Source: an uncultured Dehalococcoidia bacterium
Lineage (GTDB): Bacteria > Chloroflexota > Dehalococcoidia > Lucifugimonadales > UBA1127
Reading direction: 5' to 3'
NCBI GenBank assembly: GCA_964499855.1
Contig: CAZCPU010000001.1
Location: forward strand, 1 to 54,845
DNA length: 54,845 bases
Positions 1 to 54,845 of this stretch are shown here, one piece after another. The translations under genes and the position numbers were made by a program. The first letter of the stretch is position 1; each line of letters begins with the position of its first letter. Below the pieces are notes generated by a model that was not told the DNA's origin, made no database searches, and saw only the letters and a list, made by a program, of their open reading frames with translations.

Positions 1-2462
1 GTTCAGCAGGCGGCCGGGGACGTAGATGGCCTTGACGACGTCTCGGCCCTCCAGGTGACGTTGCACATTCGATTGAGCGAGGGCGAGCTGTTTGGCGTCG
101 TCCTCGGCGAGGTCAGGGGCGATGGAGAGGCGGTCGCGGACGCGGCCGTCGACCTGGACAACGAGGGTGACGGTCTCCTCCGCCGCGAGGTCGTCGTCCC
201 ACTCCGGGAACGACTGCATGTGGACGCTGTAGCCGTGCCCGAGCCGATCCCAGAGCTCCTCGGACAGGTGGGGCGCGATGGGCGCCAGCAGCACGAGCAT
301 GAAGCGGCGCGCCTCGTTCCACGCTGCGGCGCCGGCGGAGTTGTCCTCCCAAACCCGTTGCATCAGGTTGGTCAGCTCCATCATGGCGGCGATGGCCGTG
401 TTGAACTTGAAGGCGTCCAGGTCCATGTACACCTTGCGCATTGTCTGGTGCAGCTTGCGGCGCAGCTCACGGCTGCCTTCGGAATCGTCGGTGGCGGTCA
501 GACCGGCGGGGTCGCGGCTCCAGATGTCCCACACACGGTTGAACCACCGGGCAATGCCGTTGATACCGCCGTCGCTCCAGTCGCCGCCGCGGTCCCAGGG
601 GCCGACGAACATGAGGTAGGTGCGCACGATGTCCGCGCCGAGGGTGGCGACGTACTCGTCCGGCGCGACGACGTTGCCGCGCGACTTACTCATCTTGGCG
701 CCGTCCGCGATGATGTGGCCCTGGTTGTAGAGCCGCAGGAAGGGCTCGTCGAAGTTGAGGAGGCCGACGTCCCGCAGCGCCTTGGTGAAGAACCGCGCGT
801 ACATGAGGTGCATGACCGCGTGCTCCGCGCCACCGGTGTACTGGTCGACGGGCGCCCAGTCCTCAGCCTGTCCCGGCCCCCATGGCTCCGCGTTGTTCTT
901 GGCGCTCAGGTAACGCAAGAAGTACCAGGACGAGTCGAAGAAGGTGTCCATCGTGTCCGTCTCACGGCGCCCCTCGCCGCCGCACCGCGGGCAGGCGACA
1001 CGCACGAAGGCCTCGTTGCGCGCAAGCGGCGACTCGCCGGTTGGCCGGAAGTCGGCGTCCTCAGGCAGCAGCACAGGAAGGTCGTCCTCCGGAACCGGCA
1101 CCTCGCCGCACGATTGGCAGTGAATGATGGGGATTGGCGTTCCCCAGTAGCGCTGCCGGGACACGAGCCAGTCTCGCAGCCGGTACGTCTGGGTCCGGAC
1201 GCCGCCGCCGCGGGCCTCGAGGAACGCTGCGATGGCGTCCGCGCCCCGGTCGTTGGGCATGCCGTTGAAGTCGGCGGAGTTGACCATCGTTCCGGGTTCG
1301 GTGTAGGCGACATCGAGCGGCTCGTCGCCGCTGGCGCCGGGGGGAGCGATGACGGTGACGATGGGCAGCCCGAACTTAGTCGCAAACTCGAAGTCGCGGG
1401 TGTCGTGGGCGGGGACGCCCATGACGGCGCCGGTGGCGTACCATGCGACGGCGTAGTCGGCCGTCCAGATGGGCACCGGCTGGCCGTTGGCCGGGTTGAT
1501 GCAGTACGTTCCGAGGGGCACACCGGTCTTCTCCCGCTCCGTCGACATGCGCTCGATGTCCGACTTGGCGCGGGCCTCGGCGACATAGGCCTCGACGGTG
1601 GCGCGCTGCTCGGGGGCCGTGAGCGGCCCGACCATCGGGTGCTCGGGGGCCAGCACCAAGAACGTGACGCCGAAGAGCGTGTCGACGCGGGTGGTGAAGA
1701 CCGGCAGCGACTTCTGATCGAGACCGAGATGCGAGATGTCGAAGACGACCTCTGCGCCCTCGCTGCGGCCGATCCAGTTGCGCTGCATCGTCAGGATGCG
1801 CTCGGGCCAGTCCGTGATGCCGGACGAGTCCAGGAGCTGGTCGGCGTAGTCGGTTATGCGCAGGAACCACTGGTCGAGCTCGCGGCGGGTGATGGGGGTG
1901 CCGCACCGCTCGCACGCGCCGTCGAGGACCTGCTCGTTGGCCAGCACCGTCTGGCACGAGGGGCACCAGACGGCCGGCGCGTGGGCGCGATAGGCCAGGC
2001 CTGCCTTGAAGAACTGCAGGAAGAGCCACTGGTTCCACTTGTAGTACTCGGGAAGGCAGCAGATGATCTCGCGATCCCAGTCGTATACCGTGCCCATGGA
2101 GCGGAGCTGGCCGCGCATCTTCTCGATGTTGCCCATCGTCCACTCGTGGGGGTGGACGCCCTGACGGATGGCGGCGTTCTCGGCGGGCAGGCCGAAGGCG
2201 TCGAAGCCCATGGGGTGAAGCACGTTGTAGCCCTGCATCCTGCGAAACCGGGCGTGGGCGTCGGAGGGGGCCATGGCGTACCAGTGGCCGATGTGGACGT
2301 CGCCGGATGGGTAGGGGTACATCGTGAGCTCGTACCACTTTGGGCGGGGGTCATCGTCCCGGACGGTGTGCAGACCGTCGGCCGCCCATCTGGACTGCCA
2401 TTTTCGGTCGATAGCCTGCGGGTCCCACCGGAGCTCCGACTGCCGAGTTCTTTGCTGGGTCA
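1..2462 (-). CDS. leuS: leucyl-tRNA synthetase, N-terminal ~820 codons (C-terminus runs off the window start)
   Basis: My own minus-strand translation from the ATG at 2462 reads MTQQRTRQSELRWDPQAIDRKWQSRWAADGLHTVRDDDPRPKWYELTMYPYPSGDVHIGHWY..., with a later DGAKMSKSRGNVV (the class I HIGH and KMSKS motifs). The frame stays open to position 1, so it is missing from the ORF track. The 55..2517 plus-strand ORF is its antisense shadow. Confidence 0.95.
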
Positions 2463-2477
2463 TGGTCCCTCCGTCCT

Positions 2478-2800
2478 TTTGCGCCGTACTTCACAAAAAA
2501 GACCCGTCCCCATGTAGGGACGGGCTGCATTTGCGTCTCCCGCGGTACCACCCTGATTGCCCACGCGCCCAATCGGGCACGCGACCGCTTGTTGCCGGCG
2601 ATAACGGCGCCACCGTCCGGCCTTGGGAGCCCTCGCGTTTGGGGGAGGCACGCCGATTCACCGGTCAGTCGAGGGACTCGTTGGGGCCGCCGCTCAGGGG
2701 TGAGTTCGCGGGGCTGTCGCTGCCGGCCTCGCACCGTACACCGGCTCGCTGCTGCGACGCATGCCGTTACTGCTCCCCGTCGTCGCGTTTGCGTATTGCA
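2478..2800 (-). promoter_or_regulatory. T-box leader (Leu, specifier CUC) with intrinsic terminator, controlling leuS
   Basis: The minus strand contains AAUCAGGGUGGUACCGCGGGAG (the T-box consensus, plus coordinates ~2538-2557). It is followed by the hairpin CAGCCCGUCCC-UACAUGG-GGACGGGU plus UUUUUU (2495-2527). Stem I starts GCGACGACGGGGAGCAGUA, and the specifier loop reads GAA-CUC-A (CUC at 2702-2704). Confidence 0.8.
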
Positions 2801-2804
2801 ATAG

Positions 2805-2834
2805 AACGTAGCATCGGCCAGCTGGAGGTGTCAA
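2805..2834 (-). promoter_or_regulatory. candidate sigma70-type promoter for the leuS T-box leader
   Basis: The minus strand reads TTGACA (2834-2829), an 18 nt spacer, then TACGTT (2810-2805). Confidence 0.4.
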
Positions 2835-2905
2835 CTTGAAGAGCTGCCCGTCCCCCGGGGTGGGGCATTTGACCGAGCCATATTGAAATACACCGCACAC
2901 GAATA

Positions 2906-2934
2906 TTGCAGGCCATGCCCAGTTCTGCTAAAAT
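2906..2934 (+). promoter_or_regulatory. candidate promoter of the nusA operon
   Basis: TTGCAG (2906-2911), a 17 nt spacer, then TAAAAT (2929-2934), about 90 nt upstream of nusA. Confidence 0.4.
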
Positions 2935-2965
2935 CCTGCCCAAGAGCACATGCTCGATATACTTG

Positions 2966-2994
2966 AAAAGTGGGCTCGACCCACTTTTTTCTTT
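2966..2994 (+). terminator. terminator-like hairpin in the nusA 5' leader (possible attenuator)
   Basis: AAAAGUGGG-CUCGA-CCCACUUUUUUCUUU. The stem is short, is extended by A/U pairs, and is followed by a U-tract. It lies between the candidate promoter and the nusA start. Confidence 0.4.
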
Positions 2995-3024
2995 GATATA
3001 GGCCTGTAGGGGGAGGTCAGGGGA

Positions 3025-4650
3025 ATGAAGAGCGACTTTTTCATCGCTGTGACCCAACTGGCCGCAGAGCGGGGCTTGCCCCGTGACACAGTCCTTGGCG
3101 TGGTTGAGGCGGCGTTGGTCTCCGCATACCGCAAGGAGGGCGTCGGCGCGGGCCACGACCTCTCGGTGCGGCTGGACCCGGGCGATGGCGAGGTCTCCGT
3201 CTACATCCTGAAGCGCGTCGTGAAGACCGCGGCCGAGATCGAGGACGACCGCCGGGAAATCACACTGCGCGAGGCCAAGAAGATCAAGTCGGACGCCGCC
3301 GTCGATGACGTGATCGAGATCGTGGCGGACTTCGCCACGGCGGGGCGCATCGCGGCGCAGACGGCGAAGCAGGTCGTGCTGCAGCGACTGCGCGAGGCCG
3401 AGCGCGAGCTGGTCCTCGCCGAGTACACGAGCCGTGTTGGCGAGATCATCGCCGGGCGCATCGAGCGGGTGGAGCCGCACCAGGTCGTGGTGAACCTCGG
3501 CCGCGCGGACGCCCTGATGCCCCGCGACGAGGAGGTCCCCAGCGAGCGCTACCGCCCGAACACGACGCTGCAATTCTACCTCTCGGAGGTGGCCGAGAGC
3601 AGCCGCGGGCCGGAGCTCATCCTGTCGCGGGCCCACCGGAACCTGGTGCGCCGACTTTTCGAGCGCGAGGTGCCGGAGGTCTACAAGGGCGTGGTCGAGA
3701 TCAAGGCCATCGCCCGGGAGCCCGGCTCCCGCACCAAGGTCGCAGTGGTTGCCCGGCAGGAGGGCGTCGACCCCGTCGGCTCCTGCGTCGGCCTGCGGGG
3801 CTTTCGCATCCAGAACATCGTGAACGAGCTGCAGGGCGAGAAGATCGACGTCCTGCCGTACAGCGACGACATGCGCGACTTCCTCGCGAACGCCCTCAGC
3901 CCGGCGCAGGTGATCAAGGTCGAGCTGGAGCAGGAGGAGAAGTCGGCGCTGATCGTCGTGCCGGACCGGCACCTCTCGCTCGCCATCGGCCGCGAGGGCC
4001 AGAATGCGCGACTCGCCGCCAAGCTGACGGGCTGGCGCATCGACATCCGGAGCGAGTCGGAGTTCGCACTGGCCGCCGAGGAGGCCGCCGCAGCGGCGGA
4101 GGCCGAGGCTGCCGCTGCCGCGGAAGCGGCGGCAGCGGAGGCTGTGGCAATTCTCGAGGCCGACCTGCCCGCGGCCGTGGCCCTGGTAGAGGCGGAGAAC
4201 GCTGAGGCCGCGACGGCCGAAGTGGCCGCCGAGGTGGAGGAAGTTACAGCAGAGGCTCAGGAGGAAGAGGCCCCGGTTGCCGAGGTCATCGAGGAACCCG
4301 TGGCCGAAGTGGAAGCGGTCGTCGAGGAGGCCCCGGAGCCGGAGCCCGTCGTACTGGTCGACGAGGACGCCGAGCTGGAGGAGTTGCTGCGGCTGGAGGC
4401 CGAGGAGGCCGCCGCGGAAGCGGAAGAAGAAGAGCGCGAACCGGAGCCGGCGGGCATCTCCGTTGACGACGAATCCATCTGGGTGCTGCCGGAGACCATT
4501 CGCAGCCCCTCCGTGCTGCGGTTCGCAGAGGACATCATGCCGTCAGAGCGCGGACGCTCGCGCAACGAGCGCGACCGCCGCCCTGACCCGAACGCCCCTG
4601 TCGCGGCGGAGAACAGGCCGCGCGCGAAGAAGGGCAAGCGGTCTCGGTAA
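3025..4650 (+). CDS. nusA: transcription termination/antitermination factor NusA with a long Ala/Glu-rich C-terminal tail
   Basis: The N-terminus [37 protein letters not shown] is followed by S1 and KH regions ([35 protein letters not shown]). A GGGAGG Shine-Dalgarno (SD) sequence lies upstream, and the gene heads the nusA-infB operon. Confidence 0.95.
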
Positions 4651-4747
4651 TCTGAGCAATCGCACGTTGAGGGGGCGCTTCACGAGAAGCGGCCCACCAT
4701 TCGAACACCAAAGGGGGGGACGGATCCCGGAAGGGCAGGTGCCGACG

Positions 4748-5041
4748 ATGACGCCGAGACGCATTCCCATGCGGACCTGCTGCGGCTGCGGCAGGAAGAG
4801 CGGGAAGCGGGCGATGGTGCGCATCGTGAGGCAACCGGACGGCAGTGTCGCCGTCGACCCCAGCGGCCGGGCGTCCGGCAGGGGCGCCTACCTTTGCGAG
4901 GACCCTGCTTGTTGGGAGTTGGGTCTGGGCCGGAACAGGCTTGAGCGCACACTCAAGGTCACCATTCCGCCGGAACAACGTTTCGCCCTGCTGGCCTACG
5001 CGGGGGAACAGAGCGCAGACTGGGTAGGCGAGGAGGACTGA
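4748..5041 (+). CDS. ylxR: YlxR/RnpM family (DUF448) RNA-binding protein
   Basis: [27 protein letters not shown]...GRGAYLC matches the family pattern. The gene sits between nusA and infB. I chose an internal ATG within the 4277..5041 ORF. Confidence 0.8.
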
Positions 5042-5042
5042 T

Positions 5043-6881
5043 ATGGCACGGAGATCGTTCAGACCGAACAGACCAACGCGACGGAGAGGGCCCCGCAGGG
5101 GACCGGGCGCCGCGGCCATGACCCTTGACGCGCCGGACCTCAATACGGTGCTGGAACTTCCGCCGGCCATCATGGTCAGCCAGCTGGCGGAAGTCATGCA
5201 TGCCAACCCCATCGACATAATCAAGAACCTCATGCGAACCGGCGTGATGGCCACCGTCAACGAGGTCCTCGACTTCGAGACCGCGGCGACCGTGGCGACG
5301 ACCATGGGCCACCGCGTGCGGAAGCTGGAGGACGTGCCCGTCGCCGAGTTGGAGGACCCGCTCAAGCCGCCAGACGACGACCCGGAGGACCTGGAGCCGC
5401 GCGCTCCCGTCGTGACCATCCTGGGCCACGTCGACCACGGCAAGACGACGCTGCTCGACGCCATCCGCAACACCAACGTCGTCGACCGCGAGGTGGGCGG
5501 CATCACGCAGCATATCGGCGCGTACCAGGTAGAGACCCACGACAACAAACTGACTTTCCTGGACACCCCCGGCCACGAGGCGTTCACGTCGATGCGAGCC
5601 CGTGGCGCCCACGCCACGGACGTAGCCATCCTCGTCGTCGCGGCGGACGACGGCGTCATGCCGCAGACCACCGAGGCGGTGGACCACGCCAAGGCGGCAG
5701 GGGTCCCAATCGTCGTCGCCATCAACAAGATGGACCGCCCGGACGCCGACCCGGACCGCGTGAAGCGGCAGCTGGCCGAGCAGGGACTGCTCCCGGAGGA
5801 CTGGGGCGGCGAAACGATCATGGTCCCGGTATCGGCCAAATCGGGCGACGGCCTGAACGACCTGCTGGAGAACCTGCTCGTGGTGACGGAGGTGCAGGAG
5901 CTGCGTGCCAACCCCAACCGCGCGGCCTCGGGAGTGGTTGTCGAGGCGCAACTGGACAAGAGCAAGGGCCCGCTGGCCACCGTGCTCGTGCAGCAGGGAA
6001 CGCTGCACGTCGGCGACAACCTCGTCGTCGGCGACACCTTCGGCCGGGTCAAGGCGATGATCGCCGACACGGGCCGACGCATTCGGGAGGCAGGGCCGTC
6101 GACCCCGGTTGAGGTGCTCGGCCTCTCGCAGCTGCCGCTGGCCGGCGACCCCTTCCTAGTCACAGCGGACGAGCGCACGGCGCGCAGCCTGCTGGAAACG
6201 CGGAAGCGGCGACGGGAGGCGCAGGCCACCAGCGGCATGTCCATGGAAGAGGTCTCGTCGCGCATCCAGAGCGGGGAAATGAAGGAGCTGCTCATCATCC
6301 TGAAGTGCGACGTGCAAGGAAGCATCGAGGCGGTCCGGAGCACGATCATGAAGTCCCGCAATGACGAGGTTACGGTGCGCATCCTCCACGCCGCCGCGGG
6401 GACCATCACCGAGAGCGACATACTCCTCGCAAGCGCCTCCGACGCCATCGTCCTCGGCTTCAACACCCGCGTGGAGCCCGGCGCACGGTCGCTCGCCGAG
6501 CAAAACCGCGTGCAAATCCGCCTTTACGACATCATCTACCAGCTCGCGGACGACGTTGAGCGGGCACTGCAGGGCATGCTGACGCCGGAGGACCGGGAAG
6601 TCACCGACGGCCACGCCGAGGTGCGCGCCATCTTCAGCCTAGGCCGCCGCAATCGCATCGCAGGGTGCCACGTGCTCGACGGCCGCATCACCCGCAACGT
6701 GCAGATGCGCGTCTTCCGGAACGGTGAGTTGATCCACACCGGCCCCATCGCCAGCCTAAAGCGGTTCAAGGACGACGTCAGGGAGGTCACGGCGGGCTTT
6801 GAATGCGGCATCGGCGTGGACGGGTTCATGGACTTCGAGGAAGGGGACACCCTGGAGGCATTCCACATCGAGCGCGGTTAG
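5043..6881 (+). CDS. infB: translation initiation factor IF-2 (short N-terminal form)
   Basis: The GTPase motifs [20 protein letters not shown] and NKMD are present, and the operon context fits. Confidence 0.95.
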
Positions 6882-6926
6882 GCGTGAGTCCGGCCGGCCA
6901 CATTCCAAAACCAGGAGACCCCAGCC

Positions 6927-7298
6927 ATGAGCCGCCGTATGGGCCGCGTCAATGAGCTAATTCGTGAGGAGCTGAGCTCGCTCTTGCTCCTCGAGTTGAA
7001 GGACCCCCGCGTCGCCGCGCTGACGACGGTGACGCACGTCGAGACATCGTCCGACCTGGAACATGCGCGAGTGTACGTCAGCGTGATGGGCTCCGAGGAG
7101 GAGCAGGCGGGCGCCATGAAAGGGCTTCGGTCAGCCGAGGGCTTCCTGCGCAAGAGCCTTGCCGGCCGCGTGAAGATGCGCAGGGTGCCCGCATTGAGCT
7201 TTGCGCTAGACAGCTCGATGGAATGGGGCGCGCAGATGCTGGAACTCATAGACCGCGTGGCTGACGGTCATGGGGCCCATCAGGAACGGAGACTATGA
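6927..7298 (+). CDS. rbfA: ribosome-binding factor A
   Basis: MSRRMGRVNELIREELSSLLLLELKDPRV... matches the RbfA pattern, and the gene lies downstream of infB. Confidence 0.9.
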   Translation: MSRRMGRVNELIREELSSLLLLELKDPRVAALTTVTHVETSSDLEHARVYVSVMGSEEEQAGAMKGLRSAEGFLRKSLAGRVKMRRVPALSFALDSSMEWGAQMLELIDRVADGHGAHQERRL

Positions 7299-8239
7299 CC
7301 GTCAACGGTGTGCTGAACCTGTACAAGCCCTCCGGCGAGACCTCAATGGACATGGTGCGCATGATCAAGCGGCTCACCGGCCAGAAGAAGGTGGGCCACG
7401 GCGGGACCCTGGACCCCATCGCCAGCGGGGTGCTGCCCATCTGCTTCGGGCAGGCGACCAGGCTCATGGACCCGCTCGTCGACGGTGTGAAGCGCTACCA
7501 CACCCGCGTACGCCTCGGCGAGACGACCGACACGTACGACTCGGACGGCACGGTCACCGCAACCGCCGACGCCTCGGGCGTTACCCGCGACGACGTCGAG
7601 GCTGCCCTCGATGCCTTCCGCGGGGTCATCCAGCAGGTACCGCCCATGTACAGCGCACTGAAGCAGGGGGGAGAGCGTCTCTACGACCTCGCCCGTGCCG
7701 GATTCGACGTGAAGCGCGAGGCCCGTGAGGTCGTCGTACACAGCCTGGCACTAGAGGCGTACGAGCCACCGGACGTCGTGCTGGACATTGTCTGCGGCCG
7801 CGGCGTATACGTGCGGTCGCTGGGCCACGACCTAGGAGCAGCGCTCGGCTGCGGCGGGCACGTCGTCGAGCTCGAGCGGCGCGGGGCGGGCCCCTTCACC
7901 TCCGACGACGCCGTCACGCCGGAGCGGTTCAGGGAGGCCGTAGAGGCCGGGACGTGGATGGACCTCGTCCACCCGCCGGACATCGTGGTGTCCAACCTGC
8001 CGGCGGGGACGGTCGCCGGCGCGCTGGAGACCTTCGTCAAGTCGGGGCGATCGGTTGTGCTAGGCGGGCGCGAGGGCATGGAGGCCCCGCGCCACGGCGA
8101 TCTCTGGCGCGTTTACGGCCACGACGGACGATTCATCGCCCTCGCCAGGTACGATCAGCCGACCGGCCAGTGGCGCCCGGAAAAGGTGTTCGACGGCGGA
8201 CAGCAGGGCGGCCGCAGGGGCGCCACGGCGCGCTCGTAG
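7295..8239 (+). CDS. truB: tRNA pseudouridine(55) synthase
   Basis: GVLNLYKPSGETS and HGGTLDPIASGVLPI (catalytic Asp motif) are present. The start overlaps the rbfA stop by 4 nt. Confidence 0.95.
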   Translation: MTVNGVLNLYKPSGETSMDMVRMIKRLTGQKKVGHGGTLDPIASGVLPICFGQATRLMDPLVDGVKRYHTRVRLGETTDTYDSDGTVTATADASGVTRDDVEAALDAFRGVIQQVPPMYSALKQGGERLYDLARAGFDVKREAREVVVHSLALEAYEPPDVVLDIVCGRGVYVRSLGHDLGAALGCGGHVVELERRGAGPFTSDDAVTPERFREAVEAGTWMDLVHPPDIVVSNLPAGTVAGALETFVKSGRSVVLGGREGMEAPRHGDLWRVYGHDGRFIALARYDQPTGQWRPEKVFDGGQQGGRRGATARS

Positions 8240-8517
8240 GCCAAGGGCTCCTCGTTCCGGCGCAGGCAACGGCACCGACCAACCCGGGAGCGCGGGGAGT
8301 ACCCGACTCCGACCGCGGCCAATCACTTTCGTCGAACTTGCTCTTTCTCAGGGCAGGCCATTTGCGTTACGACGAACACGCGCGGGGTTGACCTGAATGC
8401 GACCGGCTGTCCTGCCGGCCCAAGGGCTGGAGGAGCCTTCGATCGAGGGGACTGCGCGGCCACGATTGCCAACATTCTTCAACCAGATACTAGAATTGCG
8501 CGCATTCGGGAAGATTA

Positions 8518-8526
8518 TGGTAGAAT
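8518..8526 (+). promoter_or_regulatory. candidate extended -10 promoter element for the 8555 gene
   Basis: TGG-TAGAAT at 8518-8526. A second TAGAAT lies at 8491-8496. No convincing -35 element was found. Confidence 0.3.
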
Positions 8527-8554
8527 CCTCCAAACTCCTCGTAGGAGGGAAATC

Positions 8555-9529
8555 GTGCTACCTGATATTTCGAAGGCAACCAACCCGAGGCGCCACCGCC
8601 GCGAGGGTCCCAATGCGGACACGGAGGGCGCGCAGGAGTTCCAGCGGCAGTATCCGGTTGAGGCGCGAAGGTACAACTGGATCCAGAACCAGGTCCTGTG
8701 GCCCCTGCGCCATGCAGACGTCAATCCGATCAAGATGGACCTGGGCACTCCCGAGGAATTGACCGAGCACATCAAGAACTACGTTCTCGAGGTCGGCGCG
8801 GACGACGTGGGGATCGCGGAGATGGACCCCAACTTCGTGTTCCAGGACGCCGAGATGCCCGCGCATACGCGAGTCATCGCCTTCGGCGTCGCCATGAAGT
8901 ACGACATGATGTCGGACATCGGCGCGAACTCGCAACGCGAGGTCCACCGCGTGTACTTCAAGATGCTGGACATCGGCGTCCGGGTCGCGCAGTACATCGG
9001 CGGCTTCGGGTACAACGCGACTGCGCACCCAAACGGCGGTGAGCTGGCGCACATTCCCTTCTCCTACCTGGCCGGCCTGGGCGAGCTGGGCAAGCACGGC
9101 TCCCTTATCAGCCCGAAGTTCGGCTCTTCCTGGCGGCTGGCGCTGGTGTCGACGGACCTGCCGCTGCTGGTGGACGGCCCGCAGGACTACGGCATCGACG
9201 CCATGTGCGACCGGTGCAACGTCTGCACCCGGTTCTGCCCCGGCGACGCGATCCACCCGGAGAAGAAGGAAGTGAACGGGGTCCTGCGTTACCACGTGGA
9301 CACTCCCGCGTGTGAGCCGTACTTCCAGCGGCTCTGGGGCTGCAAGATCTGCCTGATGGTCTGCCCGTTCAACGGCCGCAGCGTGTTCAAGGAAGGGTAC
9401 CGCAACATCGCCAAGGACCTGGCGCAGGCGAAGGACTATCACGGCTACCTGCCGATGCTGGCGGCCAACACGCCAAACGCGGACAGCAACCTTGTCCTCT
9501 CCAAGTACATGACCTCTGACGAATCGTAG
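8555..9529 (+). CDS. QueG/reductive-dehalogenase-superfamily 4Fe-4S protein
   Basis: Two ferredoxin-type cluster motifs are present: CDRCNVCTRFCP and CKICLMVCP. The start is GTG, preceded by an AGGAGG SD. No obvious signal peptide was seen. Confidence 0.6.
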   Translation: MLPDISKATNPRRHRREGPNADTEGAQEFQRQYPVEARRYNWIQNQVLWPLRHADVNPIKMDLGTPEELTEHIKNYVLEVGADDVGIAEMDPNFVFQDAEMPAHTRVIAFGVAMKYDMMSDIGANSQREVHRVYFKMLDIGVRVAQYIGGFGYNATAHPNGGELAHIPFSYLAGLGELGKHGSLISPKFGSSWRLALVSTDLPLLVDGPQDYGIDAMCDRCNVCTRFCPGDAIHPEKKEVNGVLRYHVDTPACEPYFQRLWGCKICLMVCPFNGRSVFKEGYRNIAKDLAQAKDYHGYLPMLAANTPNADSNLVLSKYMTSDES

Positions 9530-9552
9530 CAGGACCAGTTCGAGCAACACAC

Positions 9553-9594
9553 GTGGGGCAGCCCAACCGCTTCGGCGGCCAAAGGCTGCCCCAC
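9553..9594 (+). terminator. strong stem-loop after the 8555..9529 gene (terminator-like, no U-tract)
   Basis: GTGGGGCAGCC (9553-9563) pairs perfectly with GGCTGCCCCAC (9584-9594), and an inner CCGC-TTCG-GCGG hairpin sits inside the loop. Confidence 0.5.
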
Positions 9595-9598
9595 TGGC

Positions 9599-10063
9599 GT
9601 GACTGGAAGGAATGCGCAGCACGAGCCAAGTGAGGATCACGGATTGAGAATACCCCGCGTCCCCTTGGTGTCGGCCGCGATAGCCCACGCGCTCACGTGG
9701 GCTATCGCCCTGTTCCTGCTGTTCGTGCTCACCTACGAGACGGAGTCAGTCGAGGCGACGCTCCCGGGCGAGGAGCCGGGGGAAGCGGTGAGCAGCACGG
9801 AGACATTTGTAGACGTCAACGGCCTGTACGGCATATCTGTCGTGCTTGCGCCCGTTGCGTTGAGCGGCATCGCGGTGCTTGGGCAGTTTGTCTACCGCGA
9901 CCACCTGTTCCGTCGAATGGCCGCGCTGTGGCTCCCACTCATCGCAATTCTTGCGCTGTGCTTCGCAGCGATATACACCATCGGCGTGCTATACATACCC
10001 TCGGCCATCGCACTTTTTGTCGCGGCCCTAGCCGACCTCGCGCATCGTCCGGAGGAAGTGTGA
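9599..10063 (+). CDS. hypothetical multi-pass membrane protein (start uncertain)
   Basis: Hydrophobic segments include AIAHALTWAIALFLLFVL, ISVVLAPVALSGIAVLGQFV and AALWLPLIAILALCFAAIYTIGVLYI. Alternative in-frame starts are TTG at 9644 and GTG at 9668. Confidence 0.5.
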   Translation: MTGRNAQHEPSEDHGLRIPRVPLVSAAIAHALTWAIALFLLFVLTYETESVEATLPGEEPGEAVSSTETFVDVNGLYGISVVLAPVALSGIAVLGQFVYRDHLFRRMAALWLPLIAILALCFAAIYTIGVLYIPSAIALFVAALADLAHRPEEV

Positions 10064-10864
10064 TTATGGATTGCCCCAGTCACGCCTGAACCGCAGCCGC
10101 AACGTGGCGCGGAAGACCTCGAGCGTGGCCCTGGTCAGGCGCACTTTTGAGCCCTCGGGCACGTGCCGCCAGACCACCGGCGCCTGCGTTACGCGCAGGG
10201 CGAGACGTCGGGCCGCCAGCAAAAGCTCCAGATCCAGGGCCCATCCTGTCTCAGTCAACAGGGGCAGCACCGCGTCGAGAGCCTCGCGCCGCAGGGCCTT
10301 CGCGCCGCACTGCGGGTCGTGGACCCCCAGATTGAGGAGATTCCGCGACCATAACGGCGAGACCCCGCTGACCAACCGTCGCGCCCATGGCCTTGACTGC
10401 GGCTCCAGCGCGAGATCGTGTTTGCGCCAGCCCACCGCGACGTCGTTCTCGTCGAGTGCGACCAGCAGCTTCTTCGCTTCCTCCGGCCCGACCATGTTGT
10501 CGGCGTCGACAAAGGCGACGCGGTCGCCGGTGGCCTGCCGGAGGCCGGCGCGCACAGCCGCGCCCTTGCCGAGCACCGTGTCCTCGACGGTCCAGCGGAC
10601 GGCCGGACACTCCGCCGAGGCTTCGTCCACCACTTGCTGTGTGCCATCGGTGCACCCGTTCAACGCGACAATCAGCTCCCATCGGTCGCCGTAATCGGGA
10701 TGAAAGGCAGCAATGTAGGCGCGGAGCGTAGGGCCGATACGAGCTTCCTCGTTGTGAGCGGGAATGACGATGGAGAGGTCCACGCGGCTGCATTCTCCCA
10801 AATGGAAGGGGTACTCTGGTCCAGCGTGGCTATAATAGGTAGGAATAGTCTCAGAGACAACCAA
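10064..10864 (-). CDS. family 2 glycosyltransferase (dolichyl/polyprenyl-phosphate glycosyltransferase-like)
   Basis: LSIVIPAHNEEARI and VAFVDADN (DxD region) are present. The start called in the ORF track is TTG. Confidence 0.8.
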   Translation of the reverse strand: MVVSETIPTYYSHAGPEYPFHLGECSRVDLSIVIPAHNEEARIGPTLRAYIAAFHPDYGDRWELIVALNGCTDGTQQVVDEASAECPAVRWTVEDTVLGKGAAVRAGLRQATGDRVAFVDADNMVGPEEAKKLLVALDENDVAVGWRKHDLALEPQSRPWARRLVSGVSPLWSRNLLNLGVHDPQCGAKALRREALDAVLPLLTETGWALDLELLLAARRLALRVTQAPVVWRHVPEGSKVRLTRATLEVFRATLRLRFRRDWGNP

Positions 10865-10898
10865 GAACCACTCGCGCAGCGACAGCTAAGGAGGCGAC

Positions 10899-11885
10899 AT
10901 GCCGCAGGTCATGGTGACGGGCGTTGCCGGCTACATCGGCAGCATCGTGGCGCAGGAGCTCAAACTCAGCGGCTACGACGTCCTTGGCATCGACAACCTC
11001 TCGAAGGGACACCGCGCGGCCATTGGCGAGGACATGACCTTCTATCGCGTCAATACCGGCGACTACGACGCCATAGACCGCATCCTGCAGCAATCACCCG
11101 TCGACGCAGTCGTACACCTGGCCGGCTACGCACAGGTCGGAGAGTCGGTGGCCGACCCTGGGCCCTATTACGCCAACAACATCCGCGATGACATAACGCT
11201 GCTGGAGTGCATGCGCCACAACAAGATCTCGAGAGTGGTGTTTTCATCGAGCGCAGCAGTTTACGGGGTCCCGAAGAGCACGCCCATCCGCGAGGACCAC
11301 GCCCTGGGGCCCATCAACCCCTACGGGCAGACCAAGGCGTGGATGGAGTCCGCGCTAGAGTCGTATTCACGGTCACACGGCTTTCAGGCGGTCTCCCTCA
11401 GATACTTCAATGCCGCCGGCGCGGTCGGCCCGCTGGGCGAGGACCACCGGCCCGAGACACACCTCATACCGAACGCCATTCGCGTCGCGCTGGAGGTGGA
11501 CCGCGAGCTGGCAATATTCGGCGACGACTACCCCACGCCTGACGGCACGGCCGTGCGCGACTACGTCCACGTCGCGGACATTGCACGGGCGCACGTCCAA
11601 TGCCTCGAGGCCCTGGGCCAACTGCCGATGCTCGCCTACAACGTCGGCACGAGCAGGGGCTACTCGGTGAAGGAAGTCGTGGACATGGTCGAGCGTGTCT
11701 CGCTGGAGTCGGTGCCCGTGCGCATCGAGGCGCGCCGTCCGGGCGATCCGCCGGAGCTCGTCGCCGACGCATCGGCGCTCCAGAGGGACCTCGGCTGGAA
11801 GCCGGAACTGTCGGCGCTGGACCAGATCGTCAAGGACGCCTTTCGCTGGCACCGCGACCACGAGCGAGGCTACCCCGGTGGATAG
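10899..11885 (+). CDS. galE: UDP-glucose 4-epimerase
   Basis: VTGVAGYIGS (Rossmann fold), the YGQTK catalytic motif and the overall length fit GalE. Confidence 0.9.
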   Translation: MPQVMVTGVAGYIGSIVAQELKLSGYDVLGIDNLSKGHRAAIGEDMTFYRVNTGDYDAIDRILQQSPVDAVVHLAGYAQVGESVADPGPYYANNIRDDITLLECMRHNKISRVVFSSSAAVYGVPKSTPIREDHALGPINPYGQTKAWMESALESYSRSHGFQAVSLRYFNAAGAVGPLGEDHRPETHLIPNAIRVALEVDRELAIFGDDYPTPDGTAVRDYVHVADIARAHVQCLEALGQLPMLAYNVGTSRGYSVKEVVDMVERVSLESVPVRIEARRPGDPPELVADASALQRDLGWKPELSALDQIVKDAFRWHRDHERGYPGG

Positions 11886-12143
11886 CGCGGCCTTGCCCCC
11901 TTGGCGCATGTCTTCTTCCCCCCTCTTGACGGACGGGTGTAAGATTGGAACTCACCCGCACCTTCAATCGTCACATAGTGCATAGGGCTCCGGGCGGAGC
12001 GCCCCGATACTGAGGGCGCGCGCCGCCACCCGGAGTCTCAACAGCAATCCTACACATCGTGTGGCTCTAGCCTCCGGCAAGGGCATTCGGTAGCGATTCC
12101 AGATCAGTGACCGTAGCCGAATATGCCCATTGCGGAGGTCCTG

Positions 12144-12290
12144 ATGCAGTACCTTGAAGTCATCCGGAATACGGACACGTTCGATTTGCAGCGCCGGGAG
12201 ATCATCGAGGACGCCATTCGCCTGGCCGTCATGCTGTACCGGTCGAACAATCTCCCCAAGTGGTTCAAGGCAGCGCAAGACCGCGACTAG
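12144..12290 (+). CDS. small hypothetical protein (48 aa)
   Basis: MQYLEVIRNTDTFDLQRREIIEDAIRLAVMLYRSNNLPKWFKAAQDRD. GGAGG lies 5 nt upstream of the ATG, and a strong terminator follows. The ORF is below the track's length cutoff. Confidence 0.4.
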   Translation: MQYLEVIRNTDTFDLQRREIIEDAIRLAVMLYRSNNLPKWFKAAQDRD

Positions 12291-12307
12291 CGCCCCACGA
12301 TTGCGGC

Positions 12308-12342
12308 ACAGCGCGGCCCAGGCGCCGCGCTGTTTTCTTTTC
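12308..12342 (+). terminator. intrinsic terminator
   Basis: ACAGCGCGG-CCCAGGCG-CCGCGCTGT followed by TTTTCTTTTC. Confidence 0.7.
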
Positions 12343-12432
12343 TCGCGCCGCCTGCCGCCGGGAAAGTCGGGTACCATAGTCCGGTGACCGACGACGGCGG
12401 CCGCAGAGGCGCAAGTCCCTCCGAAGGAGTCC

Positions 12433-14403
12433 ATGACCACACCGCACATCGCGCTCGTCCGCAAGAGCGGGCGCTTCATTCTTGCCCTTGTGCGCGTCGC
12501 AGCCGACAACCGGCTGTGGGCGACCGCCATCGACAACAAGCCCTTCCGTATCAGTCGTCAGCAGGTTGTCTGGGAAACCGGGATCACCGTCGCGGACGAC
12601 GCTCTGCCCGCATGGCTCGCCGAGGCCGAACGCGTCGCTGCCGAAATTGACGCCTCAGAGGCCTGGGACCTCGTCGTCGAGGACGTGCCCGGCCTCTCGC
12701 TGGAGGACCTTGCCGGGCTGGTATGCGAGCCGCCCTTCACCGACGTGCAGCAGGCGGCCGTGCTCCTCGGCCTATTCACGGCCGACGTCCAACGATTCGC
12801 AGCGGAGCCGCCATCGCTGGCGCCCCGGTCACGGGAGGACGTCGAACGGCAGCTGGCGCGGTTGGAGGAGCGCCAACAGTCCGCGGAGGAAGAGGCGCAG
12901 TTCACGGCCTGGCTGGCCGGTGACTCCGCTTCCGAGCCAGCCGGCCGACAGCGGCAGTGGCTCGAGTCGCTAGTTCAGTACGTTGCGGAGGGCGAGAACT
13001 CGACCGCCGCCCGCGCGGCAAAGGGTTGGCTCCGGCCGCTCGCCGCCGGGCCCGACCAACGACAGACCGCCTTCGACCTGCTCGTCGCTCGCGGAGTTCT
13101 GGACGCGGACGAATTCCTGACTCTCCGCCGCCTCAGGCAGCCAACGGCATTCACGACTGAGGAGTTGGCCGCCGCGACCTCGGAGGCCCTCGCGGGAGCG
13201 GACGTCGATGAGGGACGGAGGGACCTGACGCACCTGGATGTCGTCACGATCGACGAGGCGAGCACGGTCGACATTGACGATGGGCTGTCGCTACGCACTA
13301 CCCAGGACGGCTACGAGGTTGGCGTTCACATTGTGGACGCGGCGGCGCTGGTCCCACTCTGGGGAACGCTTGACGACGCCGCACGGGCCCGCATGACGAG
13401 CCTCTATTTGCCCGAGGGCACGCTACACATGTTCCCCCGCGCCCTTGCCGAGGAGCGCGGCAGCCTCTCGGAGGGAAACGAACGCCGGGCCGTGTCGCTG
13501 CTGACGCAGTGGAGCCGCGAACGCCAGTTCATTGGATGGGAACTTTGCCGCTCTATGGTGTGCAGCCGCCACCGGTACACGTACTCCGAAGTCGACGACG
13601 CACTTGCGAATGACACGAGCGAGAAGGGTGACAGGCTGCGAGCATTGCAGGCGATCTCGCACGTGCTGCGGGATGATCGCCTGGGACAGGGCGCCCTGGA
13701 GATGGAGCGACCGGAAGTCAAGGTCTCGGTCGAAGGTGAACGACACATTGAGGTAAGCGTCACGCCCGTGCCAACACCGGCCCGCCGGATGGTGGCGGAG
13801 TTCATGGTGCTCGCCAACAGGCTCATGGGCGAACGGCTCCGCGACTGCGACGTGCCGGCCATTTACCGAACGCAGGAGCCGGTATCGCTGGTGGACGTGC
13901 CAGACACCAGCGTCAATGCCGTGCGGCAGTACCACATCCTGCGGCAGATCCGCCCCGCGCGCCTGACGACCACCCCAGGCCGGCACGCGCTCATCGGCGT
14001 CGAGCCGTATACGCAGGCGACGTCGCCCCTCAGGCGTTACCTCGACCTCGTGGTGCAGCGGCAACTGGTGGCCGCGCTTTCCGGCGGGAAGCCGCCATAC
14101 TCGGCCGACGAGTTGAAGACGTTTATCGGGGAGGCAGACGCCACACTTCGGGACCTCAACCGCGCCGAGGACGAACGCAAGCGCCACTGGATGCACAGGC
14201 ACCTTGAGGGGCGCATCGGCGAGGTCTTTCCCGCCATCGTGCTGGACGTCCGGGAGCGCCAGAGCGTGGTGGAACTCGAGACCTTCCTCATCCGCAGCAA
14301 TGTTTACCTGCCACCTACGACGGTCGCCGGGCAGGCGGCGCAACTGGAGCTTCAGGAGGTGGACGTCTGGCGCGGGCAGGCATGGTGGCGGCACGTGGTG
14401 TAG
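12433..14403 (+). CDS. RNB-domain exoribonuclease (RNase II/R family)
   Basis: The RNB motifs VVTIDEASTVDIDDGLS, IYRTQEP and TSPLRRYLDLVVQRQL are present, and a GAAGGAG SD lies upstream. Confidence 0.85.
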   Translation: MTTPHIALVRKSGRFILALVRVAADNRLWATAIDNKPFRISRQQVVWETGITVADDALPAWLAEAERVAAEIDASEAWDLVVEDVPGLSLEDLAGLVCEPPFTDVQQAAVLLGLFTADVQRFAAEPPSLAPRSREDVERQLARLEERQQSAEEEAQFTAWLAGDSASEPAGRQRQWLESLVQYVAEGENSTAARAAKGWLRPLAAGPDQRQTAFDLLVARGVLDADEFLTLRRLRQPTAFTTEELAAATSEALAGADVDEGRRDLTHLDVVTIDEASTVDIDDGLSLRTTQDGYEVGVHIVDAAALVPLWGTLDDAARARMTSLYLPEGTLHMFPRALAEERGSLSEGNERRAVSLLTQWSRERQFIGWELCRSMVCSRHRYTYSEVDDALANDTSEKGDRLRALQAISHVLRDDRLGQGALEMERPEVKVSVEGERHIEVSVTPVPTPARRMVAEFMVLANRLMGERLRDCDVPAIYRTQEPVSLVDVPDTSVNAVRQYHILRQIRPARLTTTPGRHALIGVEPYTQATSPLRRYLDLVVQRQLVAALSGGKPPYSADELKTFIGEADATLRDLNRAEDERKRHWMHRHLEGRIGEVFPAIVLDVRERQSVVELETFLIRSNVYLPPTTVAGQAAQLELQEVDVWRGQAWWRHVV

Positions 14404-14413
14404 GGCGCAGCGA

Positions 14414-14749
14414 CTAGGTCAGCCGGCCATGCACCGCGAGCCAGATGCACGGCGGCTCGGAGCCCGTCGACGCGACCCGGTGGCGCGTGTGCGCGGGGAT
14501 GAGGACGTGGTCACCCGCGCCCAACGCCAACTCTGAGCCGTCCTCGTAAACAAGGACCGCATTGCCCTGAATGAGCGCCACCCATTCGTCGCGCTCCTGG
14601 TCGTACCACTCACCTTCGGGAGTTGACTGTCCGCCGGACACAATGCGCTCGATCTTCACGCCGGTGTCGGGAATGAGGTCAGCGAACAGCTCATCCGCAG
14701 GCAGAGGGGTCGGCAAGTCATAGAGGTTTGGTGACATAACAACCTCCAC
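14414..14749 (-). CDS. cupin domain protein
   Basis: The small beta-barrel pattern GDHVLIPAHTRHRV is present in a 111 aa protein. Confidence 0.7.
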   Translation of the reverse strand: MEVVMSPNLYDLPTPLPADELFADLIPDTGVKIERIVSGGQSTPEGEWYDQERDEWVALIQGNAVLVYEDGSELALGAGDHVLIPAHTRHRVASTGSEPPCIWLAVHGRLT

Positions 14750-14781
14750 TAGCGCCTGGGTGCCTGCAGGCCAGATGGTAG

Positions 14782-16107
14782 CTACCCGCCATACACAGTC
14801 GTGAACGGCTTGAAGACGGCCCAGGCGAACCAGAAGTGCGTCCCGTGCACCACAGGCTCGAGCTTCTTGCCCGCCAGCGGCCCGTCGACTGCCAAGCCGA
14901 GCAGGGTCCAGCGGCTCCCGGTCTCATTGTCGACGAAGTACTCGTCTACGGCCGAAAAGGTGAGCGGCATGCCGTCGACCTCGGGCCGGTACACGGCAGC
15001 CGCGCCGACGTCCCTTCCGTCGGCGACACTGGAGTCGTCCAGCGCGGAGTTCGCGCCGAACTGGAAGAGCACGACAATTTCCTGCCCACCGACGGTGTAG
15101 TGAACTACCGGTTCGTTTTCCAACTCGGTGAGCGGGAATGCAATGGCGTCTTCGCCCTCTTCCACCACGACGACGCGGTCCAACGGGCGCAGGCGCTTGT
15201 CCGGCTCGCCGAAGAAGAGGAATGGGGTCTGGCGGTCGTAGAGCTCGTACGGGTTGCGGCCGTACTGGCGGCTGTAGCCCGTGTCCCGGGAGAGCACACG
15301 GCCGTCGGGGAACGCCTCCTTGAAGTCCTCCCAAGAGACCAGGAATGACGGCAGGATGGTCAGGCGCTCGCCGAGCAACTCGCCGACAATTGCTTCGCCC
15401 ACGATCTGCTGCCACCACGATTCGGTCTGACGGTCGTACATGATCATATCGCTGTGCCGCAGCACGCCAGACACCCCGAAGTCCAGAGTGCGGTCACCAA
15501 GCCGGCGGTCGAAGGTGATTGCCGAGTTGCACAGCGGGCAGTACGTTACGGCCACCGGAACGCCGCCGATGGTGTCGTTGACGATCTCGTGCCATATCAG
15601 GATTGCAAGCGGGTAGGCGCGCACCTCGCCGCCGATGTCCACAACGTGAACCTGCTCCTGTTCGCCGAGCCATCTGTCGCCGGCGGCAATGTCCTCAAAC
15701 ACCGGGTCATCGATAGCGGGAATGCCGTCCTTGCCGGGGCCCCCTGAGAAGACCTCGCTGAGGGGTATGGACCTCATACTGAAGTCGGTACGCCAACCAA
15801 CGGTGCTGAAGCGGGCGTTCTTAAGCTCCTCATCGCCGCCGAAGTCGGGAGTGGGCGTGACGGTCGGCCACGGGGTCTCGCGGGGGGCGAGGGTCGCCGC
15901 GGGAGCGGTGGCCGCGCCCGATGTGCGCGGTGCCTCGGCCGAGCGGGGTTGCGAGGCTCCCGGGCTGGACTCAGCGCAGGCGGCCCAAGCCAAGACAACA
16001 ACGAATGCCAAGAGAAGCCATCGTACAGGGGAACCCTCACAGCGACGGGAAGTCGGGCTGGCGAGGCGAGACCCAGCGCGGGCGGGAAGCGTCGTCACAT
16101 GCTCCAT
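14782..16107 (-). CDS. DUF3179 domain protein with N-terminal membrane anchor/signal
   Basis: GKDGIPAIDDPVFE, YPLAILIWHEIVND and YCPLCNSA are typical of DUF3179. An N-terminal hydrophobic segment WLLLAFVVVLAWAACA is present. Confidence 0.7.
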   Translation of the reverse strand: MEHVTTLPARAGSRLASPTSRRCEGSPVRWLLLAFVVVLAWAACAESSPGASQPRSAEAPRTSGAATAPAATLAPRETPWPTVTPTPDFGGDEELKNARFSTVGWRTDFSMRSIPLSEVFSGGPGKDGIPAIDDPVFEDIAAGDRWLGEQEQVHVVDIGGEVRAYPLAILIWHEIVNDTIGGVPVAVTYCPLCNSAITFDRRLGDRTLDFGVSGVLRHSDMIMYDRQTESWWQQIVGEAIVGELLGERLTILPSFLVSWEDFKEAFPDGRVLSRDTGYSRQYGRNPYELYDRQTPFLFFGEPDKRLRPLDRVVVVEEGEDAIAFPLTELENEPVVHYTVGGQEIVVLFQFGANSALDDSSVADGRDVGAAAVYRPEVDGMPLTFSAVDEYFVDNETGSRWTLLGLAVDGPLAGKKLEPVVHGTHFWFAWAVFKPFTTVYGG

Positions 16108-16157
16108 TCAGAAGCGGATTGCAGTCAGGACTGTACTTTCAGCATAACCCATGCGAG

Positions 16158-16186
16158 TTGACGATGGCGAACGTATTCGCTACCAT
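16158..16186 (+). promoter_or_regulatory. candidate promoter upstream of the first tRNA
   Basis: TTGACG (16158-16163), a 17 nt spacer, then TACCAT (16181-16186). Confidence 0.45.
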
Positions 16187-16233
16187 CAATGAGGTTGTGC
16201 AGCAGTGCGGGCCCATAGGGAGCCTCTTCCCAT

Positions 16234-16305
16234 GCCCCAGTGGCGCAATGGTAGCGCAGGCGACCTGTAATCGCCAGGTTATCGGTTCGAATCCGGTCTG
16301 GGGCT
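16234..16305 (+). tRNA. tRNA-Thr (anticodon UGU) with an atypical anticodon loop
   Basis: The manual cloverleaf is: acceptor GCCCCAG/CTGGGGC, D arm GCGC-AATGGTA-GCGC, anticodon arm GGCGA-CCTGTAA-TCGCC, and T arm ATCGG-TTCGAAT-CCGGT. G1-C72 and C2-G71 fit Thr identity. Loop position 33 reads C. Confidence 0.7.
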
Positions 16306-16350
16306 GAGCCAATGCCACTCCACGCAAGACGAACTGCGCCTTGCGCAGGC

Positions 16351-16379
16351 TTGGCGATGGATACCTGCGATGCTACACT
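16351..16379 (+). promoter_or_regulatory. candidate promoter upstream of tRNA-Tyr
   Basis: TTGGCG (16351-16356), a 17 nt spacer, then TACACT (16374-16379), about 12 nt before the tRNA. Confidence 0.45.
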
Positions 16380-16390
16380 GATACCCTCTG

Positions 16391-16475
16391 GGAGGGATGG
16401 CGGAGCGGCCAATCGCACCAGACTGTAAATCTGGCGCCCGGAAGGGCTTCGTAGGTTCGAATCCTACTCCCTCCA
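16391..16475 (+). tRNA. tRNA-Tyr (GUA), long variable arm
   Basis: Acceptor GGAGGGA/TCCCTCC, anticodon arm CCAGA-CTGTAAA-TCTGG, a long variable arm and T arm GTAGG-TTCGAAT-CCTAC. Confidence 0.9.
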
Positions 16476-16502
16476 GTCCAAATGCAAGGGAAACAAAGGC
16501 GG

Positions 16503-16577
16503 GCCCACATAGCTCAGAGGCAGAGCACGTTCTTGGTAAGAACGGGGTCGCCGGTTCGATTCCGGCTGTGGGCTCCA
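16503..16577 (+). tRNA. tRNA-Thr (GGU), CCA encoded
   Basis: Acceptor GCCCACA/TGTGGGC, anticodon arm CGTTC-TTGGTAA-GAACG, T arm GCCGG-TTCGATT-CCGGC, then TCCA. Confidence 0.9.
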
Positions 16578-16602
16578 CAAAGCTGAGGAGGAGTTTTTCG
16601 CA

Positions 16603-17793
<1,191 letters not shown>

Positions 17794-17800
17794 GAGAGAC

Positions 17801-17965
17801 ATGGCAAAGAAGGGCGACCGGAACGCCATCACCTTCCAGTGCACGGATTGCCGGGAGCGCAACTACCACAGCCAGAAGAACCGCCGGAATGACCCGCAGC
17901 GGCTGGAGCGCAACAAGTACTGCAGCCGCTGTCGGAGTCATACCCTCCACCGCGAGGTTCGGTAG
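17801..17965 (+). CDS. rpmG: 50S ribosomal protein L33
   Basis: My own translation is [54 protein letters not shown] (54 aa, below the track cutoff). The gene sits between tuf and secE. Confidence 0.9.
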
Positions 17966-17970
17966 GCGTA

Positions 17971-18216
17971 ATGGCACGTCAAAACGTCCGTAGGCCGTCC
18001 CTGCAGCAGAGCATGAGCTCCGCCGCACAGCGGGGCATGTTCCGCATGGGGTTCTTTGGAGAGGTCTACGCCGAGCTCCGCAAGGCCGAGTGGCCCACTC
18101 GCCAGGAGGCCACTCGGCTCACAGGCGTAGTCATTGCGGTGGCAGGCCTGATTGGCGCAATTCTGGGACTCCTGGACTTCCTCTTCAGCATCCTGGCTCG
18201 GAACACGTTGTCCTAG
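17971..18216 (+). CDS. secE: preprotein translocase subunit SecE
   Basis: FFGEVYAELRKAEWPTRQEATRLTGVVIAVAGLIGAILG matches SecE, with a single C-terminal transmembrane segment. The gene lies upstream of nusG. Confidence 0.9.
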   Translation: MARQNVRRPSLQQSMSSAAQRGMFRMGFFGEVYAELRKAEWPTRQEATRLTGVVIAVAGLIGAILGLLDFLFSILARNTLS

Positions 18217-18240
18217 GGCCTTGGTGGAAGGGAGGACACA

Positions 18241-18840
18241 ATGACTACGCATGAGAACGTAGGCCAGATGGTGGAAGACACGCAGGGCACGCCTGAAGAA
18301 GGGCACTGGTACATTGTCCACTGCTATTCAGGCATGGAGGACCGGGTCAAGAAGAACCTTGAGCAGCGCATCGCCACCATGGACGTGCGGAACAAGATCT
18401 TCGAGGTCATTGTCCCCACGGAAGAGGTGGTGGAGATCAAGGACGGGCGCCGAAGCCCGAAACGGGAGCGGCTGTTCCCGGGCTACGTGCTCGTCCGGCT
18501 GAACATGGATGACCAGAGCTGGTATGTCGTGCGAAACACACCCGGCATCACCGGCTTCATCTCCGCCGACGAGGAGGGCGAGCGAAAGGCGCGCCCCGTT
18601 CCTCTCACGGAGAAAGAGGTCTACAACATCTTCAAGCGGATGGAGGACGCGCAACCGCGCGCCAAGGTCGGGCTCGCCAAGGGACAGAGCGTCAAGGTCG
18701 TCGACGGCCCATTCAGCGAGTTCATAGGAGTTGTCGACGAGGTCATGGCGGACAAGGGCAAGGTGCGGGTGCTGGTGTCCTTCTTCGGGCGCGAGACGCC
18801 GGTGGAGCTCGACTTCCTGCAGGCGGAGCGCATCGGCTAA
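18241..18840 (+). CDS. nusG: transcription termination/antitermination factor NusG
   Basis: WYIVHCYSGMEDRVKKNLEQR (NGN domain) and a C-terminal KOW domain (GQSVKVVDGPFSEFIGVV) are present. Confidence 0.95.
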   Translation: MTTHENVGQMVEDTQGTPEEGHWYIVHCYSGMEDRVKKNLEQRIATMDVRNKIFEVIVPTEEVVEIKDGRRSPKRERLFPGYVLVRLNMDDQSWYVVRNTPGITGFISADEEGERKARPVPLTEKEVYNIFKRMEDAQPRAKVGLAKGQSVKVVDGPFSEFIGVVDEVMADKGKVRVLVSFFGRETPVELDFLQAERIG

Positions 18841-18924
18841 CGAACAAGAGGCACGAACAGCGGGCGCCTGTTCGCCCCGAGAGCATTCAACGGGCGGCTG
18901 GCGCCTCGATTTTGCGAGGACTTC

Positions 18925-19353
18925 ATGGCAAAAAAGGTCAGGGCAATAGTAAAGCTGCAGATCCCGGCAGGTGAGGCGACGCCTGCGCCGCCGGTTGGTC
19001 CCGCGCTTGGCCAGCACGGCGTCAATATCATGGGCTTCGTCAAGGAGTACAACGCCAAGACGGCCAACCAGAAGGGCAACATCGTCCCCGTCGCCATCAC
19101 GGTGTTCGAGGACCGCTCCTTCGCATTCGTCACCAAGACGTCGCCCGCCTCGGACCAGCTGCGGCGCGCTGCCGGCATAGAGAGCGGCAGTTCCGCGCCT
19201 CGCCGCGAGAAAGCCGGCACAGTGACCTTGAGCCAGGTGCGCGACATCGCCCGGAACAAGCTAGAGGACCTCAATTCGCAAGACGTAGAGGCGGCGGTGG
19301 AGATGATCAAGGGCACCGCCCGCAGCATGGGCATTGACGTGGTGGAGGGCTAG
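18925..19353 (+). CDS. rplK: 50S ribosomal protein L11
   Basis: [38 protein letters not shown]. Confidence 0.97.
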
Positions 19354-20088
19354 ATGACGACTCAGGCAAGCACCCGCTCCCGAGGCAAGCGCCACGACGA
19401 TGCCGTCAAGCAGCGCGAGCATCTCCATCCCTACCTGCCGGCGGAGGCCATCAAGATACTAAAGGAGATGGCCCCGGCCAAGTTCGACGAGACGGTGGAG
19501 CTGCACATCAAGACGAACGCGGACCCGCGACACGCCGACCAGCTCATCCGAAGCGTGACGCAGCTACCGTACGGCACGGGCAAGTCCCAGCGCGTCGTCG
19601 CTTTCGTGCAGGGGGAAGCAGAGACAATCGCCCGGGAGGCCGGCGCGGATTTCATTGGCGACGCCGAACTCATCCGGAAGATCGAACAGGAAGGCTGGGT
19701 GGACTTCGAGGTCTCCATCGCCACGCCGGAGATGATGGGACAGATTGGACGGCTCGGCCGGGTCCTCGGCCGCCGTGGCCTCATGCCCAACCCTCGCACC
19801 GGCACGGTCGTCCAGCCGCAGGACATTCCTCGAGCCATACGCGAGGCCAAGGGCGGGCGTGTCGAGTTCCGCATGGACCGATCCGCCAACTTGCACATGC
19901 CCATCGGCAAGCTGAGCTTTGACGATGACGCGCTGCTGCAGAACCTCGCGGCGGCCGTGGTTGCCGTTACGGAGGCCCGTCCGGAGGGGGTCAAGGGCAA
20001 TCTCTACAAGACCATGCACCTGACCTCCACCATGGGCCCGAGCCTCCGGCTAAACGTCCAAGAAGCGCAGGCGCTGAAGGTCGAGTAA
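19354..20088 (+). CDS. rplA: 50S ribosomal protein L1
   Basis: FDETVELHIKTNADPRHADQLIRSVTQLPYGTGK. The gene directly follows rplK. Confidence 0.95.
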   Translation: MTTQASTRSRGKRHDDAVKQREHLHPYLPAEAIKILKEMAPAKFDETVELHIKTNADPRHADQLIRSVTQLPYGTGKSQRVVAFVQGEAETIAREAGADFIGDAELIRKIEQEGWVDFEVSIATPEMMGQIGRLGRVLGRRGLMPNPRTGTVVQPQDIPRAIREAKGGRVEFRMDRSANLHMPIGKLSFDDDALLQNLAAAVVAVTEARPEGVKGNLYKTMHLTSTMGPSLRLNVQEAQALKVE

Positions 20089-20099
20089 CCGCGAGCGCC

Positions 20100-20285
20100 G
20101 CAAGGGGCTGGTAGAGCCCGGGCGGTTCAGTTACAATTGCAGAGTCGCCGAAGACCGTGGGTCGCCGAGAGGCGTAATGGCGCAGCCCCCCGCGCAGGTG
20201 GTGTGGCAAGCGATGGTTGCCGCGAGGCCGAACATCGCGCTTGCGCCCCGGTCTTTGGCCGGGGTTTTATTTTGGGCCATGGGAG
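20100..20285 (+). promoter_or_regulatory. ribosomal protein L10 (rplJ) leader with terminator-like hairpin
   Basis: A ~200 nt structured gap lies between rplA and rplJ. It ends with the hairpin CCCCGG-TCTTTGG-CCGGGG (20246-20264) followed by TTTTATTTT (20265-20273). Confidence 0.5.
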
Positions 20286-20293
20286 TGTGAGCG

Positions 20294-20848
20294 TTGCCGT
20301 CAACGAAAAACGTCGAGACGCTGGCCGAACTCAAGGAACGGCTGTCCTCCAGCGATTTCCTCATCAGCACCGGGTTCACCGGCCTGAACGTGGCAGCGAT
20401 GAACGAATTCCGGCGCAAGCTGCAGGGGCAGGGGCTGGAGTACCGCGTCGTCAAGAACACGCTGGCCACCCTGGCGGCCGAAGAGCTCGGCACGCCCCAA
20501 ATGGCGCAGCTGCTGACCGGCCCCACGGGCCTCGTCATGGGCAAGGGAGACCCGGCGGAGGCAGCCAAGCTGCTTACCGAGCACATTCGCACCTCCCGCA
20601 TCACCATGCCCGTCAATGGCGCGATGGTTGACGGCCAGGTGCTGAACTCATCGCAGGTGAGCGCGCTGGCCACCATGCCGCCCAGGCCCGTCATCATGGC
20701 GCAGCTCATGGGGCAGATCGCCGGCGTGGCGCAGCGGGTCGCCCGCTCTATGAACGGTCCCGCGCAGGGTCTCGCGATGACCCTAAACGGTCCCGCCCGC
20801 GGCGTGGCGACAGTGCTCCAGCGGAACGCGGAAAAGCAAGCTAGCTAA
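20294..20848 (+). CDS. rplJ: 50S ribosomal protein L10
   Basis: The start is TTG. NVAAMNEFRRKLQGQGLEYRVVKNTLA is present. Confidence 0.9.
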   Translation: MPSTKNVETLAELKERLSSSDFLISTGFTGLNVAAMNEFRRKLQGQGLEYRVVKNTLATLAAEELGTPQMAQLLTGPTGLVMGKGDPAEAAKLLTEHIRTSRITMPVNGAMVDGQVLNSSQVSALATMPPRPVIMAQLMGQIAGVAQRVARSMNGPAQGLAMTLNGPARGVATVLQRNAEKQAS

Positions 20849-20875
20849 CGGCAGAAACAAGGAGGAGGAAGAGCA

Positions 20876-21262
20876 ATGACCAAAGAAGAGATACTGGACG
20901 GCATCCTGGGACTCTCGCTGATGGACGCCGCCTGGGTTGTGAAGGAGCTTGAGGACAAACTCGGCGTCAGCGCGGCCATGCCGGTCGCCGCAGCGGCGGT
21001 TGCCGCCGCTCCCGCGGCCGCGGCTGAGGCTGCCGCGCCCGAGGAGGAGCAGACCGAGTTCACCGTGACCCTGACGGACATCGGCGCGAACAAGGTCAAC
21101 GTCATCAAGGCCGTCCGCGAGGTCACCACGCTGGGCCTGAAGGAAGCCAAGGACCTGGTTGAGGCCGCTCCCCAGCCTGTTCGGGAGGGCGTGTCCAAGG
21201 AAGAGGCGGACGAGGTCAAGTCGAAGATCGAGGCTGCGGGCGCGCAGGTCACCGTCTCGTAG
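20876..21262 (+). CDS. rplL: 50S ribosomal protein L7/L12
   Basis: An Ala-rich hinge is followed by [24 protein letters not shown]. Confidence 0.97.
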
Positions 21263-21370
21263 GTCCGCAACGACATCAGCCAGCGCGCGGCCCGCGTCTT
21301 GGGGGGCAAGGAGCCCTTCGCGGGAACGCGCAGGCTGTTCTGCGCGATGTCGCGCGAAAGGCGGTAACAC

Positions 21371-21628
21371 ATGAGCCGCCGTAAGGACAGAGAACGCTTT
21401 CTGGCAAACCGCCGCCAGAACCCCGACTACAAGGGGTTTCGCGGCTACGACAGTGATCCGTCCCGGACGGGAAACACGCCCCTTGTGGCGGTGAACTGTT
21501 CCGTGTGCGGGAAGAAACGCAACGTGCCGGTTGGGATTGCGGAGGAGCGGGGAGAGGGCTACGTATGCATGACGTGCCAGGACGAGCAAGCTGCCGAGGC
21601 AGCTGAAGCGTCGTCCCAGGCGCCATAA
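21371..21628 (+). CDS. small hypothetical protein with a 4-Cys zinc-ribbon-like motif
   Basis: CSVCGKKRNVPVGIAEERGEGYVCMTC (CxxC-x19-CxxC), with a basic N-terminus. Confidence 0.5.
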   Translation: MSRRKDRERFLANRRQNPDYKGFRGYDSDPSRTGNTPLVAVNCSVCGKKRNVPVGIAEERGEGYVCMTCQDEQAAEAAEASSQAP

Positions 21629-21660
21629 ACGAGACTCCATGGGAGGGAGGGCAACCTGCA

Positions 21661-22374
21661 GTGTCAGAGGTATCGCCACCCTCCGAGTACCACGGCAGGA
21701 TCCATGACCTCCCCACTGAAGACCGGCCCCGCGAGCGGCTTCGCGACCAGGGTCCCGGCGCTCTCAGCAGCCACGAGCTCCTCGCGATCCTCCTGCGCAC
21801 GGGCACCAGGGGCGAGGACGTCTTCACGCTCTCAAAGCGCCTCCTCGCAATGCGGCAGGGTCTGTCCGGCCTCGCACAGACCAGCTTCGGCGAGCTGCTG
21901 CAGCAGCATGGGCTCGGCCCAGCCAAGGCCGCCGAGGTCATGGCGGCGATGGAGCTCGGCAAGCGAATCGCATCGCTACCGAGCGATGCCAGGGCCCGCG
22001 TCTCCTCGTCGGCGGACGTCGCCCACCTACTGTTGCCGGAGATGATGTGGCTGAGCAAGGAGAGCCTTCGCGTCCTGCTCCTGAATACGAGGAACTACGT
22101 CATGGGCGTGCGGGAGGTCTACAACGGCACGGTGAACTCGGCAGACGTGCGGGTTTCAGAGGTCTTTCAGGATGCTGTCAGGGAAAACTGCAAATCCGTA
22201 ATTGTCGTACACAACCATCCCTCCGGCGATCCGACACCGAGCCGCGAGGACGTGCAGGTTACAGGCAAGCTGCTTGAAGCGGGCAAACTGCTAGACATAG
22301 AGCTGCTGGACCACATAGTACTTGCCAGGGACGGCTACGTGAGCCTCAAGGAGCGGCGGCTCGGGTTTCCATAG
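21661..22374 (+). CDS. radC: RadC-like JAB/MPN domain protein (UPF0758)
   Basis: An HhH-like N-terminus (ELLAILLRTGTRGEDV) and HNHPSGDPTPSREDVQVT are present. The start is GTG. Confidence 0.85.
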   Translation: MSEVSPPSEYHGRIHDLPTEDRPRERLRDQGPGALSSHELLAILLRTGTRGEDVFTLSKRLLAMRQGLSGLAQTSFGELLQQHGLGPAKAAEVMAAMELGKRIASLPSDARARVSSSADVAHLLLPEMMWLSKESLRVLLLNTRNYVMGVREVYNGTVNSADVRVSEVFQDAVRENCKSVIVVHNHPSGDPTPSREDVQVTGKLLEAGKLLDIELLDHIVLARDGYVSLKERRLGFP

Positions 22375-22429
22375 CCCGCGGCCGGGCAGAACGGGCCTAC
22401 GGCAGCGGGCAGAAAGCGGGCGTCCACTC

Positions 22430-23725
22430 TTGAACACGAGACCCGTCAGTCGACAGCAGCCCCGCCGGTATTACGGATGGGTCATCGTCTGGGTCACCGT
22501 GCTGTCAGCCATCGCGTCCGCCGTCATCATCAACCCGACAATTGGAGTCTTCGTCAAACCGATGGAGGAGGCGTTCGATTGGAACCGCTCCGTCATTGCG
22601 GGAGCTGTGGCAATCGGCACGCTTGCCGGCGGGGTGATGGCACTCGGGGTCGGGCCGATCATCGACAGGTTCGGTGCGCGGTGGGTATTGTTCACTGCAT
22701 TCCTGATCGTTGGCAGCCTCTTCGTCGCGTGGAGCGGCGTCACGACGCTCTGGCAATTCTATGCGGTCATCATCGTATCGCGGATGTTGCTGCAGGGCAT
22801 GATCAACCTGACGAATCAAACAGTGTTGGCCAAGTGGTTCGTCCGGCTTCGAGGACGGGCGCTGGCCTACGGCAATCTTGGGCAGCGCTTTGGGCAGGGC
22901 GTGGTGCCGGTCATGACGCAGTTCATCATCACCGGTGCAGGGTGGCGCACAGCGGCGGCGGCGCTGGGAATCTTCGCATGGACGATCACGCTCGTCCCCG
23001 TGTTCTTATGGATGCGACGGCAGCCTGAGGATATGGGCCTTCGCCCGGACGGCGACTCAGCCGAGCGTGAGGCATCCACTGCGGCCGACGCCCGAGAGCA
23101 GCACGCACCGCGGAGCGAGGTCCACTTTACGCTGCGAGAGACCCTTAGGACCAGGACTTTTTACATTCTGATGGGCGTCCTCTGCATTACGAGCTTTGTG
23201 AACACGGGCATCAACTTCAACTTCATCCCATTCATGAGCGACCAGGGTCTTTCCGAAACCGAGGTGGCCATCGTCGTCATGGTGTGGTCGATGATCGGCA
23301 TTCCGGCAGCGCTGGGCGCAGGTCTGCTGGTGGAGCGTGTCTCCGCGCAACCGGTGCTGGCGGGATTTCAACTGGGCATGATTGCGGGATCCTTGCTGCT
23401 CATCGCGCTCAGCAACGTCGGAATTGGAATTGCATTTGCGGTCGTGCAGGGGGTGTCGTTCGGCGGGTCGCTGCTCGCGCAGCAGGTCATCCTAGCCGAC
23501 TACTACGGCTCACGGCACCTGGGGGCTATCAGAGGGGCGGTGCTGCCGTGGCAAATGGCGGCGAACGCGATAGGCCCGCTGGCGGCCACCCTGGTTTTCG
23601 ACACGCAGGGCAGCTACGCCATCATCTTCTGGGCGTACGTGGCGATGCAGTCGCTGGTATTCCTAGCGCTGCTTGCGGCGCCCAAACCGCGCAAGCGAGC
23701 CGCAGGGGAGGCGGGAGGGGCCTAG
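22430..23725 (+). CDS. MFS transporter
   Basis: The profile shows about 12 hydrophobic segments in 431 aa. The start is TTG. Confidence 0.75.
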   Translation: MNTRPVSRQQPRRYYGWVIVWVTVLSAIASAVIINPTIGVFVKPMEEAFDWNRSVIAGAVAIGTLAGGVMALGVGPIIDRFGARWVLFTAFLIVGSLFVAWSGVTTLWQFYAVIIVSRMLLQGMINLTNQTVLAKWFVRLRGRALAYGNLGQRFGQGVVPVMTQFIITGAGWRTAAAALGIFAWTITLVPVFLWMRRQPEDMGLRPDGDSAEREASTAADAREQHAPRSEVHFTLRETLRTRTFYILMGVLCITSFVNTGINFNFIPFMSDQGLSETEVAIVVMVWSMIGIPAALGAGLLVERVSAQPVLAGFQLGMIAGSLLLIALSNVGIGIAFAVVQGVSFGGSLLAQQVILADYYGSRHLGAIRGAVLPWQMAANAIGPLAATLVFDTQGSYAIIFWAYVAMQSLVFLALLAAPKPRKRAAGEAGGA

Positions 23726-24597
23726 GCCTTCCCGGCGTCATTGGCGGCTCCCGTCTGTTCGACAATGAGGCGCGCAACGTCGGAGGCCGAGGGCGCGCCG
23801 TCCGTGTCCAGCTCCAGCGAGCCAAGCCATCGCATGCGCTCGTAGGCGGCGCGGTGGATGCTTCCATCGAAACCGAGGGCATCCAGCATCTTGGCGATCT
23901 CCGGCATCTCTTCTGCCCTGCGGTAGGCGCGCTTGGGGTTGCCGGGGACGAAGCGGTCGACGAACTGGATCACGCCGGCCATCGCGCGCGAATATTGATC
24001 CATAACGGTGTCCGCCACACCAAGGGCCTCAGCAGCCAGCAAGATGTCCAACGCCAACGTGGAAACGCCCTTGGTCATGCCCGCGTGACACAACTTCGCG
24101 CCTGATGCTTGACCAACGATGGGGCCCAGAAGAACCGTGTTGATTCCATACTCGCGCAAGGTGGCAACCTCCTCAGCGCGAGGGCCGGATAGGTAGAAGC
24201 TCGCGCTGCCGAGGTTGCGCGGCCCCCCTACGATGCCCCCGTCGACGACGTCCATGGCGCCGGCCGCCTCATGCGCGATGGCTTGCACTGTGACCGGCGC
24301 GATGGCGTTGAACTCGCCGAAGAGCGGGTGCGCGCCTACACGTCTCGCCGCGCCTGCAACGTCGGCAGCGACGGCAGGCGCCGTGTCTGAAGCGAGCACG
24401 GAGAGGACGAGGTTGGACTGCCGGACCATCTCGTCCAGGGAGCCGACGTCCTCGACGCCTGCGTTGATGGCGCGCGTGCGGGTTGCGTCGCTGCGGCCCT
24501 CGAGCGTGGTCACGACGCGGGTGTGGGCTGAGATTGTTCGCGCGATAGCGCTGCCCATCTCGCCGATGCCCAGCAGTCCGATTGTTTCAAAGCTCAT
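23722..24597 (-). CDS. NAD(P)-dependent oxidoreductase (6-phosphogluconate/beta-hydroxyacid dehydrogenase-like)
   Basis: I chose the internal ATG at 24597, giving MSFETIGLLGIGEMGSAIARTI (Rossmann fold). This start overlaps the stop of the upstream hydrolase gene (ATGA). Confidence 0.7.
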   Translation of the reverse strand: MSFETIGLLGIGEMGSAIARTISAHTRVVTTLEGRSDATRTRAINAGVEDVGSLDEMVRQSNLVLSVLASDTAPAVAADVAGAARRVGAHPLFGEFNAIAPVTVQAIAHEAAGAMDVVDGGIVGGPRNLGSASFYLSGPRAEEVATLREYGINTVLLGPIVGQASGAKLCHAGMTKGVSTLALDILLAAEALGVADTVMDQYSRAMAGVIQFVDRFVPGNPKRAYRRAEEMPEIAKMLDALGFDGSIHRAAYERMRWLGSLELDTDGAPSASDVARLIVEQTGAANDAGKA

Positions 24598-25457
24598 GTT
24601 GTTCTCCCTGCCGCGCCAGTGGTCGGTTCTGCCAACAAGAACGCCGTCACCTCGGCGTTGAACCGCTCCGCCTCCTCCATGTGCGGCCAGTGGCCAGCGC
24701 CAGGGAAGAAGAGGAAACGAGCATCCGGGACAGCCTCGGCCGCTGAGTACGCGTGCTGCGGCGGGAAGACGGGGTCCAGCGCGCCCCACACGATCATCAG
24801 CGGCATCTGCAGTTCCTGAAGCCGGGACAGCAGCCGGTAGCGCCGTTTCACACCGAAGATGTCCACACCCTGACGCAAGGACGATAGCACGGCGTCCCGC
24901 CCGCCGGGCAGCGATCGAGTGCGCACGAGCTCCTCGAACAACGCCTCCGGGTACGCCTTTCGAGGGCCGAAGACCAGTCGCATCATGGCCTTTGCGCTGC
25001 GGTGTGTCGGCCCCTCGAGGAGCTCGCCGAGGAACGGCAGCGACATGACCCGCAGGTAACCAGCGACCTCCCTGCCGAACCCGGCGGTGTTGATGAGCAC
25101 CAAGTGGGACACGCGCTCAGGGTATTGCAGCGCCGTCAACAGCGCGATGAGTCCCCCCATCGAGCTGCCCGCCAGCGCGGCCGATTCCGCCCCAATTGCG
25201 TCCAAGAACCCAAGCGTGAGGGACGTGCCCGCCTCTGTGGTGTAGTTGACGCCGATCTTCACACTGTCGCCATGGCCGGGAATGTCTGGGGCATACACGG
25301 CAAACCGCTCGGACAGCGGACCAACGTTCTCCTCCCATGTAATGCCCGAGGCCCCAAGCCCATGGAGAAAGACGATAGGATGACCTTCACCAGCAGCGGC
25401 GTAGTGAATATCCATGCCGTCGACAACTATGTGCTCATGACGCACAGTTGGAATCAT
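24594..25457 (-). CDS. alpha/beta hydrolase
   Basis: I chose the internal ATG at 25457, giving MIPTVRHEHIVVDGMDIHYAAAGEGHPIVFLHGLGASG. The nucleophile elbow GSSMGG is present. Confidence 0.8.
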   Translation of the reverse strand: MIPTVRHEHIVVDGMDIHYAAAGEGHPIVFLHGLGASGITWEENVGPLSERFAVYAPDIPGHGDSVKIGVNYTTEAGTSLTLGFLDAIGAESAALAGSSMGGLIALLTALQYPERVSHLVLINTAGFGREVAGYLRVMSLPFLGELLEGPTHRSAKAMMRLVFGPRKAYPEALFEELVRTRSLPGGRDAVLSSLRQGVDIFGVKRRYRLLSRLQELQMPLMIVWGALDPVFPPQHAYSAAEAVPDARFLFFPGAGHWPHMEEAERFNAEVTAFLLAEPTTGAAGRTT

Positions 25458-25479
25458 GCTTGTGCCTTTGCGGTGAGGA

Positions 25480-26826
25480 TCAGGGTTCGGAACGTCCCGC
25501 CTTCGGAGAGGCAGTGGGAATGGGAGGGCGTCGACAGTTATAGTACAGCAGGCCGGACGCGCCGTACATGAGCATAAACGTGAAGATGACCGCCCCGTAA
25601 CCGGACGTGTCCGAGACCCAACCCGCGAAGACCGGCCCCGCGGCGGCGAAGGGCGTCGTGCCCATACTGAGCATCCCCCAAAGCCGCGCGTAGTGGCTGT
25701 TGCCGAAGTACTCGCCAAGGATTGCGCGATTCAACGCATGCGCCCCCTGTCCAAAGCCAAAGAGGACGATGAAGACGTACACAAGTGGCGCTTCATGCAG
25801 CAGCAACAGGAACAGCGATAGCGACTCGAGACCGACGATGATCCCCATGACCTTGCGACGCAGGAAGAGGTCGCTAATGTAACCGCCCGCCAACGCACCG
25901 ATGACTCCCATGCCAGCCATGATGCCAACCAAGAATCCCGCCTCGACGCTCGTATACCCATAGCGGTCCTGCAGCATTGGCGACATGTGCAGCACCATGC
26001 CAGCCTGGCTCATTTGCCTGAGCGCAAGGGCGCCCATGAAGAACCAGAATGCATGCGCCCGAAATGCCTGACCGACGGTGAAATTCCTGCCGGGGACCTG
26101 GACCAGCGCGTGGGGCTTTCCGTCGGCTTGCCGGGTGTCCAGCAATGCCGTGGGAGCGACGGGAGGCTCCGCAGGGTCGCCGTCGGGCAGGAGGCCCATG
26201 TCCTGCGGCCGGGTACGGATGAGCTTGGTGATCGGCATGACCAGCACGAAGATCGCTATGCCGGTGACCACCGCGCCGGTCTCCCAACCCCAACGCGCGA
26301 TGATGAAGGCGAGCATCGGGGCGAGGACGACGCCGCCCATGGCCTGCGACGCCATGCCGATGCCCATTGCACGGCCCTTCTTGCGATTGAACCAGTTGTT
26401 GATCGTCGCCCAATTTGGCGCGAATCCCCCGATGTTCGCGCCCAGGGACACCATGAAGGTCCAGGTGACGATGAACAATAGCAGGTTGCGGGCAACGAGG
26501 CCAAAGAGGACCATGCCGAGGCCCATGAGGAACATGCCCACAATGATGGGCGGCCTCGGACCAAAGCGATCGATGAAGTAGCCGACGATGGGAGCGAGCA
26601 CGGTGTTCTCGGCTCGCGCCAAGGCAATCGCGAGGGACGTGACGGTGCGGCTGATGCCCAACGCCTGCGACACGGGGTTGAAGAAGACTGTGGCGCCGTA
26701 GTTGGTGACACCGGAGGAGAAGCCCATAACCAAGCAGTTGGCCGCAAGAATGAACCAACCGTGGAAGATTCCTCGGCGTCTGCCCTCTTCGTGGGGTATG
26801 TGCTGGGGCGAGTCGCTGATTGCCAT
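25480..26826 (-). CDS. MFS transporter
   Basis: I chose the internal ATG at 26826 (MAISDSPQHIPHEEGRRRGIFHGWFILAANCLV). The protein is polytopic and hydrophobic. Confidence 0.75.
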   Translation of the reverse strand: MAISDSPQHIPHEEGRRRGIFHGWFILAANCLVMGFSSGVTNYGATVFFNPVSQALGISRTVTSLAIALARAENTVLAPIVGYFIDRFGPRPPIIVGMFLMGLGMVLFGLVARNLLLFIVTWTFMVSLGANIGGFAPNWATINNWFNRKKGRAMGIGMASQAMGGVVLAPMLAFIIARWGWETGAVVTGIAIFVLVMPITKLIRTRPQDMGLLPDGDPAEPPVAPTALLDTRQADGKPHALVQVPGRNFTVGQAFRAHAFWFFMGALALRQMSQAGMVLHMSPMLQDRYGYTSVEAGFLVGIMAGMGVIGALAGGYISDLFLRRKVMGIIVGLESLSLFLLLLHEAPLVYVFIVLFGFGQGAHALNRAILGEYFGNSHYARLWGMLSMGTTPFAAAGPVFAGWVSDTSGYGAVIFTFMLMYGASGLLYYNCRRPPIPTASPKAGRSEP

Positions 26827-26969
26827 TGCACCATCGCTTGTGCGCTCAAGGGCGCAACCTGCTGAGCATACCTGCACACCAGCGTGCCTAGCAAGCAGCG
26901 GGCCTTGGGGTGCGCTCGGCGACGATGTGGTGCACAATGACGAAGGCGCATACGCCACGGGAGAATGAC

Positions 26970-28463
26970 ATGGCAGAGGCAACGGCCGGGGCAATTCACG
27001 CACCGGAGTTCCCGGACGGCTTGGAGTGGCTCAACTCGGACGCACCGGTCCGGCTGGCGGACCTGAGGGGCAAACTGGTGCTCCTGGACTTTTGGACTTT
27101 CTGCTGAGTCAACTGCATGCACATACTTCCGCAGTTGCGGAAGCTGGAAGAAGCCTACCCAGAAGAGATAGTCGTGCTCGGCGTCCACTCCGCCAAGTTC
27201 CCGGCGGAGAAGGAGACCGACGCTGTCCGGCAGGCCATACTCCGCTACGACATCCGGCACCCCGTCGTGAACGACCGAGACTTCCAGGTATGGCAGCGCT
27301 ACGCGGCCCGAGCGTGGCCCTCCTTGTACATAATCGACCCCGAGGGAAAGGTGCTGGGAAAGCACGAAGGCGAGTACCGTTTCGAGGACCTAGACAACTT
27401 CCTCCACCCTCTCGTCGAAGCCTACGACATCAAGGGCCTCATCCAGCGCAGCCCGACGACGTGGACGCTGGAGCGCGACAAGCAGGCCGCGGAGAACGCC
27501 CTCGCTTTTCCGGGCAAGCTGCTCGCGGACGAGGCGGGCAACCGTCTCTTCATCGCCGACTCGGGCCACCACCGCATCGTGGTTGCCTCGCTCCAGGGCG
27601 AGGTGCAGGACGTCATTGGCGGCGGCGATCCCGGAATGAGAGACGGCAGTTACCTGGAAGCGCAATTCAACGACCCACAAGGCATGGCGCTGGACGGGGA
27701 CACGCTCTATGTCGCGGACAAGGAAAACCACGCGCTTCGCAAGGTTGACCTGGCCGCGAGGAAGGTCCAGACCATCTCCGGCACTGGAGAGGCCGCCATG
27801 ACCTTCATGCCCCCCGGCCCCGCGGCCGGCATGCCGCTTCGCTCGCCTTGGGACATTACGGTGGTAAACGGCACGCTCTATATTGCGATGGCCGGCACGC
27901 ACCAACTCTGGTCGATGGACATGGCGAGCAGCACCATCGGCCCCTTCGCAGGCAGCGGCCGCGAGGGACTCAGCGACGGCCCACTCAAGCAGGCCTGGCT
28001 CGCGCAGCCCACGGGCATTACGCACGACGGCAATGGACGCCTCTACTTCGCGGACAGCGAGACCAGCGCCGTGCGGTCGGCAACCACCGACGTGGCAGGT
28101 AGCGTCGAGACGCTCGTTGGCAAAGACCTCTTCGACTTCGGAGACCGCGATGGCATTGGCTCTCGCGTGCTCCTCCAGCACGTGCAGGGCGTTTGCTACA
28201 ACGACGGCGCGCTCTATATAGCAGACACATACAACAGCAAGATCAAGCGAGTCGACCCCGGCACCAAGGAGACCACGTCGATAATTGGCGGGCCGGAGTC
28301 CGGCTTTCAGGATGGAGCGTGGGGGGAAGCCCGTCTGAACGAGCCGTCGGGCGTGTCCTGCGCCAACGGGACGCTCTACATCGCGGACACCAACAATCAC
28401 GCCATCCGAGTCGCGGACCTCGGCACGGGGCAGGTGTCGACGTTGGAATTGCGGGGCTTGTGA
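26970..28463 (+). CDS. thioredoxin-fold + NHL-repeat protein with an in-frame TGA at 27105-27107 (candidate selenocysteine; otherwise a pseudogene or truncated gene)
   Basis: The track ORFs 26910..27107 and 27117..28463 are in the same frame. The joined reading is MAEATAGAIHAPEFPDGLEWLNSDAPVRLADLRGKLVLLDFWTFC-[TGA]-VNCMHILPQLRKLEEAYPEEIVVLGVHSAKF..., so the TGA occupies the first Cys of the redox CxxC. A GGGAG SD lies 7 nt before the ATG at 26970. NHL-like repeats (LYIAD, LYVAD, LYFAD) follow. Confidence 0.65.
27126..27143 (+). promoter_or_regulatory. candidate bacterial SECIS-like hairpin
   Basis: CUUCCGC-AGUU-GCGGAAG is a perfect 7 bp stem. It starts 18 nt after the UGA, and the apical loop contains GU. 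Confidence 0.45.
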
Positions 28464-28652
28464 GGAGTAAGTCCTCCAGTTGCCACGAATAACTCTTGAA
28501 CACAATGGCCAATGAGAGTCTTGCTCGATATGCTGAAGGCATAAAGTGACTTCGGAGAGCCAGCATTGACAACAGCGAGCCCGGCGCCTCCGCAGAACGA
28601 GGAGCTTCAGCGGATCTTGCAGTTCTAAGCGACCAAGGAAGACTTGGCTAAC

Positions 28653-28796
28653 ATGGAAACTCGCTTGGTCACAGCCATCGGCGAAGCCAAAGCCGACATG
28701 CTGAAGACGATTATTCTCGTGATGCTGGCCGGAATTGCCGCCACGGCGACCGTCACTGCCGGGATTCTAGCGACAGCGATACAACTTCTCGGTTAG
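28653..28796 (+). CDS. small hypothetical membrane protein (47 aa), possibly the remnant of a longer gene
   Basis: METRLVTAIGEAKADMLKTIILVMLAGIAATATVTAGILATAIQLLG. The region has lower GC. An in-frame TAA lies 9 codons upstream of the ATG. Confidence 0.3.
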   Translation: METRLVTAIGEAKADMLKTIILVMLAGIAATATVTAGILATAIQLLG

Positions 28797-28857
28797 CAGA
28801 CACGCTTTCCTTTCCCCCTAGCTCCAATCGACAGACCATCCCGAATGACCTTTCCCG

Positions 28858-28886
28858 TTGACACTCCCTACGCCGCTGGCTACCAT
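28858..28886 (+). promoter_or_regulatory. candidate promoter for iscA/erpA
   Basis: TTGACA (28858-28863), a 17 nt spacer, then TACCAT (28881-28886). Confidence 0.5.
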
Positions 28887-28927
28887 ACTGGTACTGCACC
28901 GGGCAGGTCATGTTTGGAGGAGGAGTT

Positions 28928-29278
28928 ATGCCGGAGGCGGTAGCCCCACTGACGATCCACATCACGGAACGGGCCGCGAAGAAGGTTGTCTACTTCGCTG
29001 AAAGGGACGGCAAGGGCGAAGAGTTCGGCCTGCGAGTCGGCGTGAAGGGCGGAGGCTGCTCCGGCCTCACCTACACGCTTTCCGTCGAGTCCGGCCCGCA
29101 GGAAGAAGACAAGGTTATCGAGGACAACGGCATCCGCCTGTTTGTACCCAAGAAGAGTTTTGTCTTCCTGGCGGGCACAGAGCTGGACTTCTCAGACGGG
29201 CTGAACGGCAAGGGGTTCACCTTCGTCAACCCCAACGCCAAGAGCACCTGCGGCTGCGGGACCAGCTTCTCGGTCTAG
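28928..29278 (+). CDS. erpA: iron-sulfur cluster insertion/assembly protein (IscA/ErpA/HesB family)
   Basis: GGGCSGLTY and the C-terminal CGCGTSFSV are present. A GGAGGAGG SD precedes the ATG at 28928. Confidence 0.85.
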   Translation: MPEAVAPLTIHITERAAKKVVYFAERDGKGEEFGLRVGVKGGGCSGLTYTLSVESGPQEEDKVIEDNGIRLFVPKKSFVFLAGTELDFSDGLNGKGFTFVNPNAKSTCGCGTSFSV

Positions 29279-29354
29279 ACCGCACACGACGCCAACAGGG
29301 CCGCTTGTCCATGCCCCGCAGGACGGCGGCCTTTGTGTATCCGAGGAAGGACGA

Positions 29355-30434
29355 ATGCACCGGACTCCACTCCATGAGGCGCAGGAAAGGCTCGGCGGGA
29401 CGTTTCGGGACGTGGCGGGCTGGGCCGTCGCCGCGGGTTTCGGCAACACTGAGGCGGAGTACGATGCGGCGCGCACGAGTGCAGCCATCGCCGATGCATC
29501 CCATCTTGGACGCATCATTGCCCGCGGCAATGACACCCTCGACCTGCTGAACCGTCTGAGCACGAACCTCGTCGATCCGCTGCCGGAGGGAGCGGGCCAA
29601 ACAACCGTCATCACCAACGGCAAGGGCCGCGTCCTCGATTGGATCACCGTCCTCCCATGGGGAGAGCACTTTCTACTGCTCACATCGCCAGAGCGGCGGG
29701 AGGAGGTGGCCTCGTGGATAGACATGTTCACCTTCGAGGAGGACACCACGCTGCAGGACGTGACGGAAGCATCCGCGATGGTCTCCCTCCTCGGGCCGTC
29801 CGCTGAGACCGTAGTGGAGAATCTCCTCGGGATCCCGCTCACCACCCTCCCGCCCCTCGGAGTAATCGGAGCACGCTGGCAGGCCGGCGAGGCGCTCGTC
29901 GCGAGGAGATCACTGGCCGGCCTGCCTGGATTCGACATAGTCCTGCCCGTCGAGTGCACCGAATCGCTCTGGGACGCAGGGGTTGATCTTGGGGCGACTC
30001 CCATCGGCCTCCAGGCCCTTGAGGCACTACGCATCGAGGCCCGCGAACCGCGCTGGGGAACGGAATTCACCGATGACAACAATCCGCTGGAGGCGGGCCT
30101 CATCAATCAGGTCTCCTGGACGAAGGGATGCTACACAGGCCAGGAGGTTGTCGCGCGGCTGTACAATTACCACCGGATTCAGCGGTTCATGGTCGCCGTT
30201 GGGTTGCCAGACGACGCGGAGTATCCGCCCGGCGTCGTGCTCATGGCCGAGGGCACATCGGTCGGCCGCGTGACGAGCGTCTCGCCCATTGCGCGCGACG
30301 GTGTCCACGAGGCTCTCGCGACGGTCCGGTCGGGCCACGCGGCGGTCGGGAACACGTTGCACGTCGGAGAAAGCGGCCCGGCCGTCCGGATTACGTGGGT
30401 CCCAGAGGAAGCTCAACAGGGCACGGCGGCCTAG
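29355..30434 (+). CDS. folate-binding aminomethyltransferase-family protein (YgfZ/GcvT-like)
   Basis: The GcvT-like N-terminus reads HRTPLHEAQERLGGTFRDVAGWAVAAGF..EYDAARTSAAIADASHLGRI, and KGCYTGQEVVARL is present. Confidence 0.75.
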   Translation: MHRTPLHEAQERLGGTFRDVAGWAVAAGFGNTEAEYDAARTSAAIADASHLGRIIARGNDTLDLLNRLSTNLVDPLPEGAGQTTVITNGKGRVLDWITVLPWGEHFLLLTSPERREEVASWIDMFTFEEDTTLQDVTEASAMVSLLGPSAETVVENLLGIPLTTLPPLGVIGARWQAGEALVARRSLAGLPGFDIVLPVECTESLWDAGVDLGATPIGLQALEALRIEAREPRWGTEFTDDNNPLEAGLINQVSWTKGCYTGQEVVARLYNYHRIQRFMVAVGLPDDAEYPPGVVLMAEGTSVGRVTSVSPIARDGVHEALATVRSGHAAVGNTLHVGESGPAVRITWVPEEAQQGTAA

Positions 30435-30461
30435 CCGCGACATTAGCATTGGAGGGCTAGC

Positions 30462-32789
30462 ATGGCATCGAACGGACACGGCAACGGCAACTACTCCAAC
30501 GGTTACAGCGTGGTGGGCACCCGGCCCGTACGCCATGACGGCGTCGACAAAGTCACCGGCAACGCTCGCTTCAGCGCCGACGTGAACATGCCGGGGCTGC
30601 TCTACGGCAAGGTCCTACGCAGCCCTCATACCCATGCCGTCATCAAGTCGATCGACACCACCCGCGCCGAGGCCCACCCCGGAGTCCGGGCCGTCATGAC
30701 GGCCAAGGACCTCCCACAAATGTCCGGGCTTGTTGAGGACCTTGTTGAGGGCTCCCTCCACAACTTCCGGTTCCTCAGCAACAACGTCATGGCACTGGAC
30801 AAGGCGCTCTACAAGGGGCACGCCATCGCCGCGGTCGCTGCTACGAGCGCCGCAGCCGCGGAGCAGGCCCTCGAGCTCATCGACGTAGACTACGAGGCGC
30901 TCCCCCCGGTCACCGACGCCCGGGAGGCGATGAAGCCCGGGGCGCCCATCCTGCACCCGCGTCTCCAAACGATGGAGACCGCCTATATCCGAGCCGGCGG
31001 GTATCGCGCAGAGGATGAGGAGGGGGAGCAGACCAACGTGGCCAATCGGTTCGAGTTCAGCATGGGTGACCTCGAGGCAGGGTTCGGGGAGGCAGACGCG
31101 ATCGTCGAGCGCGAGGTCCACACGTCGCCCGTGCACCAGGGATACATCGAGCCCCACGCCGCGACAGCCCACTGGGGGCCCGACGGCAAGCTCACCATCT
31201 GGTCCAGCAGCCAGGGCCATTTCATGGTACGCGAGCAGACGTCCCGCCTCCTGAACATTCCCATTTCCAGTGTGCGGGCGATTCCCATGGAGATCGGCGG
31301 CGGCTTTGGCGGCAAGCTGTTGGTGTACTTGGAGCCTGTAGCCGCCATCCTGTCCCGCAAGGCCGGCCACCCCGTTAAACTGCAAATGAACCGCACCGAG
31401 GTCCTTGAGGCCACGGGCCCCACGGCAGGAGCGCACATCCGCGTCAAGATGGGCGCCACCCGCGAGGGGAAAATCACCGCCGCAGAGGCCCACCTCGTCT
31501 ACGAGGCCGGCGCATACCCGGGCTCGCCGGTTTCCGGGGGGTGCCAGTGCATGTTCTCACCGTACGTCATTCCCAACGGCTACATCGAGGGCATCGACGT
31601 CGTGGTGAACCGCCCCAAGAGTGCGGCGTACCGGGCACCCGGCGTCCCGGCGGCGGCGTTCGCAGTCGAGACCGTCGTCGACGAGCTGTGCGAGAAGATC
31701 GGAATGGACCCGCTGCAGTTCCGCCTCATCAACGCCGCTCGCGAGGGCGAACGCCGGTTGACGGGACCGGCGTTTGGCAGCGTCGGTATGACAGACACAG
31801 TCGCCGCCGTGCAGGCGCACGACCACTACAACTCGGCGCTTGAAGGCAAGTGGCGCGGCCGCGGCGTGGCGGCGGGTTTCTGGGGCAACGGCACCGGACC
31901 GTCGACCGCAACCGCCAGCGTCAACCCCGACGGCACGGTGAGTCTCGTCGAGGGCTCACCCGACATCGGCGGCACCCGCGCCTCCGCGTCCATGCACCTC
32001 GCCGAGCAGCTCGGCATCCCGGCCGAGGACGTGAAGCCCACCATCGGCGACACGGATTCCATCGGCTACACCTCCAACACCGGCGGAAGCTCCGTCACCT
32101 TCAAGACGGGGTGGGCCTGCTACACGGCGGCTGAGGACATCAAACAGCAGATGATCGCCCGCGCCGCCAGGATGTGGGACGTCGCGGTCGAGGACGTGCA
32201 GTACGAGGGGGGTGTGCTCAAGCACCGCACGGACAGCGCGCTGACGAGGACCTTCAAGGAAATGGCGGCGCAGCTCAATGCTACGGGCGGACCCATCACG
32301 GGCAAGGCGTCCGTGAACCCACGCGGGCAGGGGGCCTGTTTTGCCGTCCACGTCGTTGACGTCGAAGTTGACCCCGAGACGGGCAAGGTGGAGATCCTCC
32401 GGTACACGGCCGCGCAGGACGTGGGCCAGCCCATCCACCCGAGCTACGTAGAGGGCCAGATCCAAGGCGGCGTGGTCCAAGGGATCGGCTGGGCGTTGAA
32501 CGAGGAGTACTACCTTGACGCCGAGGGCCGTATGGCAAACTCCAGCTTCCTCGACTACCGGATGCCCATCGCCCTCGACGTGCCGCTGGTGGAGACGCTG
32601 CTAGTGACGGTGCCCAGCCCGGGCCACCCCTACGGTGCGCGCGGTGTCGGCGAGGTGCCCATCGTGCCGCCGCCGGCCGCGGTGGCCAACGCTATCCACA
32701 ACGCCATTGGCGTGCGAATGATGGACCTGCCGATGTCGCCGGGAAGGGTGCAGAAGGCCATCGCGGAGAGCGGCGCAGCCGTCGCCTAG
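30462..32789 (+). CDS. xanthine dehydrogenase/aldehyde oxidase family molybdopterin-binding (large) subunit
   Basis: VGTRPVRHDGVDKVTGNARFSADV, GGGFGGK and a C-terminal GVGE are present in a 775 aa protein. Confidence 0.9.
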   Translation: MASNGHGNGNYSNGYSVVGTRPVRHDGVDKVTGNARFSADVNMPGLLYGKVLRSPHTHAVIKSIDTTRAEAHPGVRAVMTAKDLPQMSGLVEDLVEGSLHNFRFLSNNVMALDKALYKGHAIAAVAATSAAAAEQALELIDVDYEALPPVTDAREAMKPGAPILHPRLQTMETAYIRAGGYRAEDEEGEQTNVANRFEFSMGDLEAGFGEADAIVEREVHTSPVHQGYIEPHAATAHWGPDGKLTIWSSSQGHFMVREQTSRLLNIPISSVRAIPMEIGGGFGGKLLVYLEPVAAILSRKAGHPVKLQMNRTEVLEATGPTAGAHIRVKMGATREGKITAAEAHLVYEAGAYPGSPVSGGCQCMFSPYVIPNGYIEGIDVVVNRPKSAAYRAPGVPAAAFAVETVVDELCEKIGMDPLQFRLINAAREGERRLTGPAFGSVGMTDTVAAVQAHDHYNSALEGKWRGRGVAAGFWGNGTGPSTATASVNPDGTVSLVEGSPDIGGTRASASMHLAEQLGIPAEDVKPTIGDTDSIGYTSNTGGSSVTFKTGWACYTAAEDIKQQMIARAARMWDVAVEDVQYEGGVLKHRTDSALTRTFKEMAAQLNATGGPITGKASVNPRGQGACFAVHVVDVEVDPETGKVEILRYTAAQDVGQPIHPSYVEGQIQGGVVQGIGWALNEEYYLDAEGRMANSSFLDYRMPIALDVPLVETLLVTVPSPGHPYGARGVGEVPIVPPPAAVANAIHNAIGVRMMDLPMSPGRVQKAIAESGAAVA

Positions 32790-33556
32790 AGCGTCAGCGA
32801 CATTCCGCCGTCAACGACGAGCACCTGGCCACGGATCATCGCGGCTGCGTCGCTGCACAGGAAGGCCACGGCCTTGGCGAGGTCCTCGGCCGTCAACAGC
32901 TCGCCGCCTGGCGTTTTCGACCGCGCACTGGCCAGCATGTCGTCGCGATTGGGGAAGTGCTGGAGCGCGTCCGTCTGCACGTAGCCGCCGGACACCGCGT
33001 TCACGGTGATGCCTCGCGGCGCAAGCTCGACGGCCATGTAGCGCGTGACCGCTTCCAGCCCAGCCTTGGACACTCCAACCGACAAGTAGTTGGGGAAGAC
33101 GCGACCGGAACCCAGGCTGCTGATGTTCACCACGCGCCCACCCTCGCGCATCAGCGGGACGGCCTCCTTTGTACACAGCCATGGAGCCTTTGTATTGATG
33201 TTCAGCGTCCAGTCCCAGTGCTTCTCCTCGAGATCCAGTCCCGGCCGATTGACGCCCGATGCCGCATTGTTGATGAGGAAGTCCAACCGCCCAAAGTGGT
33301 CGCGCACGGCGCTCATGAGCTTGCGTACCTGCGCCGGCTCGGCCAGGTGGGCTGCCACACGGATGCACTGAACGCCGAGCGCCTCGATCTCCTGCTGCGC
33401 GGCGCGCGCCTCAGCGTGGTTTCGGAAGTAGTTGACGACGATGTCGGCACCGAGCGTGGCAAGCTCACGAGCGATGACTCTGCCAATCCCCCGCGATGCG
33501 CCGGTGACGAGCGCAACTCGCCCAGCGAATGGCCTATTGCGTTCGGAAGTGGTCAT
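32786..33556 (-). CDS. fabL: enoyl-[acyl-carrier-protein] reductase, FabL-like SDR
   Basis: The sequence resembles B. subtilis FabL as I recall it along its whole length: LVTGASRGIG, INNAASGV.RP...EE.HWDWT.NIN.KA, VGVSKA.LEA.TRY.AVEL, NAVSGG...TDAL.HFPNR and MIRGQ...VDGG.SL. Confidence 0.75.
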   Translation of the reverse strand: MTTSERNRPFAGRVALVTGASRGIGRVIARELATLGADIVVNYFRNHAEARAAQQEIEALGVQCIRVAAHLAEPAQVRKLMSAVRDHFGRLDFLINNAASGVNRPGLDLEEKHWDWTLNINTKAPWLCTKEAVPLMREGGRVVNISSLGSGRVFPNYLSVGVSKAGLEAVTRYMAVELAPRGITVNAVSGGYVQTDALQHFPNRDDMLASARSKTPGGELLTAEDLAKAVAFLCSDAAAMIRGQVLVVDGGMSLTL

Positions 33557-33563
33557 ACCGGTC

Positions 33564-34310
33564 TTAGGAGATCACGAGGCCGCCATCTACGGCGATGGCC
33601 TGCCCTGTGATGTAGCTCGCGGCGTCAGAGGCGAGGAAACCGACCATGCCCGCAATCTCTTCCGGCTGCCCAAAGCGGCCCACGGGCACGCGGTCCATGA
33701 TGTACTGCTTGAGCTCCTGCGGCAGATCCTCCACGATGTCCGTCTCGACATACCCGGGCGCCACGCAGTTGACAGTGACGTTGCGCGAGGCCACTTCCTT
33801 CGCCACGCTCTGCGTGAACCCGACAAGACCGGCCTTGGCGGCGGCGTAGTTCGCCTGTCCGGGGTTGCCGCGCAGGCCAACCACGGAGCCGATGTTGATG
33901 ACCCGGCCCCACCGGCCGCGCACCATCGTTCGGATGCCCGCCCGTGTGCAGAGGAAAACGCTCCGAAGGTCGAGGTTGACCACGCTGTCCCAATCGTCGT
34001 CTGACATGCGCATCAGCAGAGAGTCCTTGATGATGCCGGCGTTGTTCACCAGCACCTCGACGGGGCCAAAGGCCTCCGCGGCCTGGGTGAACAGCCGCTC
34101 CACATCATCGCCCTGCGTCACGTCGGCCTGCAATGCCACGGCCTTCGAGCCGGCCTCTGCAACGCGCTGCAGGACCTCTTCGGCCGCATCCCCGTTGCTG
34201 ACATAGTTCACGACGATGCGCATGCCCTGCGAGGCGAGTTGAAGCGCAATCGCCCTGCCAATCCCTCGTGACCCCCCAGTAATCAGCGCTACCCGGCCGT
34301 CTGCTGACAA
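33564..34310 (-). CDS. fabG: 3-oxoacyl-[ACP] reductase
   Basis: ALITGGSRGIGRAIA, NNAGI and NYAAAKAG are present in a 248 aa protein. Confidence 0.85.
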   Translation of the reverse strand: MSADGRVALITGGSRGIGRAIALQLASQGMRIVVNYVSNGDAAEEVLQRVAEAGSKAVALQADVTQGDDVERLFTQAAEAFGPVEVLVNNAGIIKDSLLMRMSDDDWDSVVNLDLRSVFLCTRAGIRTMVRGRWGRVINIGSVVGLRGNPGQANYAAAKAGLVGFTQSVAKEVASRNVTVNCVAPGYVETDIVEDLPQELKQYIMDRVPVGRFGQPEEIAGMVGFLASDAASYITGQAIAVDGGLVIS

Positions 34311-34329
34311 GCTCGTTCTCCAGTCTTTC

Positions 34330-35358
34330 CTAGCCTGCGGTGCGCGCCCGCAGTGTGTTCAGTTCCTCTTCCATCTTTGCGGCCAAGCCTGTCTCGCACA
34401 CTCGGACGGCGGTGTTCACCGCTCGCGCGATGCCGTGGCTCTTCGCGCGCCCGTGCCCGACGATGACGTTCCCCTTGACTCCGAAGAGCGGCCCGCCGCC
34501 GTTGTATTCCGTGCGGTTCAGCAGGTCGTAGACGTCCTGGCTGATAGCCGTGGCGTCCGCCTCGGATAGATGCGAGGCCAGCCGGTCCTTCACATAACGC
34601 GAGATGTCCACTCCAAGTCCCTCGACCGTCTTGAGCAGGATGTTGCCCACGAAACCGTCGCACACAATGACGTCGGCCTTGTCGCCGCCCAGATCGTGTC
34701 CCTCAAGGTTTCCGACAAAATTGAGCCCGCTGGCCTGGAAGAGGGGGAAAGCCTCCTTTGACTGCCGGTTTCCCTTGCCCTCCTCCGTGCCCACGCTCAA
34801 GATGCCGACTCGCGGGTCTGCGACCTCCAGGTAGGTGCGGCTGAATGCGACGCCCAGGGCCGCAAAGTCCACCAACTGCGACGGCCGGCAGTCAATGCTG
34901 CTGCCAAGTTCCATGAATACGGTCGTGGGAGCGTAGCCGAGGATGGGCCCACCGAGCGCAGGGCGCTCGAGCCCCTCCATCATGCCGAGCAGCAGCGCGC
35001 TCGCAGCCATAGCCGCGCCGGTGGAACCCATCGTGACAAAGGCGTCGGCCATTCCTTCCTTCACCATGCCAACCCCTACGACTGCCGAGGCCTTCGGCTT
35101 GGCGCGCAGGGCCTGCAGGGGCGACTCGCTGTCCAGGATCACACCCTCTGAGGGCACGAGCTTGATGGGCAGCCCTCCGCCGCCCAGACGCTCAATTTCC
35201 GGCTGCACGGCGTCGGCGTCGCCTACGAGCAGCACGGCCACGCGGCCCCGTCCCTCAGAGACGGCGGCGATGGCGGCTGCTACCGTCTCCTGCGGGCCGT
35301 AGTCACCGCCCATCGCATCCAACGCAATACGCAGGGGTTGTCCAGGTGAATTCGTCAT
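34330..35358 (-). CDS. plsX: phosphate acyltransferase PlsX
   Basis: The internal ATG at 35358 gives MTNSPGQPLRIALDAMGGDYGPQ (the canonical PlsX N-terminus). A GAGGAG SD lies upstream. Confidence 0.9.
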   Translation of the reverse strand: MTNSPGQPLRIALDAMGGDYGPQETVAAAIAAVSEGRGRVAVLLVGDADAVQPEIERLGGGGLPIKLVPSEGVILDSESPLQALRAKPKASAVVGVGMVKEGMADAFVTMGSTGAAMAASALLLGMMEGLERPALGGPILGYAPTTVFMELGSSIDCRPSQLVDFAALGVAFSRTYLEVADPRVGILSVGTEEGKGNRQSKEAFPLFQASGLNFVGNLEGHDLGGDKADVIVCDGFVGNILLKTVEGLGVDISRYVKDRLASHLSEADATAISQDVYDLLNRTEYNGGGPLFGVKGNVIVGHGRAKSHGIARAVNTAVRVCETGLAAKMEEELNTLRARTAG

Positions 35359-35404
35359 CGGCTCCTCGAGCAGCAGGCGGCCCTGCCAAGTCAATGATGC
35401 GCGG

Positions 35405-35434
35405 ATTATACGAAGGAGAGGTATGGAAAAGCAA
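35405..35434 (-). promoter_or_regulatory. candidate promoter for plsX-fabG-fabL
   Basis: The minus strand reads TTGCTT (35434-35429), an 18 nt spacer, then TATAAT (35410-35405). Confidence 0.5.
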
Positions 35435-35516
35435 GAACGGACGCCAGGGACTGCGCGGCGACACCCTGGACGCCGTGCGGCGCAGGCGGGGTTGCACGTG
35501 ACCTAGAGGGCTCGTC

Positions 35517-36800
35517 CTACGCCGAGGCTCGCTCCAGCGCCTGCTGCGTCGTGACGCCGACGATTCGGATCTGGCGCAGCAACAGCACGGACAACGCCAC
35601 CACCGCGACGACGCCACCGCCAAGCCCAACGGCAAACTGCGGGCTCACCCAGTCGGCCACGAGACCGGCTTGAAGTCCGCCAAGAGGGAGCATGCTCCAG
35701 GTGAGGCTGAAGATGCTGAACACGCGTCCTCGAAGCTGGTCCGGCACGAGGGCCTGCAGCGATGTTTGCACCATGACCATGTAGAAGGTGGTCGCAGCAC
35801 CGCCGATGAAGAGCATGGCCAGTGAGAGCAGATAGTCCGTCGAAACTGCGAACACGATGACCGTCGCGCCGAAAACCACCGCACCGCCCACGAGCCACAG
35901 CCCCTTGTTGCGAGACTTGCTCATCGCAGCGGCCACCAACGCCATCACGATGGCCCCGACGCCCGCAACGGAGTGCATTTGCCCGAGACCCTCGGCGCCG
36001 ACGTTCAGAATGTCGGTCGCGAAGATGGGCATCAGAATAATGAAGGACATGCCGAAGAAGCTGTTGAGGAAGGTCAGCCCAATAAGCGCGGCGAAGACCT
36101 GGTTCTTGACCACGAACCCGATGCCTTCAATGAGGTTTCGCACCATGCTTCCGCGCGCCGCCCTGGGGATGGGCGGCACCCGCACCAGCGTCATCGCCGT
36201 TGCCATGAAGACAAAGCCGGCCGCCGCGAGGAACAGCGCCGGCGCCGCACCGACACCGGCGATCAGCGCGCCCGCGACCAGGGGGCCAACCACGCGCGTC
36301 CCCTGCCACACGATGGAATTGAGCGCGACGGCGTTCATCAGGTCCTTGCGCTCGATGAGGTGCGGGTACAGCGCCTGCCGTGCAGGATTGTCGAATGCCT
36401 GCGCCCCCGCGATGAGGAAGGAAAGCAGGAGCAGGTTCCAGACCGTGGCCTGGTCCATGGTGACAATAACGCCCATTACGGTCAGAAGCACGGCGATGGT
36501 CAACGACACCAGAATGATCAGCAGCCGCTGGTCGAAACGGTCGGCGATGACGCCACCGTAGAGGTTGAGGAGCACCGTCGGCACGGCCGTGGCCCCGCCA
36601 AGCCACGCGAGAGCCTTCGGGTCGCCCGTGATATCCCAGATAAGCCATCCCTGGATAACAAGGAGCATCTGGAAACCGGTGACGGAAAAGAGGAGCCCGG
36701 TGAAGTAGAGGCGGTAGTTGCGATGGTGCAGCGCGGAGGTAACGGTTGCGAGACGCTCTTTGAGGGTGGGTTTCTGTTCAGGCGTGGTCTGGGCTTCCAT
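35517..36800 (-). CDS. MFS transporter
   Basis: I chose the internal ATG at 36800 (MEAQTTPEQKPTLKERLATVTSALHHRNYRLYFTG). The protein is polytopic. Confidence 0.75.
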   Translation of the reverse strand: MEAQTTPEQKPTLKERLATVTSALHHRNYRLYFTGLLFSVTGFQMLLVIQGWLIWDITGDPKALAWLGGATAVPTVLLNLYGGVIADRFDQRLLIILVSLTIAVLLTVMGVIVTMDQATVWNLLLLSFLIAGAQAFDNPARQALYPHLIERKDLMNAVALNSIVWQGTRVVGPLVAGALIAGVGAAPALFLAAAGFVFMATAMTLVRVPPIPRAARGSMVRNLIEGIGFVVKNQVFAALIGLTFLNSFFGMSFIILMPIFATDILNVGAEGLGQMHSVAGVGAIVMALVAAAMSKSRNKGLWLVGGAVVFGATVIVFAVSTDYLLSLAMLFIGGAATTFYMVMVQTSLQALVPDQLRGRVFSIFSLTWSMLPLGGLQAGLVADWVSPQFAVGLGGGVVAVVALSVLLLRQIRIVGVTTQQALERASA

Positions 36801-36841
36801 CGATGATGTCTCGCGCCAACGCCCGGTGGGTGTAGGGCCGG

Positions 36842-37516
36842 CTACGTTGCCGTCGCGTCCGTCCCTGGCTGGGCGTTCCTCCCGTAGACGCCATGATAGC
36901 GTTCGGGAAGGCAAGCGGCAATGCGCAACATTACACTGTCCATCAGGTCCTTGAGCCGGTCCGGCTCGATCCTGCCCTTCACCTCGGGCAGCGTGAACGG
37001 CTCGCCAATGGTCACGGTGATGTTCCCCGTCGGCACGGCGACGCGCCAGATTGGCCCGACGCTCTCCGACCCCGCAATGCCCACCGGCAGGATGGGCGTC
37101 TGTGTCTTCACCGCCATGAGCGCGACCCCGGGAACGCCCTCCCGCATGCCGCCCTCCCGATTCCGGTGCGACTCTGGAAACACGACGACAGCCCGGTCCT
37201 CACGCAGCAGCTTGCGTATCCACAGCAATGCCTCGATGTCCTTGCCCTGATCCTCCGGGTTCAGCGCATATGCGCCGTACGTCCGGAGGAAGGCCCCAAT
37301 CATCGGCTTGAAGAGGCCGCGCTTGGCGATGAAATTCAGCCGCCTTGGCAAGCTCGCGCCCAGCAGCGGCGGGTCCAGGTTGCTCATGTGGTTGGCCGCC
37401 ACCAGCAGCGGCCCCGTCATGGGCACGTTCTCCCTGCCCGTGACAGTCCAGTTTGCGAACAGCCGAAGGGCTCCCCGCATCATCGCGTTGGAAACGGCGT
37501 ATGTCTTATCAGGCAT
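36842..37516 (-). CDS. plsC: 1-acyl-sn-glycerol-3-phosphate acyltransferase
   Basis: The acyltransferase motifs AANHMSNLDPP and VVFPESHRNREGG are present. The start at 37516 overlaps the end of cmk. Confidence 0.85.
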   Translation of the reverse strand: MPDKTYAVSNAMMRGALRLFANWTVTGRENVPMTGPLLVAANHMSNLDPPLLGASLPRRLNFIAKRGLFKPMIGAFLRTYGAYALNPEDQGKDIEALLWIRKLLREDRAVVVFPESHRNREGGMREGVPGVALMAVKTQTPILPVGIAGSESVGPIWRVAVPTGNITVTIGEPFTLPEVKGRIEPDRLKDLMDSVMLRIAACLPERYHGVYGRNAQPGTDATAT

Positions 37517-38189
37517 TCCGGCTCCGTTCCGCGGCCAGCACCAATACCCTCTCAACGACCTGCTCTATTGTAAGGCTGTCCGTGTCGATGACCACCGCAT
37601 CCTCCGCGGGCCGCAAGGGCGACGCCTCCCGGCTCGAGTCGATGTGGTCGCGCACCCGGAGCGCCTCCTCAACTGCCTGCAGCGAGGTTGCCTTGTCGGT
37701 GCCCATCCGTTCCGCGTGGCGTCGCTTGGCCCGTTCCTCTACGCTCGCGTGCAGGTACGCCTTCACGTCCGCGTCGGCCAACACGACTGTCCCAATGTCG
37801 CGTCCCACCATGACAATGGCGCCGCCTGCGGCGATTTCTTGCTGCTTTGCGACGAGAACGTGCCTTACGCTGGCGACTGCGGCCACCCGAGATACCGAGC
37901 CTTCGACATCAGGCCCGCGCAAATCCTCGGTCACGTCATCGCCGTCCAACAGTACGCGGGCGCCCTCCGGGGCGTCACCCAGCGCGATATCCGACGCTGA
38001 CGCACAGGCCGCGAGGGCATTGTCATCGGAAAGGGAAACACCGCTGCGAAGAGCGGCGAGGGTGACAGCCCGGTACATGGCGCCGCTGTCGAGGAACCGG
38101 AACCCCAACGCGTCCGCGACGCGCCGTCCAACAACGGTCTTTCCAGATGCCACGGGCCCGTCAATGGCGATGGTGGTGACCGTTGGCAC
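37509..38189 (-). CDS. cmk: cytidylate kinase
   Basis: IAIDGPVASGKTVVGRRVADALGFRFLDSGAMYRAVT. Confidence 0.95.
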   Translation of the reverse strand: MPTVTTIAIDGPVASGKTVVGRRVADALGFRFLDSGAMYRAVTLAALRSGVSLSDDNALAACASASDIALGDAPEGARVLLDGDDVTEDLRGPDVEGSVSRVAAVASVRHVLVAKQQEIAAGGAIVMVGRDIGTVVLADADVKAYLHASVEERAKRRHAERMGTDKATSLQAVEEALRVRDHIDSSREASPLRPAEDAVVIDTDSLTIEQVVERVLVLAAERSRNA

Positions 38190-38233
38190 CGTACCTCTTC
38201 CGCGCGAGGGTGGGGGCAGCCAAGACGCCGGTC

Positions 38234-38509
38234 CTATTGCTCGGCGTCCTCCAATCGGGCTTTGACGTCATTGTAGTCCAGCGTGATCATCCGGATGAAC
38301 ACATTCCAGGTCGCCACAGCGCTGACGCCCACGATGAAGGCGAACCAGATTGTGAGGCTCCAGCGCAACTCATCACGGCCTATGTTTGCATCGATGACGG
38401 CCGGGATAGCGCCGAAGACAACGAGAATGGCGAGATTGACAATGGTGAATCTGATCGGGCAACCGGGGCTGTCATGCAGCCAGCGGTGCAGCCTGTAGCG
38501 CCAGCTCAC
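38234..38509 (-). CDS. small hypothetical membrane protein (91 aa)
   Basis: The start is GTG at 38509, preceded by an AAGGAGG SD. Two hydrophobic segments are present (FTIVNLAILVVFGAIPAVI and LTIWFAFIVGVSAVATW). Confidence 0.45.
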   Translation of the reverse strand: MSWRYRLHRWLHDSPGCPIRFTIVNLAILVVFGAIPAVIDANIGRDELRWSLTIWFAFIVGVSAVATWNVFIRMITLDYNDVKARLEDAEQ

Positions 38510-38607
38510 GGATCCTCCTTGCAGCTGTTTTGTCAGTAACAGCCCGTCTCTAGCGAAACAGCATAGCGGACGGAACTCGCGTGGGCAAGCGGAGGGAATG
38601 GCTCTCA

Positions 38608-38637
38608 TTGACACGTCCTTTTGCCGCTTCATACGAT
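38608..38637 (+). promoter_or_regulatory. candidate promoter of the gcvT-H-PA-PB operon
   Basis: TTGACA (38608-38613), an 18 nt spacer, then TACGAT (38632-38637). The leader before the gcvT start is short. Confidence 0.55.
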
Positions 38638-38664
38638 GGAAGCAGCCCGCAATTGGAGCATGCC

Positions 38665-39804
38665 GTGACCGCAGACTCCGCCCCGCTGTTGCGCACCGCC
38701 CTCTACGATAGCCACATCGCCGCCGGCGGGCGGATGGTCCCCTTTGCAGGATGGGAGATGCCCGTCCAGTACAAGGGGGTCATCGCCGAGGTGAAGGCCG
38801 TTCGCAACGACGTCGGCATCTTCGACGTGTCCCACATGGGCCGGCTCAACATCTACGGATCCGGCGCGGCGTCATTCATGGACAACCTGGTTACCTTCAG
38901 CGTCAAGACGCTCGCCACGGGGCGGGCACGCTACGGGTTCATCCTCTCCGACAGCGGGGGCATTCTGGACGACGTCATTCTCTACCACACCCAATTCGAT
39001 GACGGCAGCGACCTGCTGCGGCTCGTGTGCAATGCCTCCAACCGCCTGGCCGTCATAGGATGGATGGACCAGAACGCCGCAGCCTTCCCAGGCGTCATCT
39101 TCAATGACCACACGTATGAGACTGCACTAATTGCCGTGCAGGGCCCCCGCGCGTTGCAGGTCGTCGACGGTCTGTGCATTGGGGACCCCAAGCCGTCGGC
39201 GCTGCGGCCATTTGCCGCGGACACGTTCCCCTTCGCCCTCAGCGATGAGGTCAACGCCGAGGGGTTTGTCGGCCGGACGGGGTACACGGGTGAGGACGGC
39301 GTAGAAATCGCTATAGACGCCGCATATGCGCACCGGTTGTGGGAGGCATTAACGGCTGCCGGAGCGACTCCCTGTGGACTCGGCGCACGAGACGTTCTCC
39401 GCCTCGAGGCCGGACTGCGTCTCCACGGCTCTGACATGGACCACACGACCACGCCTTTTGAGGCCGCGCTAGAGCGTTTTGTCAACATGGACAAGAACAT
39501 CTTTCACGGCCGCGACGCGCTCGAGCTGCAGGAAGAAGACGGCCTGCCCCGGCGACTGACGGGATTCCGTCTACTCGGCGGAGGGGTGCCACGCCACGGC
39601 TGCGCCATCCTGCATGAAGGAAAGACCATAGGCGAAGTCACCAGCGGCACCTACTCTCCAATCCTTGACACCGGTATTGCCATGGGATACGTTTCCACTG
39701 ACCACTCTACACTGGGCCGTAAGGTCCAAATCGACCTACGCGGACGGTTGGTTGAGGCGGAAGTAGCGGAGCTTCCATTCTACCGGCGTCCCAAAACCAG
39801 CTAA
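38665..39804 (+). CDS. gcvT: glycine cleavage system aminomethyltransferase (T protein)
   Basis: The start is GTG at 38665, preceded by a [35 protein letters not shown] is present. Confidence 0.92.
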
Positions 39805-39816
39805 CTGGAGCACACC

Positions 39817-40203
39817 ATGACTGAGCACCCCAGCGAATTGCGCTACACGATTGAGCACGAGTGGGTGCGTGTCGAGGATGACGGCACGGCAACAATTGGC
39901 GTGACATTCTTCGCGCAGGACCAGCTCGGCGACGTCGTATACATCGTCCTGCCGGCGGTGGGCACCACGCTGCAGGCGGGGGCCAGGATGGGAGAGATCG
40001 AGTCGGTCAAGTCAGTCTCCGACCTCTACGTCCCGGTGAGTGGCGAGGTACTCGAGACCAACCAGGACGTCATCGAACACCCGGAGCGCGTCAATGAGGA
40101 CCCGCACGGCGCGGGGTGGATGGTCCGCGTCCGCATGTCCGACCCCTCGGAAGTTGACCGGCTGCTCACCAACGAGCAGTACGACAGTGCAATAGCAAGC
40201 TAG
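39817..40203 (+). CDS. gcvH: glycine cleavage system H protein
   Basis: The lipoyl-lysine motif GEIESVKSVSDLY is present. Confidence 0.95.
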   Translation: MTEHPSELRYTIEHEWVRVEDDGTATIGVTFFAQDQLGDVVYIVLPAVGTTLQAGARMGEIESVKSVSDLYVPVSGEVLETNQDVIEHPERVNEDPHGAGWMVRVRMSDPSEVDRLLTNEQYDSAIAS

Positions 40204-40217
40204 GACGCAACTCAGAG

Positions 40218-41552
40218 ATGTCAACTCCCTTCCCGCACTCCTACCTCCCGCACACTGAAGCACAGCGCCTGGAGATGCTGGCCGCAATCGGGGTGACCTC
40301 CGTCGACGAACTCTTTGCCGACATCCCGGGCGCCTTCCGCAATCCGGAGATATCCCTTCCGCCCGCGTTGACCGAACTCGAGCTCCTCCGGGAGATCGGA
40401 GGGCTCGCCAAGCGCAATGCCGTCCCGGGAGAAGTCCCTTGCTTTGTGGGAGGTGGAGTCTACCGGCATTTCATCCCGAGCGTCGTCGGCGCGATGATCT
40501 CACGCGGGGAGTTCCTCACCTCGTACACGCCATACCAGCCCGAGGTGAGCCAGGGCACCCTCCAGGCCACGTACGAGTACCAGAGCATGATCTGCGAGAT
40601 CACCGGCATGGAGGCCGCCAACGCAGGCATGTACGATGGCGCGAGCTCCCTTGCGGAGGCCGCGCTCATGGCATGCCGCGTTACGGGCCGGCACAGCGTC
40701 GTTGTTCACAACACGGTCAACCCCCGCTATCGAGCGGTCGTCGACACGTATCTTCTGCCCCAGGGCATCGAGGTCATCAGCGCCGCGCCCGGCGAGGAGT
40801 CCATATCGGATTCAACAGCATGCGTGCTGGCCCAGTACCCGGACTACTTCGGCGTGGTACGCGACCTTACCGCGCTTGCGGATGCCGCCCATGAAGCGGG
40901 CGCGCTGCTCGCAGTCAGCGCCGACCCTGTTGCGCTCGGCATGTTTCGTGCGCCGGGGGAGTTCGGCGCTGACATAGTGACGGGGGAGACGCAGCCCATC
41001 GGCGTCAATTTGAGCTTCGGCGGCCCATACGTTGGTTACTTCGCATGCCGGATGACTCACATCCGGCAGATGCCGGGACGGATAGCCGGGCGCACTGTCG
41101 ACCACGAAGGACGCGTCGGTTACGCGCTCACGCTTCAGACCCGGGAACAGCATATCCGCCGGGAGCGCGCGACCTCCAACATCTGCACCTCGGAGGCGCT
41201 CATCGCTACGGGCACTGCTGTCTGTCTCGCCGCACTGGGGCCGGACGGATTGCGCCGGATGGCTGAACTCAGCTACCAGAAGGCGCACTATGCCGCAGCG
41301 GAGATTGCGGCGTTGGAAGGTTACGCAATTGCGGAGCGTGGCCCATGGTTCAATGAATTTGTGCTCAGGTGCCCGCGAACTGCGAATGAGACCAACGCCG
41401 CCCTGTGGCAGCGCGGCATCATCGGCGGAATTGACGTGGGTGACGCAGTCGAGAATGGCTTGCTGCTCAGCGTCACGGAGATGCATACCCGCGCCGAGAT
41501 TGACGCCCTCGCGGCGGCGCTCTGCGACATCCAACGGGAGGGAGCGCGATGA
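40218..41552 (+). CDS. gcvPA: glycine dehydrogenase (decarboxylating) subunit 1
   Basis: The family N-terminus YLPHTEAQRLEMLAAIGV is present in a 444 aa protein. Confidence 0.92.
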   Translation: MSTPFPHSYLPHTEAQRLEMLAAIGVTSVDELFADIPGAFRNPEISLPPALTELELLREIGGLAKRNAVPGEVPCFVGGGVYRHFIPSVVGAMISRGEFLTSYTPYQPEVSQGTLQATYEYQSMICEITGMEAANAGMYDGASSLAEAALMACRVTGRHSVVVHNTVNPRYRAVVDTYLLPQGIEVISAAPGEESISDSTACVLAQYPDYFGVVRDLTALADAAHEAGALLAVSADPVALGMFRAPGEFGADIVTGETQPIGVNLSFGGPYVGYFACRMTHIRQMPGRIAGRTVDHEGRVGYALTLQTREQHIRRERATSNICTSEALIATGTAVCLAALGPDGLRRMAELSYQKAHYAAAEIAALEGYAIAERGPWFNEFVLRCPRTANETNAALWQRGIIGGIDVGDAVENGLLLSVTEMHTRAEIDALAAALCDIQREGAR

Positions 41553-43024
41553 CGACCGACGGCGTCTCTGCACAGCGCGCGCACCACTCGCTGTGGGACC
41601 TCTCCGCACCGGGCCGATCCGGCGTACGGCTGCCGGAGTCGGACGTCCCCGCACAGCCGATGCCGGATGCCGATCTCCTTCGCAAGGAACTTCGGCTGCC
41701 GGAAGTCTCGGAGTTGGACGTCGTGCGGCACTACACGCGGCTGGCGCAGAAGAACTTCTCCGTGGACACCAACTTCTACCCGCTCGGCTCCTGCACCATG
41801 AAGTACAACCCCAAGATCAATGACATGATAGCGTCGCAACCCGGCTTTTCGGGCATACACCCGCTGCAGCCGGAGGAGACGGTGCAGGGGGCGCTGGAGC
41901 TCATGCACCGGCTGCAGCGGGACCTGCAGGCCATTACCGGCATGCCGGCTGCCTCCCTCGCCCCCCTCGCGGGAGCTCACGGCGAGCTTGCGGGCGTCCT
42001 GATGATCAAGGCCTACCATGAAGCGCGCGGCGAGTCCGAACGCAAGGTCATGCTCATCCCGGACAGCGCTCACGGCACCAACCCGTCATCCGCCTCGATG
42101 GGCGGGTTTGAGGTGGTGTCACTCCCATCGGACAGCACAGGAAGCGCGGACCTCGCCGCAGTGGAGGCCGCGGCAAATGACCGCCTCGCCGGCCTGATGA
42201 TCACCATTCCGAACACGCTTGGCCTATTCAACCCTAACATCGCGCGCATCTGCGAGATCGTTCACAACGCGGGCGGACTCGTCTACGGCGACGGCGCCAA
42301 CATGAATGCCCTGCTGGGCCGCGCCCGCACCTACGACCTCGGTTTCGACGTCGTGCACCTGAACCTTCACAAGACAATGAGCACGCCCCATGGAGGCGGC
42401 GGCCCCGGCGCGGGCCCCGTCTGCGTCAGGGAGCGGCTTGCTCCATACCTGCCCGCACCCGTCGTCGAGAAGATTGCGGACGCCGAGGGGGTGCGCTACC
42501 GCTTCGCCACACCGCCGCACTCCATCGGCGCGATGTCCGCCGGGCACGGGAACTTCGGCGTGCTGGTGCGCGCATACACGTACCTTCGAGCACTCGGAGC
42601 GGACGGCCTGCGCCAAGCCAGCGGCGACGCCGTGCTGAACGCCAACTACCTGCGACGCAAGCTCGAGCATATCTATCGCGTCGCAGTTGACCGCATTTGC
42701 ATGCATGAGGTCGTCTTCACGGGGCGGCCGCAACGCGAGAAGGGCGTGAAAGCGCTCGACATATCCAAGCGCATGATCGACTACGGCGTGCACCCGCCCA
42801 CAATGTACTTCCCGCTCATCGTTGAAGAAGCGCTGATGGTCGAGCCCACGGAAACGGAGAGCAAGGAGACACTGGACGCCTTCATCAAAGTCATGACAAC
42901 CATCGCAAGGGAAATCGAAGAGAGTCCAGAGCTGTTGCGCGAAGCGCCGCACGTCACTCCGGTCGGCCGGCTCGACGAGGCGCGGGCCGCGAGGCAGCCG
43001 GACCTGCGATGGCAAGCGCCGTAG
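41549..43024 (+). CDS. gcvPB: glycine dehydrogenase (decarboxylating) subunit 2
   Basis: The PLP-lysine region HLNLHKT is present. The start overlaps the end of gcvPA by 4 nt. Confidence 0.92.
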   Translation: MTTDGVSAQRAHHSLWDLSAPGRSGVRLPESDVPAQPMPDADLLRKELRLPEVSELDVVRHYTRLAQKNFSVDTNFYPLGSCTMKYNPKINDMIASQPGFSGIHPLQPEETVQGALELMHRLQRDLQAITGMPAASLAPLAGAHGELAGVLMIKAYHEARGESERKVMLIPDSAHGTNPSSASMGGFEVVSLPSDSTGSADLAAVEAAANDRLAGLMITIPNTLGLFNPNIARICEIVHNAGGLVYGDGANMNALLGRARTYDLGFDVVHLNLHKTMSTPHGGGGPGAGPVCVRERLAPYLPAPVVEKIADAEGVRYRFATPPHSIGAMSAGHGNFGVLVRAYTYLRALGADGLRQASGDAVLNANYLRRKLEHIYRVAVDRICMHEVVFTGRPQREKGVKALDISKRMIDYGVHPPTMYFPLIVEEALMVEPTETESKETLDAFIKVMTTIAREIEESPELLREAPHVTPVGRLDEARAARQPDLRWQAP

Positions 43025-43039
43025 AAGAGCTCGCCTTCA

Positions 43040-43069
43040 TTGACACCCCGAGAGTCCCGACCCTAGAAT
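43040..43069 (+). promoter_or_regulatory. candidate promoter for tRNA-Gly
   Basis: TTGACA (43040-43045), an 18 nt spacer, then TAGAAT (43064-43069), 11 nt before the tRNA. Confidence 0.55.
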
Positions 43070-43080
43070 GAGTTTCCACC

Positions 43081-43155
43081 GCGGGCGTAGCTCAGTGGTA
43101 GAGCCCTTGCTTCCCAAGCAAGTTGTCGTGGGTTCGACTCCCATCGCCCGCTCCA
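43081..43155 (+). tRNA. tRNA-Gly (CCC), CCA encoded
   Basis: Acceptor GCGGGCG/CGCCCGC, anticodon arm CTTGC-TTCCCAA-GCAAG, T arm GTGGG-TTCGACT-CCCAT, then TCCA. Confidence 0.9.
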
Positions 43156-43171
43156 TCCCCGACGATGTCGT

Positions 43172-43215
43172 ACCAGAAAGAAGAAGACCCCGCATGTGTA
43201 TGCGGGGTCTTCTGA
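43172..43215 (-). terminator. intrinsic terminator for cysH (may also stop tRNA-Gly readthrough)
   Basis: A 12 bp stem pairs GAAGACCCCGCA with TGCGGGGTCTTC (43183-43212). On the minus strand it is followed by UUCUUUCU. Confidence 0.75.
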
Positions 43216-43237
43216 TCTTCGAGAGTCCGGCCTGTTC

Positions 43238-44023
43238 TTACCCGCCGGGGGCAAGGTTGCGCAAGATGCTAAGCAGCCCGGGCTTCTTCTCATACTGTGG
43301 CGCGTCAAAATGCAGCCCGCACTCCGTCTTGTCGAAGTAGGCCCAGCGGCCCGCACGCGGATCCTCACCGACCTGGACGGGGCGCGTGCAGTGGGTGCAG
43401 CCAAGGCTCGGGTAGCCCTGGTCGTTCAGTGGATTGTAGGGCACGTCGTGTTCCTCCAGGTAGGCGCGCGTCTGCACCTCGCTCCATGCCGCCAGTGGGT
43501 TCACCTTGAGGAGGCCAAACTTGGCATCCCACTCGACAACGGCAACTTCCTTGCGCGTCGACGACTGGTCGCGGCGGATGCCGGTAATCCACGCGTCGAA
43601 GCCTTCGAGGGCGCGGGCAGTCGGCTCCACCTTGCGCAGGTCGCAGCAGAGGTTCGGGTCGCGGGACCAGAGCGCCTCGCCGTACTGGGCGGCCTGCTCG
43701 AGCGGCGTCAGGGCTGACTTGAACGCCTGCGGCTCAATGCCGTACCGCTCGGCGACGAGGTCGCGGAGGGCGTACGTCTCCGGGAACAGGAAGTCCGTGT
43801 CCGCGTAGAAGACTGGGACCGCGGGGTCAAGCTTGAGGGTCATGTCAAGGAGGACCATGCCGCTGACGCCGCCAAAGCTACATGCCAACGTGACCTTGCC
43901 CGGGAACTGCTCCATCGCCCAGGACAGGACCTCCTCCGGCGACGCGCCTTCAAGTCGCCGGTTGACGGCTTCCAATTCTTCAGCGGTCCACTGCCTCTTC
44001 TGCTCAACTGCCGCGTTCTGCAA
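43238..44023 (-). CDS. cysH: adenylyl-sulfate/phosphoadenylyl-sulfate reductase (Fe-S type CysH)
   Basis: The LCCDLRKVEP and GCTHCT Cys pairs and the C-terminal KTECGLH are present. The start is TTG, preceded by a GAAGGAG SD. Confidence 0.9.
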   Translation of the reverse strand: MQNAAVEQKRQWTAEELEAVNRRLEGASPEEVLSWAMEQFPGKVTLACSFGGVSGMVLLDMTLKLDPAVPVFYADTDFLFPETYALRDLVAERYGIEPQAFKSALTPLEQAAQYGEALWSRDPNLCCDLRKVEPTARALEGFDAWITGIRRDQSSTRKEVAVVEWDAKFGLLKVNPLAAWSEVQTRAYLEEHDVPYNPLNDQGYPSLGCTHCTRPVQVGEDPRAGRWAYFDKTECGLHFDAPQYEKKPGLLSILRNLAPGG

Positions 44024-44057
44024 GGGACATTCTCCTTCGTTTCGTGGTTCGATTCAC

Positions 44058-44092
44058 AAAAAAATCGCCCTGGCTCATCCGCCGGGCGATTG
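44058..44092 (-). terminator. intrinsic terminator inside the cysH 5' leader (attenuator)
   Basis: The minus strand reads AAUCGCCC-GGCGGAUGAGCCA-GGGCGAUU followed by UUUUUUU, ending ~35 nt before the cysH start. Confidence 0.7.
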
Positions 44093-44121
44093 CGTGGTCT
44101 CTGCGTACGTTCTACGTATTC

Positions 44122-44220
44122 TTAGCCGCTCAGACCCTCCATCCCGGCGGAAGCGGGCATACAACAGCAACAACACACGCAGCTGTTCGCCATGGTCGCT
44201 ATCTGCCGGTTGCGGGACAT
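44122..44220 (-). CDS. candidate Cys-rich leader peptide (32 aa) of the cysH attenuator
   Basis: My own translation is MSRNRQIATMANSCVCCCCCMPASAGMEGLSG, followed by a stop. The codon run TGC GTG TGT TGT TGC TGT TGT occupies 44161-44181. An AAGGAGG SD lies 12 nt upstream of the ATG. The ORF sits between the candidate promoter and the leader terminator. Confidence 0.55.
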   Translation of the reverse strand: MSRNRQIATMANSCVCCCCCMPASAGMEGLSG

Positions 44221-44251
44221 ATTCCCAGTGTTCCTCCTTGACTTGTGAAAG

Positions 44252-44280
44252 AGGATACAATCGCAAGAGCGCCGTGTCAA
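44252..44280 (-). promoter_or_regulatory. candidate promoter of the cysH leader
   Basis: The minus strand reads TTGACA (44280-44275), a 17 nt spacer, then TATCCT (44257-44252). Confidence 0.5.
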
Positions 44281-44362
44281 CACTCACTCGAATATCCGTG
44301 TCACCTTGCCCCTACTGCCGTGCGTGCCGATAATGGCCGCGCATGTGAAGGAGGCGAATTCG

Positions 44363-44656
44363 ATGCTTGCGGTCGTTCAGCGACATGAGCTTGGCGGCGA
44401 CGAGCATGTGCTGCCCCTGCTATTGGAGGCGTACCCCGTCGACACCGTCGGGCAGCTGCACTACTTTCTCGTTTTCTGGTGCCAGGCCGGCCGCGAGGCT
44501 ATGACCGCAGGGATGGGCAAGGAGCTCGTGGGGGACATGCTCGCGTTGCTCTCCGAGTACGGCATCGACCCTGACCGCTGCCGTCTGGAGGAGTCGGACG
44601 GCGACGAAGACCCCAGCATCGGCCCTCCGCCGGACTGGTACAACCGCAGGGACTAG
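44363..44656 (+). CDS. hypothetical protein (97 aa)
   Basis: I chose the ATG at 44363 because an AGGAGG SD lies 8 nt upstream. I recognise no motif in the protein. Confidence 0.45.
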   Translation: MLAVVQRHELGGDEHVLPLLLEAYPVDTVGQLHYFLVFWCQAGREAMTAGMGKELVGDMLALLSEYGIDPDRCRLEESDGDEDPSIGPPPDWYNRRD

Positions 44657-44671
44657 GCCTCCGCCTCCTCG

Positions 44672-45157
44672 CTAGGCGTCGCCGGCGAAGTGCGCGATCT
44701 CCACGAAGGTCCTCGCGTGGTCCGACCAGTCGAACAGCTTTGCCTCCACCACGCGCTCCGCGTCGATACCCACCACGAGTTGCTGAACGGGGAACATCTT
44801 GCCGTCGCCCCATGGATCGGAAGCGTTCTCAATGTCCACGTTGGAGAGGTACGAGCGGCCGTTGGGGTGCGAGTGGTAGATGATTCTCGGAGGCTCTTCC
44901 GAGTCTATGCCCTGGTTGAAAGCGAGCACGTCCTCCTTGCTGAAGACGTAAGCGGTCTCCTCGCCGCGCATCGACGCGGTGGGGTGGATTCCCTGTGACT
45001 GGGCGTTGACGCAGGGGCGGGCCTTCGTCACGGAGGCGCCGTCGCGGGGGCCGGCGAGCCAGCCGCAGCACTCGGCGGGAAAGGACTCGCGGGCATGGGC
45101 GTACACCTCACGGAGTATGTGTTGCGGGATCGCCAGGGGCGCGGGAGCATCGGACAT
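44672..45157 (-). CDS. JAMM/MPN+ metalloprotease-like protein (Mov34 family)
   Basis: ECCGWL (the Glu region) and HSHPNGRSYLSNVD (the H-x-H-x7-S-x2-D JAMM motif) are present. Confidence 0.8.
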   Translation of the reverse strand: MSDAPAPLAIPQHILREVYAHARESFPAECCGWLAGPRDGASVTKARPCVNAQSQGIHPTASMRGEETAYVFSKEDVLAFNQGIDSEEPPRIIYHSHPNGRSYLSNVDIENASDPWGDGKMFPVQQLVVGIDAERVVEAKLFDWSDHARTFVEIAHFAGDA

Positions 45158-45328
45158 AGGTGACTCCTCGACTTGTTGCCTCTCACCTTAGGAGTTACAT
45201 CGCCCGCAAGCAAGCGCAGCCCCGGAGAATCGTGGTCTTCCGCTAACTTTCGGCGGGCACATTCCGTTCCCTACCTTGAACGCGTTCGGCTGAATCGACC
45301 GTCAGAAGAGTGACAGTCAGGGGGGAAA

Positions 45329-46648
45329 ATGAAGCGATTCCTGGGGATTGGAGCCTTGGTCCTCGCCCTGGCCCTTATGGTGCCCGCCGCCATCCTTGCC
45401 TTCTCAACCACGCAGGACAACCGGCAGGGCGGGAACGTTTCGGCCAGCGAGAGCGACGGCTCGACGGACTCGACCAGTACGGAAGAAGACACTGACTCGA
45501 AGGCCTGGGTCGGCATCTACATCATGGAAGTCACTGAGCGGCTTGCCGAGAAGCTGGACATCGACGCTGAGGAAGGCGTGGCCGTCGTGCAGGTTGTAGA
45601 GGACGGGCCCGCGGACGACGCGGGCATTGAGCGGGGAGACATCATACTGACAATCGCCGGCAGCGACATTTCGAGCGTGTCGGACGTACGGGACGCCGTC
45701 GGCGACGCGGGCGTCGGCGACACGCTCACGTTCACCATCGAGCGTGACGGGAGCGAATCCACATACGACGTCACCGTAGGCGAACGGACTGAGGCCATGA
45801 AGCATCGCAACTCGTCAATGGTGCGGAAGTCCGGCGTCATGGGGGCTTCAGGCATCGGCGCCACCATCGCATCACTCGACGCGGAGCTGGCGGAAAAGCT
45901 CGACATCGAGGCGGAAGAGGGCGTAGTGATTGTCCGGGTCGCGGACGGCGGCCCCGCGGACGATGCCGGGTTGGAAAAGGGCGACGTCATCGTATCGGTT
46001 GACGGCACTGTTGCCGACACGGTTTCGGACGTGACCGGGGCGGTGCGAGGCGCGGAGGTGGGCGACACGCTTACATTCGTGGTGGACCGCGAGGGCGAGT
46101 CGAGCGACCTCTCACTCGACGTGACCGTTGAGGAGGGCTACGGGCTCCGCGGCGCGGGCCTCAACCTGAGAGGGCTTGGCAGTCTTCGGGGCGTCCTGTC
46201 CAGCGACGAGGATGGGCCCGTCAACATCACGGTCAGCAAGGTCACAGTAAAGGCAGTTGGCGAGGACTCCGTCACGCTGACACCAACCGAGGACGGCAAC
46301 GACGACATCACCGCAAACGTTACCGACTCCTCCATTATCGTCACGGACGGCGAAAAGGCTGATCTCAGCGACCTCAGCGTCGACGACGAGGGCTACGCCG
46401 TGGTGATCGACGGCGACCTCAAGCTGCTGCTCATCGGCTCGTTTGACGACATAGGCCGCGGGCAGGGGCGATTCGGGCGCTTCGACGGGAACCACGGTGA
46501 CGGCGACGCCGCGCGACGGTTCGGCCGCGGGTTCGGCGGGGGCACCTTCACCCTGCCGCCAGGAGTCTCAGAAGGGAGGGGCTTTCCTGGCCCCTTTGAC
46601 GGATTTGGAGGAACCCTGGAGCTCCCGCAGCTGGAGACCACCACGTAG
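45329..46648 (+). CDS. membrane-anchored/secreted protein with two PDZ domains and no recognisable protease domain
   Basis: The N-terminal hydrophobic segment is FLGIGALVLALALMVPAAILAF. The PDZ pattern is duplicated (GVAVVQVVEDGPADDAGIERGDIILTIAG and GVVIVRVADGGPADDAGLEKGDVIVSVDG). The C-terminal tail is rich in Gly, Phe and Arg. Confidence 0.8.
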   Translation: MKRFLGIGALVLALALMVPAAILAFSTTQDNRQGGNVSASESDGSTDSTSTEEDTDSKAWVGIYIMEVTERLAEKLDIDAEEGVAVVQVVEDGPADDAGIERGDIILTIAGSDISSVSDVRDAVGDAGVGDTLTFTIERDGSESTYDVTVGERTEAMKHRNSSMVRKSGVMGASGIGATIASLDAELAEKLDIEAEEGVVIVRVADGGPADDAGLEKGDVIVSVDGTVADTVSDVTGAVRGAEVGDTLTFVVDREGESSDLSLDVTVEEGYGLRGAGLNLRGLGSLRGVLSSDEDGPVNITVSKVTVKAVGEDSVTLTPTEDGNDDITANVTDSSIIVTDGEKADLSDLSVDDEGYAVVIDGDLKLLLIGSFDDIGRGQGRFGRFDGNHGDGDAARRFGRGFGGGTFTLPPGVSEGRGFPGPFDGFGGTLELPQLETTT

Positions 46649-46679
46649 ATCCGCGCGCCAGCAGCTTCCCCTCCTCAAG

Positions 46680-46720
46680 GAGAGAGGCCAGTGCTCACTG
46701 GCCTCTCTCTTATTCATGTT
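46680..46720 (+). terminator. intrinsic terminator
   Basis: GAGAGAGGCCAG-TGCTCA-CTGGCCTCTCTC followed by TTATTCATGTT. Confidence 0.8.
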
Positions 46721-46961
46721 CGGCAACCAGGCGCAAAGGAACGAGAACTTCCATCAACCCACATGAAGGAACCATCCCAGCGAAACAAGCGTCTGTATTC
46801 GTCAGCCGAGGGTACGCTTCGCCTGGCGGACAAGGGAGCATTGCGGCGCGGGGGAGTGGTGACACTTGACACGCCTTTTAGTACGCTAGTTAGTCAGTTG
46901 ATGGATGATCCCAAATCTGGAAGGGACATCCATCCAGGGGGGTCAATTCACAGGAGGGGTA

Positions 46962-48803
46962 ATGGTCAGTAAGCGAGTGTTTCTAGTGTTCGCGGCAATG
47001 CTGTTGTCTCTGGCGATCGTCGCGTGCGGCGGCGATGACGAGGAGACTACAGGGTCCGGCACGACGTCGGAGCCAGCAGCGGCGCCAACGGCTCCCGCGG
47101 TCACGGGCCAGGAGCCGACGGGCGGGGCCATATCGTCGGACACGACAACGGCAACGTCCTCTTCATCCACAGCCACCACGGCCGCGCCGGCGCCGACGGC
47201 GGTGGTAGTGGCGACCGACACTGGAGCGTCGGACGCAATGGCGATGGTCGAGCCCAAGGTTGAGCGCGTGGTGTTCGCCCAGCGGACACCGGGCACCGAG
47301 GGATGGGACCCGAACTTCGACTTCAGCTCCCCGCCCAGCGTGCAGGTGCGGCCGCTCTACGAGTACCTTGTTGCGGTCAACCCGACGACCGGCGCCTTTG
47401 AGCCCATGCTGGCAACGGAGTGGAGCATCGAGCCTGACGGCCTTGGCATTCGGTACAAGCTGCGCGAGGGCGTGCAGTTCCACTACGACTGGGGCGAGTT
47501 CACGGCCAAGGACGTAGTCCACACGCAGTGGAGCATGTCCCGCGAGGACTCCCTCCACAGCTCTTCCGGCATGTTCCGCACGGTGGTGGAAGATGTCGAG
47601 GTAGTGAATGACCACGAAGTGGTCTTCCGCCTGAACACGGCCAACCCGAACATTCCCAACGCCATCAGCCAGTTGCAGGGCGGCTGGGAGATTTCCAGCA
47701 AGGCCCACTACGACGACCAGGGTCAGCCAACGCTAGACATGCCGCCCACCGCCGGCACGGGCCCGTACCAGTATCAGGCCCGCGAGCAGGGACTGCAGGC
47801 AATCTACGAGCGGGTGCCGTACGACCACTGGCGCATCAACGTAGACTTCCCTGAGTTGGAGCTTCGCTGGATGGACGAGGCTTCCACGCGGCTAGCGGCG
47901 CTGATCGCCGGCGAGGTGCACATCGCACCGATCACCGCGGACCAGGAAGCCACCGCCATCGGCGACGGCATGCAGATGGTGCAGGGCAACGTGCCCGGTT
48001 TCCGCACCTTCTTCAACTTCCAGGGCTCCTGGTGGACGGACCACGGCAACCCGGACAGCGGCCGGCTCTACCCCGACAGCCCGCTGCTCAACGAGAACGT
48101 CCGCGCCGCCCTGAGCAAGGCGATCAACCGGGAGGAGCTGAACGAGGCTTTCTTCGGTAACGAGGCGCAGAAGGCGCACTCGGCGCACTTCCACCCGACG
48201 CGGCTCGGCTGGAACGACGCCTGGGAGCAGAACTTCAGTGACAAGTACGACTTTGACCCGGCGGCAGCCCGGCAGCTGCTGGCCGATGCCGGCTACAACG
48301 AGAACAACCCTCTGGAGACCAACCTGCACCTGATCAACCTGACCACGTATGCGGGATCAGAGGACCTCATCATCTCCGTGCAGGGGTACTACCAGGACAT
48401 CGGTGTGAAGGCAAACCTGGTCGTCCTTGATGCCGCGGCACGCAACGCCCAGGCCCGGGCACACGAGTTCGACAACCACATCGGCCTGGTGTCCACATCC
48501 TCGGACCTGCTGCTGGCGGGCCGCGTGTACATGACGTCGCGGCACCCCACCGCGGGCAACTACCAGGACCCGCGGATCAACGAAGCGTACGCAGCGGCCG
48601 CGTCCACCCTTGACCCGGTGGCGCAGGACGCAGCAATGCGGACCATGGGGGACCTGGTCTTCGACGTGAACCAGGCCATCCCGCTGTTCTGGGTGCCCAC
48701 GAAGATTGCGATCAACCCGGACATCGTGAGCGGCTACGTGTTCTCCGGCAACATATCCGGCAACTGGACGCACTACGACAGGATCACCGCCACCCCCCAG
48801 TAG
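46962..48803 (+). CDS. ABC transporter substrate-binding lipoprotein, family 5 (peptide/nickel type)
   Basis: The ATG at 46962 is preceded by an AGGAGG SD. The signal peptide with lipobox is MVSKRVFLVFAAMLLSLAIVACGG, followed by a Thr/Ala-rich linker. The length and pattern fit solute-binding protein (SBP) family 5. Confidence 0.8.
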   Translation: MVSKRVFLVFAAMLLSLAIVACGGDDEETTGSGTTSEPAAAPTAPAVTGQEPTGGAISSDTTTATSSSSTATTAAPAPTAVVVATDTGASDAMAMVEPKVERVVFAQRTPGTEGWDPNFDFSSPPSVQVRPLYEYLVAVNPTTGAFEPMLATEWSIEPDGLGIRYKLREGVQFHYDWGEFTAKDVVHTQWSMSREDSLHSSSGMFRTVVEDVEVVNDHEVVFRLNTANPNIPNAISQLQGGWEISSKAHYDDQGQPTLDMPPTAGTGPYQYQAREQGLQAIYERVPYDHWRINVDFPELELRWMDEASTRLAALIAGEVHIAPITADQEATAIGDGMQMVQGNVPGFRTFFNFQGSWWTDHGNPDSGRLYPDSPLLNENVRAALSKAINREELNEAFFGNEAQKAHSAHFHPTRLGWNDAWEQNFSDKYDFDPAAARQLLADAGYNENNPLETNLHLINLTTYAGSEDLIISVQGYYQDIGVKANLVVLDAAARNAQARAHEFDNHIGLVSTSSDLLLAGRVYMTSRHPTAGNYQDPRINEAYAAAASTLDPVAQDAAMRTMGDLVFDVNQAIPLFWVPTKIAINPDIVSGYVFSGNISGNWTHYDRITATPQ

Positions 48804-48825
48804 CCGCTGAGACTCGGCAGCCCGA

Positions 48826-48864
48826 ACACCCCCGGAGGCGAATCCTCCGGGGGTGTTTCTTTTA
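48826..48864 (+). terminator. intrinsic terminator
   Basis: ACACCCCCGGAGG-CGAAT-CCTCCGGGGGTGT followed by TTCTTTTA. Confidence 0.85.
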
Positions 48865-48906
48865 CGAACTCCGCGTGGCCCCTGTCGTACGTTGCGTCTG
48901 TGCAAA

Positions 48907-48935
48907 TTGACGCCCGAATCACGCCCGTGTATGCT
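48907..48935 (+). promoter_or_regulatory. candidate promoter for the Rieske oxygenase gene
   Basis: TTGACG (48907-48912), a 17 nt spacer, then TATGCT (48930-48935). Confidence 0.5.
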
Positions 48936-48985
48936 CGCGCAAAGTCGGCAATGTCATCGAAGGAACTCAATGGAGGGTATGCAAG

Positions 48986-50251
48986 ATGCTCACCAGGGAA
49001 GAGAACAGGTACATGACGGAGACCGGTCCCGGCACGCCGATGGGCGACTTCATGCGCCGCTTCTGGCACCCCGTGCTTCTCTCAGAGGAGCTGCCGGAAC
49101 CGGACTGTCCCCCGAAGCGGACGAAGATCCTGAGCGAGGAGCTCATCGCGTTCCGCGACACCAACGGCAACGTGGGCCTGGTGGACAACTACTGCCCGCA
49201 CCGGCGCGCGAGCCTCTTCTTCGGACGGAACGAGGAAGCGGGTCTCCGATGCGTGTACCACGGGTGGAAGTTCGACACGAGCGGGGACTGCGTGGACATG
49301 CCCTCCGAGCCGGCGGAATCCAACTTCAAGGACAAGGTCAAGATCAAGGCATACCCGTGCCGCGAGGGCGCCGGGATGGTCTGGGCCTACATGGGGCCGC
49401 CCGAACTCCAACCGGAGATGCCCAAGCTGGAGTACCTGGACATGCCAGAGGAGCAGTACGTGTCGACGAAAGTCATGTACGAATCCAACTACGTCCAGGT
49501 CATCGAGGGCGAGATAGACACGGTGCACGCCTCCATCCTGCACAGCAACCTCGACTCGCTCGCCAAGTCTGACTCGGCCACGACCATCGGCGGGCGGTAC
49601 TCGTACCGCGACCGGCCGGCGCGATTCTTCGTCGAGGACACGGACAGCGGCATTCTCATCGGCGCGCGGCGGAACGCGGAGGAGGACAGTTACTACTGGC
49701 GAATCTCGCGCTTCCTGTACCCCTACATCACCATGATCCCACGCGAGCCGCAGGGCTCGGCACGGTCGGGGCTCATCGTGCCCATCGACGACGAGAACTG
49801 CTGGTTCTTCTGGGTGCGCTGGAACCCGTTCCGGCCGCTGGACGAGGAGGAGGTACGCACCTACGAGCTGATGAAGGCCAGCCTGGCGCCCGTCACCTAC
49901 CTGGGGCAGGCGAACAAACGCAACGACTACATGATCGACCGCGAGATGCAAAAGACGGTGAACTACACGGGCATCCCGCAGAACAACGCCCGCGCACAGG
50001 ACGCCGCCATGACTGACAGCATGGGGACCATCGTCGACCGGTCGCACGAGCACCTGGGCACCACGGACATGGCGATCATCCGCATGCGCCGGCGCTTGGT
50101 GCAGGGCGCGCGGGATCTGGAGGAGGGGCTGGAGCCCTACGCGGCCAGCCACCCGGAGGTCTTTGCGGTCCGGTCAGGCGGCGCGGTCCTGCCCCGCGAC
50201 GTGTACTTCACGGAGGACCCTTCCGTGCAGGCGGACATCTTCGTGCAGTAG
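48986..50251 (+). CDS. Rieske [2Fe-2S] non-heme iron oxygenase, alpha-subunit type
   Basis: The Rieske motif CPHRRASLFFGRNEEAGLRCVYHGWKF (CxH...CxxH) is present in a 421 aa protein. Confidence 0.85.
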   Translation: MLTREENRYMTETGPGTPMGDFMRRFWHPVLLSEELPEPDCPPKRTKILSEELIAFRDTNGNVGLVDNYCPHRRASLFFGRNEEAGLRCVYHGWKFDTSGDCVDMPSEPAESNFKDKVKIKAYPCREGAGMVWAYMGPPELQPEMPKLEYLDMPEEQYVSTKVMYESNYVQVIEGEIDTVHASILHSNLDSLAKSDSATTIGGRYSYRDRPARFFVEDTDSGILIGARRNAEEDSYYWRISRFLYPYITMIPREPQGSARSGLIVPIDDENCWFFWVRWNPFRPLDEEEVRTYELMKASLAPVTYLGQANKRNDYMIDREMQKTVNYTGIPQNNARAQDAAMTDSMGTIVDRSHEHLGTTDMAIIRMRRRLVQGARDLEEGLEPYAASHPEVFAVRSGGAVLPRDVYFTEDPSVQADIFVQ

Positions 50252-50272
50252 GGCGACTGCAACAGAGCGCAA

Positions 50273-50312
50273 CGAGAGCCCCCGGTGCAGCAGGTGCGTC
50301 CGGGGGCTCTCG
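50273..50312. terminator. stem-loop between convergent genes (bidirectional terminator candidate)
   Basis: CGAGAGCCCCCGG pairs with CCGGGGGCTCTCG (13 bp) around a 14 nt loop. Confidence 0.6.
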
Positions 50313-50332
50313 CTACATAATACCTGTTCAGC

Positions 50333-51037
50333 CTATCCCGCCTCCGCACGCAGCTCCGTGAGCAGGTAGCCACGATAACGTGCGTCGTGGCCAATGGCGA
50401 ACCGGCTGCGCTTACCGGAAGGGGCATCACCGCAACCGCAGATGCAGGGGCCGCCCCGCTCGCGAGCGGCCACGCGCTCTCTGTGCTGTTCCGCTATGCC
50501 CCGCAGCCATTCAGAGTCACTCTGGGCCATGATGTGAATCAGGTCCTGAATGCGGTACATGCGAGTATCGTGTCCAGGTAGGTAGGAGCTGCCCGCGCCC
50601 TTGGGGTACTGACCGCACCCGCATGCACAAGGGGCACGCGCTCCTCCTGTCGCAGTATACGAGGGCGCGCTCTCGGCGACACCGGCAATTTGCAGCTGCA
50701 ACGCCTCCCGACTAGTGCGGCCGCCACGCACGGAGACGGGGATGGAAGGGTGCGTGGGGAAGACGCCGGTCTCCTGCCAGATGAAATGCCTCAGCACGCG
50801 GTTGATGTACGCCTGGTAAGAGTCCGTCGCGTGGGCCTTGAACCAGTTGATCACGGCGACGTCGAGCCGCATCGTGACCTGCTGCTTGACGGGTTTGAGC
50901 GTCTTGCCGGGCGGCGGGTATTCCTCATAGACCACCACCGGAATGTCCGAGGTGTCGATGTCCTCATCGCGCATATTGCGGAGGGCGTCCCAATCCGTCG
51001 GCTCAGCGGGCTGAGCGTCAAAGGGACCCTTCCTCAA
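50333..51037 (-). CDS. brnA: BrnA-type antitoxin fused to a C-terminal duplicated Cys/His-rich module
   Basis: The N-terminal ~100 aa match the BrnA pattern (DEDIDTSDIP ... VTMRLDVAVINWFKAHATDSYQAYINRVLRHF). The C-terminal ~130 aa contain CACGCGQYPKGAGSSYLPGHDTRMYR and CICGCGDAPSGKRSRFAIGHDARYRG. Confidence 0.7.
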   Translation of the reverse strand: MRKGPFDAQPAEPTDWDALRNMRDEDIDTSDIPVVVYEEYPPPGKTLKPVKQQVTMRLDVAVINWFKAHATDSYQAYINRVLRHFIWQETGVFPTHPSIPVSVRGGRTSREALQLQIAGVAESAPSYTATGGARAPCACGCGQYPKGAGSSYLPGHDTRMYRIQDLIHIMAQSDSEWLRGIAEQHRERVAARERGGPCICGCGDAPSGKRSRFAIGHDARYRGYLLTELRAEAG

Positions 51038-51047
51038 AGTCTCGTCT

Positions 51048-51308
51048 CTAATAATTGTTCAGCATCCTTGCGGAGATTATGCGTCCAAAGAGCTCTCCGC
51101 TTATCGGGTCTTCTTCAATTTCGGTGTGGACAACCACAATCAGCACATTGTTGACCAAACCGTATGTCCTGAAGCGCTCCTCATACAGGTATGGATCAGG
51201 TCTACCTTGCCGATAGCCGTCCTCGAACACGCGGATGGCGTCGTGGAAGTTTATCTTGTGCTTTTGCCTGTTTGCCCGGTTCTTGACCTCATCCCACGTC
51301 AATGCCAT
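51048..51308 (-). CDS. brnT: BrnT-type toxin (DUF497)
   Basis: The ATG is at 51308. MALTWDEVKNRANRQKHKINFHDAIRVFED ... ERFRTYGLVNNVLIVVVHTE ... RIISARMLNN is present. GC is visibly lower than in the flanks, and the gene ends 10 nt upstream of brnA. Confidence 0.75.
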   Translation of the reverse strand: MALTWDEVKNRANRQKHKINFHDAIRVFEDGYRQGRPDPYLYEERFRTYGLVNNVLIVVVHTEIEEDPISGELFGRIISARMLNNY

Positions 51309-51393
51309 AAAGCAGAACCGTCTGTACAAGTGTAGTTACAGGTCGGATGTTTGTCAACCGTTGGGCTGCCTACGGCAGTGCGGCCCTCTTCCG

Positions 51394-53004
51394 CTACACC
51401 TTCACGGACGTGTCCCGACGCGTGAGGAGCCACCACTCGAGGCTGTCCTGCAGCGCCATCCAGGAGGCCTCGATGATGTTGGCGGAGCAACCGACGGTGT
51501 GCCACGTCGACTCGCCGTCCGCCGACTCGACGAGCACGCGGACGACGGCGCCCGTGCCCCCGCCCTGGTCGACGACGCGCACCTTGTAGTCAAGCAGGCG
51601 GATGGCCTCCAACTCAGGGTAGAAGGAGAGCAGGCCCTTGCGCGCGGCCTGGTCCATCGCATTGACGGGGCCGTTGCCGCTGGCGGCAGTGTGAATGACC
51701 TCGCCGTCCACCTGGACTTTGACGGTGGCCTCGCAGGCCACGCTGTCGGCATCGACGTCAACCGGACGGCGATGCTTCTCGACGATGACCATGAAGTCTA
51801 CGAGGTCAAAGGGCGGGGCGTAGCCGGGCATGGAGCGGCGGACGAGCATCTCGAACGACGCCTCCGCGCCCTCGTACTGGAAGCCGGCGTTCTCCTTCTG
51901 CTTGATAGCGGCGAGGATGTCCAGCACGACTCCGTTCTCGATGGTCTCGCGGGAGGCGTAGATGCCCATCTCCACCAGCTTCTGCACGACGCTGCCGCGC
52001 CCCGCAAGCTCAGACACGAGGATGTGGTTCGTGTTGCCCACGAGTTCCGGCGCGACGTGCTGGTAACTCTCCTCGACCTTGGCCACCGCGGAGGCGTGGA
52101 GGCCGGCCTTGTGGGTGAACGCGCTGGTCCCCACGTACGGCTGGTAGGGGTTGGGCGTTCGGTTCACGATCTCGCTGACGAAGTGGGAGACCTCCGCCAT
52201 GCTGCGGAGCTGGTCCGCGGACACGCACTCGTAGCCCATCTTGAGCTGGAGGTCGCCAATGACGGAGAGGAGGTTGGCGTTGCCGCAGCGCTCCCCGTAG
52301 CCGTTCACGGTGCCTTGCACCTGCGTCGCGCCGGCCATCACCCCGGCGAGGGCGTTTGCAACCGCAACGTCACCGTCGTTGTGCGGGTGGATGGCGAGCG
52401 CGGCCTCGGGCACCTCCTCGCGCACTCGGGCGACGATGGCGGAAACCTCGTGGGGGAGGGCGCCGCCGTTTGTGTCGCACAGGACGACGGTGTCGGCGCC
52501 GGCATCCGAGGCAGCGCGGACGCACTGGAGGGCGTAGCCGGGGTTCGCCTTGAAACCGTCGAAAAAGTGCTCGGCGTCCAGCAGGACAGTCCTACCGTGG
52601 CGCTTCAGGAAGGCCACGCTGTCGGCGATCATGGCCAGGTTCTCTTCCAGATTCGTTTCGAGCACGTGGGTGACGTGCATGTCCCACGTCTTGCCGACCA
52701 TGGTGACGACGGGCGTGTTGGCGTCCAAGGCGTGCCGGAGCGTCTGGTCCGTCTCGGCTGAGCCGTTGGCGCGCCGGGTGCTGCAGAAGGCGGCGAGCTT
52801 GGCGTGGCGCAAGTCCAGCGACTGGGCCCGCAGGAAGAACTCGGCATCCTTGGGGTTGGCGCCAGGCCAGCCGCCCTCGATGAAGTCGATGCCCATCTCG
52901 TCCAGCTTCCGGGCGATCTTCAGCTTGTCCTCGACGGACAGCGAAACGCCCTCCTGCTGCGTCCCATCGCGCAGGGTGGTGTCGTAAATCTCAATCTTTG
53001 CCAT
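51394..53004 (-). CDS. cimA: citramalate synthase / 2-isopropylmalate synthase family protein (CimA-like)
   Basis: MAKIEIYDTTLRDGTQQEGVSLSVEDKLKIARKLDEMGIDFIEGGWPGANPKDAEFF has the GGWPGANPKD signature of the CimA-type branch. The protein is 536 aa with a LeuA-type C-terminal regulatory domain. Confidence 0.75.
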   Translation of the reverse strand: MAKIEIYDTTLRDGTQQEGVSLSVEDKLKIARKLDEMGIDFIEGGWPGANPKDAEFFLRAQSLDLRHAKLAAFCSTRRANGSAETDQTLRHALDANTPVVTMVGKTWDMHVTHVLETNLEENLAMIADSVAFLKRHGRTVLLDAEHFFDGFKANPGYALQCVRAASDAGADTVVLCDTNGGALPHEVSAIVARVREEVPEAALAIHPHNDGDVAVANALAGVMAGATQVQGTVNGYGERCGNANLLSVIGDLQLKMGYECVSADQLRSMAEVSHFVSEIVNRTPNPYQPYVGTSAFTHKAGLHASAVAKVEESYQHVAPELVGNTNHILVSELAGRGSVVQKLVEMGIYASRETIENGVVLDILAAIKQKENAGFQYEGAEASFEMLVRRSMPGYAPPFDLVDFMVIVEKHRRPVDVDADSVACEATVKVQVDGEVIHTAASGNGPVNAMDQAARKGLLSFYPELEAIRLLDYKVRVVDQGGGTGAVVRVLVESADGESTWHTVGCSANIIEASWMALQDSLEWWLLTRRDTSVKV

Positions 53005-53044
53005 GCCAGTTCCCCTGTTCGACGCCTCTTGCGCCCGATGCTCC

Positions 53045-53300
53045 AGACGAAAAAGACCCGTCCCAGCAAGGGACGGGCTCTCACCCGCGGTACCACCCTT
53101 ATTCCTCCCGAATCGGGAGACTCTTGGAGGGCGCCATCACGCCCCTTCCCGGTAACGGCGGGAGTCCGTTGCGCCTACTGGGGGTTCAGCGCAATGCTCG
53201 GGAGGGATATTCGACGGGCGCCCACCTGTCCGCTCTCACCGTACCGGACTCGCTGAAGGCTGCACTCCCGGCTACTCGTCTCCGTCAACGCCCGTTCAGA
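53045..53300 (-). promoter_or_regulatory. T-box leader with intrinsic terminator upstream of cimA (specifier most likely AUC, Ile)
   Basis: The minus strand contains AAGGGUGGUACCGCGGGUGAG (plus coordinates 53084-53100). It is followed by the hairpin GAGCCCGUCCC-UUGCU-GGGACGGGUC plus UUUUU. Stem I reads UUGACGGAGACGAGUAG, and the specifier region reads GAAUAUCC (53204-53212). Confidence 0.75.
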
Positions 53301-53421
53301 CTAGCACGAGTGTACTGCACAGGTCAAGGCAAGCGTCATTCCTTCCAACACAGCCACTTTCCTCCTGAAATGGCGCGCGACCACTGTGCGATAATGCGAC
53401 GAACGCCCACAGAGGTGGCCC

Positions 53422-54845
53422 GTGACCCTGAAACGCGCCCCAACATTCGCGCAGCGACTGCGAGACTTCCGCCGAGTGCTGGAGCTCGAGGCGCGGCGCG
53501 GCTATGCCGACCGTGCCGTGGTGGGCGGGCTCGGGCGGTTCCTGGACCGGTGGCGGGCCGAGCTCACGGAAGAGGAGGCGGACTCCCTGCCGCCAAGCCT
53601 GACCGCCGCGCTGGCGCAACGACGGTACCACGACCTCCCGCCGGAGCTGCGGAAGCGGTGGGTACACGAGGCACTCACCGCGCTGGGCGACCATGCCGCC
53701 TCCTCCGAGCCGCCGCCCAAGGAGCGCGCCACCCGCGCCCTGCCCCCTCGAAGGGTTACGCCGCCGCCCGCGGCGCCGACCCTCGAATCGCCGGCGACAA
53801 TCGTGCGGGGCGTCGGCTCGGGCATCGCGGCCAAGCTGGAGAACCTTGGCATCACGACGGTCAACGGGCTCTTGCGCCACTACCCGTCGCGGCACCTCGC
53901 GGTGAGCAGCATCGCCGAGCTGGAGGGGGGACACGAGACCGCCATCATCGGCACCGTCTGGAGCGTCAACCGACGGGGCTACGGGCGCGGGCAGCAGATG
54001 CAGTCGACGGAGGCCATCGTGGACGATACCACGAGCACCCTCCAGGTCATCTGGTACAACCAGCCGTACGTCGCCCGGTACGTCAGCAACGGCGACCGGG
54101 TCCTGATCAGCGGGTATTGCCGCGCCTACCGCGGGCGACTCAGGCTGGAGGCCAACAGCTTTGAGGTGCTGCAGGAGGACGCGGAGCCGCTGGCGGCAGG
54201 CAGCCTGGTGCCTGTGTATCCCGCCACAAAAGGGCTGACCCAGCGAACGCTACGCAAGATCGTTGGCAATGCGCTGGACGCATGGCTGCCCCGGCTGGCG
54301 GAACTGTTGCCCGACGACGTCCGCAAGAGACAGGGGTTGCCGGCGCTGCCGACCGCGCTCGGAACGTACCACAGGCCGGAGTCCGAGGACGCCAAGGCAG
54401 AGGCGCGGCGACGGCTCGCCTTCGACGAGATGATCGTGCGGCAGCTCTTTCTGCTGGCGCGGAAGCACAACTGGCAGGAGGCGCCCGCCGTACGGCTGCC
54501 GATGCACGTCGAGGCACTGCGGTCCTACGTAGAGGCGCTGCCCTTCAAGCTCACCCGGGCGCAACGGCGCGTGCTCAAGGACGTGCTGGACGACATCGCG
54601 GAAGCGAAGCCGGCGCACCGGCTGGTGGAGGGAGACGTCGGGAGCGGGAAGACGGTCGTCGCGCTGGGCGCGATGCTGAACGCGGCGGCGCACGGGTACC
54701 AGGCGGCGATGATGGCGCCCACGGAGCTGCTTGCGGAGCAGCACTTCCAGACCATTTCCAACCTGCTGCAGGGGTTCCAGCGGCCCATCAACGCGCCCAA
54801 CCGGGTCGCGCTGTACATCGACCCGCTGCCGCGGCCGGTGGTCGT
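53422..54845 (+). CDS. recG: ATP-dependent DNA helicase RecG (N-terminal ~474 codons; continues beyond the window end)
   Basis: My own translation from the GTG at 53422 (the first start after an in-frame TAA at 53392) contains GVGSGIAAKLENLGITTVNGLLRHYP, PVYPATKGLTQRTLRKIV, LPFKLTRAQRRV and GDVGSGKTVVA (Walker A). The frame is open to the end of the window, so it is absent from the track. Confidence 0.9.
   Translation, partial: MTLKRAPTFAQRLRDFRRVLELEARRGYADRAVVGGLGRFLDRWRAELTEEEADSLPPSLTAALAQRRYHDLPPELRKRWVHEALTALGDHAASSEPPPKERATRALPPRRVTPPPAAPTLESPATIVRGVGSGIAAKLENLGITTVNGLLRHYPSRHLAVSSIAELEGGHETAIIGTVWSVNRRGYGRGQQMQSTEAIVDDTTSTLQVIWYNQPYVARYVSNGDRVLISGYCRAYRGRLRLEANSFEVLQEDAEPLAAGSLVPVYPATKGLTQRTLRKIVGNALDAWLPRLAELLPDDVRKRQGLPALPTALGTYHRPESEDAKAEARRRLAFDEMIVRQLFLLARKHNWQEAPAVRLPMHVEALRSYVEALPFKLTRAQRRVLKDVLDDIAEAKPAHRLVEGDVGSGKTVVALGAMLNAAAHGYQAAMMAPTELLAEQHFQTISNLLQGFQRPINAPNRVALYIDPLPRPVV

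Follow-up and report, generated by a model that had tools for sequence, protein, structure and literature searches.

A cysteine-codon leader ORF upstream of cysH in Dehalococcoidia: a probable ribosome-mediated transcription attenuator

Introduction

What is a short open reading frame crowded with cysteine codons doing between a promoter and an intrinsic terminator, immediately upstream of a sulfate-assimilation gene? In the window, i.e., the entire 54,845-nt stretch of DNA from a Dehalococcoidia bacterium (Chloroflexota) analyzed here, the minus strand carries, in this order, a predicted promoter, a leader Shine-Dalgarno (SD) sequence, a Cys-rich ORF, an intrinsic terminator and cysH. An earlier, sequence-only reading of this locus proposed a cysteine-sensing attenuator modeled on the leader peptides of amino acid biosynthetic operons and implied that a Cys-codon version would be new. 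The layout stands: it is conserved and its predicted folds switch. The novelty does not, since Cys leaders are already in the literature.

Three groups of such leaders have been described. Cys leader ORFs were predicted in Actinobacteria in 2005, with no conserved terminators found (Seliverstov et al., 2005, PMC1262725). Short polycysteine ORFs form an experimentally supported, translationally acting "Cys ribulon" in mycobacteria (Canestrari et al., 2020, bioRxiv 10.1101/834739, also Mol Microbiol 2020). Finally, uORFC-8-2, which precedes cysS in Rhodobacterales, is a predicted element with a terminator (Brewer et al., 2021, PMC8632094). The principle of attenuation by Cys codons is thus known in other bacteria, and the window offers a new example, not a new mechanism.

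Organization of the cysH leader

The promoter, SD, 32-codon ORF, Cys run, hairpin region and terminator listed by the sequence-only reading are all present in the sequence (Table 1). The predicted promoter, TTGACA-17-TATCCT, matches the consensus at 10 of 12 positions across a 17-nt spacer, and a scan of a 2.5 kb region returned 3 promoter-like sites against 0.4 expected; transcription is predicted to start at ~44246-44244, about 7 nt past TATCCT.

Table 1. Features of the cysH leader and its surroundings in window coordinates; all lie on the minus strand.
Feature	Coordinates	Strand	Basis
-35 hexamer TTGACA of the leader/cysH promoter (predicted)	44275..44280	-	promoter scan
-10 hexamer TATCCT (predicted)	44252..44257	-	promoter scan
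Leader-ORF SD AAGGAGG, 12 nt 5' of the ATG	44233..44239	-	sequence
Leader ORF, 32 codons + TAA, MSRNRQIATMANSCVCCCCCMPASAGMEGLSG	44122..44220	-	sequence, ORF list
Region 1 CCGGCAGAUAGCG, possible anti-antiterminator strand pairing with region 2 (weakly supported)	44197..44209	-	predicted folds
Cys-codon run TGC GTG TGT TGT TGC TGT TGT (Cys at codons 14 and 16-20)	44161..44181	-	sequence
Region 2 GCCCGCUUCCGCCGGGAUGG, antiterminator 5' strand	44139..44158	-	folds, alignment
Inner hairpin, GGUCU...AGACC closing helix, variable apical part	44096..44136	-	folds, consensus fold
Region 3 UCGCCCGGCGGAUGAGCCAGGGC, antiterminator 3' strand	44067..44089	-	folds, alignment
Intrinsic terminator, AAUCGCCC/GGGCGAUU 8 bp + inner GGC/GCC 3 bp, U7 (44064-44058)	44058..44091	-	sequence, folds
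cysH SD AAGGAG	44032..44037	-	sequence
cysH, phosphoadenylyl-sulfate reductase, 261 aa, TTG start at 44023	43238..44023	-	ORF, profile matches
Terminator-like hairpin 3' of cysH, end of the unit	43182..43213	-	terminator scan

The leader places six Cys codons within seven codon positions. At the Cys frequency of the window (~1.5%), the probability of at least six Cys in a given seven-residue stretch is ~9e-11, and TGYTGYTGYTGY would be expected 0.15 times in the window. The run is also a low-complexity repeat, as the sequence-only reading cautioned, and as a TGY tract it is prone to slippage; the element is conserved in orthologous leaders. The other TGY runs in the window, at 25797 and 35576, were rejected as leaders: both are inside long coding regions, and the one at 25797 reads in the Leu frame (LFLLLLH).

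The terminator is laid out as AAUCGCCC-GGC...GCC-A-GGGCGAUU followed by U7, with a hairpin energy of -18.8 kcal/mol (RNAfold); its 13-nt loop and its inner stem make a simple terminator scan overlook it. The earlier coordinates, 44092-44058, were right about the 3' end, and the 5' end moves to 44091. The U-tract is separated from the cysH start codon by 34 nt, a gap that is too small for a promoter and in which none is predicted; cysH therefore depends on read-through. The cysH product matches PF01507 (E=1e-48) and scores 279 bits against NF002537, for which the cut-off is 154. The gene appears to be the regulated one, and to be monocistronic.

Two mutually exclusive structures

An antiterminator that arises inside the leader ORF and competes with the terminator had been suggested, with an overlap of merely 3 nt with the terminator arm. 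Such an element is predicted and is far larger than proposed: region 2, which begins 2 nt past the last Cys codon and contains the originally noted UCCGCCGGG (44151-44143), pairs with region 3, which takes in the inner stem of the terminator, most of its 5' arm and some of its 3' arm, giving a helix of ~19-21 bp that occupies most of the terminator hairpin in the folds and the alignment. Between the two strands, the inner hairpin includes the leader stop codon and, in the predicted folds, juxtaposes regions 2 and 3. The RNAalifold consensus for the segment is the antiterminator.

Over the segment that begins where the Cys run ends and extends through the terminator, forcing the antiterminator gives -44.3 kcal/mol and forcing the terminator gives -38.3 kcal/mol. 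Which of the two forms is predicted to vary with the position of the ribosome: when the RNA 3' of the ribosome is folded, the antiterminator has a probability of 0.96 with the ribosome stalled at the first four codons of the run, and the terminator a probability of 0.95 with the ribosome at the stop codon. Ribosome-masked folding, a check that had been recommended for this locus, thus yields the switch that the attenuation model requires, and the same switch is reproduced in 10 of 11 family members; the exception is L006, whose equilibrium fold favors the terminator whatever the stall state. Folding just the RNA 3' of the ribosome was preferred to whole-transcript equilibrium folds with a ribosome mask, which are misleading because they permit pairing across the ribosome and U-tract/5'-end pairing. 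A measure of 5'-arm pairing before the 3' arm exists did not tell the stall states apart.

Compared to dinucleotide shuffles, the antiterminator potential is significant in the window (p=0.022) and over six independent leader families combined (p=0.005, Fisher); an energy-gain test was used in place of a short-arm duplex test, which is under-powered in GC-rich sequence. Pairing of region 1 with region 2, which would put the Cys run in the apical part of a hairpin, is predicted in folds of every subgroup, yet the complementarity is no better than in shuffles (z of -1.3 in the window and from -1.9 to +0.9 across the family), and a region 1:2 anti-antiterminator is not claimed.

Conservation in Dehalococcoidia

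The recommended comparison of orthologous leaders proved positive: the same leader ORF and terminator also precede cysH in 12 related Dehalococcoidia sequences, namely L001-L007 and L044 (genome contigs; CysH identity of 62-90%), L072-L074 (metagenome) and L077, and similar arrangements exist in independent lineages (see below). The Cys run of the relatives contains 5-7 Cys codons, with TGT and TGC interchanging and the length changing by whole codons. The -35 element TTGACA is invariant in all 11 aligned relatives and is found in L077 too; the -10 element keeps TA...T with a variable middle (TATGGT, TATGCT, TACCAT, TAGCAT, TATGAT), the usual pattern of a functional -10 element. The 12-nt distance from the SD to the ATG is long, as had been pointed out, and this long spacing is itself conserved: L002, L004, L005, L006 and L073 have (A)GGAGG or AAGGAG at 12-13 nt. 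The L001 group has AGG 5 nt 5' of its ATG. Within the clade, the paired columns are too conserved to show covariation: no terminator or antiterminator pair changed on both sides, and the inner hairpin has one two-sided change (alignment columns 32-73, G-C to U-A in L007 and L073).

A scan of metagenome DNA with TGYTGYTGYTGYATGCCNGCNTCCG returned 5 stretches, of which 3 are true family members, all 5' of cysH; L075 and L076 were rejected as chance matches. This narrow, exact pattern gave no sign of the leader family before genes other than cysH.

Non-homologous leaders in other lineages

Non-homologous short poly-Cys ORFs followed by intrinsic terminators precede cysH or cysH operons in L009, from a second lineage of Dehalococcoidia, and in Vicinamibacteria (Acidobacteriota): L038, L047, L049, L050, L054, L055, L056, L059 and L063. 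What these leaders have in common is solely a Cys run, a terminator and a place before cysH. Of 18 upstream matches to the Cys-run motif, 17 are true leaders (L037 is a false match and was discarded); the motif occurs 5 times elsewhere in ~890 kb of strand. L038 shows all four regions explicitly (CCGGAGG / CCUCCGG / CCGGAGG / CCUCCCGG), and its fold switches. In L047, L050, L054 and L009, the terminator remains the equilibrium fold, and antitermination would need to be kinetic in these leaders. The Acidobacteriota analogue ORFs look leaderless or nearly so.

The leaders of both phyla share a junction, CCCC(C)-Met, directly after which the antiterminator strand begins. Because this motif recurs in two leader families, its sole basis, one may conceive of a poly-Cys ORF plus terminator as a cross-phylum "Cys ribulon" for cysH operons, in which the junction has a role beyond codon hunger; we regard this broader reading as unlikely. 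Such a strategy may have originated repeatedly or spread by transfer in Chloroflexota and Acidobacteriota, and the junction may act through nascent poly-Cys/Met-dependent pausing or through redox or metal sensing by the Cys-rich peptide.

Alternative explanations

The terminator could respond not to the ribosome but to a protein or to an undescribed small-molecule-binding RNA, or be constitutively partial, with the Cys run an incidental UG-rich repeat. The link to translation rests on prediction, the run is of low complexity, several relatives and analogues have the terminator as their equilibrium structure, and the Chloroflexota cysH leaders L010 and L060, which lack a Cys ORF, are under some other control. 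Against this, the Cys frame is kept: a start codon for the Cys frame is present in 11 of the 11 members checked (ATG in ten, TTG in L003), and no other frame has a start past the predicted transcription start in all of them. T/C changes are synonymous in the Leu frame too (TTG/CTG), and the frame call therefore rests on start and stop codons, not on substitutions; Leu-frame and Val/Ala-frame readings were rejected on this ground, with no start codon past the predicted transcription start in most members. The leader N-terminus diverges among the 11 members analyzed, whereas the spacing between the Cys run and region 2, and likewise that between region 2 and the stop codon, does not vary in any of them, with the stop codon 18 nt past the UCCGCCGGG core; we take these fixed distances to agree with the dimensions of the ribosome footprint. 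Cys runs recur in independent lineages amid differing flanking sequence, always in an ORF, before a terminator and before cysH. A search of Rfam gave no match in the window leader at E up to 10 and, at the gathering threshold, nothing except tRNA in 7 related or analogous loci; with no riboswitch or T-box match, the Rfam check suggested earlier leaves the locus with no competing riboswitch or leader family. Control that bypasses the ribosome is accordingly an improbable explanation.

Could the short ORF be a gene in its own right, encoding a Cys-rich micropeptide that binds metals, takes part in redox reactions or is the precursor of a modified peptide, with cysH a mere neighbor expressed by leaky read-through? 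The ORF has its own predicted promoter, SD and terminator, its C-terminal tail MPAS[AV]G.E.L.. is fairly conserved in the clade, and a gene caller once annotated it as a protein, a 32-aa ORF with 97% identity that precedes a PAPS_reduct gene on an ENA metagenome contig. The conserved tail, however, coincides with the antiterminator strand, and the constraint on it is of the RNA type. Terminator pairing is 100% in 11 sequences and 96.6% of antiterminator cells are paired; all changes in antiterminator paired columns are C-to-U opposite G. Four-fold degenerate sites that are paired are invariant or change from C to U opposite G only, whereas T, A and G all occur at the unpaired one (GCN, alignment column 15), which is free to vary. 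The Ala-to-Val change in the tail (GCC to GUC) retains a G.U pair, and the distal tail accepts non-synonymous changes. A protein family for the peptide was not found: a search with a 53-aa upstream-extended leader returned a single match, of 32 aa, among 5.8 billion proteins, and the leader family is not mappable through protein databases. Together with non-homologous leaders that share just the Cys run, terminator and cysH context, and with the 34-nt gap in which no cysH promoter is predicted, these observations make a stand-alone micropeptide quite improbable.

The least probable alternative is a translational attenuator of the mycobacterial type, in which leader RNA would hide the cysH SD until a ribosome stalled on the Cys run frees it. 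This is the only Cys short-ORF mechanism dissected experimentally (bioRxiv 10.1101/834739), and the sequence-only reading labeled the element "translational" in its title. The label has to give way to transcription attenuation: the cysH SD lies 20 nt past the U-tract with weak, local predicted pairing and none with the Cys tract or leader, the leader has a conserved canonical terminator with U7, and 12 codons separate the stop codon from the Cys run, which is not C-terminal.

A model for ribosome-mediated attenuation of cysH

The anatomy of the leader, its conservation, the two exclusive structures with their energies and the lack of room for a second promoter, all established in silico, argue that the window element is probably a ribosome-mediated (leader-peptide) transcription attenuator through which the supply of charged tRNA-Cys governs cysH expression. 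The ORF, codon run, terminator and exclusive antiterminator of a trp- or his-like attenuator, to which the locus had been compared at the outset, are all found in silico. The case is well supported and purely computational, with the promoter, the transcription start, translation of the ORF and premature termination all predicted.

In the model, RNAP would initiate ~7 nt past TATCCT, and a ribosome would start on the 32-codon leader ORF. When Cys-tRNA(Cys) is scarce, the ribosome would stall at the first of the six Cys codons, with its 3' edge inside the Cys run or where the run ends, leaving region 2 free. Region 2 would then pair with region 3 as the latter leaves the polymerase, the inner hairpin aiding their approach, and the resulting ~19-21 bp antiterminator would use up most of the terminator, allowing the polymerase to read through into cysH. 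When Cys is plentiful, the ribosome would pass region 2 and reach the stop codon, masking both region 2 and the inner hairpin's 5' side during the synthesis of regions 3 and 4; the terminator with its U7 would form, and transcription would end 34 nt before cysH. A ribosome waiting at the stop codon would have its trailing edge right where region 2 ends, and masking under Cys-replete conditions therefore depends on assumptions about timing. We infer the transcription start, translation of the ORF, stalling and the relative timing of ribosome and polymerase, as well as any role that region 1 might have.

Relation to known attenuators

The window element resembles the trp, his, leu, thr, ilv and pheA attenuators of Enterobacteria in having a promoter-proximal ORF with a run of codons for the end product and exclusive antiterminator and terminator structures; as in these systems, the position of the stalled ribosome would decide between the two, and the gene depends on read-through. 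It differs from them in its Cys codons, in controlling cysH alone, in its Chloroflexota (Dehalococcoidia) host and in the placement of the antiterminator 5' strand, which is part of the leader ORF, after the Cys run and before the stop codon. In addition, its region 1:2 anti-antiterminator/pause hairpin is no better than shuffles, and it has no Rfam leader match.

Another counterpart is uORFC-8-2: both are purely computational, predicted Cys-tRNA-sensing transcription attenuators in which an AUG-initiated uORF, with Cys from about codon 14, is followed by a stem and a U-run. In uORFC-8-2, the tandem Cys codons are near positions 14-15; the window ORF has its first Cys at codon 14 and is followed by a terminator with a U-run, but the two elements are unlike in Cys-codon number and in structure. 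Compared by description, with no homology model, uORFC-8-2 has two tandem Cys codons and the window family 5-7; the former precedes cysS in Alphaproteobacteria (Rhodobacterales), whereas the window leader and its analogues precede cysH in Chloroflexota or Acidobacteriota.

With the mycobacterial leaders, the window shares two or more Cys codons in a row, within a short ORF that lacks annotation, before genes of cysteine or sulfur metabolism, ribosome stalling on Cys as the sensor (a prediction here) and multiple, independently evolved leaders. The M. smegmatis locus Ms4527 presumably belongs to a sirA-cysH operon. The mycobacterial ORFs are leaderless, whereas the window ORF is SD-led, with a predicted transcription start ~24 nt 5' of the ATG; the featured or predicted mycobacterial examples have the Cys tract at or near the C-terminus, whereas the window run is internal; and the dissected mycobacterial case unmasks a downstream SD, whereas the window has a canonical terminator/antiterminator pair.

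Implications

The general understanding of attenuation is unchanged by the window leader. What it adds is breadth: cysteine-sensing leader-peptide attenuation would extend to Chloroflexota (Dehalococcoidia) and Acidobacteriota (Vicinamibacteria), phyla in which it is not known to have been described, and cysH would be a new target. In the literature covered, which leaves out most papers in subscription journals, no Cys leader of cysH, Chloroflexi or Acidobacteria was found. The window case would represent the classical transcription-termination form, whereas the sole experimentally dissected Cys case, in mycobacteria, is translational. The locus is also an annotation reminder, in that leader ORFs of 28-38 codons are almost never called, and the element is compact enough to suit heterologous or cell-free systems. 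For uncultured lineages that are inaccessible to genetics, the leader provides a signal that can be read from sequence: cysH is predicted to be induced when Cys-tRNA is limiting, and most likely the leader lets the cell read its own cysteine supply.

Anatomy of the leader and the cysH unit

The gene downstream of the leader is a bona fide cysH (PF01507, E=1e-48; NF002537, 279 bits, cut-off 154), and the elements proposed by the sequence-only reading, i.e., a promoter, a ribosome-binding site, a 32-codon Cys ORF, a hairpin and a terminator ahead of cysH, are all present on the minus strand of 44330-43990. A promoter scan returned 3 promoter-like sites in 2.5 kb, as compared with 0.4 in shuffles. 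A separate cysH promoter cannot fit between the terminator and the start codon and, because the upstream neighbor (44363-44656) is divergent, the sole transcript able to reach the terminator begins at the leader promoter.

cysH appears to be a monocistronic unit that closes with a 14-bp hairpin (43213-43182); a tRNA-Gly(CCC) gene faces it from the other side, and the hairpin between the two genes could terminate both transcripts. A convergent tRNA gene is also found just downstream of cysH in the relative L001. Just past the tRNA lie gcvH, gcvPA and gcvPB (glycine cleavage; 39817-43024, plus strand), putatively identified from their ORF translations; cysH thus stands alone, outside any sulfur-assimilation cluster. 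The 97-aa ORF matches no family in Pfam or NCBIfam. The Prok-JAB/MPN protein has a weak desampylase-type match, below the cut-off; since desampylase-type proteases act on sulfur-carrier proteins, it may be tied to sulfur metabolism.

Features of the leader, its surroundings and the Vicinamibacteria/Acidobacteriota units
Feature	Position	Strand	Details
-35 element	44280-44275	-	TTGACA; leader promoter
-10 element	44257-44252	-	TATCCT; 17-nt spacer from -35; predicted promoter, 10/12 match
Leader ribosome-binding site	44239-44233	-	AAGGAGG; 12 nt upstream of leader ATG
Leader ORF	44220-44122	-	MSRNRQIATMANSCVCCCCCMPASAGMEGLSG; 32 codons
Candidate region 1	44209-44197		CCGGCAGAUAGCG
Cys run	44181-44161	-	Cys at codons 14 and 16-20
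Region 2	44158-44139	-	GCCCGCUUCCGCCGGGAUGG; starts 2 nt past last Cys codon
Variable hairpin		-	between Cys run and terminator
Predicted intrinsic terminator	44091-44058	-	AAUCGCCC-GGC...GCC-A-GGGCGAUU + U7
Region 3	44089-44067	-	UCGCCCGGCGGAUGAGCCAGGGC; most of terminator 5' arm, inner stem, part of 3' arm
cysH start	44023	-	TTG, with ribosome-binding site; 34 nt past U-tract
tRNA-Gly(CCC)	43081-43155	+	convergent with cysH
tRNA-Gly(CCC) predicted promoter	43040-43069		11/12 match
97-aa ORF	44363-44656	+	divergent; own ribosome-binding site
Prok-JAB/MPN protein	44672-45157	-	just upstream of cysH unit
L038 unit	2662-2850
L047 unit	2763-2960
L049 unit	2789-2940
L054 unit	2460-2640
L055 unit	1961-2150
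L059 unit	1965-2150

Conservation of the leader and its Cys run

Relatives were retrieved by CysH, one genome per species. They place the window in a lineage of uncultured Dehalococcoidia (Chloroflexota), where its CysH is 82-90% identical to those of seven MAGs and 62% identical to that of L007. The same leader precedes cysH in all eight, in three metagenome contigs found by a leader DNA pattern search, and in one ENA contig reached via the sole database protein resembling the leader peptide; the proposed comparison of related cysH upstream regions thus finds the short Cys-run ORF and the terminator kept throughout. In the alignment, the -35 element is invariant and the -10 element keeps TA...T, with varying middle positions. 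The N-terminal half of the leader peptide diverges between subgroups and carries whole-codon indels; between the Cys run and the U-tract the sequence is near-invariant, with fixed distances from the run to UCCGCCGGG (9 nt) and from UCCGCCGGG to the stop codon (18 nt).

Chance does not explain the Cys run: the expected count of TGYTGYTGYTGY across the window is 0.15, and, given how frequent Cys is in the window, six Cys among seven residues have a probability of ~9e-11. Two further TGY runs were rejected as leaders, both lying inside long genes of the window, the first in the Leu frame. Relatives carry 5, 6 or 7 Cys codons per run, with TGT and TGC interchanged. Such T/C changes would be silent in the Leu frame too, and the frames were therefore checked directly: the Cys frame is the only one to open with a start codon past the predicted transcription start in 11/11 members (ATG in 10, TTG in 1), each of the other two being without one in most of the 11.

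A predicted ribosome-dependent switch

An Rfam scan of the leader, proposed by the sequence-only reading, gives no match with E as high as 10, and the analogous loci give none at the gathering threshold; no family in Rfam accounts for the element. The predicted antiterminator pairs region 2 with region 3. Complementarity to the terminator, claimed earlier, holds; the pairing is far larger than the 3-nt overlap first proposed. Folding the segment that runs from the Cys-run end through the whole terminator stem gives -44.3 kcal/mol with the antiterminator forced and -38.3 with the terminator forced, and the RNAalifold consensus of this segment is the antiterminator. Across 11 sequences, 100% of terminator and 96.6% of antiterminator positions are paired. 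No terminator or antiterminator pair changed on both sides among them, i.e., covariation proper is absent because the clade is too conserved; in the inner hairpin, between regions 2 and 3, one pair changed from G-C to U-A. Paired columns change solely from C to U, always facing a G, and one of these changes (GCC to GUC) is non-synonymous; among four-fold degenerate sites the unpaired one (GCN, column 15) varies T/A/G and the paired ones are fixed. This substitution pattern indicates that the 'MPASAG' segment is constrained at the RNA rather than peptide level.

To model stalling, only RNA 3' of the ribosome was folded, with the A site placed on each codon of the run and the ribosome 3' edge assumed to lie at A site +13. 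The antiterminator has a probability of 0.96 for the first four codons, then 0.78, 0.14 and 0.10; for a ribosome on the stop codon, the terminator reaches 0.95, so masked folding bears out the anticipated switch. Ten of 11 family members fold alike; in the exception, L006, two extra G.U pairs are present and the terminator is kept. A dinucleotide-shuffle control measured the energy gained when the 5' half of the terminator, with its 3' arm still to be transcribed, pairs with leader sequence beyond the Cys run; the result is p=0.022 for the window and p=0.005 when six independent leader families are combined, and the best partner always begins 4-15 nt past the run.

Candidate region 1 pairs with region 2 in folds of every subgroup, the Cys run being apical, yet the complementarity of this classical anti-antiterminator is no better than that of shuffled sequence. 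With Cys plentiful, termination therefore probably depends on a translating or terminating ribosome, which, on an assumed ribosome-polymerase spacing, would cover region 2 together with the inner hairpin's 5' side during terminator synthesis. Sequestration of the ribosome-binding site, as in mycobacteria, is not supported: the cysH site pairs weakly and locally and not with the leader, and the earlier label "translational" falls with it.

Independent analogues

Non-homologous poly-Cys short ORFs followed by terminators stand before cysH, or before a small operon whose last gene is cysH, in L009, from another Dehalococcoidia lineage (MTYTHSICLCCCTHEGAGR..., strong predicted terminator), and in Vicinamibacteria/Acidobacteriota: L038 (MKMRAQRPCCCCCIEAPEASG...); L047; L049; L050 and L054 (MSRSRARATCCCCMEAHAG...); and L055, L056, L059 and L063 (MTTPLTTCACCCCCMEPRGL...). 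The Cys-run motif has 18 upstream matches in 71 cysH loci (17 true leaders and one false, L037) and 5 in the remaining ~890 kb of strand; Paenibacillus, Nitrospirales and other cysH loci have no such leader. L038 has four cleanly defined regions, and its fold switches likewise. In L047, L049, L050, L054 and L009 the terminator is kept at equilibrium, and antitermination there would need to be kinetic. The Vicinamibacteria/Acidobacteriota -10 elements (TACAAT, CACAAT, GACCAT) end ~5-13 nt upstream of the short-ORF start; these leaders thus look leaderless or nearly so, resembling the mycobacterial ones.

Some of these units precede a membrane gene and cysH instead of cysH directly; in L055, L056, L059 and L063 the membrane gene appears TauE/SafE-like from its translated sequence. 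A small extra ORF (~38 aa) lies between the terminator and cysH in L009 (~2850-3000) and L038 (~2860-3000), overlapping the cysH start codon in the latter. In the window (44160-44158; CCCCC-M-P), L054 (~2499; CCCC-M-E) and L059 (~2007; CCCCC-M-G), the codon immediately past the Cys run encodes Met; this junction, where the antiterminator strand begins, is common to the Dehalococcoidia and Vicinamibacterales leader families and may reflect homology, convergence or coincidence. Two other Chloroflexota cysH loci, L010 (2900-3000) and L060 (2920-3000), have no Cys short ORF and share a TATTCTTGACT...ATCGACT-like motif right before cysH; this may be a repressor operator, which would mean a different control mode within Chloroflexota.

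Relation to known attenuators

The sequence-only reading knew of no widely annotated Cys-codon leader, yet several are published. Cys leader peptides lacking conserved terminator hairpins were predicted upstream of actinobacterial cys operons (PMC1262725); mycobacterial polycysteine leaderless short ORFs are experimentally established Cys-responsive attenuators, with control exerted on translation at the locus that was dissected (bioRxiv 10.1101/834739); and uORFC-8-2 of Rhodobacterales is a predicted Cys-codon upstream ORF with an intrinsic terminator ahead of cysS (PMC8632094). No Cys leader before cysH in Chloroflexota or Acidobacteriota was found in the literature searched, mostly outside subscription journals. 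The window element would respond to the signal that the mycobacterial and Rhodobacterales elements sense and is predicted to work like classical trp/his-type attenuators. It appears to belong to neither family: a ribosome-binding site leads it, its Cys codons lie inside the ORF, a terminator is combined with an antiterminator, and its gene and phylum differ.

The observation is confirmed, and the in silico evidence makes a Cys-leader attenuator a likely interpretation, in which every step of expression, from the transcription start site through leader translation and stalling to premature termination, is a prediction. As a new family within an established kind of attenuator it is modestly novel; more broadly, poly-Cys leader plus terminator units turn up ahead of cysH in two further phyla.
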